From an uncultured Actinomycetes bacterium (GTDB lineage: Bacteria > Actinomycetota > Actinomycetes > S36-B12 > CAIYMF01): a stretch of 64,000 bases of DNA. Location of the stretch: assembly GCA_963700455.1 (NCBI GenBank), contig CAVOXP010000002.1, forward strand, positions 152,011-216,010. The letters run 5' to 3'. This document shows positions 1 to 64,000 of this stretch, piece by piece (positions within the stretch are counted from its first letter, which is position 1; the number at the start of each line of letters is the position of its first letter). Under the pieces are notes generated by a model. That model was not told where the DNA came from. It worked only from the letters and a program-made list of their open reading frames with translations, and did not search any database. The position numbers and the translations under genes are program-made.

Positions 1-107
1 CCGAGCACTGCGCTGCCCGGGACGCCGTGCTGGCCGCCCGAACCCGCAAGCAGCTACCGATCGTGGGATTCGCGCCACATCCCGGGAGCCTGTGAGCCAG
101 CCGCGGA

Positions 108-1538
108 TCAGGCGTCCGGGACGAGGACGAGCGCCCGGGGGCCGGTGGGCTGCGTCACGCGCAGCGCCCCGGGACTGCGCCAGGGCACCAGATGCAGCGC
201 TCCGGTGATGTCGTCGGCCGGATGCAGGCGGATGCCGGGGACGGAGAGCCCGACGCAGTCCGCCCGGGGCAGCACGACATCGGTCATCCCCAGCCGGGCC
301 GCCTCCGTGACCCGCTTGCGCGCCCCCGGAACCCTGCGCAGCTCGCCGGCGAGGCCGACCTCGCCGAAGGCCACCCACCCGAGCGGCACGGCCATGTCGA
401 CCATCGAGCCGCGAACGGCCATCGCCACGGCGAGGTCCCCTGCCGGCTCGACCAGCCTGGCCCCGCCCACCGGGGCGACGTAGGTGTCGAACCTCGACAT
501 GGGCAGCGCCTCCCGGCGCTCGAGGACGGCCAGGACCATGGCGATCCGGGCGGAGTCCATCCCCGAAGTGGTCCGGCGCGGCGCCGACCCCCCGTTGGGC
601 ACGACGAGCGCCTGCACCTCGGCCAGCAGCGGTCGGCGGCCCTCCAGCGCCACCATCACGCAGGTCCCGGGCACGGGGTCCGGGCGATCGGTGACGAACA
701 GCCCGCTCGGATCCGGCAGCCCCACGAGCCCGTCCTCGCCCAGCTCGAAGCACCCAACCTCGTCCGTGGGGCCGAACCGGTTCTTCACCGCGCGGACCAT
801 GCGCAGGCGGGCGTGCCGGTCCCCCTCGAAGGACAGCACCACATCAACCAGGTGCTCGAGCGTGCGGGGCCCGGCGATCCCACCGTCCTTGGTCACGTGG
901 CCGACCAGCACGCACGCCATGTTGCGCTGCTTGGCCAGGCGGATCAGTGCCGCGGTGGCCTCGCGCACCTGCGAGACCCCGGACACCACGCCGTCGACCC
1001 CGGCACTGCTCATCGTCTGGATCGAGTCGACGACCAGGACCCGCGGGGCGACGGCCTCGGTGTGCGCGACCACGGCGGAGACCTCGACCTCCGCGGCGAT
1101 GAACACGCCGGCTTCGACAGCGCCGACCCGCTCGGCGCGGGAGCGCACCTGCTCGACGCTCTCCTCACCCGTCACGTACAGCGCCCGGGCGCCCGTCGCC
1201 GCGACCGACGCCGCGACCTGCAGGAGCAGGGTCGACTTGCCCACCCCGGGCTCCCCGGCGAGCAGCACGACGGCTCCCGGGACCAGGCCGCCGCCGAGGA
1301 CGCGGTCGAGCTCGTCGATGCCGGTCGGGTCCGCCGCGGCCCCCGTCAGGTCGATCCCCGTCATCGCGACGGCGATGCCGGACACGGGCCCGGCGACCGG
1401 CACCCGGGTCGATCCGGCCCCGACCTCGGCCACCGTGCCCCACGCCTGGCACTCCCCGCACCGGCCGACCCACTTCGGGGCCTGCCAGCCGCACTCCGCG
1501 CACCGGAACACGGACTTCATCGCACCGCTCGACGCCAT
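108..1538 (-). CDS. radA: DNA repair protein RadA/Sms
   Basis: ORF 108..1589(-). Has an N-terminal zinc finger (FRCAECGWQAPKWVGRCGECQAWGT), Walker A GEPGVGKST, the RadA KNRFG motif and a Lon-like C-terminal domain. Start trimmed to ATG 1536-1538 (MASSGAMKSVF); ATG 1518-1520 is also possible. Confidence 0.93.
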   Translation of the reverse strand: MASSGAMKSVFRCAECGWQAPKWVGRCGECQAWGTVAEVGAGSTRVPVAGPVSGIAVAMTGIDLTGAAADPTGIDELDRVLGGGLVPGAVVLLAGEPGVGKSTLLLQVAASVAATGARALYVTGEESVEQVRSRAERVGAVEAGVFIAAEVEVSAVVAHTEAVAPRVLVVDSIQTMSSAGVDGVVSGVSQVREATAALIRLAKQRNMACVLVGHVTKDGGIAGPRTLEHLVDVVLSFEGDRHARLRMVRAVKNRFGPTDEVGCFELGEDGLVGLPDPSGLFVTDRPDPVPGTCVMVALEGRRPLLAEVQALVVPNGGSAPRRTTSGMDSARIAMVLAVLERREALPMSRFDTYVAPVGGARLVEPAGDLAVAMAVRGSMVDMAVPLGWVAFGEVGLAGELRRVPGARKRVTEAARLGMTDVVLPRADCVGLSVPGIRLHPADDITGALHLVPWRSPGALRVTQPTGPRALVLVPDA

Positions 1539-1639
1539 GGCGCGACGGTACTGCCGCGCCCTGACATCGCGGTCCCATCGCGGTGCCACACCCGCACGAG
1601 TCGCCTAGACTCAGGCGCCTCGACGCATCGGAGGGGGAC

Positions 1640-2719
1640 ATGGCAGGCGTTGACCCGGAGCTCGCGGCAGCACTCGAGCGCGTGGCCCCCGGGACCGAGC
1701 TGCGCGACGGCCTCGAGCGGATCCTGCGCGGGCGGACCGGGGCGCTGATCGTCCTGGGCCACGACCGCTCCGTCGAGGTGCTGTGCACCGGGGGCTTCCC
1801 CCTGGACATCGACTTCACGTCGACCCGGCTGCGCGAGCTCGCGAAGATGGATGGCGCGGTCGTCATCGACTCGACGTCGTCGCGGATCGTCCGGGCGGCG
1901 ACCCAGCTCGTCCCGGAGCCGACCATCCCGACCAGCGAGACCGGCACCCGGCACCGGACCGCCGACCGGGTGGCCAAGCAGACGGGCTTCCCGGTCATCA
2001 GCGTGAGCAAGTCGATGCACATCATCGCCCTGTACCTGCGGGGCCGCCGCTACGTGCTGGAGGACCCGGCGGCCATCCTGTCGCGGGCGAACCAGGCGCT
2101 GGCCACCCTCGAGCGCTACAAGCAGCGACTGGACGAGGTGTCCCGCAGCCTGTCGGCGCTCGAGATCGAGGACCTGGTCACCGTGCGCGAGGTCTGCGCG
2201 ACCCTGCAGCGGCTGGAGATGGTGCGCCACATCGCCAGCGAGATCCGCGCCTACCTGCTGGAGATGGGCACCGACGGCCGACTGGTCGCGCTGCAGCTCT
2301 CCGAGCTCGTCGCCGGCGTCGAGTCGGACCGGGAGCTGGTGGTGCGCGACTACCTTCCCCAGCGCAAGGGGCGCAAGCGGCTCACCGCGAAGGAGACCCT
2401 GGAGGCGCTGGACCTGATCAGCCCGACGGACCTGCTCGAGCTCGCCTCGGTGGCCCGCGCCCTGGGCTACCCGGCCAGCACCGACGGGCTGGAGGCCAAC
2501 GTCAGCGCCCGGGGCCACCGCCTGCTGTCGCGCGTGCCCCGCGTGCCGGAGGTCGTGCGCGACCGGCTGGTCGACCACTTCGGCTCGTTGCAGGCCCTGC
2601 TCGGCGCATCGGTCGACGACCTGCAGCAGGTGGAGGGGATCGGCGAGAACCGCGCCCGGTACATCCGCGAGGGCCTGTCCCGGCTGGCCGAGTCGTCGAT
2701 CCTCGAGCGCTACGTCTGA
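1640..2719 (+). CDS. disA: DNA integrity scanning protein DisA (diadenylate cyclase)
   Basis: ORF 1583..2719(+). DAC-domain motifs LRDGLERILRGRTGALIVLG, DGAVVID and TRHRTA; C-terminal helix-hairpin-helix VEGIGENRARYIREGL. ATG at 1640 is preceded by GGAGGGGG. Confidence 0.93.
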   Translation: MAGVDPELAAALERVAPGTELRDGLERILRGRTGALIVLGHDRSVEVLCTGGFPLDIDFTSTRLRELAKMDGAVVIDSTSSRIVRAATQLVPEPTIPTSETGTRHRTADRVAKQTGFPVISVSKSMHIIALYLRGRRYVLEDPAAILSRANQALATLERYKQRLDEVSRSLSALEIEDLVTVREVCATLQRLEMVRHIASEIRAYLLEMGTDGRLVALQLSELVAGVESDRELVVRDYLPQRKGRKRLTAKETLEALDLISPTDLLELASVARALGYPASTDGLEANVSARGHRLLSRVPRVPEVVRDRLVDHFGSLQALLGASVDDLQQVEGIGENRARYIREGLSRLAESSILERYV

Positions 2720-2768
2720 CCCGGGGCGGACCCGGTCGGAGGCCCGGTCGGGCCCACCGTGGCCGCGG

Positions 2769-3469
2769 CTACTTCACGGTGAACGCCACGGCACCGGACT
2801 CCACCGACCCGTTGCGCGCCACGACCCGGTAGGAGCCGGGCTGTGCGGTGGGCTGGTTGGCGGGGCAGCCCTTGGCCGTGACCTTCCCGGGCCAGGTGAC
2901 CGAGGTCGTCAGGCCCTCGCCGGGGCCGAGCGTGACGATGTCCTCGGCCTTCGACGGGCTGCAGAAGTCCGAGGACCAGACGAGGACCGGGCCCGACGTG
3001 ATCCGGATCTCGTTGGCGCCCGCTCCGAAGTCCCGGGTGCAGGCACCCTCGCCGGTGTTCTCGATGCTCAGCGTCAGCCCCATCCCGGCACCCACCGACG
3101 TCGAGGCCGAGGACGTCCCCGCCACGACGGAGATGTCGGAATCGGCGCAGGACACCGACGCCGACGGGCTCGGGGAGGGCGACGGGGGGCGCTGGCGCTG
3201 GCGCTGGCACTGGCCTGACCGGCGGACGCGGACGGATCCGGCGTCGCCGACGCGCTGGGATCCGGCTCGGGTGTCATGGTCAGCCCGAAGCTCGGCGACG
3301 GACTGGGCGCGACCTCCACGGGCTCGTCGTTCGACCCCAGGGCGACCCGGACCAGCAGCCCGAAGAGCGCGACGATCACCAGCAGCACGACGATCACGAC
3401 GGCCCGCCGGCGCCAGTAGGTGCTGGGCTCCTCCGGACCGACCGGGTTGATGACCGAACTCACGGGCAC
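2769..3469 (-). pseudogene. Membrane-anchored DUF4232-type protein split over two frames
   Basis: ORF 3074..3469 encodes a TM anchor (RRRAVVIVVLLVIVALFGLLV) plus a Ser/Ala/Pro linker. ORF 2769..3155, in another frame, encodes the Cys-bracketed beta domain (SCADSDISV...EGACTRDF...CSPSK...KGCPAN). The upstream continuation of frame 2 reads PPSPSPSPSASVSC, and the frames meet at the G6 run 3184-3189. Confidence 0.6.
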
Positions 3470-3559
3470 ACCGTAACCCGGGTCGGGTCAGGGCCTCCCA
3501 TGGGTGCCCGGTCCCGGGTCCCCGCGGCCAGCTCGGCGCGGGGACCCGCGTGGACCTGC

Positions 3560-6085
3560 TCAGCCCTCCGCGGCATCCCCGGGGCCCGCCCCAGCCGCCT
3601 CCACGGGCGGCACGTCGGGCAGCGTCACCTTGTCGGTGCCGGTGAACGTGAACTCCGCGCCCGGACCCTCGCCGACCACGTCGACCACGACGATCTGCCC
3701 GGCCCGGAGCTCGCCGAAGAGGATCCTCTCGCTGAGGGCGTCCTCCACCTCGCGCTGGATCGTCCGGCGCAGCGGCCGGGCCCCGAGGGCCGGGTCGTAG
3801 CCACGCTCGGCGAGCAGCTCCTTGGCGGCCTGGGTCAGCTCGATGCCCATGTCGCGCTCCTTGAGCCGGTCATCGAGGTGGCTGGCCATGAGGTCCACGA
3901 TCTGGACGATCTCGTTGCGGGTGAGCTGGTGGAACACCACGATGTCGTCGATGCGGTTGAGGAACTCGGGCCGGAAGTGCGCCTTGAGCTCCTGCTGCAC
4001 CTTGGCCTTCATCCGCTCGTACTCGTTGTCCTCGTCACCCCCGGCGAACCCGAGCATCACGCCCTTGCTCACATCCCGGCTGCCGAGGTTGGTGGTCATG
4101 ATGATGACGGTGTTCTTGAAATCCACCACCCGGCCCTGGGCATCGCTCAGCCGGCCTTCCTCAAGGACCTGGAGAAGCGAATTGAAGATGTCCGGGTGGG
4201 CCTTCTCGACCTCATCGAACAGGACGACGGAGAAAGGCCTCCTGCGCACCTTCTCGGTGAGCTGGCCACCCTCCTCGTACCCGACATATCCGGGAGGCGA
4301 GCCGAACAGCCTCGAGGCCGTGTGCTTCTCGGAGTACTCGCTCATGTCCAGGGCGATGAGCGCATCCTCGTCGCCGAACAGGAACTCCGCCAGCGTCTTG
4401 CTCAGCTCGGTCTTGCCCACGCCCGAGGGCCCGGCGAAGATGAACGAGCCGCCGGGGCGCTTGGGGTCCTTGAGCCCGGCCCGGGTGCGCCGGATCGCCT
4501 GGGACAGCGCGTGGATCGCGTCCTGCTGCCCGATGACGCGCTTGTGCAGCTCGTCCTCCATGCGCAGCAGGCGCTGGGCGTCGTCCTCGGACAGGTCCGT
4601 GACCGGGATCCCGGTCATCAGGGCCAGCACCTCGGCGACGAGCTTGTCGTCCACCTCGGCCACGACATCCATGTCGCCGGCCTTCCACTCCTTCTCACGC
4701 TGGGCCTTCTCGACCTGCAGGGTCTTCTCCCGGTCCCGCAACGAGGCGGCCTTCTCGAAGTCCTGTGCGTCGATCGCCGACTCCTTCTCACGGCGGACGG
4801 AGGCGATCCGCTCGTCGAACTCGCGAAGGTCCGGCGGCGCGGTCATCCGGCGGATCCGCAGCCGCGAGCCGGCCTCGTCGATCAGGTCGATGGCCTTGTC
4901 GGGCAGCTGCCGGTCGGAGATGTAGCGGTCCGACAGCCGTGCGGCCGCCGCCAGGGCGGCGTCCGTGATCGAGACGCGGTGGTGGGCCTCGTAGCGGTCG
5001 CGCAGGCCCTTGAGGATCTCGATGGTGTGCGTGACCGTCGGGGCCTGCACCTGGATCGGCTGGAACCTGCGCTCGAGCGCGGCGTCCTTCTCCACGTACT
5101 TGCGGTACTCGTCGAGCGTCGTCGCGCCGATGGTCTGCAGCTCGCCGCGGGCCAGCATCGGCTTGAGGATGCTCGCTGCGTCGATCGCACCCTCGGCCGC
5201 ACCCGCGCCGACCAGGGTGTGCATCTCGTCGATGAACAGGATGATGTCCCCGCGCGTCTTGATCTCCTTGAGCACCTTCTTCAGGCGCTCCTCGAAGTCG
5301 CCGCGGTAGCGCGAGCCGGCGACCAGCGCGCCGAGGTCGAGCGTGTACAGGTGCTTGTCCTTGAGCGTCTCGGGCACCTCGCCGCGCACGATCATCTGGG
5401 CCAGGCCCTCGACCACGGCGGTCTTGCCCACGCCGGGCTCCCCGATGAGCACGGGGTTGTTCTTGGTGCGGCGGGACAGCACCTGCATGACCCGCTCGAT
5501 CTCCTTCTCGCGCCCGATCACCGGGTCGAGCTTGTTCTCCCGGGCGTCCTTGGTGAGGTTGCGACCGAACTGGTCGAGGACCAGCGACCCGGACGGCGTG
5601 CCCTCCTGGGGGCCGGCTCCGGCCCCGGCCGCGGCCGGCTCCTTGCCCTGGTACCCGCTGAGCAGCTGGATGACCTGCTGGCGCACCTTGTTCAGGTCCG
5701 CGCCGAGCTTGACCAGCACCTGGGCGGCCACTCCCTCGCCCTCGCGGATCAGGCCCAGCAGGATGTGCTCGGTGCCGATGTAGTTGTGGCCCAGCTGCAG
5801 CGCCTCGCGCAGCGACAGCTCCAGGACCTTCTTGGCCCGCGGGGTGAACGGGATGTGCCCGCTGGGGGCCTGCTGCCCCTGGCCGATGATCTCCTCGACC
5901 TGCTGGCGCACGGCATCCAGCGAGATGCCCAGGCTCTCGAGCGCCTTGGCGGCGACGCCCTCGCCCTCGTGGATCAGGCCCAGCAGGATGTGCTCGGTGC
6001 CGATGTAGTTGTGGTTGAGCATCCGCGCCTCTTCCTGCGCGAGCACCACGACGCGACGAGCGCGATCGGTGAACCGTTCGAACAT
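3560..6085 (-). CDS. clpC1: ATP-dependent Clp protease ATP-binding subunit ClpC1
   Basis: ORF 3560..6109(-), start trimmed to [13 protein letters not shown] (ATG 6083-6085). Duplicated Clp_N repeat ([13 protein letters not shown] twice) and two AAA+ modules with Walker [10 protein letters not shown] and GPSGVGKTE. Confidence 0.97.
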
Positions 6086-6346
6086 GTGGCACCTCTTTCG
6101 TTCCCGCATCCCCCGGGTCTCCCGAAGGCTGCCACTCTAACCCGAACCGCTGACGCCCACACGGACGATCCTCGTGCGGCGGCCGCGTTCGGCAGGCCTT
6201 GCCCCCAACAACACCCGATCGGGCCAGTGACCTTCCACCACCGGCTCCGCCCACGGCGAACACGCCCCACCGCCGCGGGTCATCCCCGCGAGGGTGGTGG
6301 AGCAGCGAAGCGACCGGCCCCCGACGTGCAGCCCGGTCCGGTCGAC

Positions 6347-6673
6347 CTACTGGTTGGCGGCCTCGTAGCGAGCGCGCAGGTCGGCCGAGATCCGGCCGCG
6401 CGAGCTGACCGGGATCCCGTTCTCCGTGGCCCAGCGCCGGATGTCGGCGGTGTCCTGGGAGCGCCGACCGGTGCGGGCACGGCCCTCAGGGGCGCGGCCC
6501 CCGGCCCGCCGGCTGGACGCGATCCACGGCGCGAACACCTCGCGCAGCGCCGCAGCGTTGGCCTCGTTCAGGTCGATCTCGTAGGCCCTGCCGTCGAGGG
6601 CGAACGAGACGGTCTCGGCCGCTGCGCCGCCGTCGATGTCGTCCTCGAGGGTGACCTGGACCCTTCGCGCCAT
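6347..6673 (-). CDS. lsr2: Nucleoid-associated protein Lsr2
   Basis: 108-aa ORF. N-terminal dimerisation region MARRVQVTLEDDIDGG..FALDGRAYEIDL; C-terminal DNA-binding region with IRRWA..G..VSSRGRIS. GGAGA lies 4 nt upstream of the ATG. Confidence 0.92.
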   Translation of the reverse strand: MARRVQVTLEDDIDGGAAAETVSFALDGRAYEIDLNEANAAALREVFAPWIASSRRAGGRAPEGRARTGRRSQDTADIRRWATENGIPVSSRGRISADLRARYEAANQ

Positions 6674-6908
6674 TATGTCTCCAATTGCCGAGCCCCGTTT
6701 AATTTCCCCACGAGCATAGCGATGTCTTTCGACATAAGGAAGATGGGGGTCGCATTCCTGTCCGCAATTCCGCCGTCAATGCGATCGCCACCGGCGCGAC
6801 CATCACAATTGGCGGGCCCCCGGATACGCCTGCATCCCACTGTCGGCGCCCGCCCGCTGGGCAACCGCGTCCCCTGCCATCCACGCGGGACCTCACTACG
6901 CTTCGGCC
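6674..6908. promoter_or_regulatory. Divergent lsr2/ppc intergenic region, locally AT-rich, with a short palindrome
   Basis: 235 bp between divergent start codons. It contains stretches unusual for this genome (ccgtttaatttcc, ttcgacataaggaagatg) and the palindrome ATGTCTTTCGACAT at 6722-6735. No -10/-35 pair could be assigned with confidence. Confidence 0.4.
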
Positions 6909-9641
6909 ATGAACCCGCTGGTCGAGCTCGCCTCCGCACCCGCGCTGCGCGACGACATCCGTCGCCTGGGGGACCTGCTGGGCGAGGCGCTCATCCGGCA
7001 GGAGGGCCCGGACACCTTCGCACTGGTGGAGCAGATCCGCGGCATGGTCCGCGAGGACCCCGACCGGGCGGCGGAGATCGTCGACGACCTCCCGCTGGAG
7101 CAGGCCAGCACCCTGGCCCGGGCGTTCTCGCTGTACTTCTCGCTGGCCAACGTGGCCGAGCAGGTGCACCGCGCCCGGGGCCAGGCCGAGGCGCGCCAGC
7201 TCACCGGGGGCCCCCTGGCCCAGGCTGGCCTGGCGATCGCCGAGGCCGCCGACGCCGGGCTGGTGGCGCGGGATGACGTGGTCGGCGGGATCAGCCGGAT
7301 CGGAGCGCGGCCGGTGTTCACCGCCCACCCGACCGAGGCCTCCCGCCGCTCGGTGCTGCTCAAGCTGCGGCGCATCGCCGACCTGCTCGCCCTGGCGCGC
7401 ACCGAGCAGACCGATCGGGGCATCTCCGAGGCGATCGACCTGCTCTGGCAGACCGACGAGCTGCGGCTGGAGAAGCCCGAGGTGACCGACGAGGCCCGCA
7501 ATGCGCTGTTCTACCTCGACGACCTGGCCGCGGGGCCGGCCGCCGACGTCCTCGCCGAGTTCGCCTCCGCCGCGGCCCAGGCGGGCGTGGCGGTCGACCC
7601 CGCGGCGCGTGCGCTGACCTTCGGCTCCTGGATCGGCGGCGATCGTGACGGCAACCCGTTCGTCACCGCCCAGGTGACCGCACAGGTCCTGGCGATGCAG
7701 CACGACCACGCCGTCCGGGCCCTGCTGCCGCACATCGAGGACCTGTCGGCCCAGCTCTCGGTGTCCGTGCGGATCGTCCCGGCCTCCGTGGACCTCGTCC
7801 GATCCCTGGACGCCGACCTCGAGGCGCTGCCCGACCTGGACCCCCGGTTCCGACGGCTGAACGCCGAGGAGCCGTACCGGCTCAAGCTGACCTGCATCCA
7901 TGCGAAGCTGCGCAACACCCGCGAGCGCCAGGCGCGGGGGCTGCGCCACGAGCCGGGGCGGGACTACCGCACCAGCGGCGAGCTGCTCGCCGACCTGGCG
8001 GTCATCCGTGCCTCCCTGGCGGCGAACCGGGGTGGCCTGATCGCCGCGGGCATGGTCGCCCGGACGATGCGGATCGTCGCGACCTTCGGCCTCTCGCTGG
8101 CGACGCTGGATGTCCGGGAGCACTCCAGCGCCCATCACCACGCCGTCGGGCAGCTCATCGATCGGCTGTCCGACGGGGGCCGTCCCTACGCCGACCTCGA
8201 CCGCGCGCAGCGGTTCGCCCTGCTCGGCGCCGAGCTGGCCGGCAAGCGGCCGCTGGCCCCGCAACCGCCTCCCCTCGACGCCGCGGGCCGGGCGACCTAC
8301 GACACGTTCGTCGAGATCCGCGACGCGCTGGACCGGTACGGCCCGGAGGTCTGCCAGACCTACATCGTCTCGATGACGAAGGGGGCCGACGACATCCTGG
8401 CGGCGGTCCTGCTCGCCCGGGAGGCGGGCCTGGTCGACCTGGCGTCCGGCGTGGCGCGGATCGGGTTCGTGCCGCTGCTGGAGACGGTCGCCGAGCTGCG
8501 GGCAGCCGAGGAGCTGGTCGGCGCGCTGCTGGACGACCCGTCGTTCCGGCAGATCGTCCGGCTGCGCGGCGACACCCTCGAGGTCATGCTCGGCTACTCG
8601 GACTCCAACAAGGACGCCGGGATCACCACCTCGCAGTGGGAGATCCACCTCGCCCAGCGGCGGCTGCGCGACGCCACCGCCGCGCGGGGCGTGTCGCTGC
8701 GGCTGTTCCACGGTCGCGGGGGGACGGTCGGCCGCGGGGGCGGACCCACCTACGAGGCGATCCTGTCCCAGCCGTGGGGCGTGCTCGACGGCGAGATCAA
8801 GGTCACCGAGCAGGGGGAGGTCATCTCCGACAAGTACCTGCTGCCGGACCTTGCGCGCGAGAACCTGCGGCAGACGCTGGCCGCGACGCTGCGGGCCACC
8901 GTGCTGCACCGCTCCTCGTGGGTCGACGACGAGACCCTCGCGCGCTGGGACGCCGTGATGGACGTGACCTCGACGGCCGCCCTGCGCGCCTACCGGCAGC
9001 TCGTCGACGACCCGGACCTGCCCGCCTACTTCTCCTACGCCACCCCCGTCGAGCAGCTCGGCGACCTGCACCTCGGGTCGCGCCCCGCGCGGCGAGCGGC
9101 CTCGGCGGCCGGCCTGGAGACGCTGCGCGCGATCCCGTGGGTGTTCGGCTGGACGCAGGCCCGCCAGATCGTGCCCGGCTGGTACGGCGTGGGCTCCGGG
9201 CTGGCGGCCGCCCGGCGCGCGGGGCACGCCGAGACCCTGCAGCAGATGGCCCAGCAGTGGCCCTTCTTCGCCAACTTCCTGTCCAACGTCGCCATGACCG
9301 CGGCGAAGGCCGACCTGGACGTCGCCGATCGGTACGTCGACCGGCTGGTGCCCACCGAGCTGCAGCACTTCGCCGGGACGATCCGGGCCGAGCACGACCT
9401 CACGGTCGCCGAGCTGCAGCAGGTGATGGGCACGGACTCCCTGCTGGGCAACCAGCCCGGGCTGGCCCGCACGCTGATGGTGCGCGACGCCTACCTGCGT
9501 CCCCTGCACCTGCTCCAGGTCTCGCTGCTGGCACGGGTCCGCTGGCACGCGGGGGAGGGCGCCGAGATCGACCCGCAGCTGCGCCGGGCGCTGCTGCTCA
9601 CGGTGAACGGGATCGCAACCGGCCTGCGCAACACGGGTTGA
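6909..9641 (+). CDS. ppc: Phosphoenolpyruvate carboxylase
   Basis: 910-aa ORF with PEPC signatures VFTAHPTEASRRSV and GYSDSNKDAG, and the canonical C-terminus VNGIATGLRNTG. Confidence 0.96.
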   Translation: MNPLVELASAPALRDDIRRLGDLLGEALIRQEGPDTFALVEQIRGMVREDPDRAAEIVDDLPLEQASTLARAFSLYFSLANVAEQVHRARGQAEARQLTGGPLAQAGLAIAEAADAGLVARDDVVGGISRIGARPVFTAHPTEASRRSVLLKLRRIADLLALARTEQTDRGISEAIDLLWQTDELRLEKPEVTDEARNALFYLDDLAAGPAADVLAEFASAAAQAGVAVDPAARALTFGSWIGGDRDGNPFVTAQVTAQVLAMQHDHAVRALLPHIEDLSAQLSVSVRIVPASVDLVRSLDADLEALPDLDPRFRRLNAEEPYRLKLTCIHAKLRNTRERQARGLRHEPGRDYRTSGELLADLAVIRASLAANRGGLIAAGMVARTMRIVATFGLSLATLDVREHSSAHHHAVGQLIDRLSDGGRPYADLDRAQRFALLGAELAGKRPLAPQPPPLDAAGRATYDTFVEIRDALDRYGPEVCQTYIVSMTKGADDILAAVLLAREAGLVDLASGVARIGFVPLLETVAELRAAEELVGALLDDPSFRQIVRLRGDTLEVMLGYSDSNKDAGITTSQWEIHLAQRRLRDATAARGVSLRLFHGRGGTVGRGGGPTYEAILSQPWGVLDGEIKVTEQGEVISDKYLLPDLARENLRQTLAATLRATVLHRSSWVDDETLARWDAVMDVTSTAALRAYRQLVDDPDLPAYFSYATPVEQLGDLHLGSRPARRAASAAGLETLRAIPWVFGWTQARQIVPGWYGVGSGLAAARRAGHAETLQQMAQQWPFFANFLSNVAMTAAKADLDVADRYVDRLVPTELQHFAGTIRAEHDLTVAELQQVMGTDSLLGNQPGLARTLMVRDAYLRPLHLLQVSLLARVRWHAGEGAEIDPQLRRALLLTVNGIATGLRNTG

Positions 9642-9720
9642 CCCTGGGCACGCATCGGCGCAGCGGGGGCCCCGGATCGCACGCGCCGGACGGCCAGCGG
9701 GTGCTCGAGGGCCCGGGGAC

Positions 9721-10218
9721 TCAGAGCAGTCGCAGCATCCGGTGGTTGCCCAGGGTGTTCGGCTTGACCCGCTCGAGGCCGAGGAACTCCGCGACGCCCT
9801 CGTCGTAGGACTGCAGCAGCTGGGCGTAGACGTCGGGGGTCACCGGGGCATCGTCGATCTCGGCGAAGCCGGCGCGCGCGAAGAACTCCACCTCGAAGGT
9901 CAGGCAGAAGACCCGCGCCACGCCCAGGGCGCGCGCCCGGTCGAGCAGGGCCGCCACGAGCCGGTGGCCTATCCCGGACCGGGTCAGCGCCGGGTCGACG
10001 GCCAGCGTGCGCAGCTCGCCGAGGTCCTCCCAGATCACGTGCATCGCCCCGCACCCGACGACGCGGCCCTCGACCTCGGCCACCAGGAAGTCCGGGACGT
10101 CCTCGAACAACGTGACGGTCGCCTTCGACAGCAGGATCCGCCGCGCGGCGTAGAGGTCGACGAGCTCGCGGATCCGGCGCACGTCGGAGGTGCGCGCGGG
10201 CCGGATGACGATGTCCAC
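9721..10218 (-). CDS. argA: Short-form amino-acid N-acetyltransferase (ArgA-like GNAT)
   Basis: 165 aa. Aligns by eye along its whole length to the M. tuberculosis Rv2747 type (RPARTSDV..I..LV..YA, VVGCGA.HV.W.DLGE.RT.AVDP, FEVEFFAR.GF.EI, KPN.LGN.RML). Confidence 0.85.
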   Translation of the reverse strand: MDIVIRPARTSDVRRIRELVDLYAARRILLSKATVTLFEDVPDFLVAEVEGRVVGCGAMHVIWEDLGELRTLAVDPALTRSGIGHRLVAALLDRARALGVARVFCLTFEVEFFARAGFAEIDDAPVTPDVYAQLLQSYDEGVAEFLGLERVKPNTLGNHRMLRLL

Positions 10219-10344
10219 GGCCCCACCCTAGGTCGCCGCCGGCCTTACAGGACCCGAACCGGCCCGCCACCTCGGTCCAACGCGATCACGGCAGTCTGGA
10301 ACCAGAGCCGGACGCAGGTCCGGTCGTGAGCGAGGAGGCAGACG

Positions 10345-11022
10345 ATGAGGCGCACGATGACAGCAGCCGTGGTCGGGGTTGCCCTGGCCGGCATGGCCGG
10401 TGCGGGCATCGCCGTGGCGGCCACCGGCAACGGCCCGGGCAGCAGGCTGGCCGACGTGCTGGCCAGCCTGGTGCAGAAGGGCACCATCAACCAGCAGCAG
10501 GCAGACGCCGTCGAGAAGGCGCTCGGGGATGCGCGCGCGGAGGACCTGGCCCAGCGCCAGCAGCACCGCGCCGAGCAGCAGGCCGAGGTCGACGCACTGC
10601 TCAAGGACACCCTCGGGCTGACCCGCGATCAGCTGCGCGAGCGGCTGGCCGCAGGGGAGACCCTGCGCGAGATCGCCGGCGACAACGCCGACGAGTTCGC
10701 CGCGGGCCTGCAGGAGATGCAGAAGGAGCACCTCGACGCGGCGGTGGCCGATGGCCGGATGACCCAGGAGCAGGCCGACCAGATCCGGGCGCGCAGCCAG
10801 GAGCGGATCCAGGCCTGGCTCGATGGCCAGGACGTCGGGCTGGGCCGCGAGTTCGGCCTGGGCCCGCTCGGCCGCGGGATGGGTGACGGGATGCCCGGCG
10901 ACGGCATGGGCATGGGCCGCGGACCCGGCGGCCACCACGGCATGGGTGGCTGGGGCCTCGACGACGGCGGTGACGACACCACCACCGGCAGCACGTCGAC
11001 GACGACGTTCGTCGCCTCCTGA
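10345..11022 (+). CDS. Secreted hypothetical protein with helical (T/M)x(E/Q)QAD repeats and a Gly/Met/His-rich tail
   Basis: ATG at 10345 follows GAGGAGG. Signal peptide MRRTMTAAVVGVALAGMAGAGIAVAA. Repeated INQQQADAVEKAL / MTQEQADQIRARS motifs and the tail GRGMGDGMPGDGMGMGRGPGGHHGMGGWG. Confidence 0.6.
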   Translation: MRRTMTAAVVGVALAGMAGAGIAVAATGNGPGSRLADVLASLVQKGTINQQQADAVEKALGDARAEDLAQRQQHRAEQQAEVDALLKDTLGLTRDQLRERLAAGETLREIAGDNADEFAAGLQEMQKEHLDAAVADGRMTQEQADQIRARSQERIQAWLDGQDVGLGREFGLGPLGRGMGDGMPGDGMGMGRGPGGHHGMGGWGLDDGGDDTTTGSTSTTTFVAS

Positions 11023-11043
11023 CGGGCGGGCGCGGCCCAAGGC

Positions 11044-11077
11044 GGGGTGGGTCCGGCTCAGCGGGCGGGCCCACCCC
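11044..11077. terminator. Hairpin in the convergent intergenic region (GGGGTGGG...CCCACCCC)
   Basis: 8-bp arms at 11044-11051 and 11070-11077, between the stop of the 10345..11022 gene and the stop of coaX. No T-tract. Confidence 0.35.
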
Positions 11078-11091
11078 AGCGGGGTCACCGG

Positions 11092-11122
11092 GGCGCGGAA
11101 CCGACTCGATCGGTTCCGCGCC
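11092..11122. terminator. Perfect 13-bp stem hairpin, candidate bidirectional terminator
   Basis: GGCGCGGAACCGA-ctcga-TCGGTTCCGCGCC, read directly from the sequence between two convergent stop codons. Confidence 0.55.
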
Positions 11123-11158
11123 CTGCTGCTCGTGGCTGGAGCGGCGGGGGCGCCGTGC

Positions 11159-11923
11159 TCAGCGGGGGGTGTTCTTGGCGTAGATGAGGTCCAGGCCGAT
11201 CAGCGTCAGGTCCGGCTCGTGATGCGTGATCGTCCGGGACTCCGCGACGACGATCGGCGCCAGGCCGCCGGTGGCGATCACCGCGGCGACCGAGCCGCCG
11301 AGCTCCGCGATGATCCGGTCGACCAGGCCGTCGACCTGCCCGGCGAACCCGTACAGGGCCCCGGACTGCAGGGCCTCGACGGTGTTCTTGCCGATGACCG
11401 AGCGGGGTCGGACCAGCTCGACCTTGCGCAGCTGGGCGGCCCGGGAGGACAGCGCGTCCAGCGAGATCTCGATCCCGGGGGCCAGCGCCCCGCCGAGGAA
11501 CTCCCCCTTGGCGCTGACGACGTCGAGGTTGGTCGAGGTGCCGAAGTCCACGACGATCGCCGGACCGCCGAACAGGTGGTGCGCGGCCAGCGTGTTCACG
11601 ATCCGGTCGGCACCCACCTCCTTCGGGTTGTCGGTGAGCAGCGGAACGCCGGTCTTGGTCCCCGGCTCCACGATGACCGCCGGGACGTTCGCCCAGTAGC
11701 GCGTGAGCATCTCGCGCATCTCGTGCAGCACCGACGGGACCGTCGAGCACAGGGCGACACCGGTGATCGTCGGCACGTCGGTCAGCAGCCCCCGGAAGAT
11801 CAGGGCGATCTCGTCGGCGGTGGCACGGGGGTCGGTCTTGATCCGCCAGGAGTGCACCAGCGAATGGTCCTCGAACAGGCCCAGGACGGTGTTGGTGTTC
11901 CCGACGTCGATCGTGAGCAGCAT
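11159..11923 (-). CDS. coaX: Type III pantothenate kinase
   Basis: ORF 11159..12457(-) trimmed to MLLTIDVGNTNTV (ATG 11921-11923). Motifs DFGTSTN and ATGGLA. 254 aa. Confidence 0.93.
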   Translation of the reverse strand: MLLTIDVGNTNTVLGLFEDHSLVHSWRIKTDPRATADEIALIFRGLLTDVPTITGVALCSTVPSVLHEMREMLTRYWANVPAVIVEPGTKTGVPLLTDNPKEVGADRIVNTLAAHHLFGGPAIVVDFGTSTNLDVVSAKGEFLGGALAPGIEISLDALSSRAAQLRKVELVRPRSVIGKNTVEALQSGALYGFAGQVDGLVDRIIAELGGSVAAVIATGGLAPIVVAESRTITHHEPDLTLIGLDLIYAKNTPR

Positions 11924-11925
11924 GG

Positions 11926-12804
11926 TCACTCCTCGAGTGGCCGCAGGTCGGCGCCGATGTCGAGCGCCGCAGCGGAATGGGTCAGGGCGCCGACGGCCAG
12001 GAAGTCCACGCCCGTCAAGGCGTAGTCGCGCGCGACCGCCAGGCTCAGCCCGCCGGAGGACTCGAGCTGGCAGCGGCCGGCGACCAGGGCCACCGCCTCG
12101 GCGGTCTGGGCGGGCGTGAAGTTGTCCAGCAGGACCAGGTCGGCGCCGGCGGCCACGACCTCGGCCAGCTGCGCGAGCGAGTCGACCTCGACCTCGACGG
12201 GGATGCCCGGGAAGCGCGAGCGGACCGCCTCGAAGGCCTGCGCGACGCCGCCTGCGGCGACCACGTGGTTGTCCTTGACCAGGGCGGCGTCCCACAGGCC
12301 CATCCGGTGGTTCACCCCACCCCCGCAGCGGACCGCGTACTTCTCCAGCGCGCGCAGGCCCGGCGTCGTCTTGCGGCTGTCCCGGACCCGCGCGCCCGTG
12401 CCCTCGAGGGCCCGCGCCCAGGCGGCGGTCGCGGTCGCGACACCGGACAGGTGGCACAGCAGGTTCAGGGCCGTGCGCTCGCAGACCAGGAGCGAGCGCG
12501 TCAGCCCGGTCACCGTGAGGACCACGTCGCCGGGCTCGACCCGGTCGCCGTCCGAGCGCACGAGGGTGACGCGGCTCTGCCCACCGGACTCGACCTCGAA
12601 CACGCGGCCAGCCACCGGGATGCCCGCCACGACACCCGCCGCGCGGGCGACGAGGTCCAGGGTCGAGCGCTGGTCGGCCGGCACGGTCGCCACCGAGGTG
12701 ACGTCCACCCCGCCGCCGAGGTCCTCGGCCAGCGTCGCCCGAACGAGGGCGTCGACCGCCGCCACGTCGAGCCCCTGCGCCCGGAGCAGGTCAGGAAGTC
12801 CCAT
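11926..12804 (-). CDS. nadC: Nicotinate-nucleotide pyrophosphorylase (quinolinate phosphoribosyltransferase)
   Basis: 292-aa ORF. QPRTase hallmarks LAEDLGGG.DVTS, RKTTPGLR and KDNHV, plus the C-terminal TIM-barrel part. Confidence 0.93.
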   Translation of the reverse strand: MGLPDLLRAQGLDVAAVDALVRATLAEDLGGGVDVTSVATVPADQRSTLDLVARAAGVVAGIPVAGRVFEVESGGQSRVTLVRSDGDRVEPGDVVLTVTGLTRSLLVCERTALNLLCHLSGVATATAAWARALEGTGARVRDSRKTTPGLRALEKYAVRCGGGVNHRMGLWDAALVKDNHVVAAGGVAQAFEAVRSRFPGIPVEVEVDSLAQLAEVVAAGADLVLLDNFTPAQTAEAVALVAGRCQLESSGGLSLAVARDYALTGVDFLAVGALTHSAAALDIGADLRPLEE

Positions 12805-12814
12805 CGTCGCCCCC

Positions 12815-14500
12815 TCAGGTCCCCGGGGTGCGGTAGTCGTGCGGGGCGACCGGCTCGCGACGCGAGCGCACGACCCCGTCGGCGTCGGCCACCGCCACGA
12901 GCCGCACGCGCCAGCGCTCGTCGTCCACGTCCGGGAAGTCCTCGCGCCAGTGCGAGCCGCGGGTCTCCTCCCGGGCCAGGGCGTGCATGGCCAGGACCGT
13001 GGAGATGGCGTGCAGGTTCGTCGCCTCCCAGGCGTCGAGGCTGCGGCCCTGCGGGTGGTCCCCGACCACCATGCGGCTCAGCCCCGCCAGGGCCGCCGTC
13101 AGGGACCCCGCGGTGCGCAGCACGCCCACCCCCTCGGTCATCAGCGCCTGCATCGGGCGACGGTCCGCCTGCGAGACCAGTCCCCGGTGGGTCGGGCGCA
13201 CCACCGGGTCCCGCCGCTGGGGCAGCCCCGCGGCCAGCGCCGCGACGATCCGCTCCGGGAAGACCAGACCCTCGAGCAGGGAGTTCGAGGCCAGGCGGTT
13301 CGCGCCGTGCACGCCGGTGCAGGCCACCTCCCCGGCGGCGTAGAGCCCGGGGATGCTGGCGCGCCCGTGCAGGTCGGTGCGGATGCCGCCCGAGGCGTAG
13401 TGCTGGGCGGGCGCGACCGGGATGAGCTCGCGCTCCGGGTTGATCCCGTGCCGGCGGCACGAGTCCAGGATCGTGGGGAACCGTGTGGCCCATCGGGCCC
13501 CGAGGGCGCGGGCATCCAGCCACATGTGCGCCCGGCCCTGCTCGCGCATGCGCCGGGTGATCGCCTTGGCCACCACGTCGCGCGGGGCGAGGTCGGCCAG
13601 CGGGTGCACGCCCTGCATGAACCGGACGCCCTCGTCGTCGACGAGGAAGGCCCCCTCCCCACGGACCGCCTCGCTGACCAGCGGCTGCTGCCCGGTCGAG
13701 TCCGGCCCCAGGTACATCACCGTCGGGTGGAACTGCACGAACTCGAGGTCGGCCACCTCGGCGCCGGCGCGCAGCGCCATGGCCATCCCGTCCCCGGTGG
13801 CGACGGGCGGGTTCGTCGTCTGGGCGAACACCTGGCCCAGCCCGCCGGTCGCGACGACGACCGCGGGGGCGAGCACGGCGCCGACCCCGTCCTTCTGGCC
13901 CTCGCCGATCACGTGCAGCGTGATGCCCTGCACGCCCCCGTGCTCGTCGGTGAGCAGGTCGAGGGCCAGTGCGTGCTCGACGAGCTCGATCCCCGGGTCG
14001 TCGGCGATCGCGGCGACGAGCGCGCGGAAGATCTCGGCGCCGGTCGCGTCGCCGCCCGCGTGGGCGATCCGGTCGCGCAGGTGGCCGCCCTCCCGGGTCA
14101 GGGCGAGGTCGCCGGCCACGTCCTTGTCGAACCTCGCCCCTGCGCTGATCAGGTTGCGCACGGAGGCCGGGCCCCGGGTGCACAGCTCGTGGACGGCCGC
14201 CGGGTCGCAGAGCCCTGCTCCGGCGACCAGCGTGTCCCGCTCGTGGTCGGCGGGGGAGTCCTCATCAGCCAGCGCAGCGGCGATCCCGCCCTGCGCCCAC
14301 CGGGTGGACCCCTCCTCGACGTACGACTTGGTGACGATCAGGACACGGTGGCCCAGCCGGCGGATGTTCAGCGCCAGGGACAGCCCAGCGACCCCCGACC
14401 CGATGACGACGACGTCGGCGTGCGTGGTCCAGCCCGGCTCGGGCGCTGCCAGCGAGGTGGGGATGACCAGCAGCCCGGGACGGGGCGCCGGCGTGTTCAT
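12815..14500 (-). CDS. nadB: L-aspartate oxidase
   Basis: 561-aa ORF. FAD fold VVIGSGVAGLS, RWAQGGIAA and IPGLYAAGEVACTGVHGANRLASNSLLEG. Confidence 0.95.
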   Translation of the reverse strand: MNTPAPRPGLLVIPTSLAAPEPGWTTHADVVVIGSGVAGLSLALNIRRLGHRVLIVTKSYVEEGSTRWAQGGIAAALADEDSPADHERDTLVAGAGLCDPAAVHELCTRGPASVRNLISAGARFDKDVAGDLALTREGGHLRDRIAHAGGDATGAEIFRALVAAIADDPGIELVEHALALDLLTDEHGGVQGITLHVIGEGQKDGVGAVLAPAVVVATGGLGQVFAQTTNPPVATGDGMAMALRAGAEVADLEFVQFHPTVMYLGPDSTGQQPLVSEAVRGEGAFLVDDEGVRFMQGVHPLADLAPRDVVAKAITRRMREQGRAHMWLDARALGARWATRFPTILDSCRRHGINPERELIPVAPAQHYASGGIRTDLHGRASIPGLYAAGEVACTGVHGANRLASNSLLEGLVFPERIVAALAAGLPQRRDPVVRPTHRGLVSQADRRPMQALMTEGVGVLRTAGSLTAALAGLSRMVVGDHPQGRSLDAWEATNLHAISTVLAMHALAREETRGSHWREDFPDVDDERWRVRLVAVADADGVVRSRREPVAPHDYRTPGT

Positions 14501-15402
14501 CCCCGCAACGTAACGGGTGTGTTGTCGATCAGTCGCGTCTGGCCGACCCTGGTCGCCAGCAGCAGCCGGGCGGGGCCGACCTCCGGCGCGGGGCCCAGCT
14601 CGGCGTCGGTGAGCGCCACGTAGTCCGGGGTCAGGCCCACGCGCATGAGCTCCAGCTCGGCGGCGCCGACGACGGCGTCGGCGGACCTGCCGAGGTCCGC
14701 CGCGGTGACGCCTGCGGCCAGGGCAGCGGGGATCGCCGCGGCCTGCGCCCGCTCCTGCTCGGAGAGGTACCGGTTGCGGCTCGACCGGGCCAGCCCGTCG
14801 GGCTCCCGGACGGTCGGCACGCCGTGCACCCGTACCGGCAGGTCGAGGTCGGCGACCATCCGGCGGATGAGCGTCAGCTGCTGGTAGTCCTTCTCGCCGA
14901 AGAAGGTGGCCTGCGGCCGGGTCATGTGGATCAGCTTGGTGACCACGGTGAGGACCCCCGCGAAGTGGCCCGGACGGGCCGCGCCCTCGAGGATCGCACC
15001 GAGCGGGCCGGGGTCGATGCGCACCTCGGGCTCACCCCGCGGGTAGAGCACCTCGGTGGCTGGGGCGAACACGAGGTCGACGTCCTCCTCGGCGCAGGCA
15101 TCGACGTCGGCCCGAAGGGAGCGGGGGTAGCGCTCGAGGTCCTCCCCGGCCCCGAACTGCAGCGGGTTGACGAAGATCGTCACCGTGACGTGCCCGGACG
15201 GGCCCACCTCGCCGCGGGCGGCACGGATCAGGGCGATGTGCCCCTCGTGCAGGGCCCCCATGGTGAACACGGCCGCGCGGGTGGCGCGCGCGGAGCGGAC
15301 GGTGGGCCTGGGCAGGCCCGCGTAGGCGTCGTCCAGCGACTCCCGGGTGCGCACCACCCGCATCACCGAGGGCGGGCCCGCGGGGACGTCCGTGCCGCTC
15401 AT
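14497..15402 (-). CDS. panC: Pantoate--beta-alanine ligase
   Basis: 301-aa ORF. Motifs MGALHEGHIALI (HxGH), FGEKDYQQ and RSSRN. 4-nt overlap with the nadB start. Confidence 0.94.
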   Translation of the reverse strand: MSGTDVPAGPPSVMRVVRTRESLDDAYAGLPRPTVRSARATRAAVFTMGALHEGHIALIRAARGEVGPSGHVTVTIFVNPLQFGAGEDLERYPRSLRADVDACAEEDVDLVFAPATEVLYPRGEPEVRIDPGPLGAILEGAARPGHFAGVLTVVTKLIHMTRPQATFFGEKDYQQLTLIRRMVADLDLPVRVHGVPTVREPDGLARSSRNRYLSEQERAQAAAIPAALAAGVTAADLGRSADAVVGAAELELMRVGLTPDYVALTDAELGPAPEVGPARLLLATRVGQTRLIDNTPVTLRG

Positions 15403-15554
15403 CGTGCTCCTCCTGTTCGCACCTGGCGCCGCCGGGATTCGCCCGTCCGCGGGGCTGGCTGCAGCGCCGCGGGCCGGGGCGTCCGTTTCCGGTGCCGTCC
15501 TGCCGGCGATGACCCTAACTTGTCCCGGGGGTCCCGGGTGCAGGCGGAGTCGCC

Positions 15555-16436
15555 TCAGCCCAGCACGTCGAGCAGCGCCTCGGCCGCCGCCGGGGCGAGC
15601 CGGCCGGCGGCGAGCGCCCGATCCGCGGTGAGCCGGGCCATGGCGACGTAGGCGGCCCGCGCCTCCGGTGCGGTGCGCGACAGGGCCTCGAGGTGCGCGG
15701 CCACGGTCGCGGCGTCCCCCCGGGCGACCGGGCCGGTGAGGGCGTCATCACCCATGGCCAGGACGTTGTCCAGCGCGGTGGTCAGCAGCGGGCGGACGAG
15801 CTCGGCGGGCTTCTCCACCCCGGCGCTGGAGAGCAGGTCGAGGGTCTGGGCGACGAGCGTGACCAGGTGGTTGGCCCCGTTGGCCAGCGCCGCGTGGTAC
15901 AGCGGGCGGGCCTCCTCCGGGACCCACACCGGGTCGCCGCCCATCTCCACGACGAGCGCCTCGGCCACGGGCCTGAGCACCGTGGGCGCGGTCACCCCGA
16001 ACGGGCATCCGGCGAGCCGGTCGACGTCGGCTCGGGCCCCGGTGAACGTCATCACGGGGTGCAGCGCCATCGGCAGGGCGCCCTGTCGGGTGGCCGGCTC
16101 GAGGACCCCGATGCCGTACCGGCCCGACGCATGGACGAGGAACTGGCCCGGCGTCACCGACTCCGTCTCGGCCAGTCCCGCGACAAGTCCGCCCAGCACG
16201 TCGTCGGGGACGGTGAGCAGGACCAGGTCCGCCGCGGCCAGCACCTCCTCGGTGGACAGCAGCGGGGTGCCGGGCAGGAACTCCTCGACGCGGCGCCTGG
16301 ACCGACTGGACACGGCGTGCACGCCGACGACCGGGTGACCCGCCCGCGCCAGGGCGGCGGCCAGCGGGGCGCCGGCCCGGCCGACGCCGATCACGCCGAC
16401 CGCGAGGCGGGGTGCTGGGGCCTGGTCCGGGGTCAC
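15555..16436 (-). CDS. Rossmann-like / DUF2520 domain protein (Rv3603c-type)
   Basis: This is the C-terminal 293 codons of ORF 15555..18005. Candidate GTG start at 16434-16436, then the Rossmann motif VGVIGVGRAG and a DUF2520-like C-terminus (LTGPVARGD). No stop codon currently separates it from the upstream gene. Confidence 0.7.
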   Translation of the reverse strand: MTPDQAPAPRLAVGVIGVGRAGAPLAAALARAGHPVVGVHAVSSRSRRRVEEFLPGTPLLSTEEVLAAADLVLLTVPDDVLGGLVAGLAETESVTPGQFLVHASGRYGIGVLEPATRQGALPMALHPVMTFTGARADVDRLAGCPFGVTAPTVLRPVAEALVVEMGGDPVWVPEEARPLYHAALANGANHLVTLVAQTLDLLSSAGVEKPAELVRPLLTTALDNVLAMGDDALTGPVARGDAATVAAHLEALSRTAPEARAAYVAMARLTADRALAAGRLAPAAAEALLDVLG

Positions 16437-16485
16437 GGATGCGAGCCTGCCATCGCCCCCGGGGCGCGGTCCTGTCGGGGCCGGA

Positions 16486-18005
16486 TCAGGGTGCGACCGG
16501 AGGCAGCGGACCGGAGGGCTCCCCGACGGGCGGACCGGAGGGCTCCCCGACGGGCGGCTCGACCCGCTCCCGGCGGGCGGACCGGAGGGCTCCCCGGCGG
16601 GCGGCTCGACCCGCTCCCCGACGGGCGGCGCAGCCGGGGGCACGCGGGGCACCATCCACCGGTCCGCCGGCCCGGTGGCCCGGGCGCTGGCGGCCCGCAG
16701 CAGCTGCGCCTCGGCGATGGCGCGCGCCTGCCCGGCGTCGCGGTGCAGGCCGACCACCGACACCGGTCCCGGCGTGGTGTCCACGCGCACCGTGGCCAGG
16801 CCCAGAGCCCGCTGCCACGGGCCCTGGGTGACCCCGACCGATTGGGTCCGCGCGTGCGGGATGACCGCGACATGGCGGGTCAGGAAGCCCCGGCTGGTCA
16901 CGAACACGCGATCGTCGTGGGCCACCCCGAGGTTGGCCCACTGCAGCCACGCACGCCTGCGGGCGCGCGGGGGCGCGGGCTCGAACCGGAACGCCGAGAG
17001 GTCCACCCCGGGCAGGACCCGGTGCACGATGCGCGCCGCGACGTCGCGTGGGGCCACCGGGAGGAGCACCTGGCCCATCTGCCCCTCGTCCTGGCCGGAC
17101 TGCAGGCCGGCCACGGTCAGCGACACGCGCACCCAGCCGCGACGCCGCCACAGCAGCGGCTCGGAGATCTCGATGGCCTGCACCCGGCCCGGGGGCACGG
17201 TCTGGCTCTGGACGCTGGCCAGGCCGTGCCGCAGCCGCAGGCCGTCCGGGGACTCCGCGACGGTGAATCCGAAGAACCGCATGAACTGGCCGAACACGCC
17301 GATCAGTGGCAGGCCGCCGGTGATGAACAGCAGGACCAGCCCGCCCGCGCCCTCGGTCAACACGATCGACGCCACGATCAGCACCGAGGCGGCCAGCAGG
17401 AAGAACGTGTCGCTGCGCAGCAGGAGGCTCACGATCAGGTCCCCGGTCGGCACGGTGGCCAGCACCACCTCCGGTGCCTCCCCGGCGCCGGGCCCGACGC
17501 CCGCCGCCCTCGCGATGATCTCCGCGCGAAGGGCTTGGGCATCCTCCTCCGTCAGGTACGACAGGACCACGCGCGAGTCCCCGCCGCCGGCGACCTCGAT
17601 GCGCACCTGGGCCAGTCCGACGACGCGGCCGAGCAGGGGTCGCACCACGTCGACGCTCTGCAGTCGCGAGAGGGTCACCCGCCGCTCGCTGCGCTGCAGG
17701 ATTCCGGAGTCGAGTCGGAAGTCCCCGGAGGAGTCGAAGAAGAACTCCGTACGGGTCCACGACAGGTAGCTCAACCCAAGCGCGAGGCCGAGCACGAGGA
17801 TGACCCCCGACAGGGCGGTCAGCACGCCTGCGAGCCCGCCGGCCGCCGCGGCCTCCCGGATGCCGCCGAGGCCGAACACGAGCACCGCACCGATCAGCAG
17901 GCCCACCGATCGGATGGAGTTGACCACGGGCGTGAGCGGGTGGGTGCGCCGCCGCCGCTCGGGATCAGAGAACCCGACACCGGGCACCGGCTGATGTTCG
18001 GTCAC
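16486..18005 (-). CDS. YdbT-like membrane protein with repeated bacterial PH (bPH_2) domains; tail frame-shifted
   Basis: N-terminal 500 codons of ORF 15555..18005. TM hairpins alternate with PH-like modules. The ancestral stop is inferred at 16486-16488, which is the end of alternative-frame ORF 16486..17760 (...PVGEPSGPLPPVAP). The present frame instead runs on into DUF2520. Confidence 0.7.
16507..16625. repeat. Compound 24-nt tandem repeat (A-A-B-A'-B') encoding the Pro/Gly/Ser tail of the YdbT-like protein
   Basis: Units run 16507-16530 and 16531-16554 (identical), 16555-16577 (23 nt), 16578-16601 and 16602-16625. Unit B is 1 nt shorter than B' (C3 at 16569-16571 versus C4). Confidence 0.9.
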
Positions 18006-18508
18006 AGGCCGGCGCTGCGCTGCTCGCCGAGCGCGGCGAGCCGGTCGCGCAGCCCGGACGCCTCAGCCGGCGGCAGGCCGGGGATCGTCGCGTTGGTCGA
18101 CGCCGCCGCCGTGTGCAGCTGGACCGTGGTGACCCCGAGGGAGCGATCGATCGGTCCCGCGGTGATGTCCACCAGCTGCATCCGGCCGTAGGGGACGACG
18201 ACGAGCCTGCGGAACATGATGCCGCTGGTCACGAGCAGGTCGTCGGCCCGCTCGGCGTACCCGAACGAGCGCACGCGCCGGCCGATCAGCCACCACATCC
18301 ACGCCGTGAGCACGAGGGTGGCGGCGGCCAGCACCAGGGCGACCGTGCGCACCTGGCCCTCGGCCGCCACAACGCCCAGGACGAGGAGGACGGGGACCGC
18401 CACCAGCATCAGCGTGAGGCGCCGCGCCGTCGCCAGCTTGGGCGAGACGGGGTGCCACGGCTCCCCCGGCGGAGCGAATGCGTCATCGACGGACAGGGGC
18501 TCAGCCAT
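18002..18508 (-). CDS. YdbS-like PH-domain membrane protein
   Basis: 168 aa. Two TM helices followed by a bPH_2 module (LLVTSGIMFRRLVVVPYGRMQLVDI..GPIDRSLGV). 4-nt overlap with the downstream YdbT-like gene, the usual YdbS/YdbT pairing. Confidence 0.8.
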   Translation of the reverse strand: MAEPLSVDDAFAPPGEPWHPVSPKLATARRLTLMLVAVPVLLVLGVVAAEGQVRTVALVLAAATLVLTAWMWWLIGRRVRSFGYAERADDLLVTSGIMFRRLVVVPYGRMQLVDITAGPIDRSLGVTTVQLHTAAASTNATIPGLPPAEASGLRDRLAALGEQRSAGL

Positions 18509-18541
18509 GGGGCGATCCTAGGTCCGTCGTACGCTGCCCGC

Positions 18542-19669
18542 GTGACATCCGCCCCGGAGCCGACGCTGCACCGCGTGGTCGCGCACGCCGGCGGGCCACG
18601 CGAGATCGGCCTCGGCCCCGACCATCCCACGCTGGACGGACTGCCGCAGCTCGCCCTCGCCGTCGAGGGCGGCACGGTCCGCACCGGCGAGTGGATCCCG
18701 GGTTCCGTGCACCGGGGGGCCGAGAAGCTGTTCGAGTCCCGTGACTACCGGCAGATCCTGATGCTGGTCGACCGGCACGACTGGCTGTCGGCGTTCTGCT
18801 CGGAGATCGGCGTCGCCGTCGGCGTCGAGCGGGCGCTGGGCCTGGCCCCGCCGCCCCGGGCCCAGGACATCCGGGTGCTGCTGTGCGAGCTGACCCGGAT
18901 CGCCCACCACCTGGCGTTCCTGGCCCCGCTGCCCGGCGACCTCCCCGACCCGTGGCGGGCATCGGCGTGGGCCTGGCGGGAGCAGGTCCTCGACCTGGTC
19001 GAGGCGGCGACCGGCCACCGGGTGCACCCCATGTTCTGCCAGGTGGGCGGCGTGCGATCGGACGTGCCGGACGCGTGGGTCGACACCGTCCGCATCGCCG
19101 CCGAGGGGTGGTCGGTCGAGACCCTCGACGCCGAGCCGTTGCAGCGGGTGCTCGACTCGGCGTATGCGGGGGTGGCCGTGCTCAGCGGCTCGGACGCCCG
19201 GGCGCTCGGCGCATCCGGACCGGTCGCGCGGGCCAGCGGGGTGGACCTCGACCTGCGCCGCGACGACCCCTACCTGCCCTATCCGGACCTGGTGGTTCCG
19301 CTGTCGACGGCCGGCGACGCCCGGGCGCGGGTCCGTCTGCTGGTCGAGGAGATCGGGGTCAGCATCGGGGTGGTCCGATGGGCGGCCAGCGCGCTGGCCG
19401 GGTCCTCGGGCGAGCCGGTCGCGGTGCGCCTTCCCCGGGTCGTCCGGGTCCCCGAGGGCGCGACCTACACCTGGACGGAGAACCCGACGGGGATCAACGG
19501 GTACCTGCTGGTCTCGCGCAACGACCGCACCCCGTGGCGGCTGAAGGTGCGCAGCGCCGGCTTCGGCAACGCCGCCGCCCTCGGGCGGGCCCTGGCCGGC
19601 ACCCGCGTCGAGGATCTCCCCGCGGCCATCGCCAGCTTCCTGCTCGTGTGCGGCGACGTGGACCGCTGA
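18542..19669 (+). CDS. Orphan NuoD-like protein (NADH-quinone oxidoreductase subunit D / NiFe-hydrogenase large-subunit fold)
   Basis: ORF 18113..19669 trimmed to GTG 18542. NuoD-type motifs HRGAEKLFESRDYRQILMLVDRHDWLSAF and RVLLCELTRIAHHLAFL. No other nuo genes lie nearby. Confidence 0.8.
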   Translation: MTSAPEPTLHRVVAHAGGPREIGLGPDHPTLDGLPQLALAVEGGTVRTGEWIPGSVHRGAEKLFESRDYRQILMLVDRHDWLSAFCSEIGVAVGVERALGLAPPPRAQDIRVLLCELTRIAHHLAFLAPLPGDLPDPWRASAWAWREQVLDLVEAATGHRVHPMFCQVGGVRSDVPDAWVDTVRIAAEGWSVETLDAEPLQRVLDSAYAGVAVLSGSDARALGASGPVARASGVDLDLRRDDPYLPYPDLVVPLSTAGDARARVRLLVEEIGVSIGVVRWAASALAGSSGEPVAVRLPRVVRVPEGATYTWTENPTGINGYLLVSRNDRTPWRLKVRSAGFGNAAALGRALAGTRVEDLPAAIASFLLVCGDVDR

Positions 19670-19680
19670 GCCGCCGGCGC

Positions 19681-19983
19681 CTACTTCTCGGGGTGCTCGC
19701 GCAGGTAGGTGGCGAACACGGCCCGGAACAGCGGCTCGAGCTCGCCCGGGGCGTCGCGGAAGGCCTCGCGCGCCGCCTCGATGGTCTCGATGAGCGAGCC
19801 GCTGATCTCGCCGAGGGACCCGCCCTCGTCGGCGGTGGCCGTCAGGGCCGACGTGTGGGCCATCAGGTCGACGAAGAACGAGACGTCGTGGCGCTGCCGC
19901 GCGCGGTCGAAGGCTGCGTCCCGCAGCTCGGGGTAGGGCCAGTCCTCGAAGGGACCCTCAGGGTGGACGGCCTCGTCGCTCAT
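19681..19983 (-). CDS. Hypothetical acidic 100-aa protein
   Basis: An ORF of normal composition in an otherwise unassigned gap. I recognise no motif. Confidence 0.45.
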   Translation of the reverse strand: MSDEAVHPEGPFEDWPYPELRDAAFDRARQRHDVSFFVDLMAHTSALTATADEGGSLGEISGSLIETIEAAREAFRDAPGELEPLFRAVFATYLREHPEK

Positions 19984-20032
19984 GTCGACCAGCCTAGTGC
20001 GCCGGGATTCGCGCCGGCACCCGTGCGGGGCC

Positions 20033-20548
20033 TCAGGCGTGCGCGCCGTCGGCTGTCCCGGTCGCCCCGCGGCGCCGGCGCTCCGCCACGGCCGTGGACC
20101 CGTCCTCCGGGTCCTCGGGCAGCCGGCAGATCCGTTCGAGCCACAGCGACAGGCCGGCCAGGACGAGCCCGCCGAGGGACGCGAGGGCGGCGGCCAGGAG
20201 CCGCTCCCGACCGGCGGCCACGGCGGTCTCCTGGACCAGCCGGAGCGCCAGGCCCCCGTAGATGCCGAAGAGGACTGCGCCGACGCGGGAGCCGGCCAGG
20301 GCCAGCGCGGCCGTCCGGGCGGCCACGAGCGGCGCCATTCGCTCGGCTGGGGGATCGGGGTCCAGCCGCTTGCGGGTGACCGCTGCCCACACGCCGACGA
20401 AGCCCGCGATCACCCAGATCACCAGCACGGCCAGCCAGGGGACGGCCGGGAGCCTGGCCCGGCTGTCCACCCAGTCGGCGAACAGCCAGCCGAGCATCGC
20501 CGTCGCGACCGCGACGGCCAGGAGCATCCGCACCGACGTCGGCCTCAT
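20033..20548 (-). CDS. DUF3180 membrane protein
   Basis: ORF trimmed to MRPTSVRMLLAVAVATAMLGW (ATG 20546-20548). Four predicted TM helices. ATGA overlap with the folK stop. This is the conserved position downstream of folK in actinobacteria. Confidence 0.75.
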   Translation of the reverse strand: MRPTSVRMLLAVAVATAMLGWLFADWVDSRARLPAVPWLAVLVIWVIAGFVGVWAAVTRKRLDPDPPAERMAPLVAARTAALALAGSRVGAVLFGIYGGLALRLVQETAVAAGRERLLAAALASLGGLVLAGLSLWLERICRLPEDPEDGSTAVAERRRRGATGTADGAHA

Positions 20549-21054
20549 CGCCACCAGTCCCCCTCGTCGACGAGCTCGATGGACTGGGCCGCAAGGTCGG
20601 CGAGCAGGGCGGCGATCGAGACCGGCGGCTGGCCGGGCGGGGCGAGCGTCGCGTGCGGCTCGAGCTGCGCCCACGGGGCCAGGACGAAGGCCCGCTGGCC
20701 GGCGCGAGGGTGCGGAAGTGCCAGCGCCGGATCGCTGCTGCGCGCACCGCTCACGTCGATGAGGTCGACATCGAGGGTCCTCGGGCCCCAGCGGACGTCG
20801 CGCACCCGGCCGGCCGCGGACTCGAGCCCATGGGCGACGGCGAGGAGCTCGGCCGGCCGCAGGGACGTGTCGAGGACCACCACGGCGTTCAGGTACTCCG
20901 CCTGCTCGGGTCCGCCGACCGGCGCGGTCCGCCACAGGCCGGAGACGCCGACCAGGTCGATGCCCGGGTGGCCGGCGAGGCCCGCGACGGCAGCCCGCAG
21001 CGCGGCGCGCGCATCGCCGAGGTTGGCCCCCAGGCCAAGGACGGCTCGGGTCAT
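20545..21054 (-). CDS. folK: 2-amino-4-hydroxy-6-hydroxymethyldihydropteridine diphosphokinase
   Basis: MTRAVLGLGANLGD..., GPRTLDVDLI and PHPR..R.FVL.P. ATGA overlaps at both ends. Confidence 0.92.
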   Translation of the reverse strand: MTRAVLGLGANLGDARAALRAAVAGLAGHPGIDLVGVSGLWRTAPVGGPEQAEYLNAVVVLDTSLRPAELLAVAHGLESAAGRVRDVRWGPRTLDVDLIDVSGARSSDPALALPHPRAGQRAFVLAPWAQLEPHATLAPPGQPPVSIAALLADLAAQSIELVDEGDWWR

Positions 21055-21434
21055 CGAGTCCTCGTGATCCGCACGTAGACGTCGCTGAACGGGACCGGGA
21101 TCGGGGCCCCCGGCTTGTGCACGGTCGCGGTGACCGCCCGGACGTAGTCGAAGTCCAGGCAGCGGTGGGCGATCCGCGTGGCCAGCGTCTCGAGCAGGTT
21201 CACAGCCGGCCCCTCGATGATCTCGACGATCGCCGTGGCGATGCCGCCGTAGTCGACCGTGTGGCGCAGCTCGTCGGTCTTCGCCGCCTTGGAGATCGAC
21301 ATCACGCCCAGCTCGACGTCGACGATGAACTCCTGGCCGGTCTCTCGCTCCGTGGCCAGGACCCCGTGGAACCCGCGTCCGCGCACACCCTCGAGCACGA
21401 TCCGGTCCAGGTCCTTGCTGAAGACGTCGGTCAT
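21051..21434 (-). CDS. folB: Dihydroneopterin aldolase
   Basis: MTDVFSKDLDRIVLEGVRGRGFHGV...E...GQEFIVDVEL...D.L..TVDY. Start at ATG 21432-21434. Confidence 0.92.
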   Translation of the reverse strand: MTDVFSKDLDRIVLEGVRGRGFHGVLATERETGQEFIVDVELGVMSISKAAKTDELRHTVDYGGIATAIVEIIEGPAVNLLETLATRIAHRCLDFDYVRAVTATVHKPGAPIPVPFSDVYVRITRTR

Positions 21435-22303
21435 GCCCGATCCTCCCCTTCCCCGCGCCACCTGCTGGCGACCGCGACAGCATCACGTGAGCCCCGGGCC
21501 TCGTGCACGCGCACGGCCCATGCCCCAGCCGCCGACGCCAGGGCGGTGACGGCGTCGGTCGCGGCATCCCGCTGCCAGACCGGTCGGGGCGCACCGCCCT
21601 CGGCGAGCAGCTCGCCGAGGAAGCGCTTGCGACTGGCCCCGACCAGCACCGGATGGCCCAGTGCCATCAGCTCGGGCATCGCCCGCAGCAGCGACCAGTT
21701 GTGCGCCGGGGCCTTGGCGAACCCCAGGCCCGGGTCGACGACCACGCGGTCGAGGTCCACGCCGGCCGCGGCCAGGGCGTCCAGCCGGGCGCGCAGCTCG
21801 CCGCAGACCTCGGCCACGACATCGCCGTAGGTCGCCAGGGCGTCCATGTCGGTGGAGTGGCCGCGCCAGTGCATGGCGACGTAGGGCACGTCGAACTCGG
21901 CGAGGCAGGCGGGCATCTCGGGGTCCGCCAGGCCGCCGGACACGTCGTTGACCAGTGACGCGCCCGCGGCCACGGCCGCGCGGGCCACCTCCGCGCGCAT
22001 CGTGTCGATGCTCACGACGGTCCCCTCGGCGGCGAGCGCCCTGACGACGGGCAGGACCCGATCCAGCTCCTCGGCGACCGGGATTCGCTCGGCGCCGGGG
22101 CGCGTGGACTCCCCGCCCACGTCGATGATGTCCGCGCCCGCGGCCACCTGCTCGCGGGCGCGGGCGACGGCGTCCTCCGGGGCCAGGAACCGGCCGCCGT
22201 CGGAGAACGAGTCCGGGGTCACGTTGAGGACCGCCATGACCAGCGTGCGTCGCTGCGACGCCAGGTGCTCCGGCAGCCCGCGGGGGTGCATCCAGGCGGC
22301 CAC
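21431..22303 (-). CDS. folP: Dihydropteroate synthase
   Basis: Motifs MAVLNVTPDSFSDGGRF and DVGGESTRPG. A later in-frame start (22291) is possible. Confidence 0.93.
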   Translation of the reverse strand: MAAWMHPRGLPEHLASQRRTLVMAVLNVTPDSFSDGGRFLAPEDAVARAREQVAAGADIIDVGGESTRPGAERIPVAEELDRVLPVVRALAAEGTVVSIDTMRAEVARAAVAAGASLVNDVSGGLADPEMPACLAEFDVPYVAMHWRGHSTDMDALATYGDVVAEVCGELRARLDALAAAGVDLDRVVVDPGLGFAKAPAHNWSLLRAMPELMALGHPVLVGASRKRFLGELLAEGGAPRPVWQRDAATDAVTALASAAGAWAVRVHEARGSRDAVAVASRWRGEGEDRA

Positions 22304-22306
22304 GGG

Positions 22307-22921
22307 CTACGCCTTGGAGATCAGCGACAACACCTCGGCGCGCGTCGCCGGCTCCCGCAGGACCCCTCGCACGGCGCTCGTGACGGTCCGGGCGCCCGGC
22401 TTGCGGACCCCCCGCATCGACATGCACAGGTGCTCGCACTCGATGACCGTGATCACGCCGCGCGGCCGCAGGATGCGCACCATCGCGTCGGCCACCTGCG
22501 TGGTCAGCCGCTCCTGCACCTGCGGGCGCTTGGCGTAGACGTCCACCAGCCTGGCGACCTTGCTCAGCCCCGTGATCCGCCCGTCGGCGCTCGGGATGTA
22601 CCCGACGTGGGCGACCCCGTGGAACGGCACGAGGTGGTGCTCGCAGGTGGAGTAGACCTCGATGTCCCTGACGAGGACCAGCTCGTCGTGGCCGATGTCG
22701 AACGTCGTCGTCAGGACGTCCTCGGGGCGCTCGCGCAGGCCGCGGAAGGTCTCCGCATAGCTGCGCGCCACCCGGGCAGGCGTGTCGTGGAGGCCGTCGC
22801 GATCAGGATCCTCGCCGATCGCGAGCAGGAGCTCTCGCACGGCGGCCTCAGCGCGGGCGAAGTCGAACGGGGCGCTGGCCGGCGTCTCGTCGACCGTGTG
22901 GACGGGGTCGATCCCGCTCAC
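22307..22921 (-). CDS. folE: GTP cyclohydrolase I
   Basis: 204 aa with a GTG start. Motifs [19 protein letters not shown] and ERLT.Q. Confidence 0.95.
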
Positions 22922-22936
22922 CGGGCGCCGCCCGGC

Positions 22937-25213
<2,277 letters not shown>

Positions 25214-25397
25214 ATCAATCCCTGCCCCGGGCCACCCCGGCCTCACCGCGGCGGGACTGCCGGAGCACCGCACACGCCCGCCCGACGGGCGCACGCCCGT
25301 ACACAGAAACTACACCGATCGGCCGACACCGTCCCCCGCGGTTCGCGAAGGGCGTAGGGAGCCCTTGCCGGACGCGGACGTGGGGCTTGCGGCGGCG

Positions 25398-25418
25398 CGC
25401 GTCGGCTCAGCCGACGCG
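25398..25418. terminator. Perfect 9-bp stem hairpin overlapping the inferred stop of the protease pseudogene
   Basis: CGCGTCGGC-tca-GCCGACGCG, read directly. It lies upstream of ftsH and downstream of the S1-protease remnant. Confidence 0.45.
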
Positions 25419-26509
25419 GGTCGTCGTGCCGCCTTCGCGGCGTCGAAGACCGCCGGGTTTCGGCGTTGAAGACCGGCCCGAACATCGTTCTGTCCCGGAG
25501 TACCCGTAGGAGTTGAGGGAACCGATCTCCCCTCCGCTGTCCGCTCGGCGAAGGCCAGGCGCGGTAGTCGAACCACGGGCCGCCCGACGACCCGCCGGTC
25601 ATGTCGCAGGCCAAGCCGCCAGGTCGTCCGGCCCGGTGTAGCCGTTGTACGGGTCCGTGCGTCCCGCGCCCGAGCAGTAGGTCAGGTCCGCTGCCGTTGT
25701 ACGGCTCGCCGCCGGGTACCCGAAGGCGCTCAGCTGGTCCTTCGCCCGCATCGGCACGTGGCTGAACTCAGCCCGTAGCCGACCGACAGTCGCGTCGAGA
25801 TCCTGCGTCGCCCCGGCCACGCCGCCAGGACCGACGACAGCGACCGCGAAGTCGTGCAGGGTGGCGGCCGTCGTGAAGCCACCCGCCGTGGTGAACCCGT
25901 AGTGCGCGACGAGGGCCGTGGCCGTCCAGCATCCGAACCTCGTCGGCGCGGCAGTGCAGTCGTTCGTGTTGAGGTTCGGCGCGGCGTCGAAGTCGGGATG
26001 AACATCCAGTCAGTGGCGAAGCCGCTCACCCGGTCCGGCTTGGACTCGTCATAGACACAGTGCGCCGCGGTCAGCACCAGCGAGTCGAGTTGGTCGTGTC
26101 GCCGTCGACCACCACCGCGCCGGAGCAGACGCACCCGGAGCCGCCCATCCGGAAGTAGACCTTCCCGGTCCTCTTCGCGACGTCTCCGCCAGCCGTCCAC
26201 GAAGCCCCTGAGGTGCTCGCAATCGTGGATCCCGTGGACCCACCGCCGCCGCCGGGCCTGGCCTTGCGTGCGCTGGCGGCCTTGGCCTGCTTCACCTGAC
26301 GGAACGACCCGTCCGGCATCCGCTCGAAGTCGCGGGGCTTCGCGGCCCTCATCCGCTCGGGGGTCCAGTAGGAAACGATCCGGTCGTGCTCCGCGCGGGC
26401 CACGTCCGCCTTCGACCGGGGCGCGGCCCCGGCAGCGGCAGCCGGGGACGAGGGCGGCGGCGACGAGGGCGCCGGCCAGGAACAGGGAGCGCGCGCGGGA
26501 ATGGGACAT
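25407..26509 (-). pseudogene. Secreted trypsin-like (S1) serine protease, multiply frame-shifted
   Basis: ATG 26507-26509 follows GGAAGG. Signal peptide MSHSRARSLFLAGALVAAALVP. The His motif LVLTAAHCVYDE (frame of ORF 25730..26515), the N-terminal segment HDRIVSYWTPERMRAAKPRDF (ORF 26071..26403) and the Ser motif GGSSGGPWF (ORF 25243..25614) are in different frames, as are GEIGSLNSYGYSG / MFGPVFNAET / AVFDAAKAA. Confidence 0.75.
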
Positions 26510-26653
26510 GTCCAACCTTCCGGGCTCGGGACGCGGTGAGGCTACCCTCCGCCCCGGGTCGGATGTGGTCCGTGCGGACCATCCGGTGCGCCCGATTCGA
26601 CCGATCGGGTGACGGCCCCGATCACGCGCAGTCGTCGAACGGGGTCCCGGGCC

Positions 26654-27205
<552 letters not shown>

Positions 27206-27210
27206 GGCGC

Positions 27211-28533
27211 TCAGGCTCTCACAACGAGGGCCCCGCCCTCCCGCCGGGCACGCAGTCCGCCCGGGAGCGCGATCTCGGCACGCGTCCCCGCAGCGTCCAG
27301 CAGCGCCGTGACCCCGCGGACGTGCTGGGCGGTGAGCGCCCCGGTCGGACATCCGGCCGCGAGCAGGAACCGCAGCACCAGGCGAGTCCGGATCGCCGCG
27401 GGCAGCGGGTCGGAGCGCCCCTCGCCGCCCGTGAGCAGCGAGGCGTCGAGGCTCGCGGCGAGGGCCCCGGTCCCGGCGGTCGCCGGCCCCCGCCCCTCGC
27501 CCGACCCGCCCGCCGCCGGCCCCGGCCCCGTCCCCTCGCCCGCCACCACCCACAACCTGGTGCCGGAACGACCCTCCGACGCCCATGCGGAACCAGATTC
27601 CTCGATGGCGCCGGCGGGCTCAGCACCCGGAATCCGGGTCGGGTCGGCGCTGGACGACGCGCCGGCGAGGATCGAGGCCCAGATCGTGTCGGCCCACCCG
27701 TCCAGGGCGTCGGCGTCCTCGCGGGCAAGCCCCGCCGTGCGGGCCAGCGCCTCGCCGATCCCGGGGCCGAGCGCCCGTTCCAGGCCTGGCAGCACCTCGG
27801 TGCGGACCCGTACGCGGGCGAAGGCGGGGTCCGCGTTGTGCGGGTCTGTCCATGGCTCGAGCCGGGGGTCCTCCCGGGCCGCCTCCGCGGCGGCGTCGGC
27901 CACCAGCGCCCGGGGCAGCTCGAGCAACGGCCGGCGGTAGAGCCCCGCGCGCGGGGACATGCCCGCCAGCGAGCGGGTGCCGGATCCCCGTGCCAACCCG
28001 AGGAGCACCGTCTCGGCCTGGTCGTCACGCGTGTGGCCCAGCAGCACGGCGACGGCCGGGAGCCGCCCGTGGCCGGCCGGCCCCCGCGACGTTGTGTCAT
28101 CAGAACTGCCATCAGATGACCGCTGGGATGACACGACCCCGGTGGCGGCCCCTCGGGATGACACGACCCCGGTGGCGGCCCGCTGGAACGCCGCGTACCG
28201 GGCGGCTCGCGCTGCCGCCTCCAGCCCGCCGGACCCCGGCCCGGTCGCCACCTGCACGGGCACCACCTCGATCTCCGAGCAGCCGAGGATCCGGGCCTGG
28301 CCGGCGGCACGTGTCGCCACCTCGGCCGACCCCGTCTGGAGCCCGTGGTCGACGATCACGGCCCCGCACGCCAGTCCCCGCTCGGTGGCTACCACGACCG
28401 CGGCGGCGAGCAGGGCCAACGAGTCCGGGCCGCCGCTGAGCCCGACGAGGACCCGGTCCCCGGGCACCAGGTCGGCCAGCGCCGCACGGACCGCGGCTCG
28501 CACGGCCGAGCGGGGCGGCCTGGTCGCCGCCAT
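27211..28533 (-). CDS. tilS: tRNA(Ile)-lysidine synthetase
   Basis: ORF trimmed to MAATRPP (ATG 28531-28533). PP-loop LVGLSGGPDSLAL and GHTRDDQAETVLL. ATGA overlap with the upstream gene. Contains a 2 x 30-nt tandem duplication. Confidence 0.9.
   Translation of the reverse strand: MAATRPPRSAVRAAVRAALADLVPGDRVLVGLSGGPDSLALLAAAVVVATERGLACGAVIVDHGLQTGSAEVATRAAGQARILGCSEIEVVPVQVATGPGSGGLEAAARAARYAAFQRAATGVVSSRGAATGVVSSQRSSDGSSDDTTSRGPAGHGRLPAVAVLLGHTRDDQAETVLLGLARGSGTRSLAGMSPRAGLYRRPLLELPRALVADAAAEAAREDPRLEPWTDPHNADPAFARVRVRTEVLPGLERALGPGIGEALARTAGLAREDADALDGWADTIWASILAGASSSADPTRIPGAEPAGAIEESGSAWASEGRSGTRLWVVAGEGTGPGPAAGGSGEGRGPATAGTGALAASLDASLLTGGEGRSDPLPAAIRTRLVLRFLLAAGCPTGALTAQHVRGVTALLDAAGTRAEIALPGGLRARREGGALVVRA
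28122..28181. repeat. 2 x 30-nt tandem duplication inside tilS
   Basis: The 27-nt core gggatgacacgaccccggtggcggccc occurs at 28125-28151 and 28155-28181. It encodes ATGVVSSRGA / ATGVVSSQRS. Confidence 0.9.
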
Positions 28534-29576
28534 CAGCCCAGGACGCGGCGGACCCAGTCCTGCGGATCCTCGATCTCGCCGGCCGTCGGCAGGTTCGCGG
28601 GCTCGGCCCAGACCTGGGCGAAGCCGTCGGCCCCTCCGGCCGCGATGACTGCCCGCACGAAGTCCGCCCCGCTGGTGTACTGGCGCAGCTTGGTCTCCAG
28701 CCCGAGCATCCTGCGCGCGAACCCGTCGACGGTGCCGGCCTGGGCCCGGCGCACGCTGAACCGGTCCCGGATCACCGCGACGGTCGGCACGTACGTCGGC
28801 CCGACCTCGTCCATCACGTAGTCGGCATGACCCTCGAGCAACGACATCAGGCCGGTGAGCCGGTCGAAGATCTCCCGCTGGGCGGGGGTCTGGACCGCCT
28901 CCATCAGGCTCGGCCCGGGCCGGCCGCGCGCCGCCGTGACCACCGCCTGGGCGACCGCGCCGAGGCGTCCCAGGAACTCCCCGATCGGGATGTCGCTGAC
29001 GGAGATGAACGACTGCACCTCGGCCAGGAAGTGCTCGGCCAGCCATGGCACGCCCCCGAACTGCGCACGGTGGGTCTCCTCGTGCAGGCAGACCCAGAAC
29101 CGGAAGTCGCGCGGGACCAGACCGAGCTCGGCCTCCACGTGGGCGATGTTCGGCGCGACCAGCAGCAGGCGCCCCGGCTGGCCGGGGGCGGTGAACGCCT
29201 CGTACTGGCCCAGGACCTTGCCGGAGAGCCACGCCAGCGCGCCACCGAGCTGGGCGGCGGTCAGCCGGGACCCGACGGCCTCCACGGCCGGGTTGACCGA
29301 CCGGTCGACCCGGGCGGCGATCAACGGGTCGAGGGCCAGGCCGAAGCCGGCGACGTTCGAGCGGATCCACTCGCCGCGGTCCACCACCACGGCGGGGGCG
29401 TGGTCGGGATCGGCCACGAGCCCGGTCAGCTCACGGACCGGGTCACGGGACAGCTGGGCGAGCTCCCGGAGCTCGGCGACGATCCCGTGCGCCTCGGGGG
29501 GAGTGGTCTGCGGTCCCTTGGGTGCGAAGCGCAGCCCGATCCGCTCCGCGAGCACCCAGTCGACCATCTCCGCCAT
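28533..29576 (-). CDS. Zinc-dependent metalloprotease (DUF2342 / Rv3626c-type)
   Basis: 347 aa with an HExxH motif (LHEETHRAQF). Occupies the conserved position between tilS and dacB. Confidence 0.8.
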   Translation of the reverse strand: MAEMVDWVLAERIGLRFAPKGPQTTPPEAHGIVAELRELAQLSRDPVRELTGLVADPDHAPAVVVDRGEWIRSNVAGFGLALDPLIAARVDRSVNPAVEAVGSRLTAAQLGGALAWLSGKVLGQYEAFTAPGQPGRLLLVAPNIAHVEAELGLVPRDFRFWVCLHEETHRAQFGGVPWLAEHFLAEVQSFISVSDIPIGEFLGRLGAVAQAVVTAARGRPGPSLMEAVQTPAQREIFDRLTGLMSLLEGHADYVMDEVGPTYVPTVAVIRDRFSVRRAQAGTVDGFARRMLGLETKLRQYTSGADFVRAVIAAGGADGFAQVWAEPANLPTAGEIEDPQDWVRRVLG

Positions 29577-29669
29577 TGGGCCAGCATAGGTGCGCCGCCC
29601 GGTCGGCCGTCCCTGCCGTGTGCCGCCAGGGGCCTCCCGCCAGGCAGGTGTGCCGCGTGCGCCGCCCGG

Positions 29670-31064
29670 TCAGGGCGCGGGCGCCGGCTGCGCCTCGCAG
29701 TCGCACTCGATCAGGGCGGCCAGCGCCCGGTCGACCGCCGAGCGGCCACCGATCGCCCCGCCCGGGACGCTCCCGTCGAGGATCGCGAACGCCAGCAGCC
29801 GCCCGTCCGGTCGGCTTGCGTACCCGGCGAGCCCGACGACGCCGGTCAGCGTGCCCGTCTTGGCGCGGACCACCCCCCGGGCCGCCTGCGTGGCGCGTGT
29901 GCCGTAGCGGGCACGCAGCGACCCCGTCGCGCCCGCGACGGCCAGCCCCGAGGACACGGCGCCGAACTCGTCGGGGGTCGCCCGCAGCAGCCCCGTCAGG
30001 GTGCTGGGCGTCAGTGCGTTGTCGCGGGACAGCCCGGAGCCGTCGGCGACCCGGTCCCCCTCGGCCGCCACCCCCAGCTCGGCCAGCACCGCCCCGCCCC
30101 GGGCAGCGACCCCCTCGAAGCTGGCCTCCCCCCCGGCGGCGGCCGCACCGAGGCGGGCCAGCGCCTCGGCGTAGTCGTTGTCCGAGGTGGCCAGCATGCG
30201 CTCCACCAGGACGCCGATCGTCGGGCTCACCACGCTGGCCAGCCCGACCGAGCCGGCCCGCTCGCGGACCTGCCGGATGCGGCCACCGACCTCGACGCCG
30301 GCCTCCTCGAGCTGCGCGGCGAACACGTCGGCCGCCCGCGCTGCGGGGTCCGCGACCCGCGAGGAGCCCGTGGGCGTGCGGCGCCCCTGGTCGACCTGAA
30401 GGGCGCTCACCGGCGCGACGATCCCGGCGGCCGGGAACGACCTGGCCCACGTGGGATGCCGGGCCGGCCCGGTGAACAGCGAGTCGTCGTAGCCGACCCG
30501 AACCTTCTCGAGCCCGCGAGCACGAAGCGCGCGGGCCGTCGCGTCGACGAGCTCCCGCAGAGAAGCTGGCCGCAGGCTCGTCCCCGACCCGCCGACCCGG
30601 CTCCCGGTGGAGCGGAGGCTGGGATCGCCAGCGCCCACGAGCACGATCCGGGGAGTCGCCGCACCCCCGTCCAGGATGACCGTCCGGGTCTCCAGGGTGG
30701 CGTCCGGGCCGAGGGCGTCGAGCACCGAGACAGCCGTGACCAGCTTCATCGTGGAGGCCGGGACGGTCGGCCGGTCAGCCTGCCCGAGCAGGACCTCCCC
30801 GGACGCGACATCGACCACCTGGGCCGGGGTCCGACCCGGTCCCAGTGGGCCGCCGGTGAGCAGCGGCCGCATCGTCGCGGTGACGGCGTCCGGGTCCAGG
30901 GCAGCCCCGACGGCGGTCGTCGCCGCCACCGGCTCGAGGACCCTGGGCGCTGCGCGGTCCACCGGGTCCGCGGCGACCGGAAGCAGGGCGCCGCCGCCCA
31001 GGGCCGCCACGGCGAGCGCCACCACGACCGCGCTGCGCGCGTGCCGATCCGGCCTCCGACCCAC
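29670..31064 (-). CDS. dacB: D-alanyl-D-alanine carboxypeptidase/endopeptidase (PBP4, peptidase S13)
   Basis: ORF 29670..32009 trimmed to GTG 31062-31064 (signal sequence RSAVVVALAVAALGGGA). Motifs STMKL (SxxK), SDN and KTGTL. Confidence 0.9.
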   Translation of the reverse strand: MGRRPDRHARSAVVVALAVAALGGGALLPVAADPVDRAAPRVLEPVAATTAVGAALDPDAVTATMRPLLTGGPLGPGRTPAQVVDVASGEVLLGQADRPTVPASTMKLVTAVSVLDALGPDATLETRTVILDGGAATPRIVLVGAGDPSLRSTGSRVGGSGTSLRPASLRELVDATARALRARGLEKVRVGYDDSLFTGPARHPTWARSFPAAGIVAPVSALQVDQGRRTPTGSSRVADPAARAADVFAAQLEEAGVEVGGRIRQVRERAGSVGLASVVSPTIGVLVERMLATSDNDYAEALARLGAAAAGGEASFEGVAARGGAVLAELGVAAEGDRVADGSGLSRDNALTPSTLTGLLRATPDEFGAVSSGLAVAGATGSLRARYGTRATQAARGVVRAKTGTLTGVVGLAGYASRPDGRLLAFAILDGSVPGGAIGGRSAVDRALAALIECDCEAQPAPAP

Positions 31065-31242
31065 GCCCGCGAGGGTACCGGGGGGACCGCCCGCCGGCGC
31101 CGAACGGGATTGCCGGGCCCGGTGGACTTCCCGAGCCGGCTGCGACACGATCGGCGGGGAGCTCCGGCCATCCGGGATCCCTCCACCAGGGGGACGGTCC
31201 CGTCGGCCGGGGGGTCGAGGGCGGCAGCGGACGGAGAGCGCG

Positions 31243-32652
31243 GTGAAGAAGGTCCTGCTCTGGCTCGTCGGGATCCTCGCCGTGGTCCTGGCCGCGGCGG
31301 TCGGGGTGCTCTGGTACCTGAAGATCCCCAGCAGCCTGATGGGGATGGCCGCCAAGAGCGTCTGCTCGGGGGCGTACGTCGCCGGCCGGGATGCCGACCG
31401 CGTCTTCGAGGAGGACGTCCTGCCGGCCAGCTCCCTGCTCAAGGTCATCGCCATCGAGCCGGACGACGAGCGACGGGCCGTGACCGCCCGGCTGTTCGGG
31501 GTGATGACCCGCACCGCGTGGCTGATCGAGGACCGCGGGTGCGTGCTCGACCTCGAGCCGTTCGCCGCGGCCGATCCGTACACCCCCGAGTTGGACACCA
31601 CGACCACGTGGCCGCGCGGGGACGCGGCGCTCGCGCAGGACCAGTGGCCCGCCGGGGTCGACGCGGCGCAGCTCAACGCGGTCGTGGAGGCCGCGATGGT
31701 CGGCGCCGGTGACCCCCTGGCGGCGAACCCGCGCGGGATCGCGGTCGTCCAGGACGGTGCGCTGCTGGTGCTTCGCGAGGCGGACGGGTTCCAGGGCGGC
31801 GTCGGCCTGCACAGCTGGTCGATGGCCAAGACCGTGACCGGGATGCTGTTCCACGCGATCGCCGAGGACCGTGGCCTGGATCCCGCCACGCCCGTCGTCG
31901 ACGCCTTCCCGGCCGACCGCGAGCCCGACTGGGTCCAGCAGTGGCGCGACGACGATCGCGCGGCCATCACGGTCGGCGACCTGCTGTACATGCGCGATGG
32001 GCTGGACAACGTCGAGGACTACCAGCCCTGGTCTGCGGTCCCCCGCATGCTGTGGAGCGAGGGAGACGCCGCCGGGTGGGCCGCCGACCACCCGGCGGAG
32101 GTCCCGCCGGGCACGCGCTGGCAGTACCTGAGCGCGACCACCAACATCCTCGCGGCGGTGCTGCGCGCGCAGTTCGCGACGGACGAGGAGTACTGGGCCT
32201 ACCCGCGCACCGCGCTGTTCGAGCCGATCGGTGCGGACTCCGCGACGCTGGAGACCGACACCGACGGCACCTGGCTGGGCTCCAGCTACCTGTGGGCCAA
32301 GGCGACCGACTGGGCCCGGCTCGGCCAGCTCATGCTCGACGACGGCGCCTGGGACGGCACGCAGGTGCTGCCGGAGGGTTGGCTGGAGCTGGCCACGCAG
32401 CCGGCAGTGGCCGACGGCGAGGGGCACGGCTACGGCGCCCAGACCTGGCTGCTCGGCGACCCGCTGGGCGGGGAGTGCCGCAGCAACCCCGACGTGCCGG
32501 CCGACACCATCGCGATGAGCGGGCACTGGGGCCAGGAGGTCGCGATGGTGCCCTCGAAGGACGCCGTGGTGGTGCGGATGGGCTGGACGGTCGCCGACGA
32601 CGTCTTCGACACGTGCCAGTTCCTCGGCGACGTCCTGGCGACGCTGCCCTGA
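31243..32652 (+). CDS. Membrane-anchored serine hydrolase, beta-lactamase/PBP family
   Basis: GTG 31243 follows GGAGAG. TM anchor VLLWLVGILAVVLAAAVGVLW, SxxK motif SMAK, and C-terminal family motifs (HWGQ..., GW). Confidence 0.8.
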   Translation: MKKVLLWLVGILAVVLAAAVGVLWYLKIPSSLMGMAAKSVCSGAYVAGRDADRVFEEDVLPASSLLKVIAIEPDDERRAVTARLFGVMTRTAWLIEDRGCVLDLEPFAAADPYTPELDTTTTWPRGDAALAQDQWPAGVDAAQLNAVVEAAMVGAGDPLAANPRGIAVVQDGALLVLREADGFQGGVGLHSWSMAKTVTGMLFHAIAEDRGLDPATPVVDAFPADREPDWVQQWRDDDRAAITVGDLLYMRDGLDNVEDYQPWSAVPRMLWSEGDAAGWAADHPAEVPPGTRWQYLSATTNILAAVLRAQFATDEEYWAYPRTALFEPIGADSATLETDTDGTWLGSSYLWAKATDWARLGQLMLDDGAWDGTQVLPEGWLELATQPAVADGEGHGYGAQTWLLGDPLGGECRSNPDVPADTIAMSGHWGQEVAMVPSKDAVVVRMGWTVADDVFDTCQFLGDVLATLP

Positions 32653-32667
32653 CGCGCGCGACCCGGT

Positions 32668-34452
32668 TCAGGCCGGCCAGACGATCGGCACGAGCAGGAC
32701 CAGCGCCGCGGCCACCAGGACTGTGATCGGCATGCCCAGCCGGGCGTAGTCGCCGAACCGGTACCCGCCGGGTCCGTAGACCATGGTGTTGGTCTGGTAG
32801 CCGATCGGCGTGAGGAACGATGCCGAGGCCGCGACGGCCACGGCGATCGCCGCGCCCCTGGGGTCCAGCCCCCCTGCGGCGGCGGTCGACACCGCGATGG
32901 GGAACATCAGCAGCGCCGCAGCGTTGTTCGTGATCATCTCGGTGAGGATCAGGGTCGCCAGGACGATGCCGAACAGCACGCCGCGCGACCCGAGCGGGTC
33001 GAAGATGCCCACGAGCCCATCGGCGACGGTCTGGGCCAGCCCCGAGGACTCCATCGCCGCTGCCAGGCCGAAGGCCGCCGCGATGACCACGATCACCTCC
33101 ATGTCGACCGACCTGCGAGCCTCCAACGGGCTGAGGATCCCGGTCGCCACCAGGACCACCGCACCGATCAGGGCGGCCACGAGGATGTCCATGACCCCGG
33201 TGGCGGCAAGCCCGACGATGCCGGCGAGGACGGCCACCGGCAGCCAGGCCCGCGAGGACGCCTGCGGCGGCGCACCACCCATCTCGGCCACGAGGAGGAA
33301 GTCGGCCCTGTCGTGCCACCGGTCGGCGAACCCCGGGTCGGCCACGACCAGCAGGGTGTCCCCGACCCGCAGCGGCACCTGGCCGAGCTTGCCCTCGACG
33401 AGGGCACCCGCGCGGTGGATGGCCACGACGGCCGCCTGGTACCGGGCCCGGAAGCCGACCTCGGCCAGGGTCTGGCCGATCCCGGGGAACTGCGAGCCGA
33501 GCACGACCTCGCAGTAGGAGACCTGCGGGTGGTCGAGGTCCAGGACGTGCTCGATCTCGGCCGGCTCGAGGCCCCGCATGGCCTGGAGGTCGACGATGGT
33601 CCCGACCTGGCCGGTGAAGCGCAGCCGGTTGCCCCCGCGCAGGACCGTGTCCGGCCGGACCGGCGCGATGATCGTGTCACCGCGGTCGATCGAGGTCAGG
33701 AAGACGCCCGTCAGGTGGCGCAGGCGCCCCTGCTCCACGGTCTGGCCGTCCAGCGGCCCGCCCGGGACGACCACCATCTCGATCGAGAACCGCCGGACGG
33801 CCTCCTTCAGCTCGCTGAGCGGGGATCGCCGATCGGGGAGCACCCGGGGCGCAAGTGCGACGATGGCCAGCACGCCGATGACGGCCACGGGGATGCCGAC
33901 GGCACCGATCTCGAAGAATCCCATCGGGTCGAGTCCGGCCTCGACCATCTGGCCGGCCACGACCAGGTTCGTCGAGGTGCCGATGACGGTGGCCATCCCG
34001 CCGAGCAGCGCGGTGAACGACAGCGGCATCAACAGCTTGCTCGCCGACACGCGGCGCCGTTCGGCCCACGTCGAGACCTGCGGCATCAGCATGGCCACGA
34101 TCGGGGTGTTGTTCAGGAACGCCGACACGGCGGCTGCGGGCGGGAGCAGTCGCAGCAGTGGCAGTCGGTAGTAGCCCCGCTCCCCCAGCACCCGTTGCAT
34201 GATCGGAGTGAGGGCGCCGGTCTGCTGCACCGCGGCGGCCACCACGTAGAGGGCTGCGACAGTGAACGGCGCCGGGTTGCTGAAGCCGCTGAGGGCCTGC
34301 TCGGTGTCGATGACACCCAGCGCCAGGAGGCAGACGGTGGCGCCGAAGATCACCAGCGCGGGCGACAGGCTGCTTCGGATGAGCAGGGCGAGCACACCCA
34401 CGATGACAACGAGGGTGATCCAAGCATCAACAGACACGGCCGAACGGTACAT
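32668..34452 (-). CDS. SLC13/DASS-type permease with two central TrkA-C (RCK_C) domains
   Basis: ORF trimmed to [11 protein letters not shown] (ATG 34450-34452). Polytopic N- and C-terminal halves flank two TrkA-C-like modules ([15 protein letters not shown]..., [17 protein letters not shown]). Confidence 0.85.
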
Positions 34453-34613
34453 CCGGTGCCGCGAACGGTCGGGGGCCGCCCTCATGCCGACGGGCACCGC
34501 CGGGTCGGCCGGGTCGGGGGGGTCGGGGGCCGTCCGGACTGACTCGGCGACCGGCGATCGCGGCCATCGGTCCGGTAGGGTCCGCTGCAGCGATCCGAGC
34601 TCTGGGAGGCCCT

Positions 34614-35114
34614 GTGGACCCGCTGACCTTCGACGTGGTGATCGAGATCCCCGCCGGCAGCAGGAACAAGTACGAGGTGGATCACGTCACGGGCAAGATC
34701 CGGCTCGACCGCCGCCTCTTCACGGCGACCCGCTATCCGCACGACTACGGCTTCATCGACGACACCCTCGGCCTGGACGGCGACCCGCTGGACGCCCTGG
34801 TGCTGCTCGAGGAGCCCACGTTCCCGGGCTGCATCATCGCGTGCCGGGCGATCGGCATGTTCCGGATGAGCGACGAGGCGGGTGGCGACGACAAGGTCGT
34901 GTGCGTCGTGGCCGGGGACCCCCGGATGGACCACATCCGCGACATCCACCACCTGCCGGAGTTCGACCGACTCGAGATCCAGCACTTCTTCGAGGTCTAC
35001 AAGGACCTGGAGCCGGGCAAGTCCGTCGAGGGCGCCACGTGGGAGGGGCGGGCCGGGGCCGAGGCCGAGATCCGCGACTCGCAGGCCCGGTTCGTCCCCA
35101 ACGGCCACCACTGA
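34614..35114 (+). CDS. ppa: Inorganic pyrophosphatase (family I)
   Basis: GTG 34614 follows GGGAGG. Motifs [19 protein letters not shown] and DGDPLDALV. Confidence 0.96.
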
Positions 35115-35222
35115 GGCTAGCCTGACGCCGTCGGGGGCGACCGTCGGGCAGCACGTCCACCGCACGGCCGCCGAGCCGGTCCGGGGCAGACGCCCCGGAC
35201 AGCCGAGCGGGAGGGCGAAGGG

Positions 35223-37859
35223 GTGCAGGGTCTGCCGGACTACCTCATCGCGATGTCCCGCTCGCACGACGTGCACGAGGTGCTCACCCTGGGGGCGCGG
35301 GCCTGCGCCGACCTGACCGCCAGCGCCGCCGTGGCGCTGGTACGCCGCCGCGACGTGGTTCGGATCGAGGCGCTGCACGACACCGATCCGAGCCGGCGGG
35401 AAGCCATCGCCGAGGCCCTGCGCTCGGTGACCCTCGACGGACCGGCAAGCCCCTTCGAGACCGCGCTGGAGACCGGCCACAACGCCCTGCTGGGGGTCGC
35501 CCAGCTCGCCTTCTCCGGCACGCGCCCGGCCTGGGCGGTGGAGCTGGACCGGCGCGGGATCGCGTTCCTCGGTCTGACACCCCTGCTCGCCGGCGAGCGC
35601 ACCCTGGGCCTGCTCGTGACGGCCCGCCTGTCCACCGACCCCCCGCTGAACACCCACGACCTCGGCGCGCAGGCCCAGGTCGCCGCCCACGTGGCGACCT
35701 TCCTCGACACCGCCACAACGCTGGGCCAGATGCGCCAGTCCAGCCTCGTCGTGGACGCCATGCCCGACGCGATCATCGGATTCTCGCGCGAGCGCGAGGT
35801 CATCCTCTGGAACCACGGCGCCGTGCGGATGTACGGGATCGAGGAGGCCCAGGCGCTCGGCCAGAAGCTCGACGAGCTGATCACGACCGAGTGGGGCCCG
35901 GGCGCACCGGGCCAGGCGAGCCCGGCGATCAGCCTGATCAACAAGGGCAGCTGGACCGGTCGGGTGCGCCAGCGCACGAGCACCGGGCGGGTGGTCCACG
36001 CGGAGGTGTCGATGACCTCCATCGTCGAGGACGGCATGCTCCGCGGAGCGGTGTCGATCAACCGCGACGTCTCCGGGCTGATCGAGGCCGAGGAGCAGCG
36101 GGCTGACCATGAGCGGAGGGTGCAGGCCCTGCTCGACGCCTCCCGGGCGATGACGGCCGTGTTCGACCACCGCGGGACGATCCTGGCCGTCAACAGCGAG
36201 TGGACCCGGCGGATGTCGCTCGGCGGGATCCCCGCCGCCGAGGTCGGCGTGGGCACGGACTACCCCGCCGCGCTGCGCCGGGCGGCGGCGACCTCCCAGG
36301 ACGCGGCGGCGGTGCTGGCCGGCCTCGAGGCCGTGCTCGGCGGGCGGGCGGCCACGTTCGAGTGGGACTACGACGCGGTGGACCACCGGGGGGCGACACG
36401 GACCTACATGGTGGCGGTGGCCCCCATGCCGGGCGCCGGGGGTGGGGCCTTCGCGACCCACACCGACATCACCACGCGCAAGCAGATGGAGCGCCAGCTG
36501 GCGCACCAGGCCAGCCACGACCCGCTGACCGGCCTGAGCACCCGACGGCGGATGGAGCAGGAGCTCGAGGGAGCGCTGGCCCGCGCCGAGCGCTCCGGGT
36601 CCGCCGTGGGTGCGATCATCGTGGACCTCGACCGGTTCAAGGACGTCAACGACACCCTCGGGCACGAGGCCGGTGACCAGGTCCTCGTCCAGATGGCAGC
36701 CCGGCTGCGCGCGTTCGCCCCCGCCAGCAGCATCGGCCGGCTCGCCGGCGACGAGTTCGGGCTGATCCTGCCCGGCGTGCGCGACCGCGCGGAGCTGGCC
36801 CGGCTGGCCGGCGACCTCGCCCGGCAGATCACCTCGCCGCTGCTGCTCGGCGATCGGGAGCTGTTCTTCGGGGTCAACATCGGCACCGCGCTGTCCACCG
36901 ACGCCGAGGGCGGACCGGATGGGGCGCCCAACCTGCTGCGGGCGGCCGACACCGCCATGTACCGGGCGAAGGCGCGTGGGCGCAACAGCATCGTCGCGTA
37001 CGACGAGGGCCTGCGCGCCGACGTGAACCGGCGGGTGAAGATCTCGACCTGGCTGAACAGCGCCCTGGCGCGCGGGGAGTTCTCGGTCGCCTACCAGCCG
37101 CAGTTCCGCTGCCTGGACGGCCGCCAGGTCGGGGTCGAGGCGCTGGTCCGGTGGCACCACCCCGAGGCCGGCGACATCTCACCGAGCGAGTTCGTGGCCA
37201 TCGCCGAGGAGTCCGGGGCGATCATCCCGATCGGGTCGTGGGTGCTCGGCGAGGCATGCCGGATGGCTGCGGGGTGGCTGGGCATCGCCGGCCCGGACTT
37301 CACCGTCGCGGTCAACCTGTCCCCCCACCAGCTGATCGATCCCGGCCTGCTCGACATCGTCCGCAGCGCGCTGCTGCGCTCCCGGCTGCCCGCGACGTCG
37401 CTGATGCTCGAGGTGACCGAGGGTGCGCTGATCGAGGACCCGGAGGCCGCCACGGAGGCACTGGCCAAGCTGCGGGCCCTGGGGGTGCGGATCTCCCTGG
37501 ACGACTTCGGCACCGGCTACTCCTCGCTGGCCTACCTCGCCAAGTTCCCCGTGGACGAGCTGAAGGTGGATCGGGTCTTCGTGCGCGACATCGAGCGCGA
37601 CCCGCGGACCCGCGCGCTGGCCGAGGGGATCGTGCGGATCGGCCACGCCCTGGGCATGCGCGTGCTCGCTGAGGGGGTGGAGACCGCCGGGCAGCTGCGG
37701 ATCCTCACCGGCGCGGGCTGCGACTGCTACCAGGGGTTCATCGCCGCACCCGCGGAGAGCCCGGAGAAGGCCACGGAACGGCTGCGCGACCGCACGCTGG
37801 GGCGGGACATCTCCGCCGATGCGGCGCTCGCAGCCGGGCGCAGCATCTCCTGGGGGTAG
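35223..37859 (+). CDS. Sensory PAS/GGDEF/EAL c-di-GMP turnover protein
   Basis: 878 aa. GAF-like N-terminus and two PAS-like modules. The GGDEF domain has motif RLAGDEF at 36744-36758. The EAL domain is complete (EALVRW, NLSP, EVTE, DDFGTGYSSL, KVDR, EGVE, YQGF). Confidence 0.9.
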   Translation: MQGLPDYLIAMSRSHDVHEVLTLGARACADLTASAAVALVRRRDVVRIEALHDTDPSRREAIAEALRSVTLDGPASPFETALETGHNALLGVAQLAFSGTRPAWAVELDRRGIAFLGLTPLLAGERTLGLLVTARLSTDPPLNTHDLGAQAQVAAHVATFLDTATTLGQMRQSSLVVDAMPDAIIGFSREREVILWNHGAVRMYGIEEAQALGQKLDELITTEWGPGAPGQASPAISLINKGSWTGRVRQRTSTGRVVHAEVSMTSIVEDGMLRGAVSINRDVSGLIEAEEQRADHERRVQALLDASRAMTAVFDHRGTILAVNSEWTRRMSLGGIPAAEVGVGTDYPAALRRAAATSQDAAAVLAGLEAVLGGRAATFEWDYDAVDHRGATRTYMVAVAPMPGAGGGAFATHTDITTRKQMERQLAHQASHDPLTGLSTRRRMEQELEGALARAERSGSAVGAIIVDLDRFKDVNDTLGHEAGDQVLVQMAARLRAFAPASSIGRLAGDEFGLILPGVRDRAELARLAGDLARQITSPLLLGDRELFFGVNIGTALSTDAEGGPDGAPNLLRAADTAMYRAKARGRNSIVAYDEGLRADVNRRVKISTWLNSALARGEFSVAYQPQFRCLDGRQVGVEALVRWHHPEAGDISPSEFVAIAEESGAIIPIGSWVLGEACRMAAGWLGIAGPDFTVAVNLSPHQLIDPGLLDIVRSALLRSRLPATSLMLEVTEGALIEDPEAATEALAKLRALGVRISLDDFGTGYSSLAYLAKFPVDELKVDRVFVRDIERDPRTRALAEGIVRIGHALGMRVLAEGVETAGQLRILTGAGCDCYQGFIAAPAESPEKATERLRDRTLGRDISADAALAAGRSISWG

Positions 37860-37931
37860 GCGCGGCGGCCTCGTCCACAGATCGCCGGGGATCGGGTTCC
37901 CTCCTCGGGCGGTCGTGCGTACCGTGACCGC

Positions 37932-38597
37932 ATGCCCACCACAGCGTTCACCGGGATCCCAGCCGAGGCGTTCGAGTTCTACGACCAGCTGACGGTCAAC
38001 AACACCCGCGAGTGGTGGAAGGAGAACCGGGGCCTCCACGAGGACCACGTGCGGGCCCCGCTGGAGGCCCTGCTCGCCGACCTCGAGCCGGAGTTCGGGC
38101 AGGGCCACCTGTTCCGGCCCTACCGGGACACCCGGTTCAGCAGGGACAAGAGCCCGATCAAGGACCATCAGGGCGCCTTCATCGGCGTCGAGGATGGGGT
38201 CGGGTACTACGTGCAGGTGTCCGCGCGCGGCCTCATGGTGGCGGGGGGCTGGTACTCCCCGCAGGGCCAGCAGGTCCACCGGTTCCGCGGGGCGATCGAG
38301 GCGGGCCACGCCGCCGCCGTGCGGGCCATGCTTCAGAAGCTGGACAAGCAGGGCTGGGAGGTCGATGGCCAGCCGGTGAAGACCCGACCGCGCGGGGTCG
38401 ACCCGGACCACCCCGACCTCGACCTGCTCCGCTTCCGCGCGCTGACGGCAGCCCGCACCTTCGAGCCGCAGGGGTGGATGGGGACTCGAAAGGCGTTGAC
38501 GACGGTTCGCACGGGGTGGCGCCAGCTGCGGCCGGTCACCGAGTGGCTCGGCGAGCACGTGGGGCCAGCCACGGACCCCGCCCTTCCGCCGGAGTGA
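37932..38597 (+). CDS. DUF2461 (TIGR02453) family protein
   Basis: 221 aa. Motifs FEFYDQL..NN.REWW..N and FRPYRDTRFS.DKSP.K. Confidence 0.8.
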   Translation: MPTTAFTGIPAEAFEFYDQLTVNNTREWWKENRGLHEDHVRAPLEALLADLEPEFGQGHLFRPYRDTRFSRDKSPIKDHQGAFIGVEDGVGYYVQVSARGLMVAGGWYSPQGQQVHRFRGAIEAGHAAAVRAMLQKLDKQGWEVDGQPVKTRPRGVDPDHPDLDLLRFRALTAARTFEPQGWMGTRKALTTVRTGWRQLRPVTEWLGEHVGPATDPALPPE

Positions 38598-38657
38598 GGA
38601 CTCGCCCCCCGTGGGCCCGGCAGCCGGCTGAGCGCAGCGGCGTCCGCCCCCAGCTGG

Positions 38658-40898
38658 TCAGGGGGAGGGCTGGGGGAACCCCGCAGGCAGCGGCTGGGCG
38701 TGCACGACCACAAGCTCGCGGGTCGCCCGGGTCAGCGCGACGTACAGGTCGTGCGCACCACGGGAGGTGCGTTCCATGAGCTCGGCAGGCTCGAGCACCA
38801 CCACCTGGTCGAACTCCAGCCCCTTGACCTCCGGCACGGTCAGCACGCTCACGCGGGAGTCGAGTGCGGCCGCGCCTGCCCCCACCAGGGCGTGCCCGAG
38901 CGCATGGGACATCGCATGTGCCACCGGCTCGCGCAGGTCCTCGGGGACGATCACCGCCGACCGGCCCTCCTCGGCGACCCAGCCCTGGACCGCCGCCGTC
39001 GCCGCGGCAGCCAGTGCGGACACGCGCAGGCTGGGCCCGGACTCCACGGGGACGATTCGCGGCGGCAGCCCGTCGCGCACCGAGCCCGGGGCCACCACGG
39101 CGCTGCCTGAGGCGGCCAGCACCTCCGCGGCAAGCGACATGATCGGTGCCGGCGTCCGGTAGTTGACGCTGAGCCCGGCCACCGTCCAGCGTCCCGGCGC
39201 CATCCGGTCAAAGACGTCGCCCCACGTCACGGGAGCCGCCGCGGAGCCGGCCTGGGCCAGGTCGCCGACGACTGTCATGGACTTGCTCGGGCAGCGTCGC
39301 AGCAGCAGGCGCCACTGCATCGGCGAGAGCTCCTGCGCCTCGTCGACCACGACATGGCCATAGCCCCAGGTCCGGTCGGCCAGGGCCGCATCGACGACGG
39401 AGCGGCGCACCCGGCCCGCCCCGGAGTACCGGTCGATCAGGGCGCTGGCCGTGACGCCGGCCACCCCGGTCATCTCGAGCACGCCGCGGGCGTACTCCTC
39501 CTCGGCGGCCCGCTCCGAGGCGGCGATGGCCGCCGCGCGCCGGGCGGGCTCGCCATCCTCGCCGAGCAACTCGGCCGCCTCGTCGAGCAGCGGGACGTCG
39601 GCCACCGTCCATTCCGACCCCCGCTCGCGAGCGAGCAGCGCGCGCTCGTGCGCCGAGAGCCTCGGGGCCGCGGCGGCCAGCAGGCCCGGATCTGCCCAGA
39701 GGTCCGCGATCACCTGCTCAGGCGTGAGCGGCATCCAGCAGAGGTTGACCTCGCGCCGGACATCGGAGCTGTCGCGCAGGTCGCCGAGCAGGATGTCCCG
39801 GTTGGAGTCGGGGTCGACCCCCCGGGCGGCGGCCAGGGCCTGGACGAGGCGGTCCAGCAGGGAGAGGACGAACGTCAGCCGCGCCCGGTTGTGCGGCTTG
39901 CGCGAGGCGCGCGCCCGGTCCCGAGCCGCCGCCACCATCCCGGGCGTGAGCGTGATTCGGGTGCCCGCGACGACCAGGGGCCGGCTGGAGCCCGGGACCC
40001 GCTGGCGGTTGCGGACTGCGGCGGCGACGACATCGGCCATGCGCAGGTCGCCCTTGACCACGGCCACACGGTCGTCGACCTCACCGACCGCCTCCACGCC
40101 CGGGTAGAGCTGGGCGGGCGTGGCCAGCACCGCGCTGGACTCCCCGAGCCCCGGGAGGACCTGGCTGATGTAGCGCAGGAACAGGGCGTTCGGTCCGACG
40201 ACGAGGACCCCGCTGCGGGCGATCTGCTCGCGATGCGTGTAGAGCAGGTAGGCCGCCCGGTGCAGGCCCACGACGGTCTTGCCGCAGCCGGGTCCGCCCT
40301 CGACCACGAGGATGCCCGCCAGCGGCGAGCGGATGATCTGGTCCTGCTCGGCCTGGATGGTGGCGACGATGTCGCCCATTCGCCCGGTCCGCCGGGCGGC
40401 GAGGGCGGCCATGAGCGCTCCGCTGCCCTCGAACCGGGCGCCGCCCACGGCGTCGAGGTCGAGCACGTCATCCTCGACGGCGGTGACCTGACGTCCCTCG
40501 AGCAGGAGGTGGCGCCGCCGGGACACCCCCATGGGGCTGGCCGCAGTCGCGCGGTAGAACGGCTCTGCCGCCGGGGCCCGCCAGTCCGTGAGCAGCAGCC
40601 GCTGAGCCTCGTCGGCGAGGCTGAGCCGACCGATGTAGACCGGAGTCCCGCCCGCCGAGAAGTCCAGCCGGCCGAAGCACAGCCGGCGCTCGGCGGAGAC
40701 CAGGGCGCCGAGCCGCTCGGTGAAGGCGCGGATCATGGCCTCGCGCTCGACCTGTGCTGCGGGGGTCCCGGCGGTCGTGGCCCGCTTGGCGCGGGCCAGG
40801 TCGCGGGTCGCCCGCTCCGTGAGCTCGTCGAGCCGGTCGTACATGAGCGACACGGCCTGCTGCTCACCGGCAACCACCGCGGACGTCGGCTGGGCCAT
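38658..40898 (-). CDS. helD: HelD-like (class II, actinobacterial HelR-type) UvrD-family ATPase
   Basis: 746 aa. HelD-type N-terminal domain (LCFGRLDF...YIGR..L......LL.DWRAP.A..FY), Walker A GGPGCGKTV, Walker B VVDEAQELS and the C-terminal motif GLEFD.VVV. Confidence 0.85.
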   Translation of the reverse strand: MAQPTSAVVAGEQQAVSLMYDRLDELTERATRDLARAKRATTAGTPAAQVEREAMIRAFTERLGALVSAERRLCFGRLDFSAGGTPVYIGRLSLADEAQRLLLTDWRAPAAEPFYRATAASPMGVSRRRHLLLEGRQVTAVEDDVLDLDAVGGARFEGSGALMAALAARRTGRMGDIVATIQAEQDQIIRSPLAGILVVEGGPGCGKTVVGLHRAAYLLYTHREQIARSGVLVVGPNALFLRYISQVLPGLGESSAVLATPAQLYPGVEAVGEVDDRVAVVKGDLRMADVVAAAVRNRQRVPGSSRPLVVAGTRITLTPGMVAAARDRARASRKPHNRARLTFVLSLLDRLVQALAAARGVDPDSNRDILLGDLRDSSDVRREVNLCWMPLTPEQVIADLWADPGLLAAAAPRLSAHERALLARERGSEWTVADVPLLDEAAELLGEDGEPARRAAAIAASERAAEEEYARGVLEMTGVAGVTASALIDRYSGAGRVRRSVVDAALADRTWGYGHVVVDEAQELSPMQWRLLLRRCPSKSMTVVGDLAQAGSAAAPVTWGDVFDRMAPGRWTVAGLSVNYRTPAPIMSLAAEVLAASGSAVVAPGSVRDGLPPRIVPVESGPSLRVSALAAAATAAVQGWVAEEGRSAVIVPEDLREPVAHAMSHALGHALVGAGAAALDSRVSVLTVPEVKGLEFDQVVVLEPAELMERTSRGAHDLYVALTRATRELVVVHAQPLPAGFPQPSP

Positions 40899-41008
40899 CG
40901 GAACATCCTAGGACGCCGGCCGCCGCTCGGGGCATGCCGCCGGCCAGGCACCGGCCCAGCGCGCTTCACGATGGCCGGGGGGAGGCGTTCGTATGGCACA
41001 GTGTCGGC

Positions 41009-41785
41009 ATGCGCTCGATCCTCGTGGCCATCCCGGCCCTCAATGAGGCGTCGACGATCGGGGCCGTGATCCACGAGGTGCGCGCTGCGGTCCCGCGCGC
41101 GGACATCCTGGTCGTCGATGATGGCTCGGCCGACCGCACGGGGGCCGTCGCGCGATCCCACGGGGCGAGCGTCCTGACACTGCCCTTCAACGTCGGCGTG
41201 GGCGGTGCGATGCGCACCGCCTTCCTGTACGCCAACCGCCACGACTACGACGCCGTGGTCCAGGTGGACGCCGATGGCCAGCACGTCCCGGCCCACATCC
41301 CCGACCTGCTCGACGGCCTGGGTGAGGCCTCCGTCGTCCTGGGATCCCGCTTCACCGACGGCGGGTACTCGGTCCGCGGTCCGCGGCGCTGGGCGATGCG
41401 GATGCTCGCCCGCTCCCTGAGCAGGGCGTGCGGAACGCCGCTGACCGACACCACCTCCGGCTTCCGCGCCGTCGATCGCCGGGCCATCGCCCTGTTCGCG
41501 CGTCACTACCCGGCCGAGTACCTCGGCGACACGGTCGAGTCGCTCGTCATCGCCAGCCGGGCCGGCCTCCAGATCCGGGAGGTCGGGGTCCCGATGCGCG
41601 CACGGCAGGGCGGCTCCGCCAGCCAATCACCCGTCCGGGCCGGCCTCCACCTGGGCCGCGCCATGATGGCGCTCTACGTGGCCCTGGGCACGCGACCCGT
41701 CGAGGTTCCTGACCTCCAGAGCGCGCCACTTGGGGCGGCCGCACAGGGCGCCGCCCTGGACCGTCGCCCTCGCCCTGCGGCATGA
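41009..41785 (+). CDS. Family 2 glycosyltransferase
   Basis: ORF trimmed to ATG 41009 (MRSILVAIPALNE). Motifs VVDDGSADRT, VQVDADGQH and SGFRA. Confidence 0.85.
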   Translation: MRSILVAIPALNEASTIGAVIHEVRAAVPRADILVVDDGSADRTGAVARSHGASVLTLPFNVGVGGAMRTAFLYANRHDYDAVVQVDADGQHVPAHIPDLLDGLGEASVVLGSRFTDGGYSVRGPRRWAMRMLARSLSRACGTPLTDTTSGFRAVDRRAIALFARHYPAEYLGDTVESLVIASRAGLQIREVGVPMRARQGGSASQSPVRAGLHLGRAMMALYVALGTRPVEVPDLQSAPLGAAAQGAALDRRPRPAA

Positions 41786-42177
41786 GCCCGAACTGGCTCG
41801 GCGTCGCAGCCGCCGTCCTCATGACCATGACCGTCGCCGAGTTGCTGCGCCGGGGCATCCTGCGTGAGCGATTCGCGGCGGTGTGGCTCGGCGTGTGCGC
41901 CGTGCTCGTCGTCCTGGCGCTGTTCCCCGAGCTGCTCAGGACGGCGGCTGACGCACTCGGCTTCGAAGTGCCCTCCAACCTGCTGTTCTTCGCCTCTATC
42001 ATCTTCCTGCTGCTCGTGACCCTGCAGCTGAGTCACGAGGTCTCACGGCTGGAGGCCCGCACCAGGCGACTGGCGGAGGACCTCGCTCTCCTGGCCGACG
42101 AGGTGCAGGGACTCGACCACGACATGGACCGACCGCTGCGGCCCGGCCAAGGGGAGGCACACGATGGCAACCGATGA
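41782..42177 (+). CDS. DUF2304 small membrane protein
   Basis: 131 aa with three TM helices followed by a coiled coil. ATGA overlap with the preceding GT2 gene, the usual GT2/DUF2304 pairing. Confidence 0.75.
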   Translation: MSPNWLGVAAAVLMTMTVAELLRRGILRERFAAVWLGVCAVLVVLALFPELLRTAADALGFEVPSNLLFFASIIFLLLVTLQLSHEVSRLEARTRRLAEDLALLADEVQGLDHDMDRPLRPGQGEAHDGNR

Positions 42178-43501
42178 CGGCGCAAGGGATCCGCAGGGTT
42201 CCGGGAGCGACGCGGGGACCGGTGCACCAGACCGGACTGCGTCCGATCCGGGCACCGTGCCTGCGCGGGCATCGGGGGATGACGCCGACGTCAAGCTGTC
42301 CAACTTCCCGTGGGCCATCACCGACGGCCCGGAATCCCGGGCCCTGCCCCCGTGGTTCCGGCGCGCGGTCGTCCTCGTGCTCAGCCTGGCGATCCTCTCC
42401 CAGATCGCAGTGTGGGCGTTCGGCCAGCTCACCTCGTTCTGGTACACCATCTTCTTCGCCTTCTTCCTCGGCATCGCCATCGAGCCGCTGGTCAACAGGC
42501 TCGCGCGCAAGGGCCTGCGACGAGGCGTGGGGACGTTCCTGGTCATGGGTGGCCTGATCGTGGCCGCGGTGGCGTTCTTCCTCGTGTTCGGGCAGTTGTT
42601 CGCCGAACAGCTGGCGGCCCTGATCCGGAGCATCCCGGACACGTTGGCTGCGATCATCGATTGGGTCAACACGACGTTCGGAACCCAGTTCGACCCCGAG
42701 TCGATCCTGACGACGCTCGGCATCGAGACGGGCGACCTGGCCAAGGTTGCCGCGGACATCGGTGTGAGCCTGCTCAGCATCCTCGGCACAGCCGTCGGGT
42801 GGGTCTTCAGCTTCTTCACCGTGATGCTGTTCACCTTCTACTTCGCCGCAGACGGGCCGCACTTCCGTCGAGCGATCGCATCGTGGCTGCCCCCCACGCG
42901 CCAGCGCACCTTCCTCACCGTCTGGGACATCTCGACGGAGAAGGCGGGCAGCTACGTCATCTCCCGCGGGATCCTGGCGTTGATCAGCTCGATCTTCCAC
43001 GGCGTGGTCTTCTACTTCATCGACCTGCCCTACTGGCTGCCCCTGGCGATGTGGGTGGGCCTGGTCTCCCAGTTCATCCCGACCATCGGAACGTACCTGG
43101 CCGGGGCACTCCCGATCGTGGTCGCACTGGTTGCCTCCGGCCCGGCGCTGGCCCTGGTGGTCCTCGTCGCGGTGACCCTGTACCAACAGGTGGAGAACTA
43201 CCTCGTCTCACCCCGGGTGACGCGCAACACCCTGGAGATCCACCCGGCCGTGGCGTTCGGCTCGGTGATCGTCGGGGCGTCGCTCTTCGGTACCACCGGG
43301 GCCCTGCTGGCCATCCCGGTGGTTGCCACGATCCAGTCCGTCATCACGACCTACGGCCGGCGCTACACCCTGATCGACGAGTTCGCCCCCAGCCGGGGCG
43401 CGTCCGACGCCGACCGGATCGATGCCGCGATCCGGGCCTCGGACGCGGGATTCGGGCCGCCAGCAGCCGGCTCCGGCCGGGCGGGCACACCCTCGACGTG
43501 A
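42164..43501 (+). CDS. AI-2E family transporter (PerM-type)
   Basis: 445 aa, polytopic. Family-typical segments FFLGIAIEPLVNRL and LLAIPVVATIQ. 14-nt overlap with the DUF2304 gene. Confidence 0.85.
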   Translation: MATDDGARDPQGSGSDAGTGAPDRTASDPGTVPARASGDDADVKLSNFPWAITDGPESRALPPWFRRAVVLVLSLAILSQIAVWAFGQLTSFWYTIFFAFFLGIAIEPLVNRLARKGLRRGVGTFLVMGGLIVAAVAFFLVFGQLFAEQLAALIRSIPDTLAAIIDWVNTTFGTQFDPESILTTLGIETGDLAKVAADIGVSLLSILGTAVGWVFSFFTVMLFTFYFAADGPHFRRAIASWLPPTRQRTFLTVWDISTEKAGSYVISRGILALISSIFHGVVFYFIDLPYWLPLAMWVGLVSQFIPTIGTYLAGALPIVVALVASGPALALVVLVAVTLYQQVENYLVSPRVTRNTLEIHPAVAFGSVIVGASLFGTTGALLAIPVVATIQSVITTYGRRYTLIDEFAPSRGASDADRIDAAIRASDAGFGPPAAGSGRAGTPST

Positions 43502-43541
43502 GGCCGGCGGGCGGCCCCGAGCGGTGCCGTCGACCGGATGG

Positions 43542-44150
43542 GTGCCGGTGAACGACCGGCAGCTGCTGTCCCGTCACCCGGTGGACGCCGCACCCCTGCT
43601 GCTCGGGGCGCACCTCACGAGCCGGATCGCCGACACCGTCACCATCCGGATCACCGAGGTGGAGGCCTACGCCGGGATCGGACAGGACCCCGGTTCGCAC
43701 GCCCATCGCCGGCGGACCCGGCGCAACGCGTCGATGTTCGGCGCGCCCGGGCACGCGTACGTGTACTTCACGTACGGGATGCACTGGTGCGTCAACGTCG
43801 TCGCGCACCCCGCGGGCGAGGCAGGGGCGGTGCTCATCCGCGCCGGAGAGGTGGTCGAGGGCATCGGGGCCGCACGTCTCCGGCGGCCGGCGGCCCGCAC
43901 GGACCGCGACCTGGCGCGGGGTCCAGCGCGGCTGGCCGCGGCCCTGGGCGTCACCGGCATGCAGGACGGGACGGACCTGCTGGACCCGGGGGCTCCCCTG
44001 ACGCTCACGGGGGTGGGCAGCAGCGGCCCCCAACCGGCACCGACCGCCGGCACCCGCACCGGCATCTCAGGGGCGGGTGCCGACCTGCCGTGGCGGTTCT
44101 GGCTGCCCGGTGAGCCGACCGTCAGCCCGCACCGCCCGGTCCGGACGTGA
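43542..44150 (+). CDS. mpg: DNA-3-methyladenine glycosylase (Mpg/AAG family)
   Basis: ORF 43422..44150. In-frame GTGs at 43542 and 43548. Motifs EVEAY..I.DPGSHA, GAPGHAYVYFTYGMHWCVNVV and LIRAGE. Confidence 0.88.
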   Translation: MPVNDRQLLSRHPVDAAPLLLGAHLTSRIADTVTIRITEVEAYAGIGQDPGSHAHRRRTRRNASMFGAPGHAYVYFTYGMHWCVNVVAHPAGEAGAVLIRAGEVVEGIGAARLRRPAARTDRDLARGPARLAAALGVTGMQDGTDLLDPGAPLTLTGVGSSGPQPAPTAGTRTGISGAGADLPWRFWLPGEPTVSPHRPVRT

Positions 44151-44295
44151 CCCCTCACGCCACGAGGTGGTTGCCTGCGGCTATGCACCCCCTAAGGGAC
44201 CCCGAACAGTGCCGCCGGGCCCCGAGCAGGGGTTCCTGAGCACCCGCACCACTCCGTTACGCTCTGAGCGTGCATCGTGACGCGTCAGGGTCCGG

Positions 44296-45579
44296 GTGGG
44301 ATGGGCGTTACTGGGCGAACCGCCCAGGCGGCTGGGGATGGCCGCGGGCGCGGCCCTGACCGCAAGCGCGCTGCTGGTGATCCCGGTGGCGCCGGCATCT
44401 GCGGCGGGCCGACCGATCACGCCGGAGTCGGTCGGGATCCAGGACGACCTGGCCCGACCCAATGATCCCGGCGCATGGGGCTCGGCGCGGATGTACGCCA
44501 AGTGGTGCCAGGTGCAACGGTCGGCTGGGTCGGACCCGACGACCGCCGCCGAGGACGTGCTGGGCAGGGTGTTCCGGACCCATCGGGACATGGGGGTCAC
44601 CCGGCTGACCGTCTCCTTCGGGCACCCGGCGCCCTGGCTGTTCAACAACCATCCGGCGGCCCTGGCGAAGAGCAACAAGCGGATCTGGTTCTGTGGGGGA
44701 GCGGCCGCGGGTGGGTCCTTCCCCTCCGTCGCCATGCTCCGCTCGACGACCACCCGCTCGGCATACGAGGCCTACGTCGCCGGGGTCATCACCGCTGGCA
44801 AGCAGTACCTCGATGCGAACCCCGCGAACAAGCTCGTCCTGCAGGCGTGGAACGAGCCGAACCTGCTCAACGGGGGTGCCCCGACGAAGAAGATCCCCGG
44901 GGCTGCCCGCACGTGGAAGCAGGTGTCGGACTCCCTGCGGGAGCAGGAGCGCATCCTGCGCGCGGTCGCGTCCACGATGATCCCGGGACGGTTCGAGATC
45001 ACGACTCCCTCGATCTACGGGAAGAAGTCGACGCTCAACACGTACTACCTGAGGGCTCAGGCGAAGAAGCGGACCGTCGACAGCATCTCAATGAACTTCT
45101 ACACGCTGCGCCAGAAGTCGGTCAACAAGTCCCTGTCGCTGTGGAAGGGCAAGGCCGCCAGGGCCAAGAAGCTGGTCACTCGGCACAAGAAGCTGCGCAA
45201 GCTCCCGATCTGGATCACGGAGACCAACCACAACCTGATCAACGGGATCCCCAACCGGGGGAACGTGACGGGCTTCTGGGCCACCCCGAGGGTTCAGAAG
45301 CGCCTGGTCGAGGTGACGACCATGGAGGCCATGCGGCAGGGCTACGCAGGCATCCAGTGGTACCAGGGCAGTCCGGAGCAGACGGCGGTCAACGTCATGT
45401 CGGGCACGGTTGCCACCAAGGCGTCCACGGCCCTGATGGGGCAGCTCGTCGGTCGCCGCGTGACCAAGTGCAAGGTGACCAGGTCGACGACGACGTGCAC
45501 CTTGAGCGGTCGGCCGGGGAGCGGGGCGATCAAGGTGTCCTGGTCGAAGAACGGCAGCGCGGGCGTCTCTGTCCGGTAG
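44296..45579 (+). CDS. Secreted glycoside hydrolase, clan GH-A (TIM-barrel) type
   Basis: Signal sequence with a twin-Arg-like PRRLGMAAGAALTASALLVIPVAPASA. Candidate acid/base motif QAWNEPN and nucleophile motif IWITETN. Lys-rich and lower-GC than the backbone (one 60-nt line hand-counted at 57%). Confidence 0.6.
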   Translation: MGWALLGEPPRRLGMAAGAALTASALLVIPVAPASAAGRPITPESVGIQDDLARPNDPGAWGSARMYAKWCQVQRSAGSDPTTAAEDVLGRVFRTHRDMGVTRLTVSFGHPAPWLFNNHPAALAKSNKRIWFCGGAAAGGSFPSVAMLRSTTTRSAYEAYVAGVITAGKQYLDANPANKLVLQAWNEPNLLNGGAPTKKIPGAARTWKQVSDSLREQERILRAVASTMIPGRFEITTPSIYGKKSTLNTYYLRAQAKKRTVDSISMNFYTLRQKSVNKSLSLWKGKAARAKKLVTRHKKLRKLPIWITETNHNLINGIPNRGNVTGFWATPRVQKRLVEVTTMEAMRQGYAGIQWYQGSPEQTAVNVMSGTVATKASTALMGQLVGRRVTKCKVTRSTTTCTLSGRPGSGAIKVSWSKNGSAGVSVR

Positions 45580-45592
45580 TGCGGCCGGGCTG

Positions 45593-47808
45593 TCACGCCG
45601 TGGCAGGGGGGCGCGCGCGGCGAACCAGCAACGCGGCGCGCCTGCGGAGCGCGCGACCAGGGATGAGCTGCACGCGTCCTGAACGACTCGGGGCCAGCAC
45701 CCACCGCCCTCCCGCCCTCAGGGGCAGGGGGCGCGGCGTGGCGAGGTCGACGCGCCCGATGGCGCGCAGCGAACGCCCCAGCCCGAGCGACACCAGCAGC
45801 GGGCCATCCCGGCGCAGGGCGGGGTCGGCCAGTGCGGCAGCGTCCCAGGCAAGGCTCGCGGGGACCACCCAGCACGACTCGAACCAGCGGCCGGGCCCGG
45901 CGGCGCGCAGGGTGCCCACCTGACGTGCGCCGTCCCGGGTCCGCACGGCCACCGGGATGACCGACGCTGCGTCCAGTTCGAGGCCTGCGAGCTCCAGGGA
46001 CAACTCAACGTCGGAGGTCTCAGGGCCGCTGCCGACGAGGCGCGCGCGCATCCGGACCTGCTGGCTGACGACCGTGACGACCTCACCGATCCGGAACGCG
46101 CGCCCCACCCGGCTGGACGTCCAGGACTGCCCGATCCGCGGGTGTCCGACGCGGGACGCCGCCTTCATCCGGGGCGACCATGACCAGGTCCGCGCCGGTC
46201 AGTGCCACGGACACGGGCAGGCCGGGCCCCACCACGGGCACCTCCTGACCCGATCGGACCTCTGCGCGCAGCGCCGCGCCGACCGGCCACCCCCCGACGA
46301 GCGGCCACTGCAGCGTCGCCGTCACATCCCGGGCACCCGAGGATCCCTCGCCGGGCACGAGGTCCGTCCCGGTCTCGGGCCGGCCCTCGATCCCGAGGAT
46401 CACCGGAGCCCTCCCGGGGCCGAGGGCGACGGCGGAGACCTCCAACCCGTCGCGCCGCATGCGGAGGTCCTCGACCAGCAGCGCGCCCGCCGGGACGTGG
46501 ACCCTGCCCGCGACGGCGTCCGCCAGGGCCAGCCACTGGGCGGCGACCGACTCGGGACGCAGGTGCTCCACGGAGGCCGGCCCGGCCGCGGACATGCGCT
46601 GCCAGGCCTGCAGGTCGGTGAGGGCCTCCACGAGCGCAGTGGCGAGCGCGCCGACCGAGCCGTTGCGCACCAGCCGACCGTTGGCGCCGTCGGCCACCAG
46701 TTCGGCGGGGCCGTAGTCGACGTCGTAGGAGACGACCGGCGTGCCCACGGCGAGGCTCTCCGCGACGGCCAGGCCGAAGCCCTCCCTGCGTGAGGTCATG
46801 AGCGAGGCACCTGCGGACGCAAGCACGCGCGCGGGCTCCTCGGTGAACCCCTCGAACGTGACCGCCCCACCGAGGTCCAGCTCGTCGCGCACGGCGATCA
46901 GGCGGTCCAGGTCGGGCCCCCGCCCGTAGACCGCCAGGTGCAGGTCCGGGAGGGACGCGACGAGCCCGCGCGACAGCCCGGATCGCGTGATCGACCCGCT
47001 TGAAGGGGTCGAGACGACCGAGCTGGACCACGAGCATCGGGTCCCGCTGCGGCGGATCCGGCAGGTCCACGGGGTCGAGCATGTTGGGGATGACCGTCAC
47101 CTCGAGACCCGGAACGTCCTGTGCGAGGTGCTCGGCCTGCCGGCGCGTCGGGGCCACGACGGCGTCGGCGGCCGCGGCATAGGGCAGGAACCGGCCGGAG
47201 AGGCTTCGGCGTGCCCGCGGGGCCCTGGTAGATGGACCTCGGGGCCACGACGCCCTCCGCGGTGTCCACCCGGCCGCCGGCCCCGCGGTGGGCCAGGTGC
47301 ACGGTCATCACCTTGCCGACGAAGGGGTTGCGCATCTTCGCGACCGGCGCGTAGGTGACCGGGGAGTCGGCGAACACGACGACGCCCGGCGTGCGGCCCA
47401 CGAGCCAGTCGAGCCAGTCCGCGACGCGGTCGTCGCGCGTGAACGTGCCGTCGGTCTTCCGGCTCCAGGAGGGGCGGAAGCCTCGGTTGCGACGCTGGTA
47501 GTGGTGGACTGACGTCCCGCGGGCAGCCAGCCCCTCGATCGCCAGGCAGCCAGCGTCTCGTCGATCTCCGGCTGCGGGTGGATCGTCGCGATGTGGGTGT
47601 CCCAGCCGGCGTCGTGGAAGACCGCGAGCCGTCGCAGCCAGGCGCGGGTGAGGCCGCCCTTCTGCTCGCGAAGGTTGCTGAAGACGAACAGCGCCACGGG
47701 GCGGCCAGTGAGATCCGGTCGGGTCGGGGGCACGGGGCTGAGGATATCGGCAGCCCATGGTCGGGCCCCGCGACTCCAGCCCGATGTGGTCCCGGGATCG
47801 CGTTCCAA
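45593..47808 (-). pseudogene. Family 4 glycosyltransferase with C-terminal extension, broken into at least five frames
   Basis: Consecutive pieces lie in different frames. N-terminus [23 protein letters not shown] (47308..47808). Then VADWLDWLVGRTPGVVVFADSP (46898..47893 frame). Then QAEHLAQDVPGLEVTVIPNMLD...LGRLDPFKRVDHAI (46165..47157 frame). Then the GT1-type core FEGFTEE..SRREGFGLAVAESLAVGTPVVS (46083..46892). Finally the tail in 45593..46168. Confidence 0.7.
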
Positions 47809-47904
47809 AGAACTTCTTCACATCTTCTGCATCCGGTTCGGGCCTTCTGTCCGAATACCCGGATGAGAGCCGCAACCGGCGGCTCACCACCATCAGGAGA
47901 ACCC

Positions 47905-48480
47905 ATGAGCATCAAGATCGCCGCGGCCGGCAGCATCGCCGCCCTCGTGTTCCTCGCCGGCTGTTCCAGCAACAGCGACGAGGCGACCCCCGCCGAGACC
48001 ACGTCAGCCCCCGCGGCCACCCCCTCGGCCTCTGAGAGCGCGATGGAGCCCGGCACGATCGTCGAGGTCGCCTCGGCCAACCCCGACTTCAGCACCCTCG
48101 TGGCCGCGGTGGACGCCGCCGGCCTCGTCGAGACCCTCTCCGGCGAGGGCCCGTTCACGGTGTTCGCGCCGACCAACGAGGCGTTCGCCGCCCTGCCCGA
48201 GGGCCTGCTCGACGCCCTCCTGCTCCCGGAGAACAAGGACGCCCTGACCTCGATCCTGACCTACCACGTGGTCTCCGGTGAGGTCATGGCCGCCGACGTC
48301 ACCGCCGGCGACGTTGCCACGGTCGAGGGCTCCACGATCGCCATCACCACCGACGGTGGCGTCAAGGTCAACGACGCCAACGTCATCGCCACCGATGTCG
48401 ATGCCTCCAACGGCGTGATCCACGTCATCGACGCCGTGATCGTCCCGCCGACGGTCGACGCAGCGGCGCTGCTCGGCTGA
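47905..48480 (+). CDS. Fasciclin-domain lipoprotein (MPB70/MPT83-like)
   Basis: ATG 47905 follows AGGAGA. Lipobox LAGC. FAS1 motifs [11 protein letters not shown] and VIHVIDAVI. Confidence 0.9.
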
Positions 48481-48502
48481 GCCGCACGCACCCAGCACGA
48501 AC

Positions 48503-48539
48503 AGGGACCCGCCCAGTCCACGGACTCGGGCGGGTCCCT
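48503..48539. terminator. Long GC hairpin between convergent genes (bidirectional terminator candidate)
   Basis: AGGGACCCGCCC (48503-48514) pairs perfectly with GGGCGGGTCCCT (48528-48539). Inner pairing AGTCC/GGACT also occurs. It lies between the fasciclin and ppk2 stop codons. Confidence 0.6.
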
Positions 48540-48555
48540 CGCGTGCGTCTGGGGA

Positions 48556-49536
48556 TCAGCCGGTGGCGATCAGTGCTCGCCCTCCCGCTGGCGGGGCTGG
48601 TCCCCCGCCTCGGCGGCGATCTCGAGGCTTGCGGGCGTGGTCGGGCACGAATGTCTGGGTGTCGCGGGGCGGCCGGATGTAGCCGGTGGTCGGCGGGCGG
48701 TGCGGCAGGTCGAGCCGCGGCTTGTCGACGTACGTGTACGGGATCGTGCTCAGCAGGTGGTGGATGGCGTTGAGCCGCGCGCGCCGCTTGTCGTCGGACT
48801 CCACCACGTACCAGGGCGCGGTCAGCGTGTCGGTGTGGACGAACATGTCGTCCTTGGCGCGCGAGTAGTCCTCCCAGCGGGTGATCGACTCGAGGTCCAT
48901 CGGCGAGAGCTTCCAGCGGCGCATCGGATCGTCGAGGCGGGAGCGGAAGCGCGCCTCCTGCTCCTCGTCGGAGACGCTGAACCAGTACTTGCGCAGCATG
49001 ATGCCGTCCTCGACCAGCATCCGCTCGAAGATCGGGGCCTGGTGCAGGAACCGCCGGTACTCCTCCGGCGTGCAGAAGCCCATGACCCGCTCGACCCCCG
49101 CCCGGTTGTACCAGGAGCGGTCGAAGAGCGTGATCTCCCCTGCGGCCGGCAGGTGCGGGACGTAGCGCTGGAAGTACCACTGCGACTGCTCGCGCTCGGT
49201 GGGGGCCGGCAGGGCGACGATGCGCGCGACGCGGGGGTTGAGGTACTGGGCGACCCGCTTGATGGTGCCGCCCTTGCCGGCGGCGTCGCGCCCCTCGAAG
49301 ATCACCACGAGCCGCGCCCCGGTGGTGCGCACCCACTCCTGCATCTCGACGAGCTCGGCCTGCAGGCGGAACAGCTCGATCTCGTAGAGCTTCTTGTTCA
49401 CGCGCCTGACCTTGCGGCGCGCGGAGGCCTCCTCGGCCTCGACCGGCTTGCGCAGCGGCGCACCCTCCTCGAGCAGCGCCTCGAACTGCTGGTCGGACAT
49501 CTCCTCGACGTGGGCCTTCTTGCTCTTCTTCGCCAT
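48556..49536 (-). CDS. ppk2: Polyphosphate kinase 2
   Basis: ORF trimmed to MAKKSKKAHVEE (ATG 49534-49536). Walker A FEGRDAAGKGG, lid motif SWYNRAGVERV and RW.LSP.D. Confidence 0.92.
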   Translation of the reverse strand: MAKKSKKAHVEEMSDQQFEALLEEGAPLRKPVEAEEASARRKVRRVNKKLYEIELFRLQAELVEMQEWVRTTGARLVVIFEGRDAAGKGGTIKRVAQYLNPRVARIVALPAPTEREQSQWYFQRYVPHLPAAGEITLFDRSWYNRAGVERVMGFCTPEEYRRFLHQAPIFERMLVEDGIMLRKYWFSVSDEEQEARFRSRLDDPMRRWKLSPMDLESITRWEDYSRAKDDMFVHTDTLTAPWYVVESDDKRRARLNAIHHLLSTIPYTYVDKPRLDLPHRPPTTGYIRPPRDTQTFVPDHARKPRDRRRGGGPAPPAGGRALIATG

Positions 49537-49596
49537 GGGAGGCAGCGTATCCAGCAGACGACGCGGAACCCGCCGCGTGAGTGCGACGATGGGTCC

Positions 49597-50910
49597 ATGG
49601 TTGAGCAGATCCCCCGGGTTCCCGGGCTGCCGGTCCTGGGCAACACCATGGAGTTCCTCCGCGACGCGCGCGGGCTGGTGCTGCGCGGGCAGGCTGCCCA
49701 CGGCGACGCCTTCGGCGTGCAGGTCCTCGGCCAGCCGGTCACGGTGCTGCTGGGCCCGGAGGCGACCCGACAGGTGTACATCGACCGCGCGGAGAACTTC
49801 TCCAGCGAGCTGGGCTGGTCGTTCACGATCGGCCCGCTGTTCGCCCGCGGCCTGATGCTGCGCGACTTCGAGGACCACCGGCTGCACCGACGGGTGATGC
49901 AGCACGCCTTCCGACGGGCGGCCCTCGCCGGCTACATGGAGCGGGTCAACGCCCTGGCCCGCGAGCACGTGGCGGCCGCCGTGGCCAGCGGGGGCCCCGA
50001 CGGGATCGACGTGTACCGGATGACCAAGCGGCTGACGCTGGACATCGCCACCCAGGTGTTCGTCGGCGTCGACCTCGGCCCGCAGGCCGACCTGGTCAAC
50101 GACTCCTTCGTGGCGATGATGCGGGCCTCCGTCTCACCGCTGCGCCGGGACATCCCCGGCACGCCCTACGCCCGTGGGCTGGCAGCCCGCCGCAGGCTCA
50201 CGGGCCTGTTGACCGAGCTGGTCGAGGAACGGCGGGCGCAGCCCGAGGGGGCCGACCTGCTGTCGCGGCTCTGCCACGCGACCACGGAGGACGGTCGGGC
50301 CCTCGAGGTCGACGAGGTGGTCGACCACATGGTCTTCCTGCTGCTCGCGGCGCACGACACGACCACCGCGACGCTGACCGTCATGCTCTGGCACCTGTCC
50401 CAGCAGCCGGCGTGGCAGGAGCGGGTGGCCGAGGAGGCCACCGCCCTGGCTGGTGGCGACGTCACGATCGACAACTACAAGGACCTGGGCGCCACCGAGC
50501 TGGTCATGAAGGAGGCGTTGCGCCTCAGCCCGCCGGTGCCGTTCTCGCCCCGCGGGGTGCTGCGCGACTGCGAGGTCGCCGGCGTGCCCCTGGCCGCCGG
50601 GTCGATGATCACGCTCTCCAGCCTGGGGCTGCACCGGCACCCGGACTGGTGGACCAGCCCCGACGACTTCGACCCCGAGCGGTTCGCGCCCGAGCGCGCC
50701 GAGGATCGCGCGCACTCGCACCTGTACGTGCCGTTCGGCGGCGGGGCGCACATCTGCCTGGGCAACCACCTGGCCGAGCTGATGACCAAGGCGGTCATGG
50801 CCGCCGTGCTCGCCGAGCACCGGGTCGCCGCCCGCCCGGGCCAGCGCATGGAGATGGCGGCGGTGCCGATCCCCAAGCCGCGCGGCGGGCTGGTGCTGAC
50901 CCTGGCGTGA
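49597..50910 (+). CDS. Cytochrome P450
   Basis: ORF trimmed to ATG 49597 (MVEQIPRVPGLPVLGN). ExxR motif (EALRL) and heme-thiolate loop FGGGAHICLG. Confidence 0.92.
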   Translation: MVEQIPRVPGLPVLGNTMEFLRDARGLVLRGQAAHGDAFGVQVLGQPVTVLLGPEATRQVYIDRAENFSSELGWSFTIGPLFARGLMLRDFEDHRLHRRVMQHAFRRAALAGYMERVNALAREHVAAAVASGGPDGIDVYRMTKRLTLDIATQVFVGVDLGPQADLVNDSFVAMMRASVSPLRRDIPGTPYARGLAARRRLTGLLTELVEERRAQPEGADLLSRLCHATTEDGRALEVDEVVDHMVFLLLAAHDTTTATLTVMLWHLSQQPAWQERVAEEATALAGGDVTIDNYKDLGATELVMKEALRLSPPVPFSPRGVLRDCEVAGVPLAAGSMITLSSLGLHRHPDWWTSPDDFDPERFAPERAEDRAHSHLYVPFGGGAHICLGNHLAELMTKAVMAAVLAEHRVAARPGQRMEMAAVPIPKPRGGLVLTLA

Positions 50911-50919
50911 CCCGGACTG

Positions 50920-52410
50920 TCAGGCCCGCGTGTCCGGGATGTGGATCTCGCGCTTGAGGATCTTCCCGGTGGCGGTCAGGGGCAGCTCGGCGGTGATCCA
51001 GATGACCCTGGGGTACTTGTAGGGCGCGACCCGCTCCTTGACGAAGTCGCGCAGCTCGTCCTCGCTGGCCTGGGCACCCGGCTTGAGGGTGATCGCGGCC
51101 GCGATCTCCTCACCGAGCTCGGGGTGGGGGATCCCGAGCACGGCGGCGCTCGCCACGGCCGGGTGCTCGTAGAGGACCTCCTCGACCTCGCGCGGGTACA
51201 CGTTGAACCCGCCCCGGATGATCATGTCCTTGGCGCGGTCGACGATGTAGTAGTAGCCATCGTCGTCGCGGCGGGCCAGGTCGCCGGTGCGGAACCAGTC
51301 GCCGTTCATCACCTCGGCGGTGGCCTGCGGGTTGCCCAGGTAGCCCTTCATGACGTTGTGGCCCCTGATGGCGATCTCGCCGACCTCGCCCTCGGGCACG
51401 TCGTTCCATTCCTCGTCGATCAGCCGGAACTCGACGCCCTCGACGGGCTGCCCGATCGACCCGGCCTTGCGCTCGCGATCGGGGTGGTTGAACGAGGCGA
51501 CCGGGCTGGTCTCGGACAGCCCGTAGCCCTCCAGGATCATCGCGCCGAAGGCCTCCTCGAACCCGCGGAGCACCTCGACGGGCAGGGAGGCGCCGCCCGA
51601 GGCGCACATGCGCAGGCTGGACAGGTCGTAGGCGGCCTTGTCGGGATGCTGGAGCAGGGCGACGTACATGGTCGGCACGCCGAGCATGACGGTCACCTTG
51701 TCGCGCTGCAGGACCTCCAGGGCCTTCGTGGGCTCGAACCGGGGGATCAGCGTCAGGGTCGCGCCGGCGGCGAACGCGGAGTTCATGCCGACGGTCTGGC
51801 CGAACGAGTGGAACAGCGGCAGTCCGCCGAAGACCACGTCGGCGGCGTTGTAGTCGATCATGTCGATGCAGACCTGCGCGTTGCGGGCCATGTTGACGTG
51901 GCTGAGCTCGGCACCCTTGGGCTTGCCGGTGGTCCCGGAGGTGTACAGGACCACGGCCGTGTCGGAGTCGTCCCGCTCGACCAGCGCGACGGGCTCGTGG
52001 GCCATGACCTGGCCGAGGAACTCCGCCGGCACGACGCTGATGAACTCCGACCCGGCCTCAGCCGCCCCCTTGCCCGCCTCCTCGGCGACACCGTCCCAGG
52101 CGAACAGGGCACGCGACTCGGAGTCGGCCAGGACGTAGCCGACCTCCCGCGACTTGTAGAGCGGGTTCATCGGCACCACGACGCCGCCGGCCCACAGGAT
52201 CCCGTAGTAGATGATCGGCATGTGCGGGATGTTCGGCATGCTGACCGCCACCCGGTCGCCGGGGCGCACCCCGAGCTCCTGCAGCCAGCCGGCGACCCGG
52301 GCCGCACCCTGCGACAGCATCCCGTAGGGGATGACCGTCTCGTCGAAGATGATCGCGGCCTTCGCGGGGTCGGCCTGGGCGCTGCGGGCGAGGTTGCTGG
52401 CGAGGTTCAT
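50920..52410 (-). CDS. fadD: Long-chain fatty-acid--CoA ligase (AMP-binding family)
   Basis: ORF trimmed to MNLASNLARSAQ (ATG 52408-52410, AGGA upstream). Motifs YTSGTTGKPKGA, GYGLSET, TGD and GKILKR. Confidence 0.92.
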   Translation of the reverse strand: MNLASNLARSAQADPAKAAIIFDETVIPYGMLSQGAARVAGWLQELGVRPGDRVAVSMPNIPHMPIIYYGILWAGGVVVPMNPLYKSREVGYVLADSESRALFAWDGVAEEAGKGAAEAGSEFISVVPAEFLGQVMAHEPVALVERDDSDTAVVLYTSGTTGKPKGAELSHVNMARNAQVCIDMIDYNAADVVFGGLPLFHSFGQTVGMNSAFAAGATLTLIPRFEPTKALEVLQRDKVTVMLGVPTMYVALLQHPDKAAYDLSSLRMCASGGASLPVEVLRGFEEAFGAMILEGYGLSETSPVASFNHPDRERKAGSIGQPVEGVEFRLIDEEWNDVPEGEVGEIAIRGHNVMKGYLGNPQATAEVMNGDWFRTGDLARRDDDGYYYIVDRAKDMIIRGGFNVYPREVEEVLYEHPAVASAAVLGIPHPELGEEIAAAITLKPGAQASEDELRDFVKERVAPYKYPRVIWITAELPLTATGKILKREIHIPDTRA

Positions 52411-52580
52411 GGGGGATCCTTCCGGGTCGGGGGGCCACACGCGGGCGCGGTCGCCGGGGAGGGGTCCACCGTACGACTCCGGCGGCGGGTGGTCCATGGG
52501 GGCGGCGGGCGGGAGTCGGACGATCCGGCGCTCGCGGCCTCGGGCTGGGCGGCGGAGCGGGTGCGGGGGAGAATCGCGCC

Positions 52581-53079
52581 ATGCGCCTGCGTCCGGCCAC
52601 CCCCGACGACGTCGCCCTGCTGCGGCACTGGGACGCGCAGCCCCACGTCATCGAGTCCGACCCGAACGACGACTGGCAGTGGGAGACCGAGCTGCTGCGC
52701 ACGCCGCCGTGGCGCGAGTCGTTGATCGCCGAGCTGGACGGCCGGCCGGTCGGGTTCCTCGAGATCATCGATCCGCGAGCTCGAGGACTCGCACTACTGG
52801 GGGGACTGCGGCCCGGGGCTGCGTGCGATCGACATCTGGATCGGGGAGGCCGACGACCTCGGCCGCGGGTACGGCACCCGGATGATGACGATGGCCATCG
52901 AGCGCTGCTTCGCGGAGCCGAGCGTCACGGCGATCATCCTCGACCCGCTCGTCGGCAACGTGCGGGCGCGGCGCTTCTACGAGCGGCTCGGGTTCCGGCA
53001 CGTCGAGGACCGCTGGTTCGGGGCGGACCACTGCGCGGTGCACCGGCTGCCGCGATGGGCGCCGGGACCCGGGAACCCG
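52581..53079 (+). pseudogene. AAC(6')-Ib-like GNAT acetyltransferase with a single frameshift
   Basis: Frame 1 reads MRLRPATPDDVALLRHWDAQPHVIESDP...DGRPVGFLEIIDP. One nucleotide later (about 52776) the +1 frame reads ELEDSHYWGDCGPGLRAIDIWIGEADDLGRGYGTRMMTMAIERCF...RARRFYERLGFRHV. The layout matches AacA4-type enzymes. Confidence 0.7.
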
Positions 53080-53523
53080 GTGGCTCAGTTGCAGGTGCGG
53101 GCGGCGGGGCTCGGTGAGGTCCGAGCCCTCCAGCTGGCGGTGCTGCGTCCCGACGGTCCCCTGCCCGATGACCGGCCGCCGCCGGCCGACGCCCTGCACC
53201 TCGGGGCGTTCGACGGGCAGACGGTGGTCGGGGCGGCGACGGTCCTGGCCGCGGACTGGCCGGGACCCGGAGCACTCGATGCCCCGGCCTGGCAGCTGCG
53301 CAGCATGGTCGTCCGGACCGACTGGCGGGGGGCCGGGGTGGGCCGGCGGGTGCTGGACCACGCCGTCGAGGTGGCGCGTGCGCAGGGGGCGGCGTGCCTG
53401 TGGGGAGCGGGGCGGACTGGGGCGCTGGGCTTCTACGCCGCTTCCGGGTGGGACATCGTGGGCCCCGAGTGGATCAAGCCGGGCGTGGGCCCGCACCGGT
53501 ACGTGGTGCGCCGGATCGGCTGA
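53080..53523 (+). CDS. Second GNAT acetyltransferase module, no stop codon separating it from the first
   Basis: In-frame GTG at 53080 within ORF 52882..53523. GNAT core WQLRSMVVRTDWRGAGVGRRVLDHAVEVAR..GA and FYAASGW. Confidence 0.55.
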   Translation: MAQLQVRAAGLGEVRALQLAVLRPDGPLPDDRPPPADALHLGAFDGQTVVGAATVLAADWPGPGALDAPAWQLRSMVVRTDWRGAGVGRRVLDHAVEVARAQGAACLWGAGRTGALGFYAASGWDIVGPEWIKPGVGPHRYVVRRIG

Positions 53524-53598
53524 TCGGCGTTGCGGCGCACCACGGACGTTCCCGTTCGCACGACACCACCGACGATCGACCAGCGGCTCCTCCGGGCG

Positions 53599-54234
53599 TC
53601 AGCCCGCGGCACCGTCGATTGCGATGTCCACGACCAGGCGCGGCGGCCCGTCCAGCCAGGAGACCCGGAAGGGCCGCACCCGGTCCAGGCCAAGGCCGAT
53701 CTGAGTGGTCCCCTCGAACCCGTACAGGTTGCGGGCCTCCAGGATGGCGGTGTAGCCCGAGGTGACGATGTCGTCTGGCCCCTCGAACGGCGGCCACTCG
53801 TCGGGTCGGCCCTCGAACTCCGTGACCGTCATGACACCGATCAGCACCTCGATCGTCGCGTCGCCGAGCAGCTCGATCGGCTCGCCTGACCCCTGCCCGG
53901 TGAGCGGGTCGACGTACCTGACCCGCCATCCGGGATCCCCGTCGCTGCCGGCCATCTCGAACACGAACCGCTCGAAGCAGTCGCGCCGGCCGGCCCGCAT
54001 GGACGCCCCGGTCAAGGTGGACAGGGCCAGTGGGTCATCGGAGGTGGTCTCGTCGGTGCTCCCGAACGGCGGGCAGTCCGTCGCCGAGGCACTCGGGGAG
54101 GCGGACTCGGTCTCGGTGAGCGTCGGGCTCGCGGTGGGCGTGGTGGTGCTCGACGGCGTGCCACCCCCACCGCAGCCCACCAAGGTCAGGGCCAGGACAA
54201 CGACCCCACCACGTGCCCCTCCACACACCTCCAC
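53599..54234 (-). CDS. Lipoprotein of unknown function
   Basis: ORF 53599..54357 with a candidate GTG at 54232-54234. Lipobox LTLVGC and a Thr/Ser/Pro linker, then a conserved-looking domain (ERFVFEMAGSDGDPGWRVRYVDP...). The start is uncertain. Confidence 0.55.
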   Translation of the reverse strand: MEVCGGARGGVVVLALTLVGCGGGGTPSSTTTPTASPTLTETESASPSASATDCPPFGSTDETTSDDPLALSTLTGASMRAGRRDCFERFVFEMAGSDGDPGWRVRYVDPLTGQGSGEPIELLGDATIEVLIGVMTVTEFEGRPDEWPPFEGPDDIVTSGYTAILEARNLYGFEGTTQIGLGLDRVRPFRVSWLDGPPRLVVDIAIDGAAG

Positions 54235-54366
54235 GCTAGCGGGCGGGGGCAGGGACCGGTAGGACCGGAGGACCCGAGGAGTCGTGTGGGGGTTCGGGGC
54301 CGCCAGGGAGACTCGACGCCCCCACCCGCGCAGAGCGAAGTGCGCGACCGCGTCCATGCCAAGCGC

Positions 54367-54795
54367 TCAGCCATCCACGCGCGGCGTCGGGACAGCGGTG
54401 ATGCGTTCAGTCGCGCTCAGCGGCCTGGCCAGGGACTCGATCGCATCCGTGACCCGCTCGCAGCATCGCCCGTCCCTGGCCGGGAAGGTCGTGCGAATGC
54501 GCTCCAGGTACAAAGGCGACGGGCCAGGCAGGTTCTGCACGGCGGACACGAGGTCGTCGATCGCGGGCTGCAGGTCGTAGGCGACCGGGCCAAGGCCGTC
54601 CCGCTCGTACTTGAAGTAGCCACCCCGCCCCACGTGGCCGCCGCCGAACATTGCCTCGGCGTCGAACTGGAAGTACGTCACCGCGCGCTCGAGGTATGCG
54701 GCGTTGAACGCCATGGAGGAGTAGTCAGTGGTCAGCACGGCGGATCGGGCGAAGTAGGAACGAACGTCCTGACCCTCGTACCTAGCGGCACACAT
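54367..54795 (-). pseudogene. Remnant: C-terminal third of a TagF-type CDP-glycerol glycerophosphotransferase
   Basis: The 142-aa ORF holds only the C-terminal family motifs (AVLTTDYSSMAFNAAYLERAVTYFQFD, RGGYFKYE..GLGPV). The N-terminal 250+ codons are absent, and the ORF ends 52 nt from the tRNA 3' end. Confidence 0.65.
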
Positions 54796-54847
54796 GCAGC
54801 GACCCCGGACCCCTGCTGGGGGAACCGGGGCCTGACCTGCGCCGATA

Positions 54848-54922
54848 TGGAGCCGCCTCGGGGATTTGAACCCCGGACCTACGCATTACGAGTGCGTTGC
54901 TCTACCCCTGAGCTAAGGCGGC
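54848..54922 (-). tRNA. tRNA-Thr (anticodon CGT), CCA encoded
   Basis: Cloverleaf folded by hand. Acceptor GCCGCCT/AGGCGGC, D arm GCTC/GAGC, anticodon stem ACGCA/TGCGT with loop CTCGTAA, T arm CGGGG/CCCCG with loop TTCAAAT, then discriminator T and CCA. Confidence 0.95.
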
Positions 54923-55056
54923 GCACGTCCAGGCGAGCCATGGACGGAGCAATGGTACCGGCGGCCCCGGCACGACCCAACACAAGCGGGCAAGTTGACA
55001 TGAGTCATCAGGAACCAGCCTCCTGGGGAAACGCGAGGGGCTACTAGGCTCGTCGG

Positions 55057-55662
55057 GTGGAGATTCATGAGATGGGCATCGCGGGGGCGTGGGTCATCAC
55101 GCCGACTCTGCACACGGATGACCGAGGCACCTTCCTTGAGTGGTTCAGGGAAGAGCGGTTTCTCATCAGCGTGGGCCGACCCTTCCACGCAACTCAGGCC
55201 AACTGCTCGATCAGTCACCGGGGCGTGGTTCGCGGCGTGCACTACACCGCGGTCCCCCCAGGACAGGCCAAGTACGTCACGTGCGTGCAGGGATCGGTGC
55301 GCGATGTGGTCGTTGACCTGCGCGAGGGATCCGCAACGTTCGGCCGCTGGGAGGCGTTGACCCTCGACGCCAGGGACAGGCGCGCCGTGTTTCTCGAGGC
55401 CGGCCTTGGACACGGGTTCTCAGTGACCAGCGAACAGGCCACCGTGGTCTACATGGTCGACAGGGGGTACGACCCGGCCCACGAGCGCGCCATCCACCCC
55501 CTTGACCGCGACCTAGGTATCGACTGGGGACTGCCCCATCCGCCGGTCCTTTCAGAGCGGGACTCTTGTGCCCCGAGCCTCGCGGGCGCCAGAACGGATG
55601 GGCATCTGCCCCTCTGGGACGCGTGCCTACGACGGGCATCGGGAGGCGCGGGTACGTTCTAG
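55057..55662 (+). CDS. rmlC: dTDP-4-dehydrorhamnose 3,5-epimerase
   Basis: 201 aa. Cupin motifs DDRGTFLEWF, RGVHY, QAKYVTCVQG and GHGF. GTG at 55057, or ATG at 55072. Confidence 0.9.
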   Translation: MEIHEMGIAGAWVITPTLHTDDRGTFLEWFREERFLISVGRPFHATQANCSISHRGVVRGVHYTAVPPGQAKYVTCVQGSVRDVVVDLREGSATFGRWEALTLDARDRRAVFLEAGLGHGFSVTSEQATVVYMVDRGYDPAHERAIHPLDRDLGIDWGLPHPPVLSERDSCAPSLAGARTDGHLPLWDACLRRASGGAGTF

Positions 55663-55802
55663 CGGTATGGGGTGCCCGAAACCGCGTGGAAGCCATCCGA
55701 TTGAGTTATCTCGCACACCCGTCGCCGGTCGTGCTCTTTCGGCCGACGTCCCCCTTGCAGGAGGACCAGACGCCTTCCCACCTCAGCGATATGGGCTAGT
55801 CG

Positions 55803-57195
55803 ATGGGCCTGAGATCTCGCCTCACAGCCCAGAGTCGGCGCGCGTTGGTGGTTTTGTCGGTCGGCCTGTCCACCTGCCTTCTCCTGACGGCGGGACACCC
55901 CGGCTGGATGACGAATGACTCCCGAATCATGCTCTCGCATGCGACCGGTGCGGCGCCCTTCAGCGATTGGTACGTGCCCACCCTGGAGTGGCTGTGGGGC
56001 CATCTCGGAGCTGGCGCAAAGGGGTCCCCTCATCCCACATGCGCTGCAGGTGCTGACGTACTCACTCGGGATCCTCGTGGCGAGTACACATCTCGCCGCG
56101 CGCCATTTCGGGTGGGCCGTTGCTCTCCCTTGGCTTATGCTCCTCAATCCCGCGACGTGGATCCTGCATTTCGTATGGCGCGATGCATTCATGGCCTCGG
56201 TTCTGGTGCTTTGCGGTAGCCCTTGGACTCCATCTCAGGCATGCCTCCCCGTCTCGGGTGCGCCTCCTCGCATACTCGCCGGCGGTCCTCTGCGGCATCG
56301 CTGCCGTGGCGCGGCCGTACCTGCTTCCCTTCATGATGATCCTGGCCTTCGCGCTGACGCCTGAGTGGCAACGCCACTCCTGGCCACGCGGGCCAGCCGT
56401 GGGAGCCTTGGCCGCGGCCTTCACCGGCGCCCTACTCGCCATCGCCCTCCCGAGACTGTTGATTCCCGACATCGAGTCGTCCCGAGCGGGGGAAGCAGTC
56501 TTCGCCCTGGACGCACTCCACATCGATTGCGAGTACTCTTGGGCGTCCTTGGACAGGCCACGTTCGCCAGTGTCGCCTCCAGGCTTGTGGCGAGACGACA
56601 CCCCTCCTTGCGAGAATACGAGGCCGGGCGATTTCGGTGGCGCTTGGGAGGCCTACGGGGATCCCAATGGACCCGCTGCCCTGGACCTTGCAGGATGGCG
56701 GGCGCTGGCCGTCGCGCATCCGGCGACGGTGGTAGGCGGGCGGAATGCAGCACACCCTTCTCCTTCTCAGGGAACCACTCGACGCGCGATGGGCGCCGGA
56801 TGTTGAGTCACGGCCGCTTCTCAGCACCCCAGGCGCCATCGGAGATGGAGAACTCGTCGGGTACCCGAGCGAGGGCGGCGTGGCCATCGTCGCGTTGGCG
56901 GGACTCACAATCCTGGCACCCCAATCCGCGATCTGGTGGCTCGCTAGGTGCCGGGCTCCTGGGCTTGGCTGGATTCTGGCGTCAGCAGGTCGACGCCATG
57001 ACGCTCCTCGTCTCGTGGTGGCCACTGTTGACCGCGTTGGTGACCGGAGTCCTGGCCCCTGCGAATGATCCCCGATACATGGCGCCATTCTCGATCCTCG
57101 CATGGCTGGTGACGCTCATCCTGGGACCCCGGATCTGGAAGGCGTGGCGCGACCAGACAGGCAACCCAGCCAGCTCAGTCGCATCTCCTGACTAG
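55803..57195 (+). pseudogene. Polytopic membrane protein (GT-C / polymerase-like), frame-broken
   Basis: Hydrophobic segments continue across four overlapping ORFs in different frames (55803..56219, 55915..56364, 56120..56806, 56365..57195, plus 56745..57068). The function assignment is tentative. Confidence 0.5.
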
Positions 57196-58310
57196 CGCAT
57201 GACTCGTCCGAACAACTCCTCCCAACTATCGAGCACCAATCCGGGGCTGAACGTTGCCGCGTCACGGCGCGCCTGCTGTCCAAGCCGCGCGCGCAGATCA
57301 GAATCGCTCATCACCTGCGCCAAAGCGCTTGCCAGATCCTCCTCGCTGTTCGGCCGCACCAGACGGCCGTTCTCGCCATCGCGTATCAGGCTACGCACAC
57401 CCGGCGAGCAGTCGAAGGCGACGGAAGGAACGCCGCACGCCATGGCCTCCAGCACAGTCATCGGAAGCCCTTCGTATTGGCTCGTCAAGGCGAATACGCT
57501 AGACAGAAGGAGGACGTCCTCCATATCGACCGTGGGGCCATTGAGAGTGACGGAGCCCTCGATTCCCAGCCTCCGAGACCAACTGCCGGTAGTTGCCCTC
57601 TTCGGGGCCGTTGCCGTGCAGTTCGAGGCGCCAGTCAGGGAACTGGTCAGCGATGCGGCTCAACCGCGAATCAGGTAGTCCGGGGACTTCTCCGCGTGGT
57701 AGCGCCCCGCGTACGTAACGGTCTTCGAAGTCAGTTGGGCTGAGCGTTCGGGATCCATCCCGACTGGATTGCGCATCACATCTGTGTTGTTCAGGCCCAC
57801 TCTACGTAGCTCATTTGCGTCCTCATCCGTCAGGAGAAGGCATCTGTCGCAGTCGCGCGCCCAAGCCTTCAGCCGAGGGGCATCCCGGCGCCCGAGGGGG
57901 CTCAACACGGTGCTGTGGTATTCGGCAATGGTTCGCCAGCCCTGTGCCCCTGCCCGGTACAGGTGCTTGAGTGCGAACAGTTGCATGCCGACAACGATCC
58001 CCGGCGTGTGGAACTTCAGCAGGTCACGCAGCCGAGCAACGGCGACGTCCTGAGCCTTCTCGTGCTCTGCCGGAGGTGCCGCCTCGTCTGGGCGCTCACA
58101 GAGGTACTCCACCCTGTATGCCGGATCCGACTCGTACTGATGCACGTGGGACGGCTTGAAGACGCCGAGAAGCATGACGGGGTAGCCCCGCTGTGCCAAC
58201 CCTTGGCCGATCAAATGGGCCACCCGCTGGACCCCGCCCACCTCCATCACATCGTTGGCGAACAGGATGACATTGGGAACCGGGCCCTGACCGAACACCC
58301 CATCAGCCAT
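57192..58310 (-). pseudogene. Family 4 glycosyltransferase with at least two frameshifts
   Basis: N-terminus MADGVFGQGPVPNVILFANDVMEVGGVQRV (lower part of ORF 57660..58976). Middle piece IADQFPDWRLELHGNGPEEGNYRQLV in a third frame (57540-57650). C-terminus SQYEGLPMTVLEAMACGVPSVA in ORF 57192..57524. Confidence 0.7.
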
Positions 58311-59564
58311 TGAGGAACACCTCCTCCACGACCCGGCGGGACGCCTGACCGTCTTCGCGCCCCCCGAACTCCAGACCGAACGCGCGCCTCGCCGCTGCGA
58401 AGGCTCCACTCCACTCCTTGGCTGAGAACACAAGATCCCACAGCTCGTCCGGAGTTCTTGCGATTGGCCCTGGAGCCCACTGCGCAAGATCGAAGTAGCC
58501 GCCGCGAGCCATGGACACTCCTTGTAATCGGGAACGAACAGGACGATCGGTCGGCCAAGTTCCAGGTAATCGAACATGATCGAGGAGTAGTCGGTCACCA
58601 GCACGTCACTGGCCAGCATCGCGGCGACCGGGTCGAACACCTTGCCCGCATCGACTAACACGTGACCGAAACCCTGCGGAATCGTCACATTGTTCAGGTA
58701 GTGAGGACGGATGAGCAGTCGCCCCCGCCCTTCAAACTGCTCCATAGCGGATTCCAGCGTGAACGGCAGCCCAACTTCTGCCCCCGCGTGACCCTGATGC
58801 TCCCTGAATGTGGGCGCGAAGAGAGCGTGTATGCCCACAGCCGGGTCCTGAGGGAGTCCGATCGCGGCGTCGTCGGCGGCCGTTCGCTGGGTGCCGCGCC
58901 GCGCCACAAGTGGGTCAACGCGAGGAGTGCCAGGTCCAAGCGCCCGAGCATGATGAGGGAATGCGCGCTCGAACACGGTCTTGAAGTACTCCCCCGGCGC
59001 TTAACGAGGAAGTCCCACCGATCAGAAGCCGCCACGAGCCTGTGGCGCTGTTCGGTGCTCTCCGAGACTGAAGACTTGTCCAGACCCATCCGCTTGTAGG
59101 GGATACCGTGCCAGGTCTGGACATAGGTCGTCCCCGGGGGCTTTCGGATGTGAGCGGGATCCCTTGGTTGTCCACCCAGTAACGTGCGCTCCCAAGCGCC
59201 TTGTAGTAGTCCCGCGACCCCCTCAGGACGGTCTCAACGCCTTCTGGGAATCCGCTGCCGATGCGGTCACGAACCCACACGGTCTCGCCCGACCAGTCCG
59301 AAGCCGCAAGGGCCTCGTATATGTAGCGTGGACTATCCGAGTACGTCCTTCCCACGTGGACTCGAACACGACGAGGGGAGGTCCACTCAGGCGCCTCCGC
59401 CGCTTCGCCACCGCATCACCCGCGCGCTGCTGGGATCGCCGGACAACCCGCGCCTGCCGACTGCGGGCAGCCCTCGCGGCGCCGCGCTGGAGCACGAGCC
59501 TGCCGTCCCCTGGGGCGTGCAAGGCATGCAGGGCCAAGTGGTCGTCCAGCGTCCGGTAGGGCAT
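58303..59564 (-). pseudogene. TagF-type CDP-glycerol glycerophosphotransferase with at least four frameshifts
   Basis: The pieces are FESTWEG (59223..59564), GRTYSDSPRYIYEAL...YWVDNQG (58915..59355) and TWHGIPYKRMGLDKS (58694..59089). They continue with LASDVLVTDYSSIMFDYLELGRPIVLFVPDY (upper part of 57660..58976) and GGYFDL..APGPI (58303..58518). Confidence 0.7.
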
Positions 59565-61084
59565 CAGTCCCGACGGATCCGGCAGGCAGGTGGGGCGCTC
59601 TCCACCTCGACGGGGCGAAGGTCGACAGTCCCGTCAGGCCTTGGATAGCGAAGAGGTTGCCGGTTCTCGACGGATAGGCCAACGGCCTTCACTCGAATCC
59701 AGAAATCGAACCTCTGGTCCTTGGTGAACTCATCCCAGACGAACGAGTGACAGTTCAAAGTGAACCGAGTCCCGATGCTGTACTCGTCGCGGCCGATGGA
59801 CTCACCACGAATGGTCACCCCCTGCCCGCCTGACCCTCGTCGTGATACCTCGAGGAAGATCCCGTAATCGTCCCCAATCAAGCCAAGGGGATTCCATGTC
59901 CTCAGTGACAGGGCCACCTCGGTCGCCGATACCTCCCAAGCTGTGACCTCATGAGTGAGGGTGACCTGACCCAAGGGGCGCCGACCGAATCCGATATCCG
60001 TGATGTCGAGGCTGGCCCGGACAATCCCCGCACTGAGTTGTGCACCGGACCAGTACACCCGCCCAGCTCGGGAGGCCAGGTCGACTGCCGCTTCGCCTCG
60101 TACGATCGCCCCGTAGACGGCACGAATCTGATCCAAATCCCCCACATCCAGCATCTCCAGCGCCAATTGGTGGAGCCTCGGCAAACGGTCCCTCTTCAAC
60201 CCAGGGAGGGCTCGACAGACGGCTGGAATGCAGACACGACGGTCCGGCCCCACTCATCGCCCGCCGAAAGGAGGTCGCCAAGGTAGAGTGCCAAGTCGTG
60301 CCGCACAAACTTCTCCTGTTTTGCAGGCAATAGATCGGCATTCCCCGAGTCCACGAGCCACTGGTCGATCAACCGGTGGGGTTTCGATCCGTGCCTCGAG
60401 GTTTCGCACCGTCATGCGACTGTTGGTGATCGAGCGATTCTCCCGAGTTTCGTAGACTTTCCACAGGTAGACGTGCTCCGGGATGACGGCTAGGCGAGTG
60501 ACACTGCTGTAGACCTGGGCTGTCCACAACAGATCCTCGTACAGGATGCCCTCACAAAAGGAGAGGCCCAGACGAGCAATGAATGCCCGTCGGTACAGCT
60601 TCCCCAACTGCCGCCGTCTCAAACAGTCTTTCCGGCTCATCGCGGATGGAGGTGACGAACTGGCATGACTCGAAAAAGGCGCACGTATCAACCCGACCCC
60701 ACTGCCTGCGCTCGACGTGGTTGGCGAGACCTTGCCAGCGCACCACCTCCGCATCCGTCGCTCGCCCTCCTCGAGAAGCCGCTTCGTGGCGTGCATGTGA
60801 GCTTCGTCGTCGCTGTCGAGGAAGGTCACCCACGGAGCGCGCGCGGCCGCCGTACGGCGTTGCGGGGGGCGCTACAGCCGCCGCTGTTCTGAGGAAGCCG
60901 GAGGTCAGCGCACCCGTGGATCAAGTTCGACCAGCCCGCGCGCGACGGCCTCCGTGTCATCCGTGGGCAGTCATCGCAGATGGATCACCTCCAGCGACGC
61001 AGCGTCTGCGACAGGGCGCTTCGTAGGCTGTGGGAAGCCGATGGCGTCGTTGCACAGGATGATCACCACGCTGACGTCTGGCAC
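59564..61084 (-). pseudogene. Family 2 glycosyltransferase plus C-terminal beta-rich domain, frame-broken in the GT2 part
   Basis: Reading down from 61084, the GT2 motifs are spread over all three frames: VSVVIILCN, LEVI, ICDDC, TDDTEAVA..DPRVR, LPQNSGG.SAPRNA, WVTFLDSDDE and LYRRAFI...EGILYEDL. The C-terminal 229-aa part (59564..60253) is intact. ATGA overlap with the TagF-type gene. Confidence 0.6.
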
Positions 61085-61310
61085 ACGATCTGCGACCGGT
61101 GGCTGCGAGACGTCAATCTGGGACCTGTGAGGCTGCTCGCTCAGTGACGATCACCGGGGCTGCCGCAGGGGCGGACTTCCCGGGGGACAGCAATTCAGAC
61201 ACGTCCTTTCAATCGGGCGGCATCAATGGGACAAAGTGGACCACGCCCCATTGAAAAGGCTGCCCGAGCCTACCGATCCTCCTCCTGGTGCGGAGTCGAG
61301 GCGGTGATGT

Positions 61311-62972
61311 TCAGTCGCAGCTACAGCTCGGCCCCCCTCGTGGCTGGGAGTGCGCATTGGCCGCGCGTCGCGCATCCAGGGACTCTGCCCTCCTCAAGGC
61401 GTATCGACTCAGGCCCAAACACCCCGACTTGAGTCCATCCAGACTCCTCGGCAGTCGCCTCCACCCACTCCCCCCCGGCGTCCTTCGGCCCCATAGAAGG
61501 GTCGTACTCGTCGGTCCAAGCTCCTCCGCTACGCACACCCATTCGATCCCGCTGCGGTGAGATGGCTCCCATAAGGCCGGACAACTGATGGCGCCACGCG
61601 GCTCTGCCCCGCCGGCCCGCTGGGAAGGTTTGACGAGCCGCACGGCGATCGACAGCGACGTGCCATCGGGGAATCCGGCCAACGCCGTCATGACCTCTCG
61701 GCGAGTCCATGCGCCCAGTCCAGTGTCAAGCACATGCCGCGCGTAGATGTGCGGAGGCCGATCCAGTCCCTTGGCCAACTCCGCGAGGTACATGAGGCCT
61801 CGAGGGTCCGCGATGTCCATCCGCACGAACGAAACGCCCGCTCGGGGAAACTCGAGTGGCCCCGGGGGCATGTGAGGAAGTCCGTGGCCAACACTGGGAA
61901 CCCACATGACGCAAGGAACCGAGCGTCGGCACCACTTCCGCAGCCCAACTCAAGGACTGTTGTGCCCGCGGGGGAGTAACCTCGCCACCCAGCGGGCAGA
62001 ATCCGACACTGGAGGGTCAGTTGCCCGGGAATGATCGTAGGCGTCACTCCAATACTCGAAACCGTCCAAGTACTGACCGAACCAGGCGGAGAAGCGCAGC
62101 TGCGTTGAGCGGGGGGTCCTGAGTACGTGTCCCGGCTGGGGCGTCCTCCAACTTGGGCCGTAGTTGAGTCTGAGCCAGGCAGTGACATTCCTTGGCGCCG
62201 GGAATCGAACTCCGCTGATCTCGACCTCTCCAAGCGGGAGCAGCTGCCCATGACGGAGACGCCCCCGCACATGGAACGGCTGGTTGATGACGCCACGACG
62301 GAAGAACGCGCTGAAGACGTCTATATGGATGGGCGGTCGCCCATCGACCCTAGGTTCCTTCACCTGAAAGTGTGCCCCCGAGAATCGGCGTGACGGCCAT
62401 CCTGCTTCAACGAAGCGTCTCTCCAGCGGGAAGCTTTCCAGCGCCACCCGTCCGGTCGACTCGACGTCGCCAGATACGCGAGATCAAGGTCATCGTCGTG
62501 TGGGATCAACCCCTGGGCCCGGACCGCACCGAGCAGAGTCCCACCGACGATCCACGCGGGCGCTCGCGGCCGCCCCACCTTGGAATCGCTCTCCGCGTCT
62601 CCAATCGCCCTGTTCAACTCGGATTGGTGCTTCGGCGAACGGAAGGCCCCACCATCCCCACTTGTTGAGGGTCAGTCCACGGCCCCACGTATCGGTTGGT
62701 CGCTGCCAGGACTGGTGCCCGCCGAAGTCATGCTGCGTCTCTCGAATGGTTGGACCGCCACTGACCTCAACGAGCCCCACCCGAGTCGGGCCGAGATCGG
62801 GCAATCGACGCGAGTGCGCCCGGCCACACAACGCTCCTGCGGCCGGAGCGGAAACGGCCGATTGGGAAGAAGGTCGCCGGTCGAGGGCGACCCAGACATC
62901 GTCGCGAACGTGCCGATCCAAAGTGAGGCCATGCGCGCCAACCACCAGGCCCATTTGCCGTCGCCCGTTCAT
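61311..62972 (-). pseudogene. LicD-family phosphotransferase joined to a class I SAM methyltransferase, frame-broken
   Basis: LicD motifs are GGTLLGAVRAQGLIPHDDDLDLAYL (62360..62617) and PIHIDVF...NYGPSWRTP (61950..62447). Methyltransferase motif I is VLELGCGSGADARFLASCGFPVLATD (61688..62296), with the remainder in 61311..61907. The N-terminal 120 codons are unassigned. Confidence 0.6.
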
Positions 62973-63090
62973 AACCCTCCTCCAGCGGCTCCTTCGATCG
63001 GCGCCTTAGGTCGGCCCGATCAGTAAAGCAGCCATGTATCCATGCCGATGCTGTGGGGAAGGACTGTGCTGGCGACGAAGGATTCGGCTG

Positions 63091-64000
63091 ATGGGCATGC
63101 GATGGCGGGCGAGCCAGGACCCGGCGGCCTTGAGGAGGTTCACGGTCCTGATCTCAGCCGCCGTGGGCCTTGCTGTCATTGCTGCCGCCCCCGGCGCTCC
63201 TGCCGACGCCTCCCCCGCGCCTCGTACGAACACGGTCGCAGTCGCACCGCAACCCGCCTCAGCTGCGGCAGTCTCGGTCGCACCGCAACCGAGGTCCGCC
63301 GGGACGTCCGGATGCGCGTCTACGTCAAGATCCGGTCCAAGCTCAAGCGGGGCCGCTCGGCCACCGTCACGCTCTCGGCCCGGCGCAGCGGATCGTCGTC
63401 CTATGCGGCACAGGTGACATTCTCGGGTCGAACGGCCAAGCTCCAACGCCTCGCCTACGACTCAGCGGGTGTCGTCACGAAGATGGGTGGACCGGTCACC
63501 CTGGTCACGAAGGTGAAGCCACGCCAGAAGGTCTACCTGGAGTTCGAGGCAGTCGAGGTCAGCGGCGGGACGCGCCTGCGTGTGCGGGGCTGGCGAGCAG
63601 ACAAGTCGGTCACCACCCGCGAGTGGATCGACCTGCGCTCGGCCCGCCCAACCCAGGCGGGCACGACCGCCGTGACAGTCACCCGCACCAAGAAGGTCGG
63701 CAAGCCGAAGGTGCGCCAGCTGTCCGTGGCCCAGCCAACGGCGACGGCCGTGTCCCCGGCCCCCACGGCGACCCCTGTGAACCTGCCACCGAACCCCGAC
63801 GCAGGTCACTACGGCTGGACCGGGAAGGTCGCCCAGGTCCTGGATGGGGATACGGTCGCCGTCTACCTGGACGCCAACCCCACGAAGGCCGTCCAGGTGC
63901 GCAACGCCGGCATCCAGGCGATGGAGGTCGACGAGTGCAACGGGCCGAGCGCCACCAGGGCCATGGCGGATCTCGCCCCCGCGGGCAGCCGGGTCCTGCT
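63091..64000 (+). pseudogene. Secreted protein with C-terminal staphylococcal-nuclease-like domain, probably frame-shifted; runs off the window
   Basis: The signal peptide MGMRWRASQDPAALRRFTVLISAAVGLAVIAAAPGAPADA is in the frame of ORF 63034..63417. From about 63300 the sensible translation is in another frame that is open to the window end (VRMRVYVKIRS...GKVAQVLDGDTVAVYLD...VRNAGIQAMEVDE). The last part matches the SNase pattern V.DGDT..V...VRL.GIDAPE. Confidence 0.5.

Follow-up and report, generated by a model that had tools for sequence, protein, structure and literature searches.

A strain-variable cell-wall glycopolymer locus beside tRNA-Thr(CGT) in an uncultured actinobacterial lineage, and the origin of its broken reading frames

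Close to one end of a 64,000-nt stretch of DNA (the window, whose positions are used throughout) there is a run of envelope-polymer genes next to a tRNA-Thr gene, and many of their reading frames are broken. A sequence-only reading had taken the segment for a horizontally acquired island that was inactivated wholesale and recently. This raises two questions: what kind of locus it is, and whether its genes have really decayed.

A variable locus anchored at tRNA-Thr(CGT)

Within the 64-kb window the 1-kb GC content is 0.67-0.78 over 1-54 kb (mostly 0.70-0.77); the 55-63 kb part has only 0.63-0.66, down from about 0.73, and the last kb has 0.69. The tetranucleotide distance to the 1-54 kb profile is 0.035 for the 56-64 kb chunk, in comparison with 0.007-0.013 for the core chunks. 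Both measures agree with the lower GC that had been noted for this segment, on the scale of the window rather than the whole genome, and support the view that the cluster is compositionally foreign within it. The core genes checked in the first 54 kb are intact, with long open frames and with complete Pfam domains wherever scanned.

The tRNA-Thr gene (anticodon CGT) is on the minus strand at 54848-54922, exactly where the sequence-only reading had placed it (ARAGORN; Rfam RF00005, 71.6 bits). L062, a metagenome contig with an intact relative of the cluster, has a 98.7% identical tRNA at 120-194, and the related MAG loci L002, L003 and L007 have the same tRNA, again on the same side of acs. The adjacency of rmlC and the tRNA is also conserved in relatives. 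Different polysaccharide genes occupy the site in related MAGs: rmlABD and RgpF in L003, and UDP-GlcNAc 2-epimerase and UDP-sugar dehydrogenase in L007. The tRNA-Thr(CGT) is the conserved anchor of a variable locus.

In the island genes that were scanned, Pfam reported no integrase or recombinase domain, and no att repeat of the tRNA end was found. Since different polysaccharide genes occupy the same site, this is a variable glycan locus and not a mobile island: a conserved-position, strain-variable cell-wall glycopolymer locus of an uncultured high-GC actinobacterial lineage, adjoining tRNA-Thr(CGT). The conserved rmlC-tRNA adjacency, and the fact that the cluster lies on the 5' rather than the 3' side of the tRNA, likewise speak against a tRNA-targeted island. 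Of the proposed acquired island, therefore, horizontal exchange and foreign composition stand but tRNA targeting does not. The locus resembles tRNA-anchored hypervariable surface-polysaccharide regions (the Pelagibacter HVR, bioRxiv 10.64898/2026.04.03.716430; O-antigen and capsule loci) in its fixed position with differing gene content, in a GC content below that of its flanks and in recombinational mosaicism. It differs in having a tRNA on one side only and in belonging to a soil-type high-GC actinobacterial lineage, here with three related loci compared.

Five JGI metagenome contigs (L001 and L062-L065) from five samples have the genes in this order with no frame broken. These contigs are mutually 100% identical and share 90.8% identity with window 55674-64000, rising to 99.5% over 58-60 kb. 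An independent assembly with open frames thus exists for a closely related population only, and not for this genome. In the island, dS to the L062 lineage amounts to 0.13-0.23, compared with 0.50 in the flanking Lamin-Tail-Domain (LTD) gene. This low dS, together with the 2-kb block at 99.5% identity, supports the suggestion that the cluster has been exchanged horizontally. The window copy is a recombinant mosaic of the cluster found intact in the related population.

Genes of the cluster and a proposed polymer pathway

Pfam, NCBIfam and PDB searches bear out the gene inventory given earlier (rmlC, a polytopic membrane protein, GT4, TagF type, GT2, and LicD plus a methyltransferase) and support its interpretation as a teichoic-acid-type wall-glycopolymer toolkit. 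Next to the tRNA there is a 3' remnant of a TagF/TarF-like glycerophosphotransferase gene (54370-54855, minus strand; Pfam PF04464, NCBIfam and tblastn). Its ORF spans 54367-54795 and the homology reaches the 3' end of the tRNA. PF04464 is matched at profile positions 259-366 of 367 only, there is a partial TarF match in NCBIfam, and residues 221-352 of the query protein P0007 align to 54855-54439; tblastn with P0007 found no N-terminal part nearby. The GC3 of the remnant is core-like (0.83).

The dTDP-4-dehydrorhamnose 3,5-epimerase gene rmlC (55072-55662, plus strand) is, as had been read from the sequence, the sole unbroken gene of the cluster. It matches the full PF00908 profile with 193 bits, and NCBIfam TIGR01221 with 150.5 bits, slightly below the cut-off of 155.75. 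It is only 56% identical to rmlC of L062 and is therefore a different allele. Homology to L062 begins abruptly at 55674 (L062 2422), within the L062 GT2 gene (1525-2547), so that the last ~125 nt of an AglJ/GtrB-like GT2 gene are found in the window (55674-55799, plus strand). The parent gene encodes 340 aa of the polyprenyl-phosphate hexose synthase type, and the remainder is missing from the window; the L062 protein matches AglJ, dolichyl-phosphate hexose transferase and PpgS in NCBIfam. Two structural remnants are real: this GtrB-like GT2, of which the rest is deleted, and the TagF-like gene truncated at the tRNA.

The polytopic membrane protein gene (55929-57195, plus strand) has P0151 (419 aa) as its intact relative and is split by four 1-nt insertions, at 56013, 56209, 56744 and 56943. 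Its homologues have ~50 additional N-terminal residues and the true start is probably ~50 codons upstream. The protein has ~9 hydrophobic helices and no matching Pfam or NCBIfam model. Foldseek with its AF2 model (pLDDT 92) gave only weak matches, to ArnT, EmbB, AglB and PimE, and the model suggests that the protein is possibly of the GT-C fold. In the intact relative an AglJ/GtrB-like GT2 is paired with this adjacent ~9-helix protein, as in two-component extracytoplasmic glycosylation, where a GtrB/CsbB-type polyprenyl-phosphate sugar synthase works with a GT-C transferase (YfhO or ArnT), and GT-C enzymes are the only structural neighbours of the membrane protein. In contrast with those modules, the fold match is weak (E at least 0.03, TM 0.26-0.38), the protein falls outside any described family and the window lacks the GT2 partner.

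The GT4 glycosyltransferase gene (57192-58310, minus strand; tblastn with P0001 and DNA alignments to L001 and L062) encodes 372 aa in the relative, with Glyco_transf_4 and Glycos_transf_1 domains in Pfam, and has lesions of +1 at 57570 and -1 at 57661. Upstream of it is a bifunctional GT2-TagF gene (58303-61084, minus strand), recognised from homologues, frameshift-aware profile alignment and nucleotide lesions. In the relative its product has 928 aa, with GT2 at the N-terminus and a TagF/TarF-type CDP-glycerol glycerophosphotransferase at the C-terminus, and Pfam and NCBIfam confirm both domains in the intact copy. Homologues of 925-965 aa are colinear across four frame blocks of the window, and the profile alignment has 15 shifts and zero in-frame stops. 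GT2 and TagF as two genes can be ruled out, since the relative and all homologues have them as a single gene. The 8-nt overlap at 58303-58310 and the CTAG convergent overlap at 57192-57195, both read earlier as surviving operon architecture, are real boundaries in the relative, but the 'ATGA overlap' at 59562-59566 marks no junction between genes and results from a 2-nt insertion at 59571.

The next gene (61323-62972, minus strand; Pfam and PDB search) encodes a LicD/fukutin-related phosphotransferase domain and, fused to it, a SAM methyltransferase (LicD-MT; 552 aa in the relative) and contains six frame-breaking indels and one 3-nt deletion. Pfam matches to LicD and Methyltransf_23 are weak; the PDB sequence search found fukutin-related protein (6kaj, E = 4.9e-7) and methyltransferases. 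The 5' part of a secreted LTD protein gene follows (63226-64000, plus strand; L062 gene 9981-11723, Pfam LTD), with a GC3 of 0.84. It extends beyond the window end, and a 1-nt deletion at 63279 splits the signal-peptide region from the remainder. Elsewhere in the window a second accessory glycosyltransferase gene, GT4b (46.1-47.6 kb), is likewise frame-broken.

On the basis of family knowledge, CDP-glycerol and a nucleotide sugar would be the substrates from which the bifunctional GT2-TarF-like enzyme makes a glycosyl-glycerol-phosphate chain. Sugars and phospho-substituents would be attached by GT4 and the LicD/FKRP-like phosphotransferase-methyltransferase. dTDP-rhamnose would be supplied through rmlC, and the GtrB-like GT2 with the GT-C-like membrane protein would decorate the polymer outside the membrane. 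The closest known systems are actinobacterial wall teichoic acid-type clusters, e.g. those of Streptomyces with a bifunctional GT2 / CDP-glycerol:glycerophosphate glycerophosphotransferase (TagF/TarF family, NCBI naming). Shared with these are one ~930-aa protein with N-terminal GT2 and C-terminal PF04464, colinear over its full length with 30 homologues, and a GT4, a LicD-family gene and a rhamnose-pathway gene alongside. However, identity to named homologues is only 28-39%, the window gene reads in several frames, and the intact 12.7-kb copy has no TagD/TarD, TagO, TagA, TagGH or LCP ligase.

Origin of the frame breaks

In the sequence as it stands the frames are indeed broken, and at more places than had been counted. 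Nucleotide alignment of the window to L062 gives 4 frame-breaking indels in the membrane-protein gene, 2 in GT4, 20 in GT2-TagF, 6 in LicD-MT and 1 in LTD. Pairwise alignment and binned counts place all ~36, of 1-4 nt, in a tract at 56013-63279, which coincides with the stretch at least ~90% identical to L062 and crosses into the LTD flank gene. Thirty are of 1 nt (15 insertions, 15 deletions), five of 2 nt and one of 4 nt. No deletion exceeds 4 nt, there is no deletional bias and the genes are at full length. One site is in a 6-base run and the others are in runs of 1-3, which is the background distribution.

The sequence comparisons incline us to regard the ~36 indels between 56.0 and 63.3 kb as consensus errors in a poorly supported, strain-shared stretch, in which case the cluster genes are probably not pseudogenes. 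Such errors would arise where support is weak in a metagenome assembly that was built from long reads or in which strains were collapsed; the affected stretch is the one that a co-occurring relative shares at 90-99.6% identity. Among the closest relatives, which are MAGs, many come from Nanopore-only assemblies (PMC12313526). Low depth and collapsed alleles are sources of indel error on record (PMC8445201), and the Pelagibacter preprint agrees (bioRxiv 10.64898/2026.04.03.716430). The indel errors that fragment genes in assemblies from long reads or with collapsed haplotypes (PMC12007338, PMC8445201, PMC9262707) are likewise small and without matching substitution damage, leave genes otherwise full length and concentrate at low depth or at collapsed similar alleles. 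In contrast with these, errors in the window would have to be confined to one 7.3-kb tract and one other gene of an otherwise clean 64 kb, and most of the indels are outside homopolymers. Against consensus error, too, the indel context does not discriminate: indels of natural pseudogenes likewise fall mostly outside homopolymers, and about half of the natural insertions are non-duplicative (PMC6054270).

The alternative, put forward by the sequence-only reading, is genuine recent pseudogenisation: recombination swapped rmlC and deleted the GtrB-like GT2, and the genes of the useless pathway (membrane GT, GT4, GT2-TarF and LicD-MT) gained indels neutrally. We consider this possible but rather unlikely. 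The two remnants (55674-55799 and 54370-54855) are real, the missing GT2 could have freed the remaining genes from selection, and the breaks are restricted to a dispensable accessory cluster with >50 kb of neighbouring genes intact; however, the otherwise conserved LTD flank gene also carries one lesion. The broken GT4b is in keeping with this alternative, and fits biological wall-glycan gene loss equally well as low coverage of accessory DNA. The neutral time permitted by dN could explain roughly 10-25 natural indels. Over the whole island, about 41 indels to about 740 substitutions is within natural bounds (PMC8717266), but in near-identical stretches indels match substitutions in number (4 vs 4 in 58.8-60.0 kb; 7 vs 7 in 60857-61060). 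The dN/dS of LicD-MT is raised (0.41), but island values start at 0.16 (GT4), in comparison with 0.23 in the largely intact LTD gene, and GT4 and GT2-TarF (0.16-0.26) keep their catalytic motifs.

There is one nonsense substitution, against 3-9 expected for 36 natural indels, if indels are 2-12% (at most 26%) of mutations (PMC8717266) and 3.3% of substitutions create stops. Among the deletions of natural pseudogenes, which average about 19 nt, only 131 of 396 are of 1 nt (PMC6054270); under that spectrum the probability that all 22 deletions are 4 nt or shorter is about 3e-5. A single 520-nt patch of ordinary substitution density holds 14 of the 36 lesions (P about 1e-6). The pseudogenes of Burkholderia leaf-nodule symbionts (PMC6054270) are similar in that a gene carries several independent frame-breaking indels, the majority of them not in homopolymers, and in their similar insertion and deletion counts. 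They differ from the window, which has no long deletion-size tail, almost no nonsense, a dN/dS not above the flank and strongly clustered lesions. Taken together, the single nonsense change, the flank-like dN/dS, the lack of deletions >4 nt, the clustering and the parity of indels and substitutions favour consensus error over decay. Wholesale, recent inactivation is thus doubtful, as the spectrum of almost purely small indels agrees with consensus error and is unlike that of natural pseudogene decay (PMC6054270, PMC8717266).

Alternatively, newly imported DNA could have suffered repeated double-strand breaks, e.g. by restriction attack, and been mended by error-prone end-joining (Ku/LigD type), which would leave small, largely substitution-free indels in the foreign segment only. 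The indels are indeed of 1-4 nt, often non-templated, outside homopolymers and confined to a recently exchanged tract, and break repair of this kind has been discussed as a source of small pseudogene indels (PMC6054270). However, the 26 indel contexts inspected share no recognition motif, such repair would usually be lethal or leave larger deletions, and consensus error explains the same spectrum more simply; we therefore hold end-joining to be very improbable. We know of no case of scars of this kind. Surface-polysaccharide genes are classic phase-variable loci, but regulated frame changes as an on/off switch for these genes, whether through programmed frameshifting or through phase variation by slipped-strand mispairing, are effectively refuted by the indel contexts: about 36 sites, up to 20 per gene, are too many to all switch, and only one is in a 6-base run, with no slippery-site pattern.

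The cluster in metagenome contigs and in the window

The longest ORF, used as a protein query, retrieved P0001, a GT4 protein from a JGI metagenome sharing 92% identity with the GT4 portion of that ORF. Fragments of the membrane protein, combined in one query, retrieved P0151, the membrane protein of an open-frame copy, and the contigs carrying P0151 (L062-L065) contain the whole cluster with its frames open. In the orientation of the window, the gene order in L062, our reference copy, is tRNA-Thr, rmlC, a GT2 (340 aa), the membrane protein (419 aa), GT4 (372 aa), a bifunctional GT2 plus Glyphos_transf gene (928 aa), a 552-aa protein and a Lamin-Tail-Domain (LTD) protein. Five JGI contigs with the cluster, recovered from five samples, match one another at 100% identity. 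They are a useful intact reference version of the TarF-type cluster.

Window positions 55674-64000 align with L062 2422-10753 at 90.8% identity, and the tRNA is 98.7% identical. The identity between the window and the JGI contigs varies as a mosaic, being about 99.5% in a 2-kb block (58000-60000), about 90% in the rest of the island (55674-58000 and 60000-63300) and about 79% in the LTD flank (63400-64000). This pattern points to either recent recombination or a consensus that is a chimera of two strains. Of the GtrB-like GT2 gene that lies between rmlC and the membrane protein gene in L062 (1525-2547, 340 aa), the window retains no more than the last 125 nt (55674-55799), and homology to L062 begins at window position 55674, 125 nt before the GT2 stop. 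The rmlC gene of the window is a different allele, with 56% protein identity to L062 rmlC. The GT2 tail and the differing rmlC allele mark a recombination or deletion breakpoint. A metagenome search with the window rmlC gave relatives of at most 58% identity, with no copy of this allele or of the junction between rmlC and the membrane protein gene, and a search of genome contigs with the AMIN-like flank protein gave no matches. Four proteins of the window (two rmlC start variants, acs and a helicase) had no exact match in the contig index.

The sequence-only reading described the segment accurately and identified its genes well, but its separate GT2 and TagF genes have to be merged. Frameshift-aware profile alignment of the window against 22 distant homologues gives a single colinear gene of 930 aa with 15 shifts and no in-frame stops, so the two are one gene. 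The 928-aa protein of L062 has a TarF match over 357 residues in addition to a GT2 domain. In this copy PF04464 covers profile positions 13-366 of 367 (261 bits), a complete CDP-glycerol glycerophosphotransferase domain, whereas in the window this domain, though still colinear, is spread over frames -2, -1, -3 and -2. In the 552-aa protein there are matches to fukutin-related protein (LicD fold, E = 4.9e-7) and to SAM methyltransferases; the LicD-MT portion of another composite query had no word-sharing homologues. The small GT2 (340 aa) matches AglJ, dolichyl-phosphate hexose transferase and PpgS, and is thus a GtrB-type polyprenyl-phosphate sugar synthase.

The membrane protein (window 55929-57195; P0151) has about nine hydrophobic helices. 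There is no model for its family in Pfam or NCBIfam, and exhaustive searching yielded 46 representative relatives, all of them without a Pfam domain. The AlphaFold (AF2) model has a pLDDT of 92 and its Foldseek neighbours, although weak (E 0.03-2, TM 0.26-0.38), are all GT-C enzymes (ArnT, EmbB, AglB and PimE). The alignment consensus contains the motif WPGWxSxDS...DWHSP upstream of the called start, with 90% conservation in the P and G columns only. The protein belongs to an undescribed family that may be GT-C-like.

The cluster had been described as a teichoic-acid-type toolkit. The complete PF04464 domain in the intact relative is in favour of this, but neither the gene calls of the 12.7-kb L062 contig nor the scanned island ORFs include a TagD/TarD, TagO, TagA, TagGH or LCP ligase. 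The teichoic-acid label is therefore used by resemblance. From what is known of these families, the GT2-fused TarF-type glycerophosphotransferase would assemble a chain of glycosyl-glycerol-phosphate units on a lipid carrier. Substituents would be attached or altered by GT4 and by the LicD/FKRP-like phosphotransferase-methyltransferase, and rmlC would have a part in making dTDP-L-rhamnose. A sugar would be placed on polyprenyl phosphate by the GtrB-like GT2 and transferred outside the membrane by the GT-C-like membrane protein.

The locus beside tRNA-Thr

The cluster lies in DNA of lower GC content, as had been noted from single-line counts. In 1-kb bins GC is mostly 0.70-0.77 over 1-54 kb, 0.63-0.66 over 55-63 kb and 0.69 in the final kb. 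The tetranucleotide distance to the 1-54 kb profile is 0.035 for 56-64 kb in comparison with 0.007-0.013 for the core 8-kb chunks, so that the segment is a compositional outlier within the window. The tRNA-Thr(CGT) gene on the minus strand was placed by both ARAGORN and Rfam at exactly the coordinates read by eye (54848-54922); it is the sole RNA gene, Rfam finding nothing else.

We used the flanking acs gene to search for the nearest genomes. All were MAGs, labelled Nanopelagicales or uncultured Actinomycetes, with acs at most 84% identical to that of the window, and many are from the Nanopore-only Microflora Danica set (PMC12313526). The related MAGs share the synteny acs-PPK2-orf-AI-2E on one side. 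On the other side there is, in three of them, a tRNA-Thr(CGT) followed by polysaccharide genes that differ between the loci. The adjoining genes are rmlC and rmlB in L002 (tRNA at 2364-2437), rmlA/B/D, a GT2, RgpF and a DegT aminotransferase in L003 (8977-9051), and rmlC, a UDP-sugar dehydrogenase and a UDP-GlcNAc 2-epimerase in L007 (3125-3197). The adjacency of rmlC and the tRNA is thus kept in L002 and L007. In L007 GC is 0.64-0.66 past rmlC, in the distal part of the locus (positions 1-2000), and about 0.69-0.70 elsewhere. The position is conserved, the glycan gene sets differ and the composition is below that of the flanks, as in a hypervariable glycan locus.

The segment had been read as an island at the tRNA gene. 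However, there is no integrase or recombinase domain in the island ORFs scanned or in the intact relative, and no att-like repeat of the tRNA end within 54.3-64 kb. The cluster is on the 5' side of the minus-strand tRNA rather than at its 3' end, and an empty tRNA-Thr site was not found in relatives, since L002, L003 and L007 all carry polysaccharide genes there. We therefore take this to be a conserved variable glycan locus and not a tRNA-targeted mobile island.

The dS to L062 is 0.13-0.23 in the island, which includes the 2-kb block at 99.5% identity, in comparison with 0.50 in the flanking LTD gene (775 nt of flank). The cluster has thus been exchanged between lineages by recombination more recently than their cores diverged. 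A comparable locus, a tRNA-anchored, low-GC polysaccharide hypervariable region, is found in Pelagibacter (bioRxiv 10.64898/2026.04.03.716430). The biology that is left is ordinary but useful: a tRNA-Thr-side glycan locus in an uncultured high-GC actinobacterial lineage. Additionally, a 5'-truncated TagF/TarF-like remnant (54370-54855, minus strand), in which the final third of the domain is all that survives, lies directly against the 3' end of tRNA-Thr. This remnant has core-like GC3 and suggests an older rearrangement on the side of the tRNA away from the island.

Frame breaks in the island

The ORFs between 55.7 and 63 kb are short, with GC3 hopping between phases, whereas in the remaining 54 kb the ORFs are long, reaching 967 aa, and high in GC3. 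A GC-periodicity HMM proved too crude for detecting core frameshifts and was superseded by Pfam completeness. By this measure the fol operon and other core genes are intact, with complete domains in small genes that include folB, folK, DUF3180, PPK2, acs and a GNAT. The fragmentation, which had been recognised from the sequence, is therefore really present in it and is local to this region.

Lesions were listed from a global alignment of the window with L062. There are about 41 indels between 56013 and 63763, of which 36 break the frame: 30 are of 1 nt (15 insertions and 15 deletions), five of 2 nt and one of 4 nt. GT2-TarF has 20 of these, LicD-MT six, the membrane protein gene four and GT4 two; three are intergenic. 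The single frame-breaking indel in the LTD gene (63279) parts the signal-peptide region from the remainder of the protein. At the N-terminus of LTD (63235-63290) a 20-nt repeat occurs twice at a distance of 36 nt, its copies encoding VAVAPQP and VSVAPQP, and the 1-nt deletion at 63279 falls exactly there. Three gene overlaps had been taken as surviving operon architecture. Two of them, the 8-nt and the CTAG overlap, do lie where genes meet, but the ATGA overlap was made by a CG insertion at 59571, which turns ...GGA CTG ATG CCC... into a stop plus ATG.

A second GT4-type glycosyltransferase gene, GT4b (46086-47570, minus strand), lies in core-GC DNA and is split over three frames, with one shift near 46960 and another near 47200-47275. 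The frameshift-aware alignment of this gene used distant homologues and over-called shifts, so that only the shift near 46960 is robust. The adjacent fasciclin gene is intact and the GT4b segment is missing from the related MAG loci.

Consensus error or gene decay

The sequence-only reading proposed a wholesale and recent inactivation of the island. We find an artefact of sequence quality the likelier origin of the frame breaks, and consensus error is on balance the explanation we favour. Real recent decay of the wall-glycan genes is the best of the other explanations, but it seems to us rather unlikely. The presence of some 36 frame-disrupting lesions relative to the intact L062 orthologues is what a natural pseudogene would show; their sizes are not. 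All the frame-breaking indels are of 4 nt or less, and insertions and deletions are even (18 events each, net -2 nt), with neither a long deletion tail nor appreciable net loss of DNA. In natural pseudogenes 131 of 396 deletions are of 1 nt, 44% are of at least 4 nt and the mean is about 19 nt (PMC6054270); the chance that 22 of 22 deletions would be of 4 nt or less under this spectrum is about 3e-5.

Selection does not appear to be relaxed either. Indels make up 2-12%, and at most 26%, of spontaneous mutations (PMC8717266), so that 36 natural indels would imply about 100-260 neutral substitutions and, with 3.3% of these creating stops, 3-9 nonsense changes. There is only one, at 60690. The dN/dS values of four island genes (0.16, 0.23, 0.26 and 0.41) are set around the 0.23 of the largely intact flank gene, although the raised value for LicD-MT is in favour of decay.

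The distribution of the lesions also argues against decay. Fourteen fall in a stretch of 520 nt (60599-61118) with an ordinary density of substitutions (P about 1e-6). In near-identical stretches, which were blocks picked post hoc, indels equal substitutions (4:4 in 58.8-60.0 kb and 7:7 in 60857-61060); so many small indels relative to substitutions, where the true sequence is closely known, would be expected of an error tract. Across the whole island, however, there are about 41 indels to 740 substitutions. This is not abnormal, and calculation refuted our use of the overall ratio as evidence of error. Homopolymer and duplication context was likewise dropped, because natural pseudogene indels are equally context-free (PMC6054270); here the deletions are in runs of 1-3 bases, like the background, and 9 of 15 insertions are non-duplicative, so context does not discriminate. 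The abnormal features are the local ratios, the clustering, the size spectrum and the nonsense deficit only.

The lesions span 56013-63279, which is also the stretch at least 90% identical to L062, and their tract extends into the otherwise conserved LTD gene. If two co-occurring lineages share such a stretch, their reads would cross-map there. Collapsed alleles are a known source of indel errors (PMC8445201), and low depth leads to frameshifts in Nanopore metagenome genomes (bioRxiv 10.64898/2026.04.03.716430; PMC9262707). That the nearest relatives are for the most part Nanopore MAGs (PMC12313526) is circumstantial evidence for an error-prone platform. In contrast, several features are in favour of decay: the breaks are limited to accessory genes that can be dispensed with, the GtrB-like GT2 has genuinely been lost, a TagF-like remnant lies beside the tRNA, a second glycosyltransferase gene, GT4b, is broken too, and the indel-to-substitution ratio of the whole island is not abnormal.

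Alternatively, the indels may be real but the product of a localised, almost all-indel mutational process, for example error-prone end-joining when DNA that has just been imported comes under attack. The wall-polymer cluster, newly exchanged, would then have been silenced very quickly with its substitutions almost untouched; we regard this as very improbable. Exotic mechanisms as a group are no likelier, and phase variation and programmed frameshifting were rejected on the number of sites and their sequence context.

If the breaks are assembly errors, they are of value chiefly as a practical lesson: strain-variable surface-glycan loci common to co-occurring lineages would be places where metagenome consensus fails, and false 'pseudogene islands' would distort inferences on envelope loss in uncultured bacteria. 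If they are real, they would be a snapshot of very recent wall-polymer loss.

Two further observations concern the core of the window. About 1.5 kb (25191-26659) is without the strong GC3 periodicity seen in the surrounding genes and has no Rfam match; its sole ORF, at 25730-26515 on the minus strand with a TTG start, has no Pfam match. Finally, the PPK2 polyphosphate kinase (48559-50133, minus strand) has an N-terminal extension of about 245 residues ahead of the catalytic domain, which aligns poorly and is of variable length in the related MAGs.
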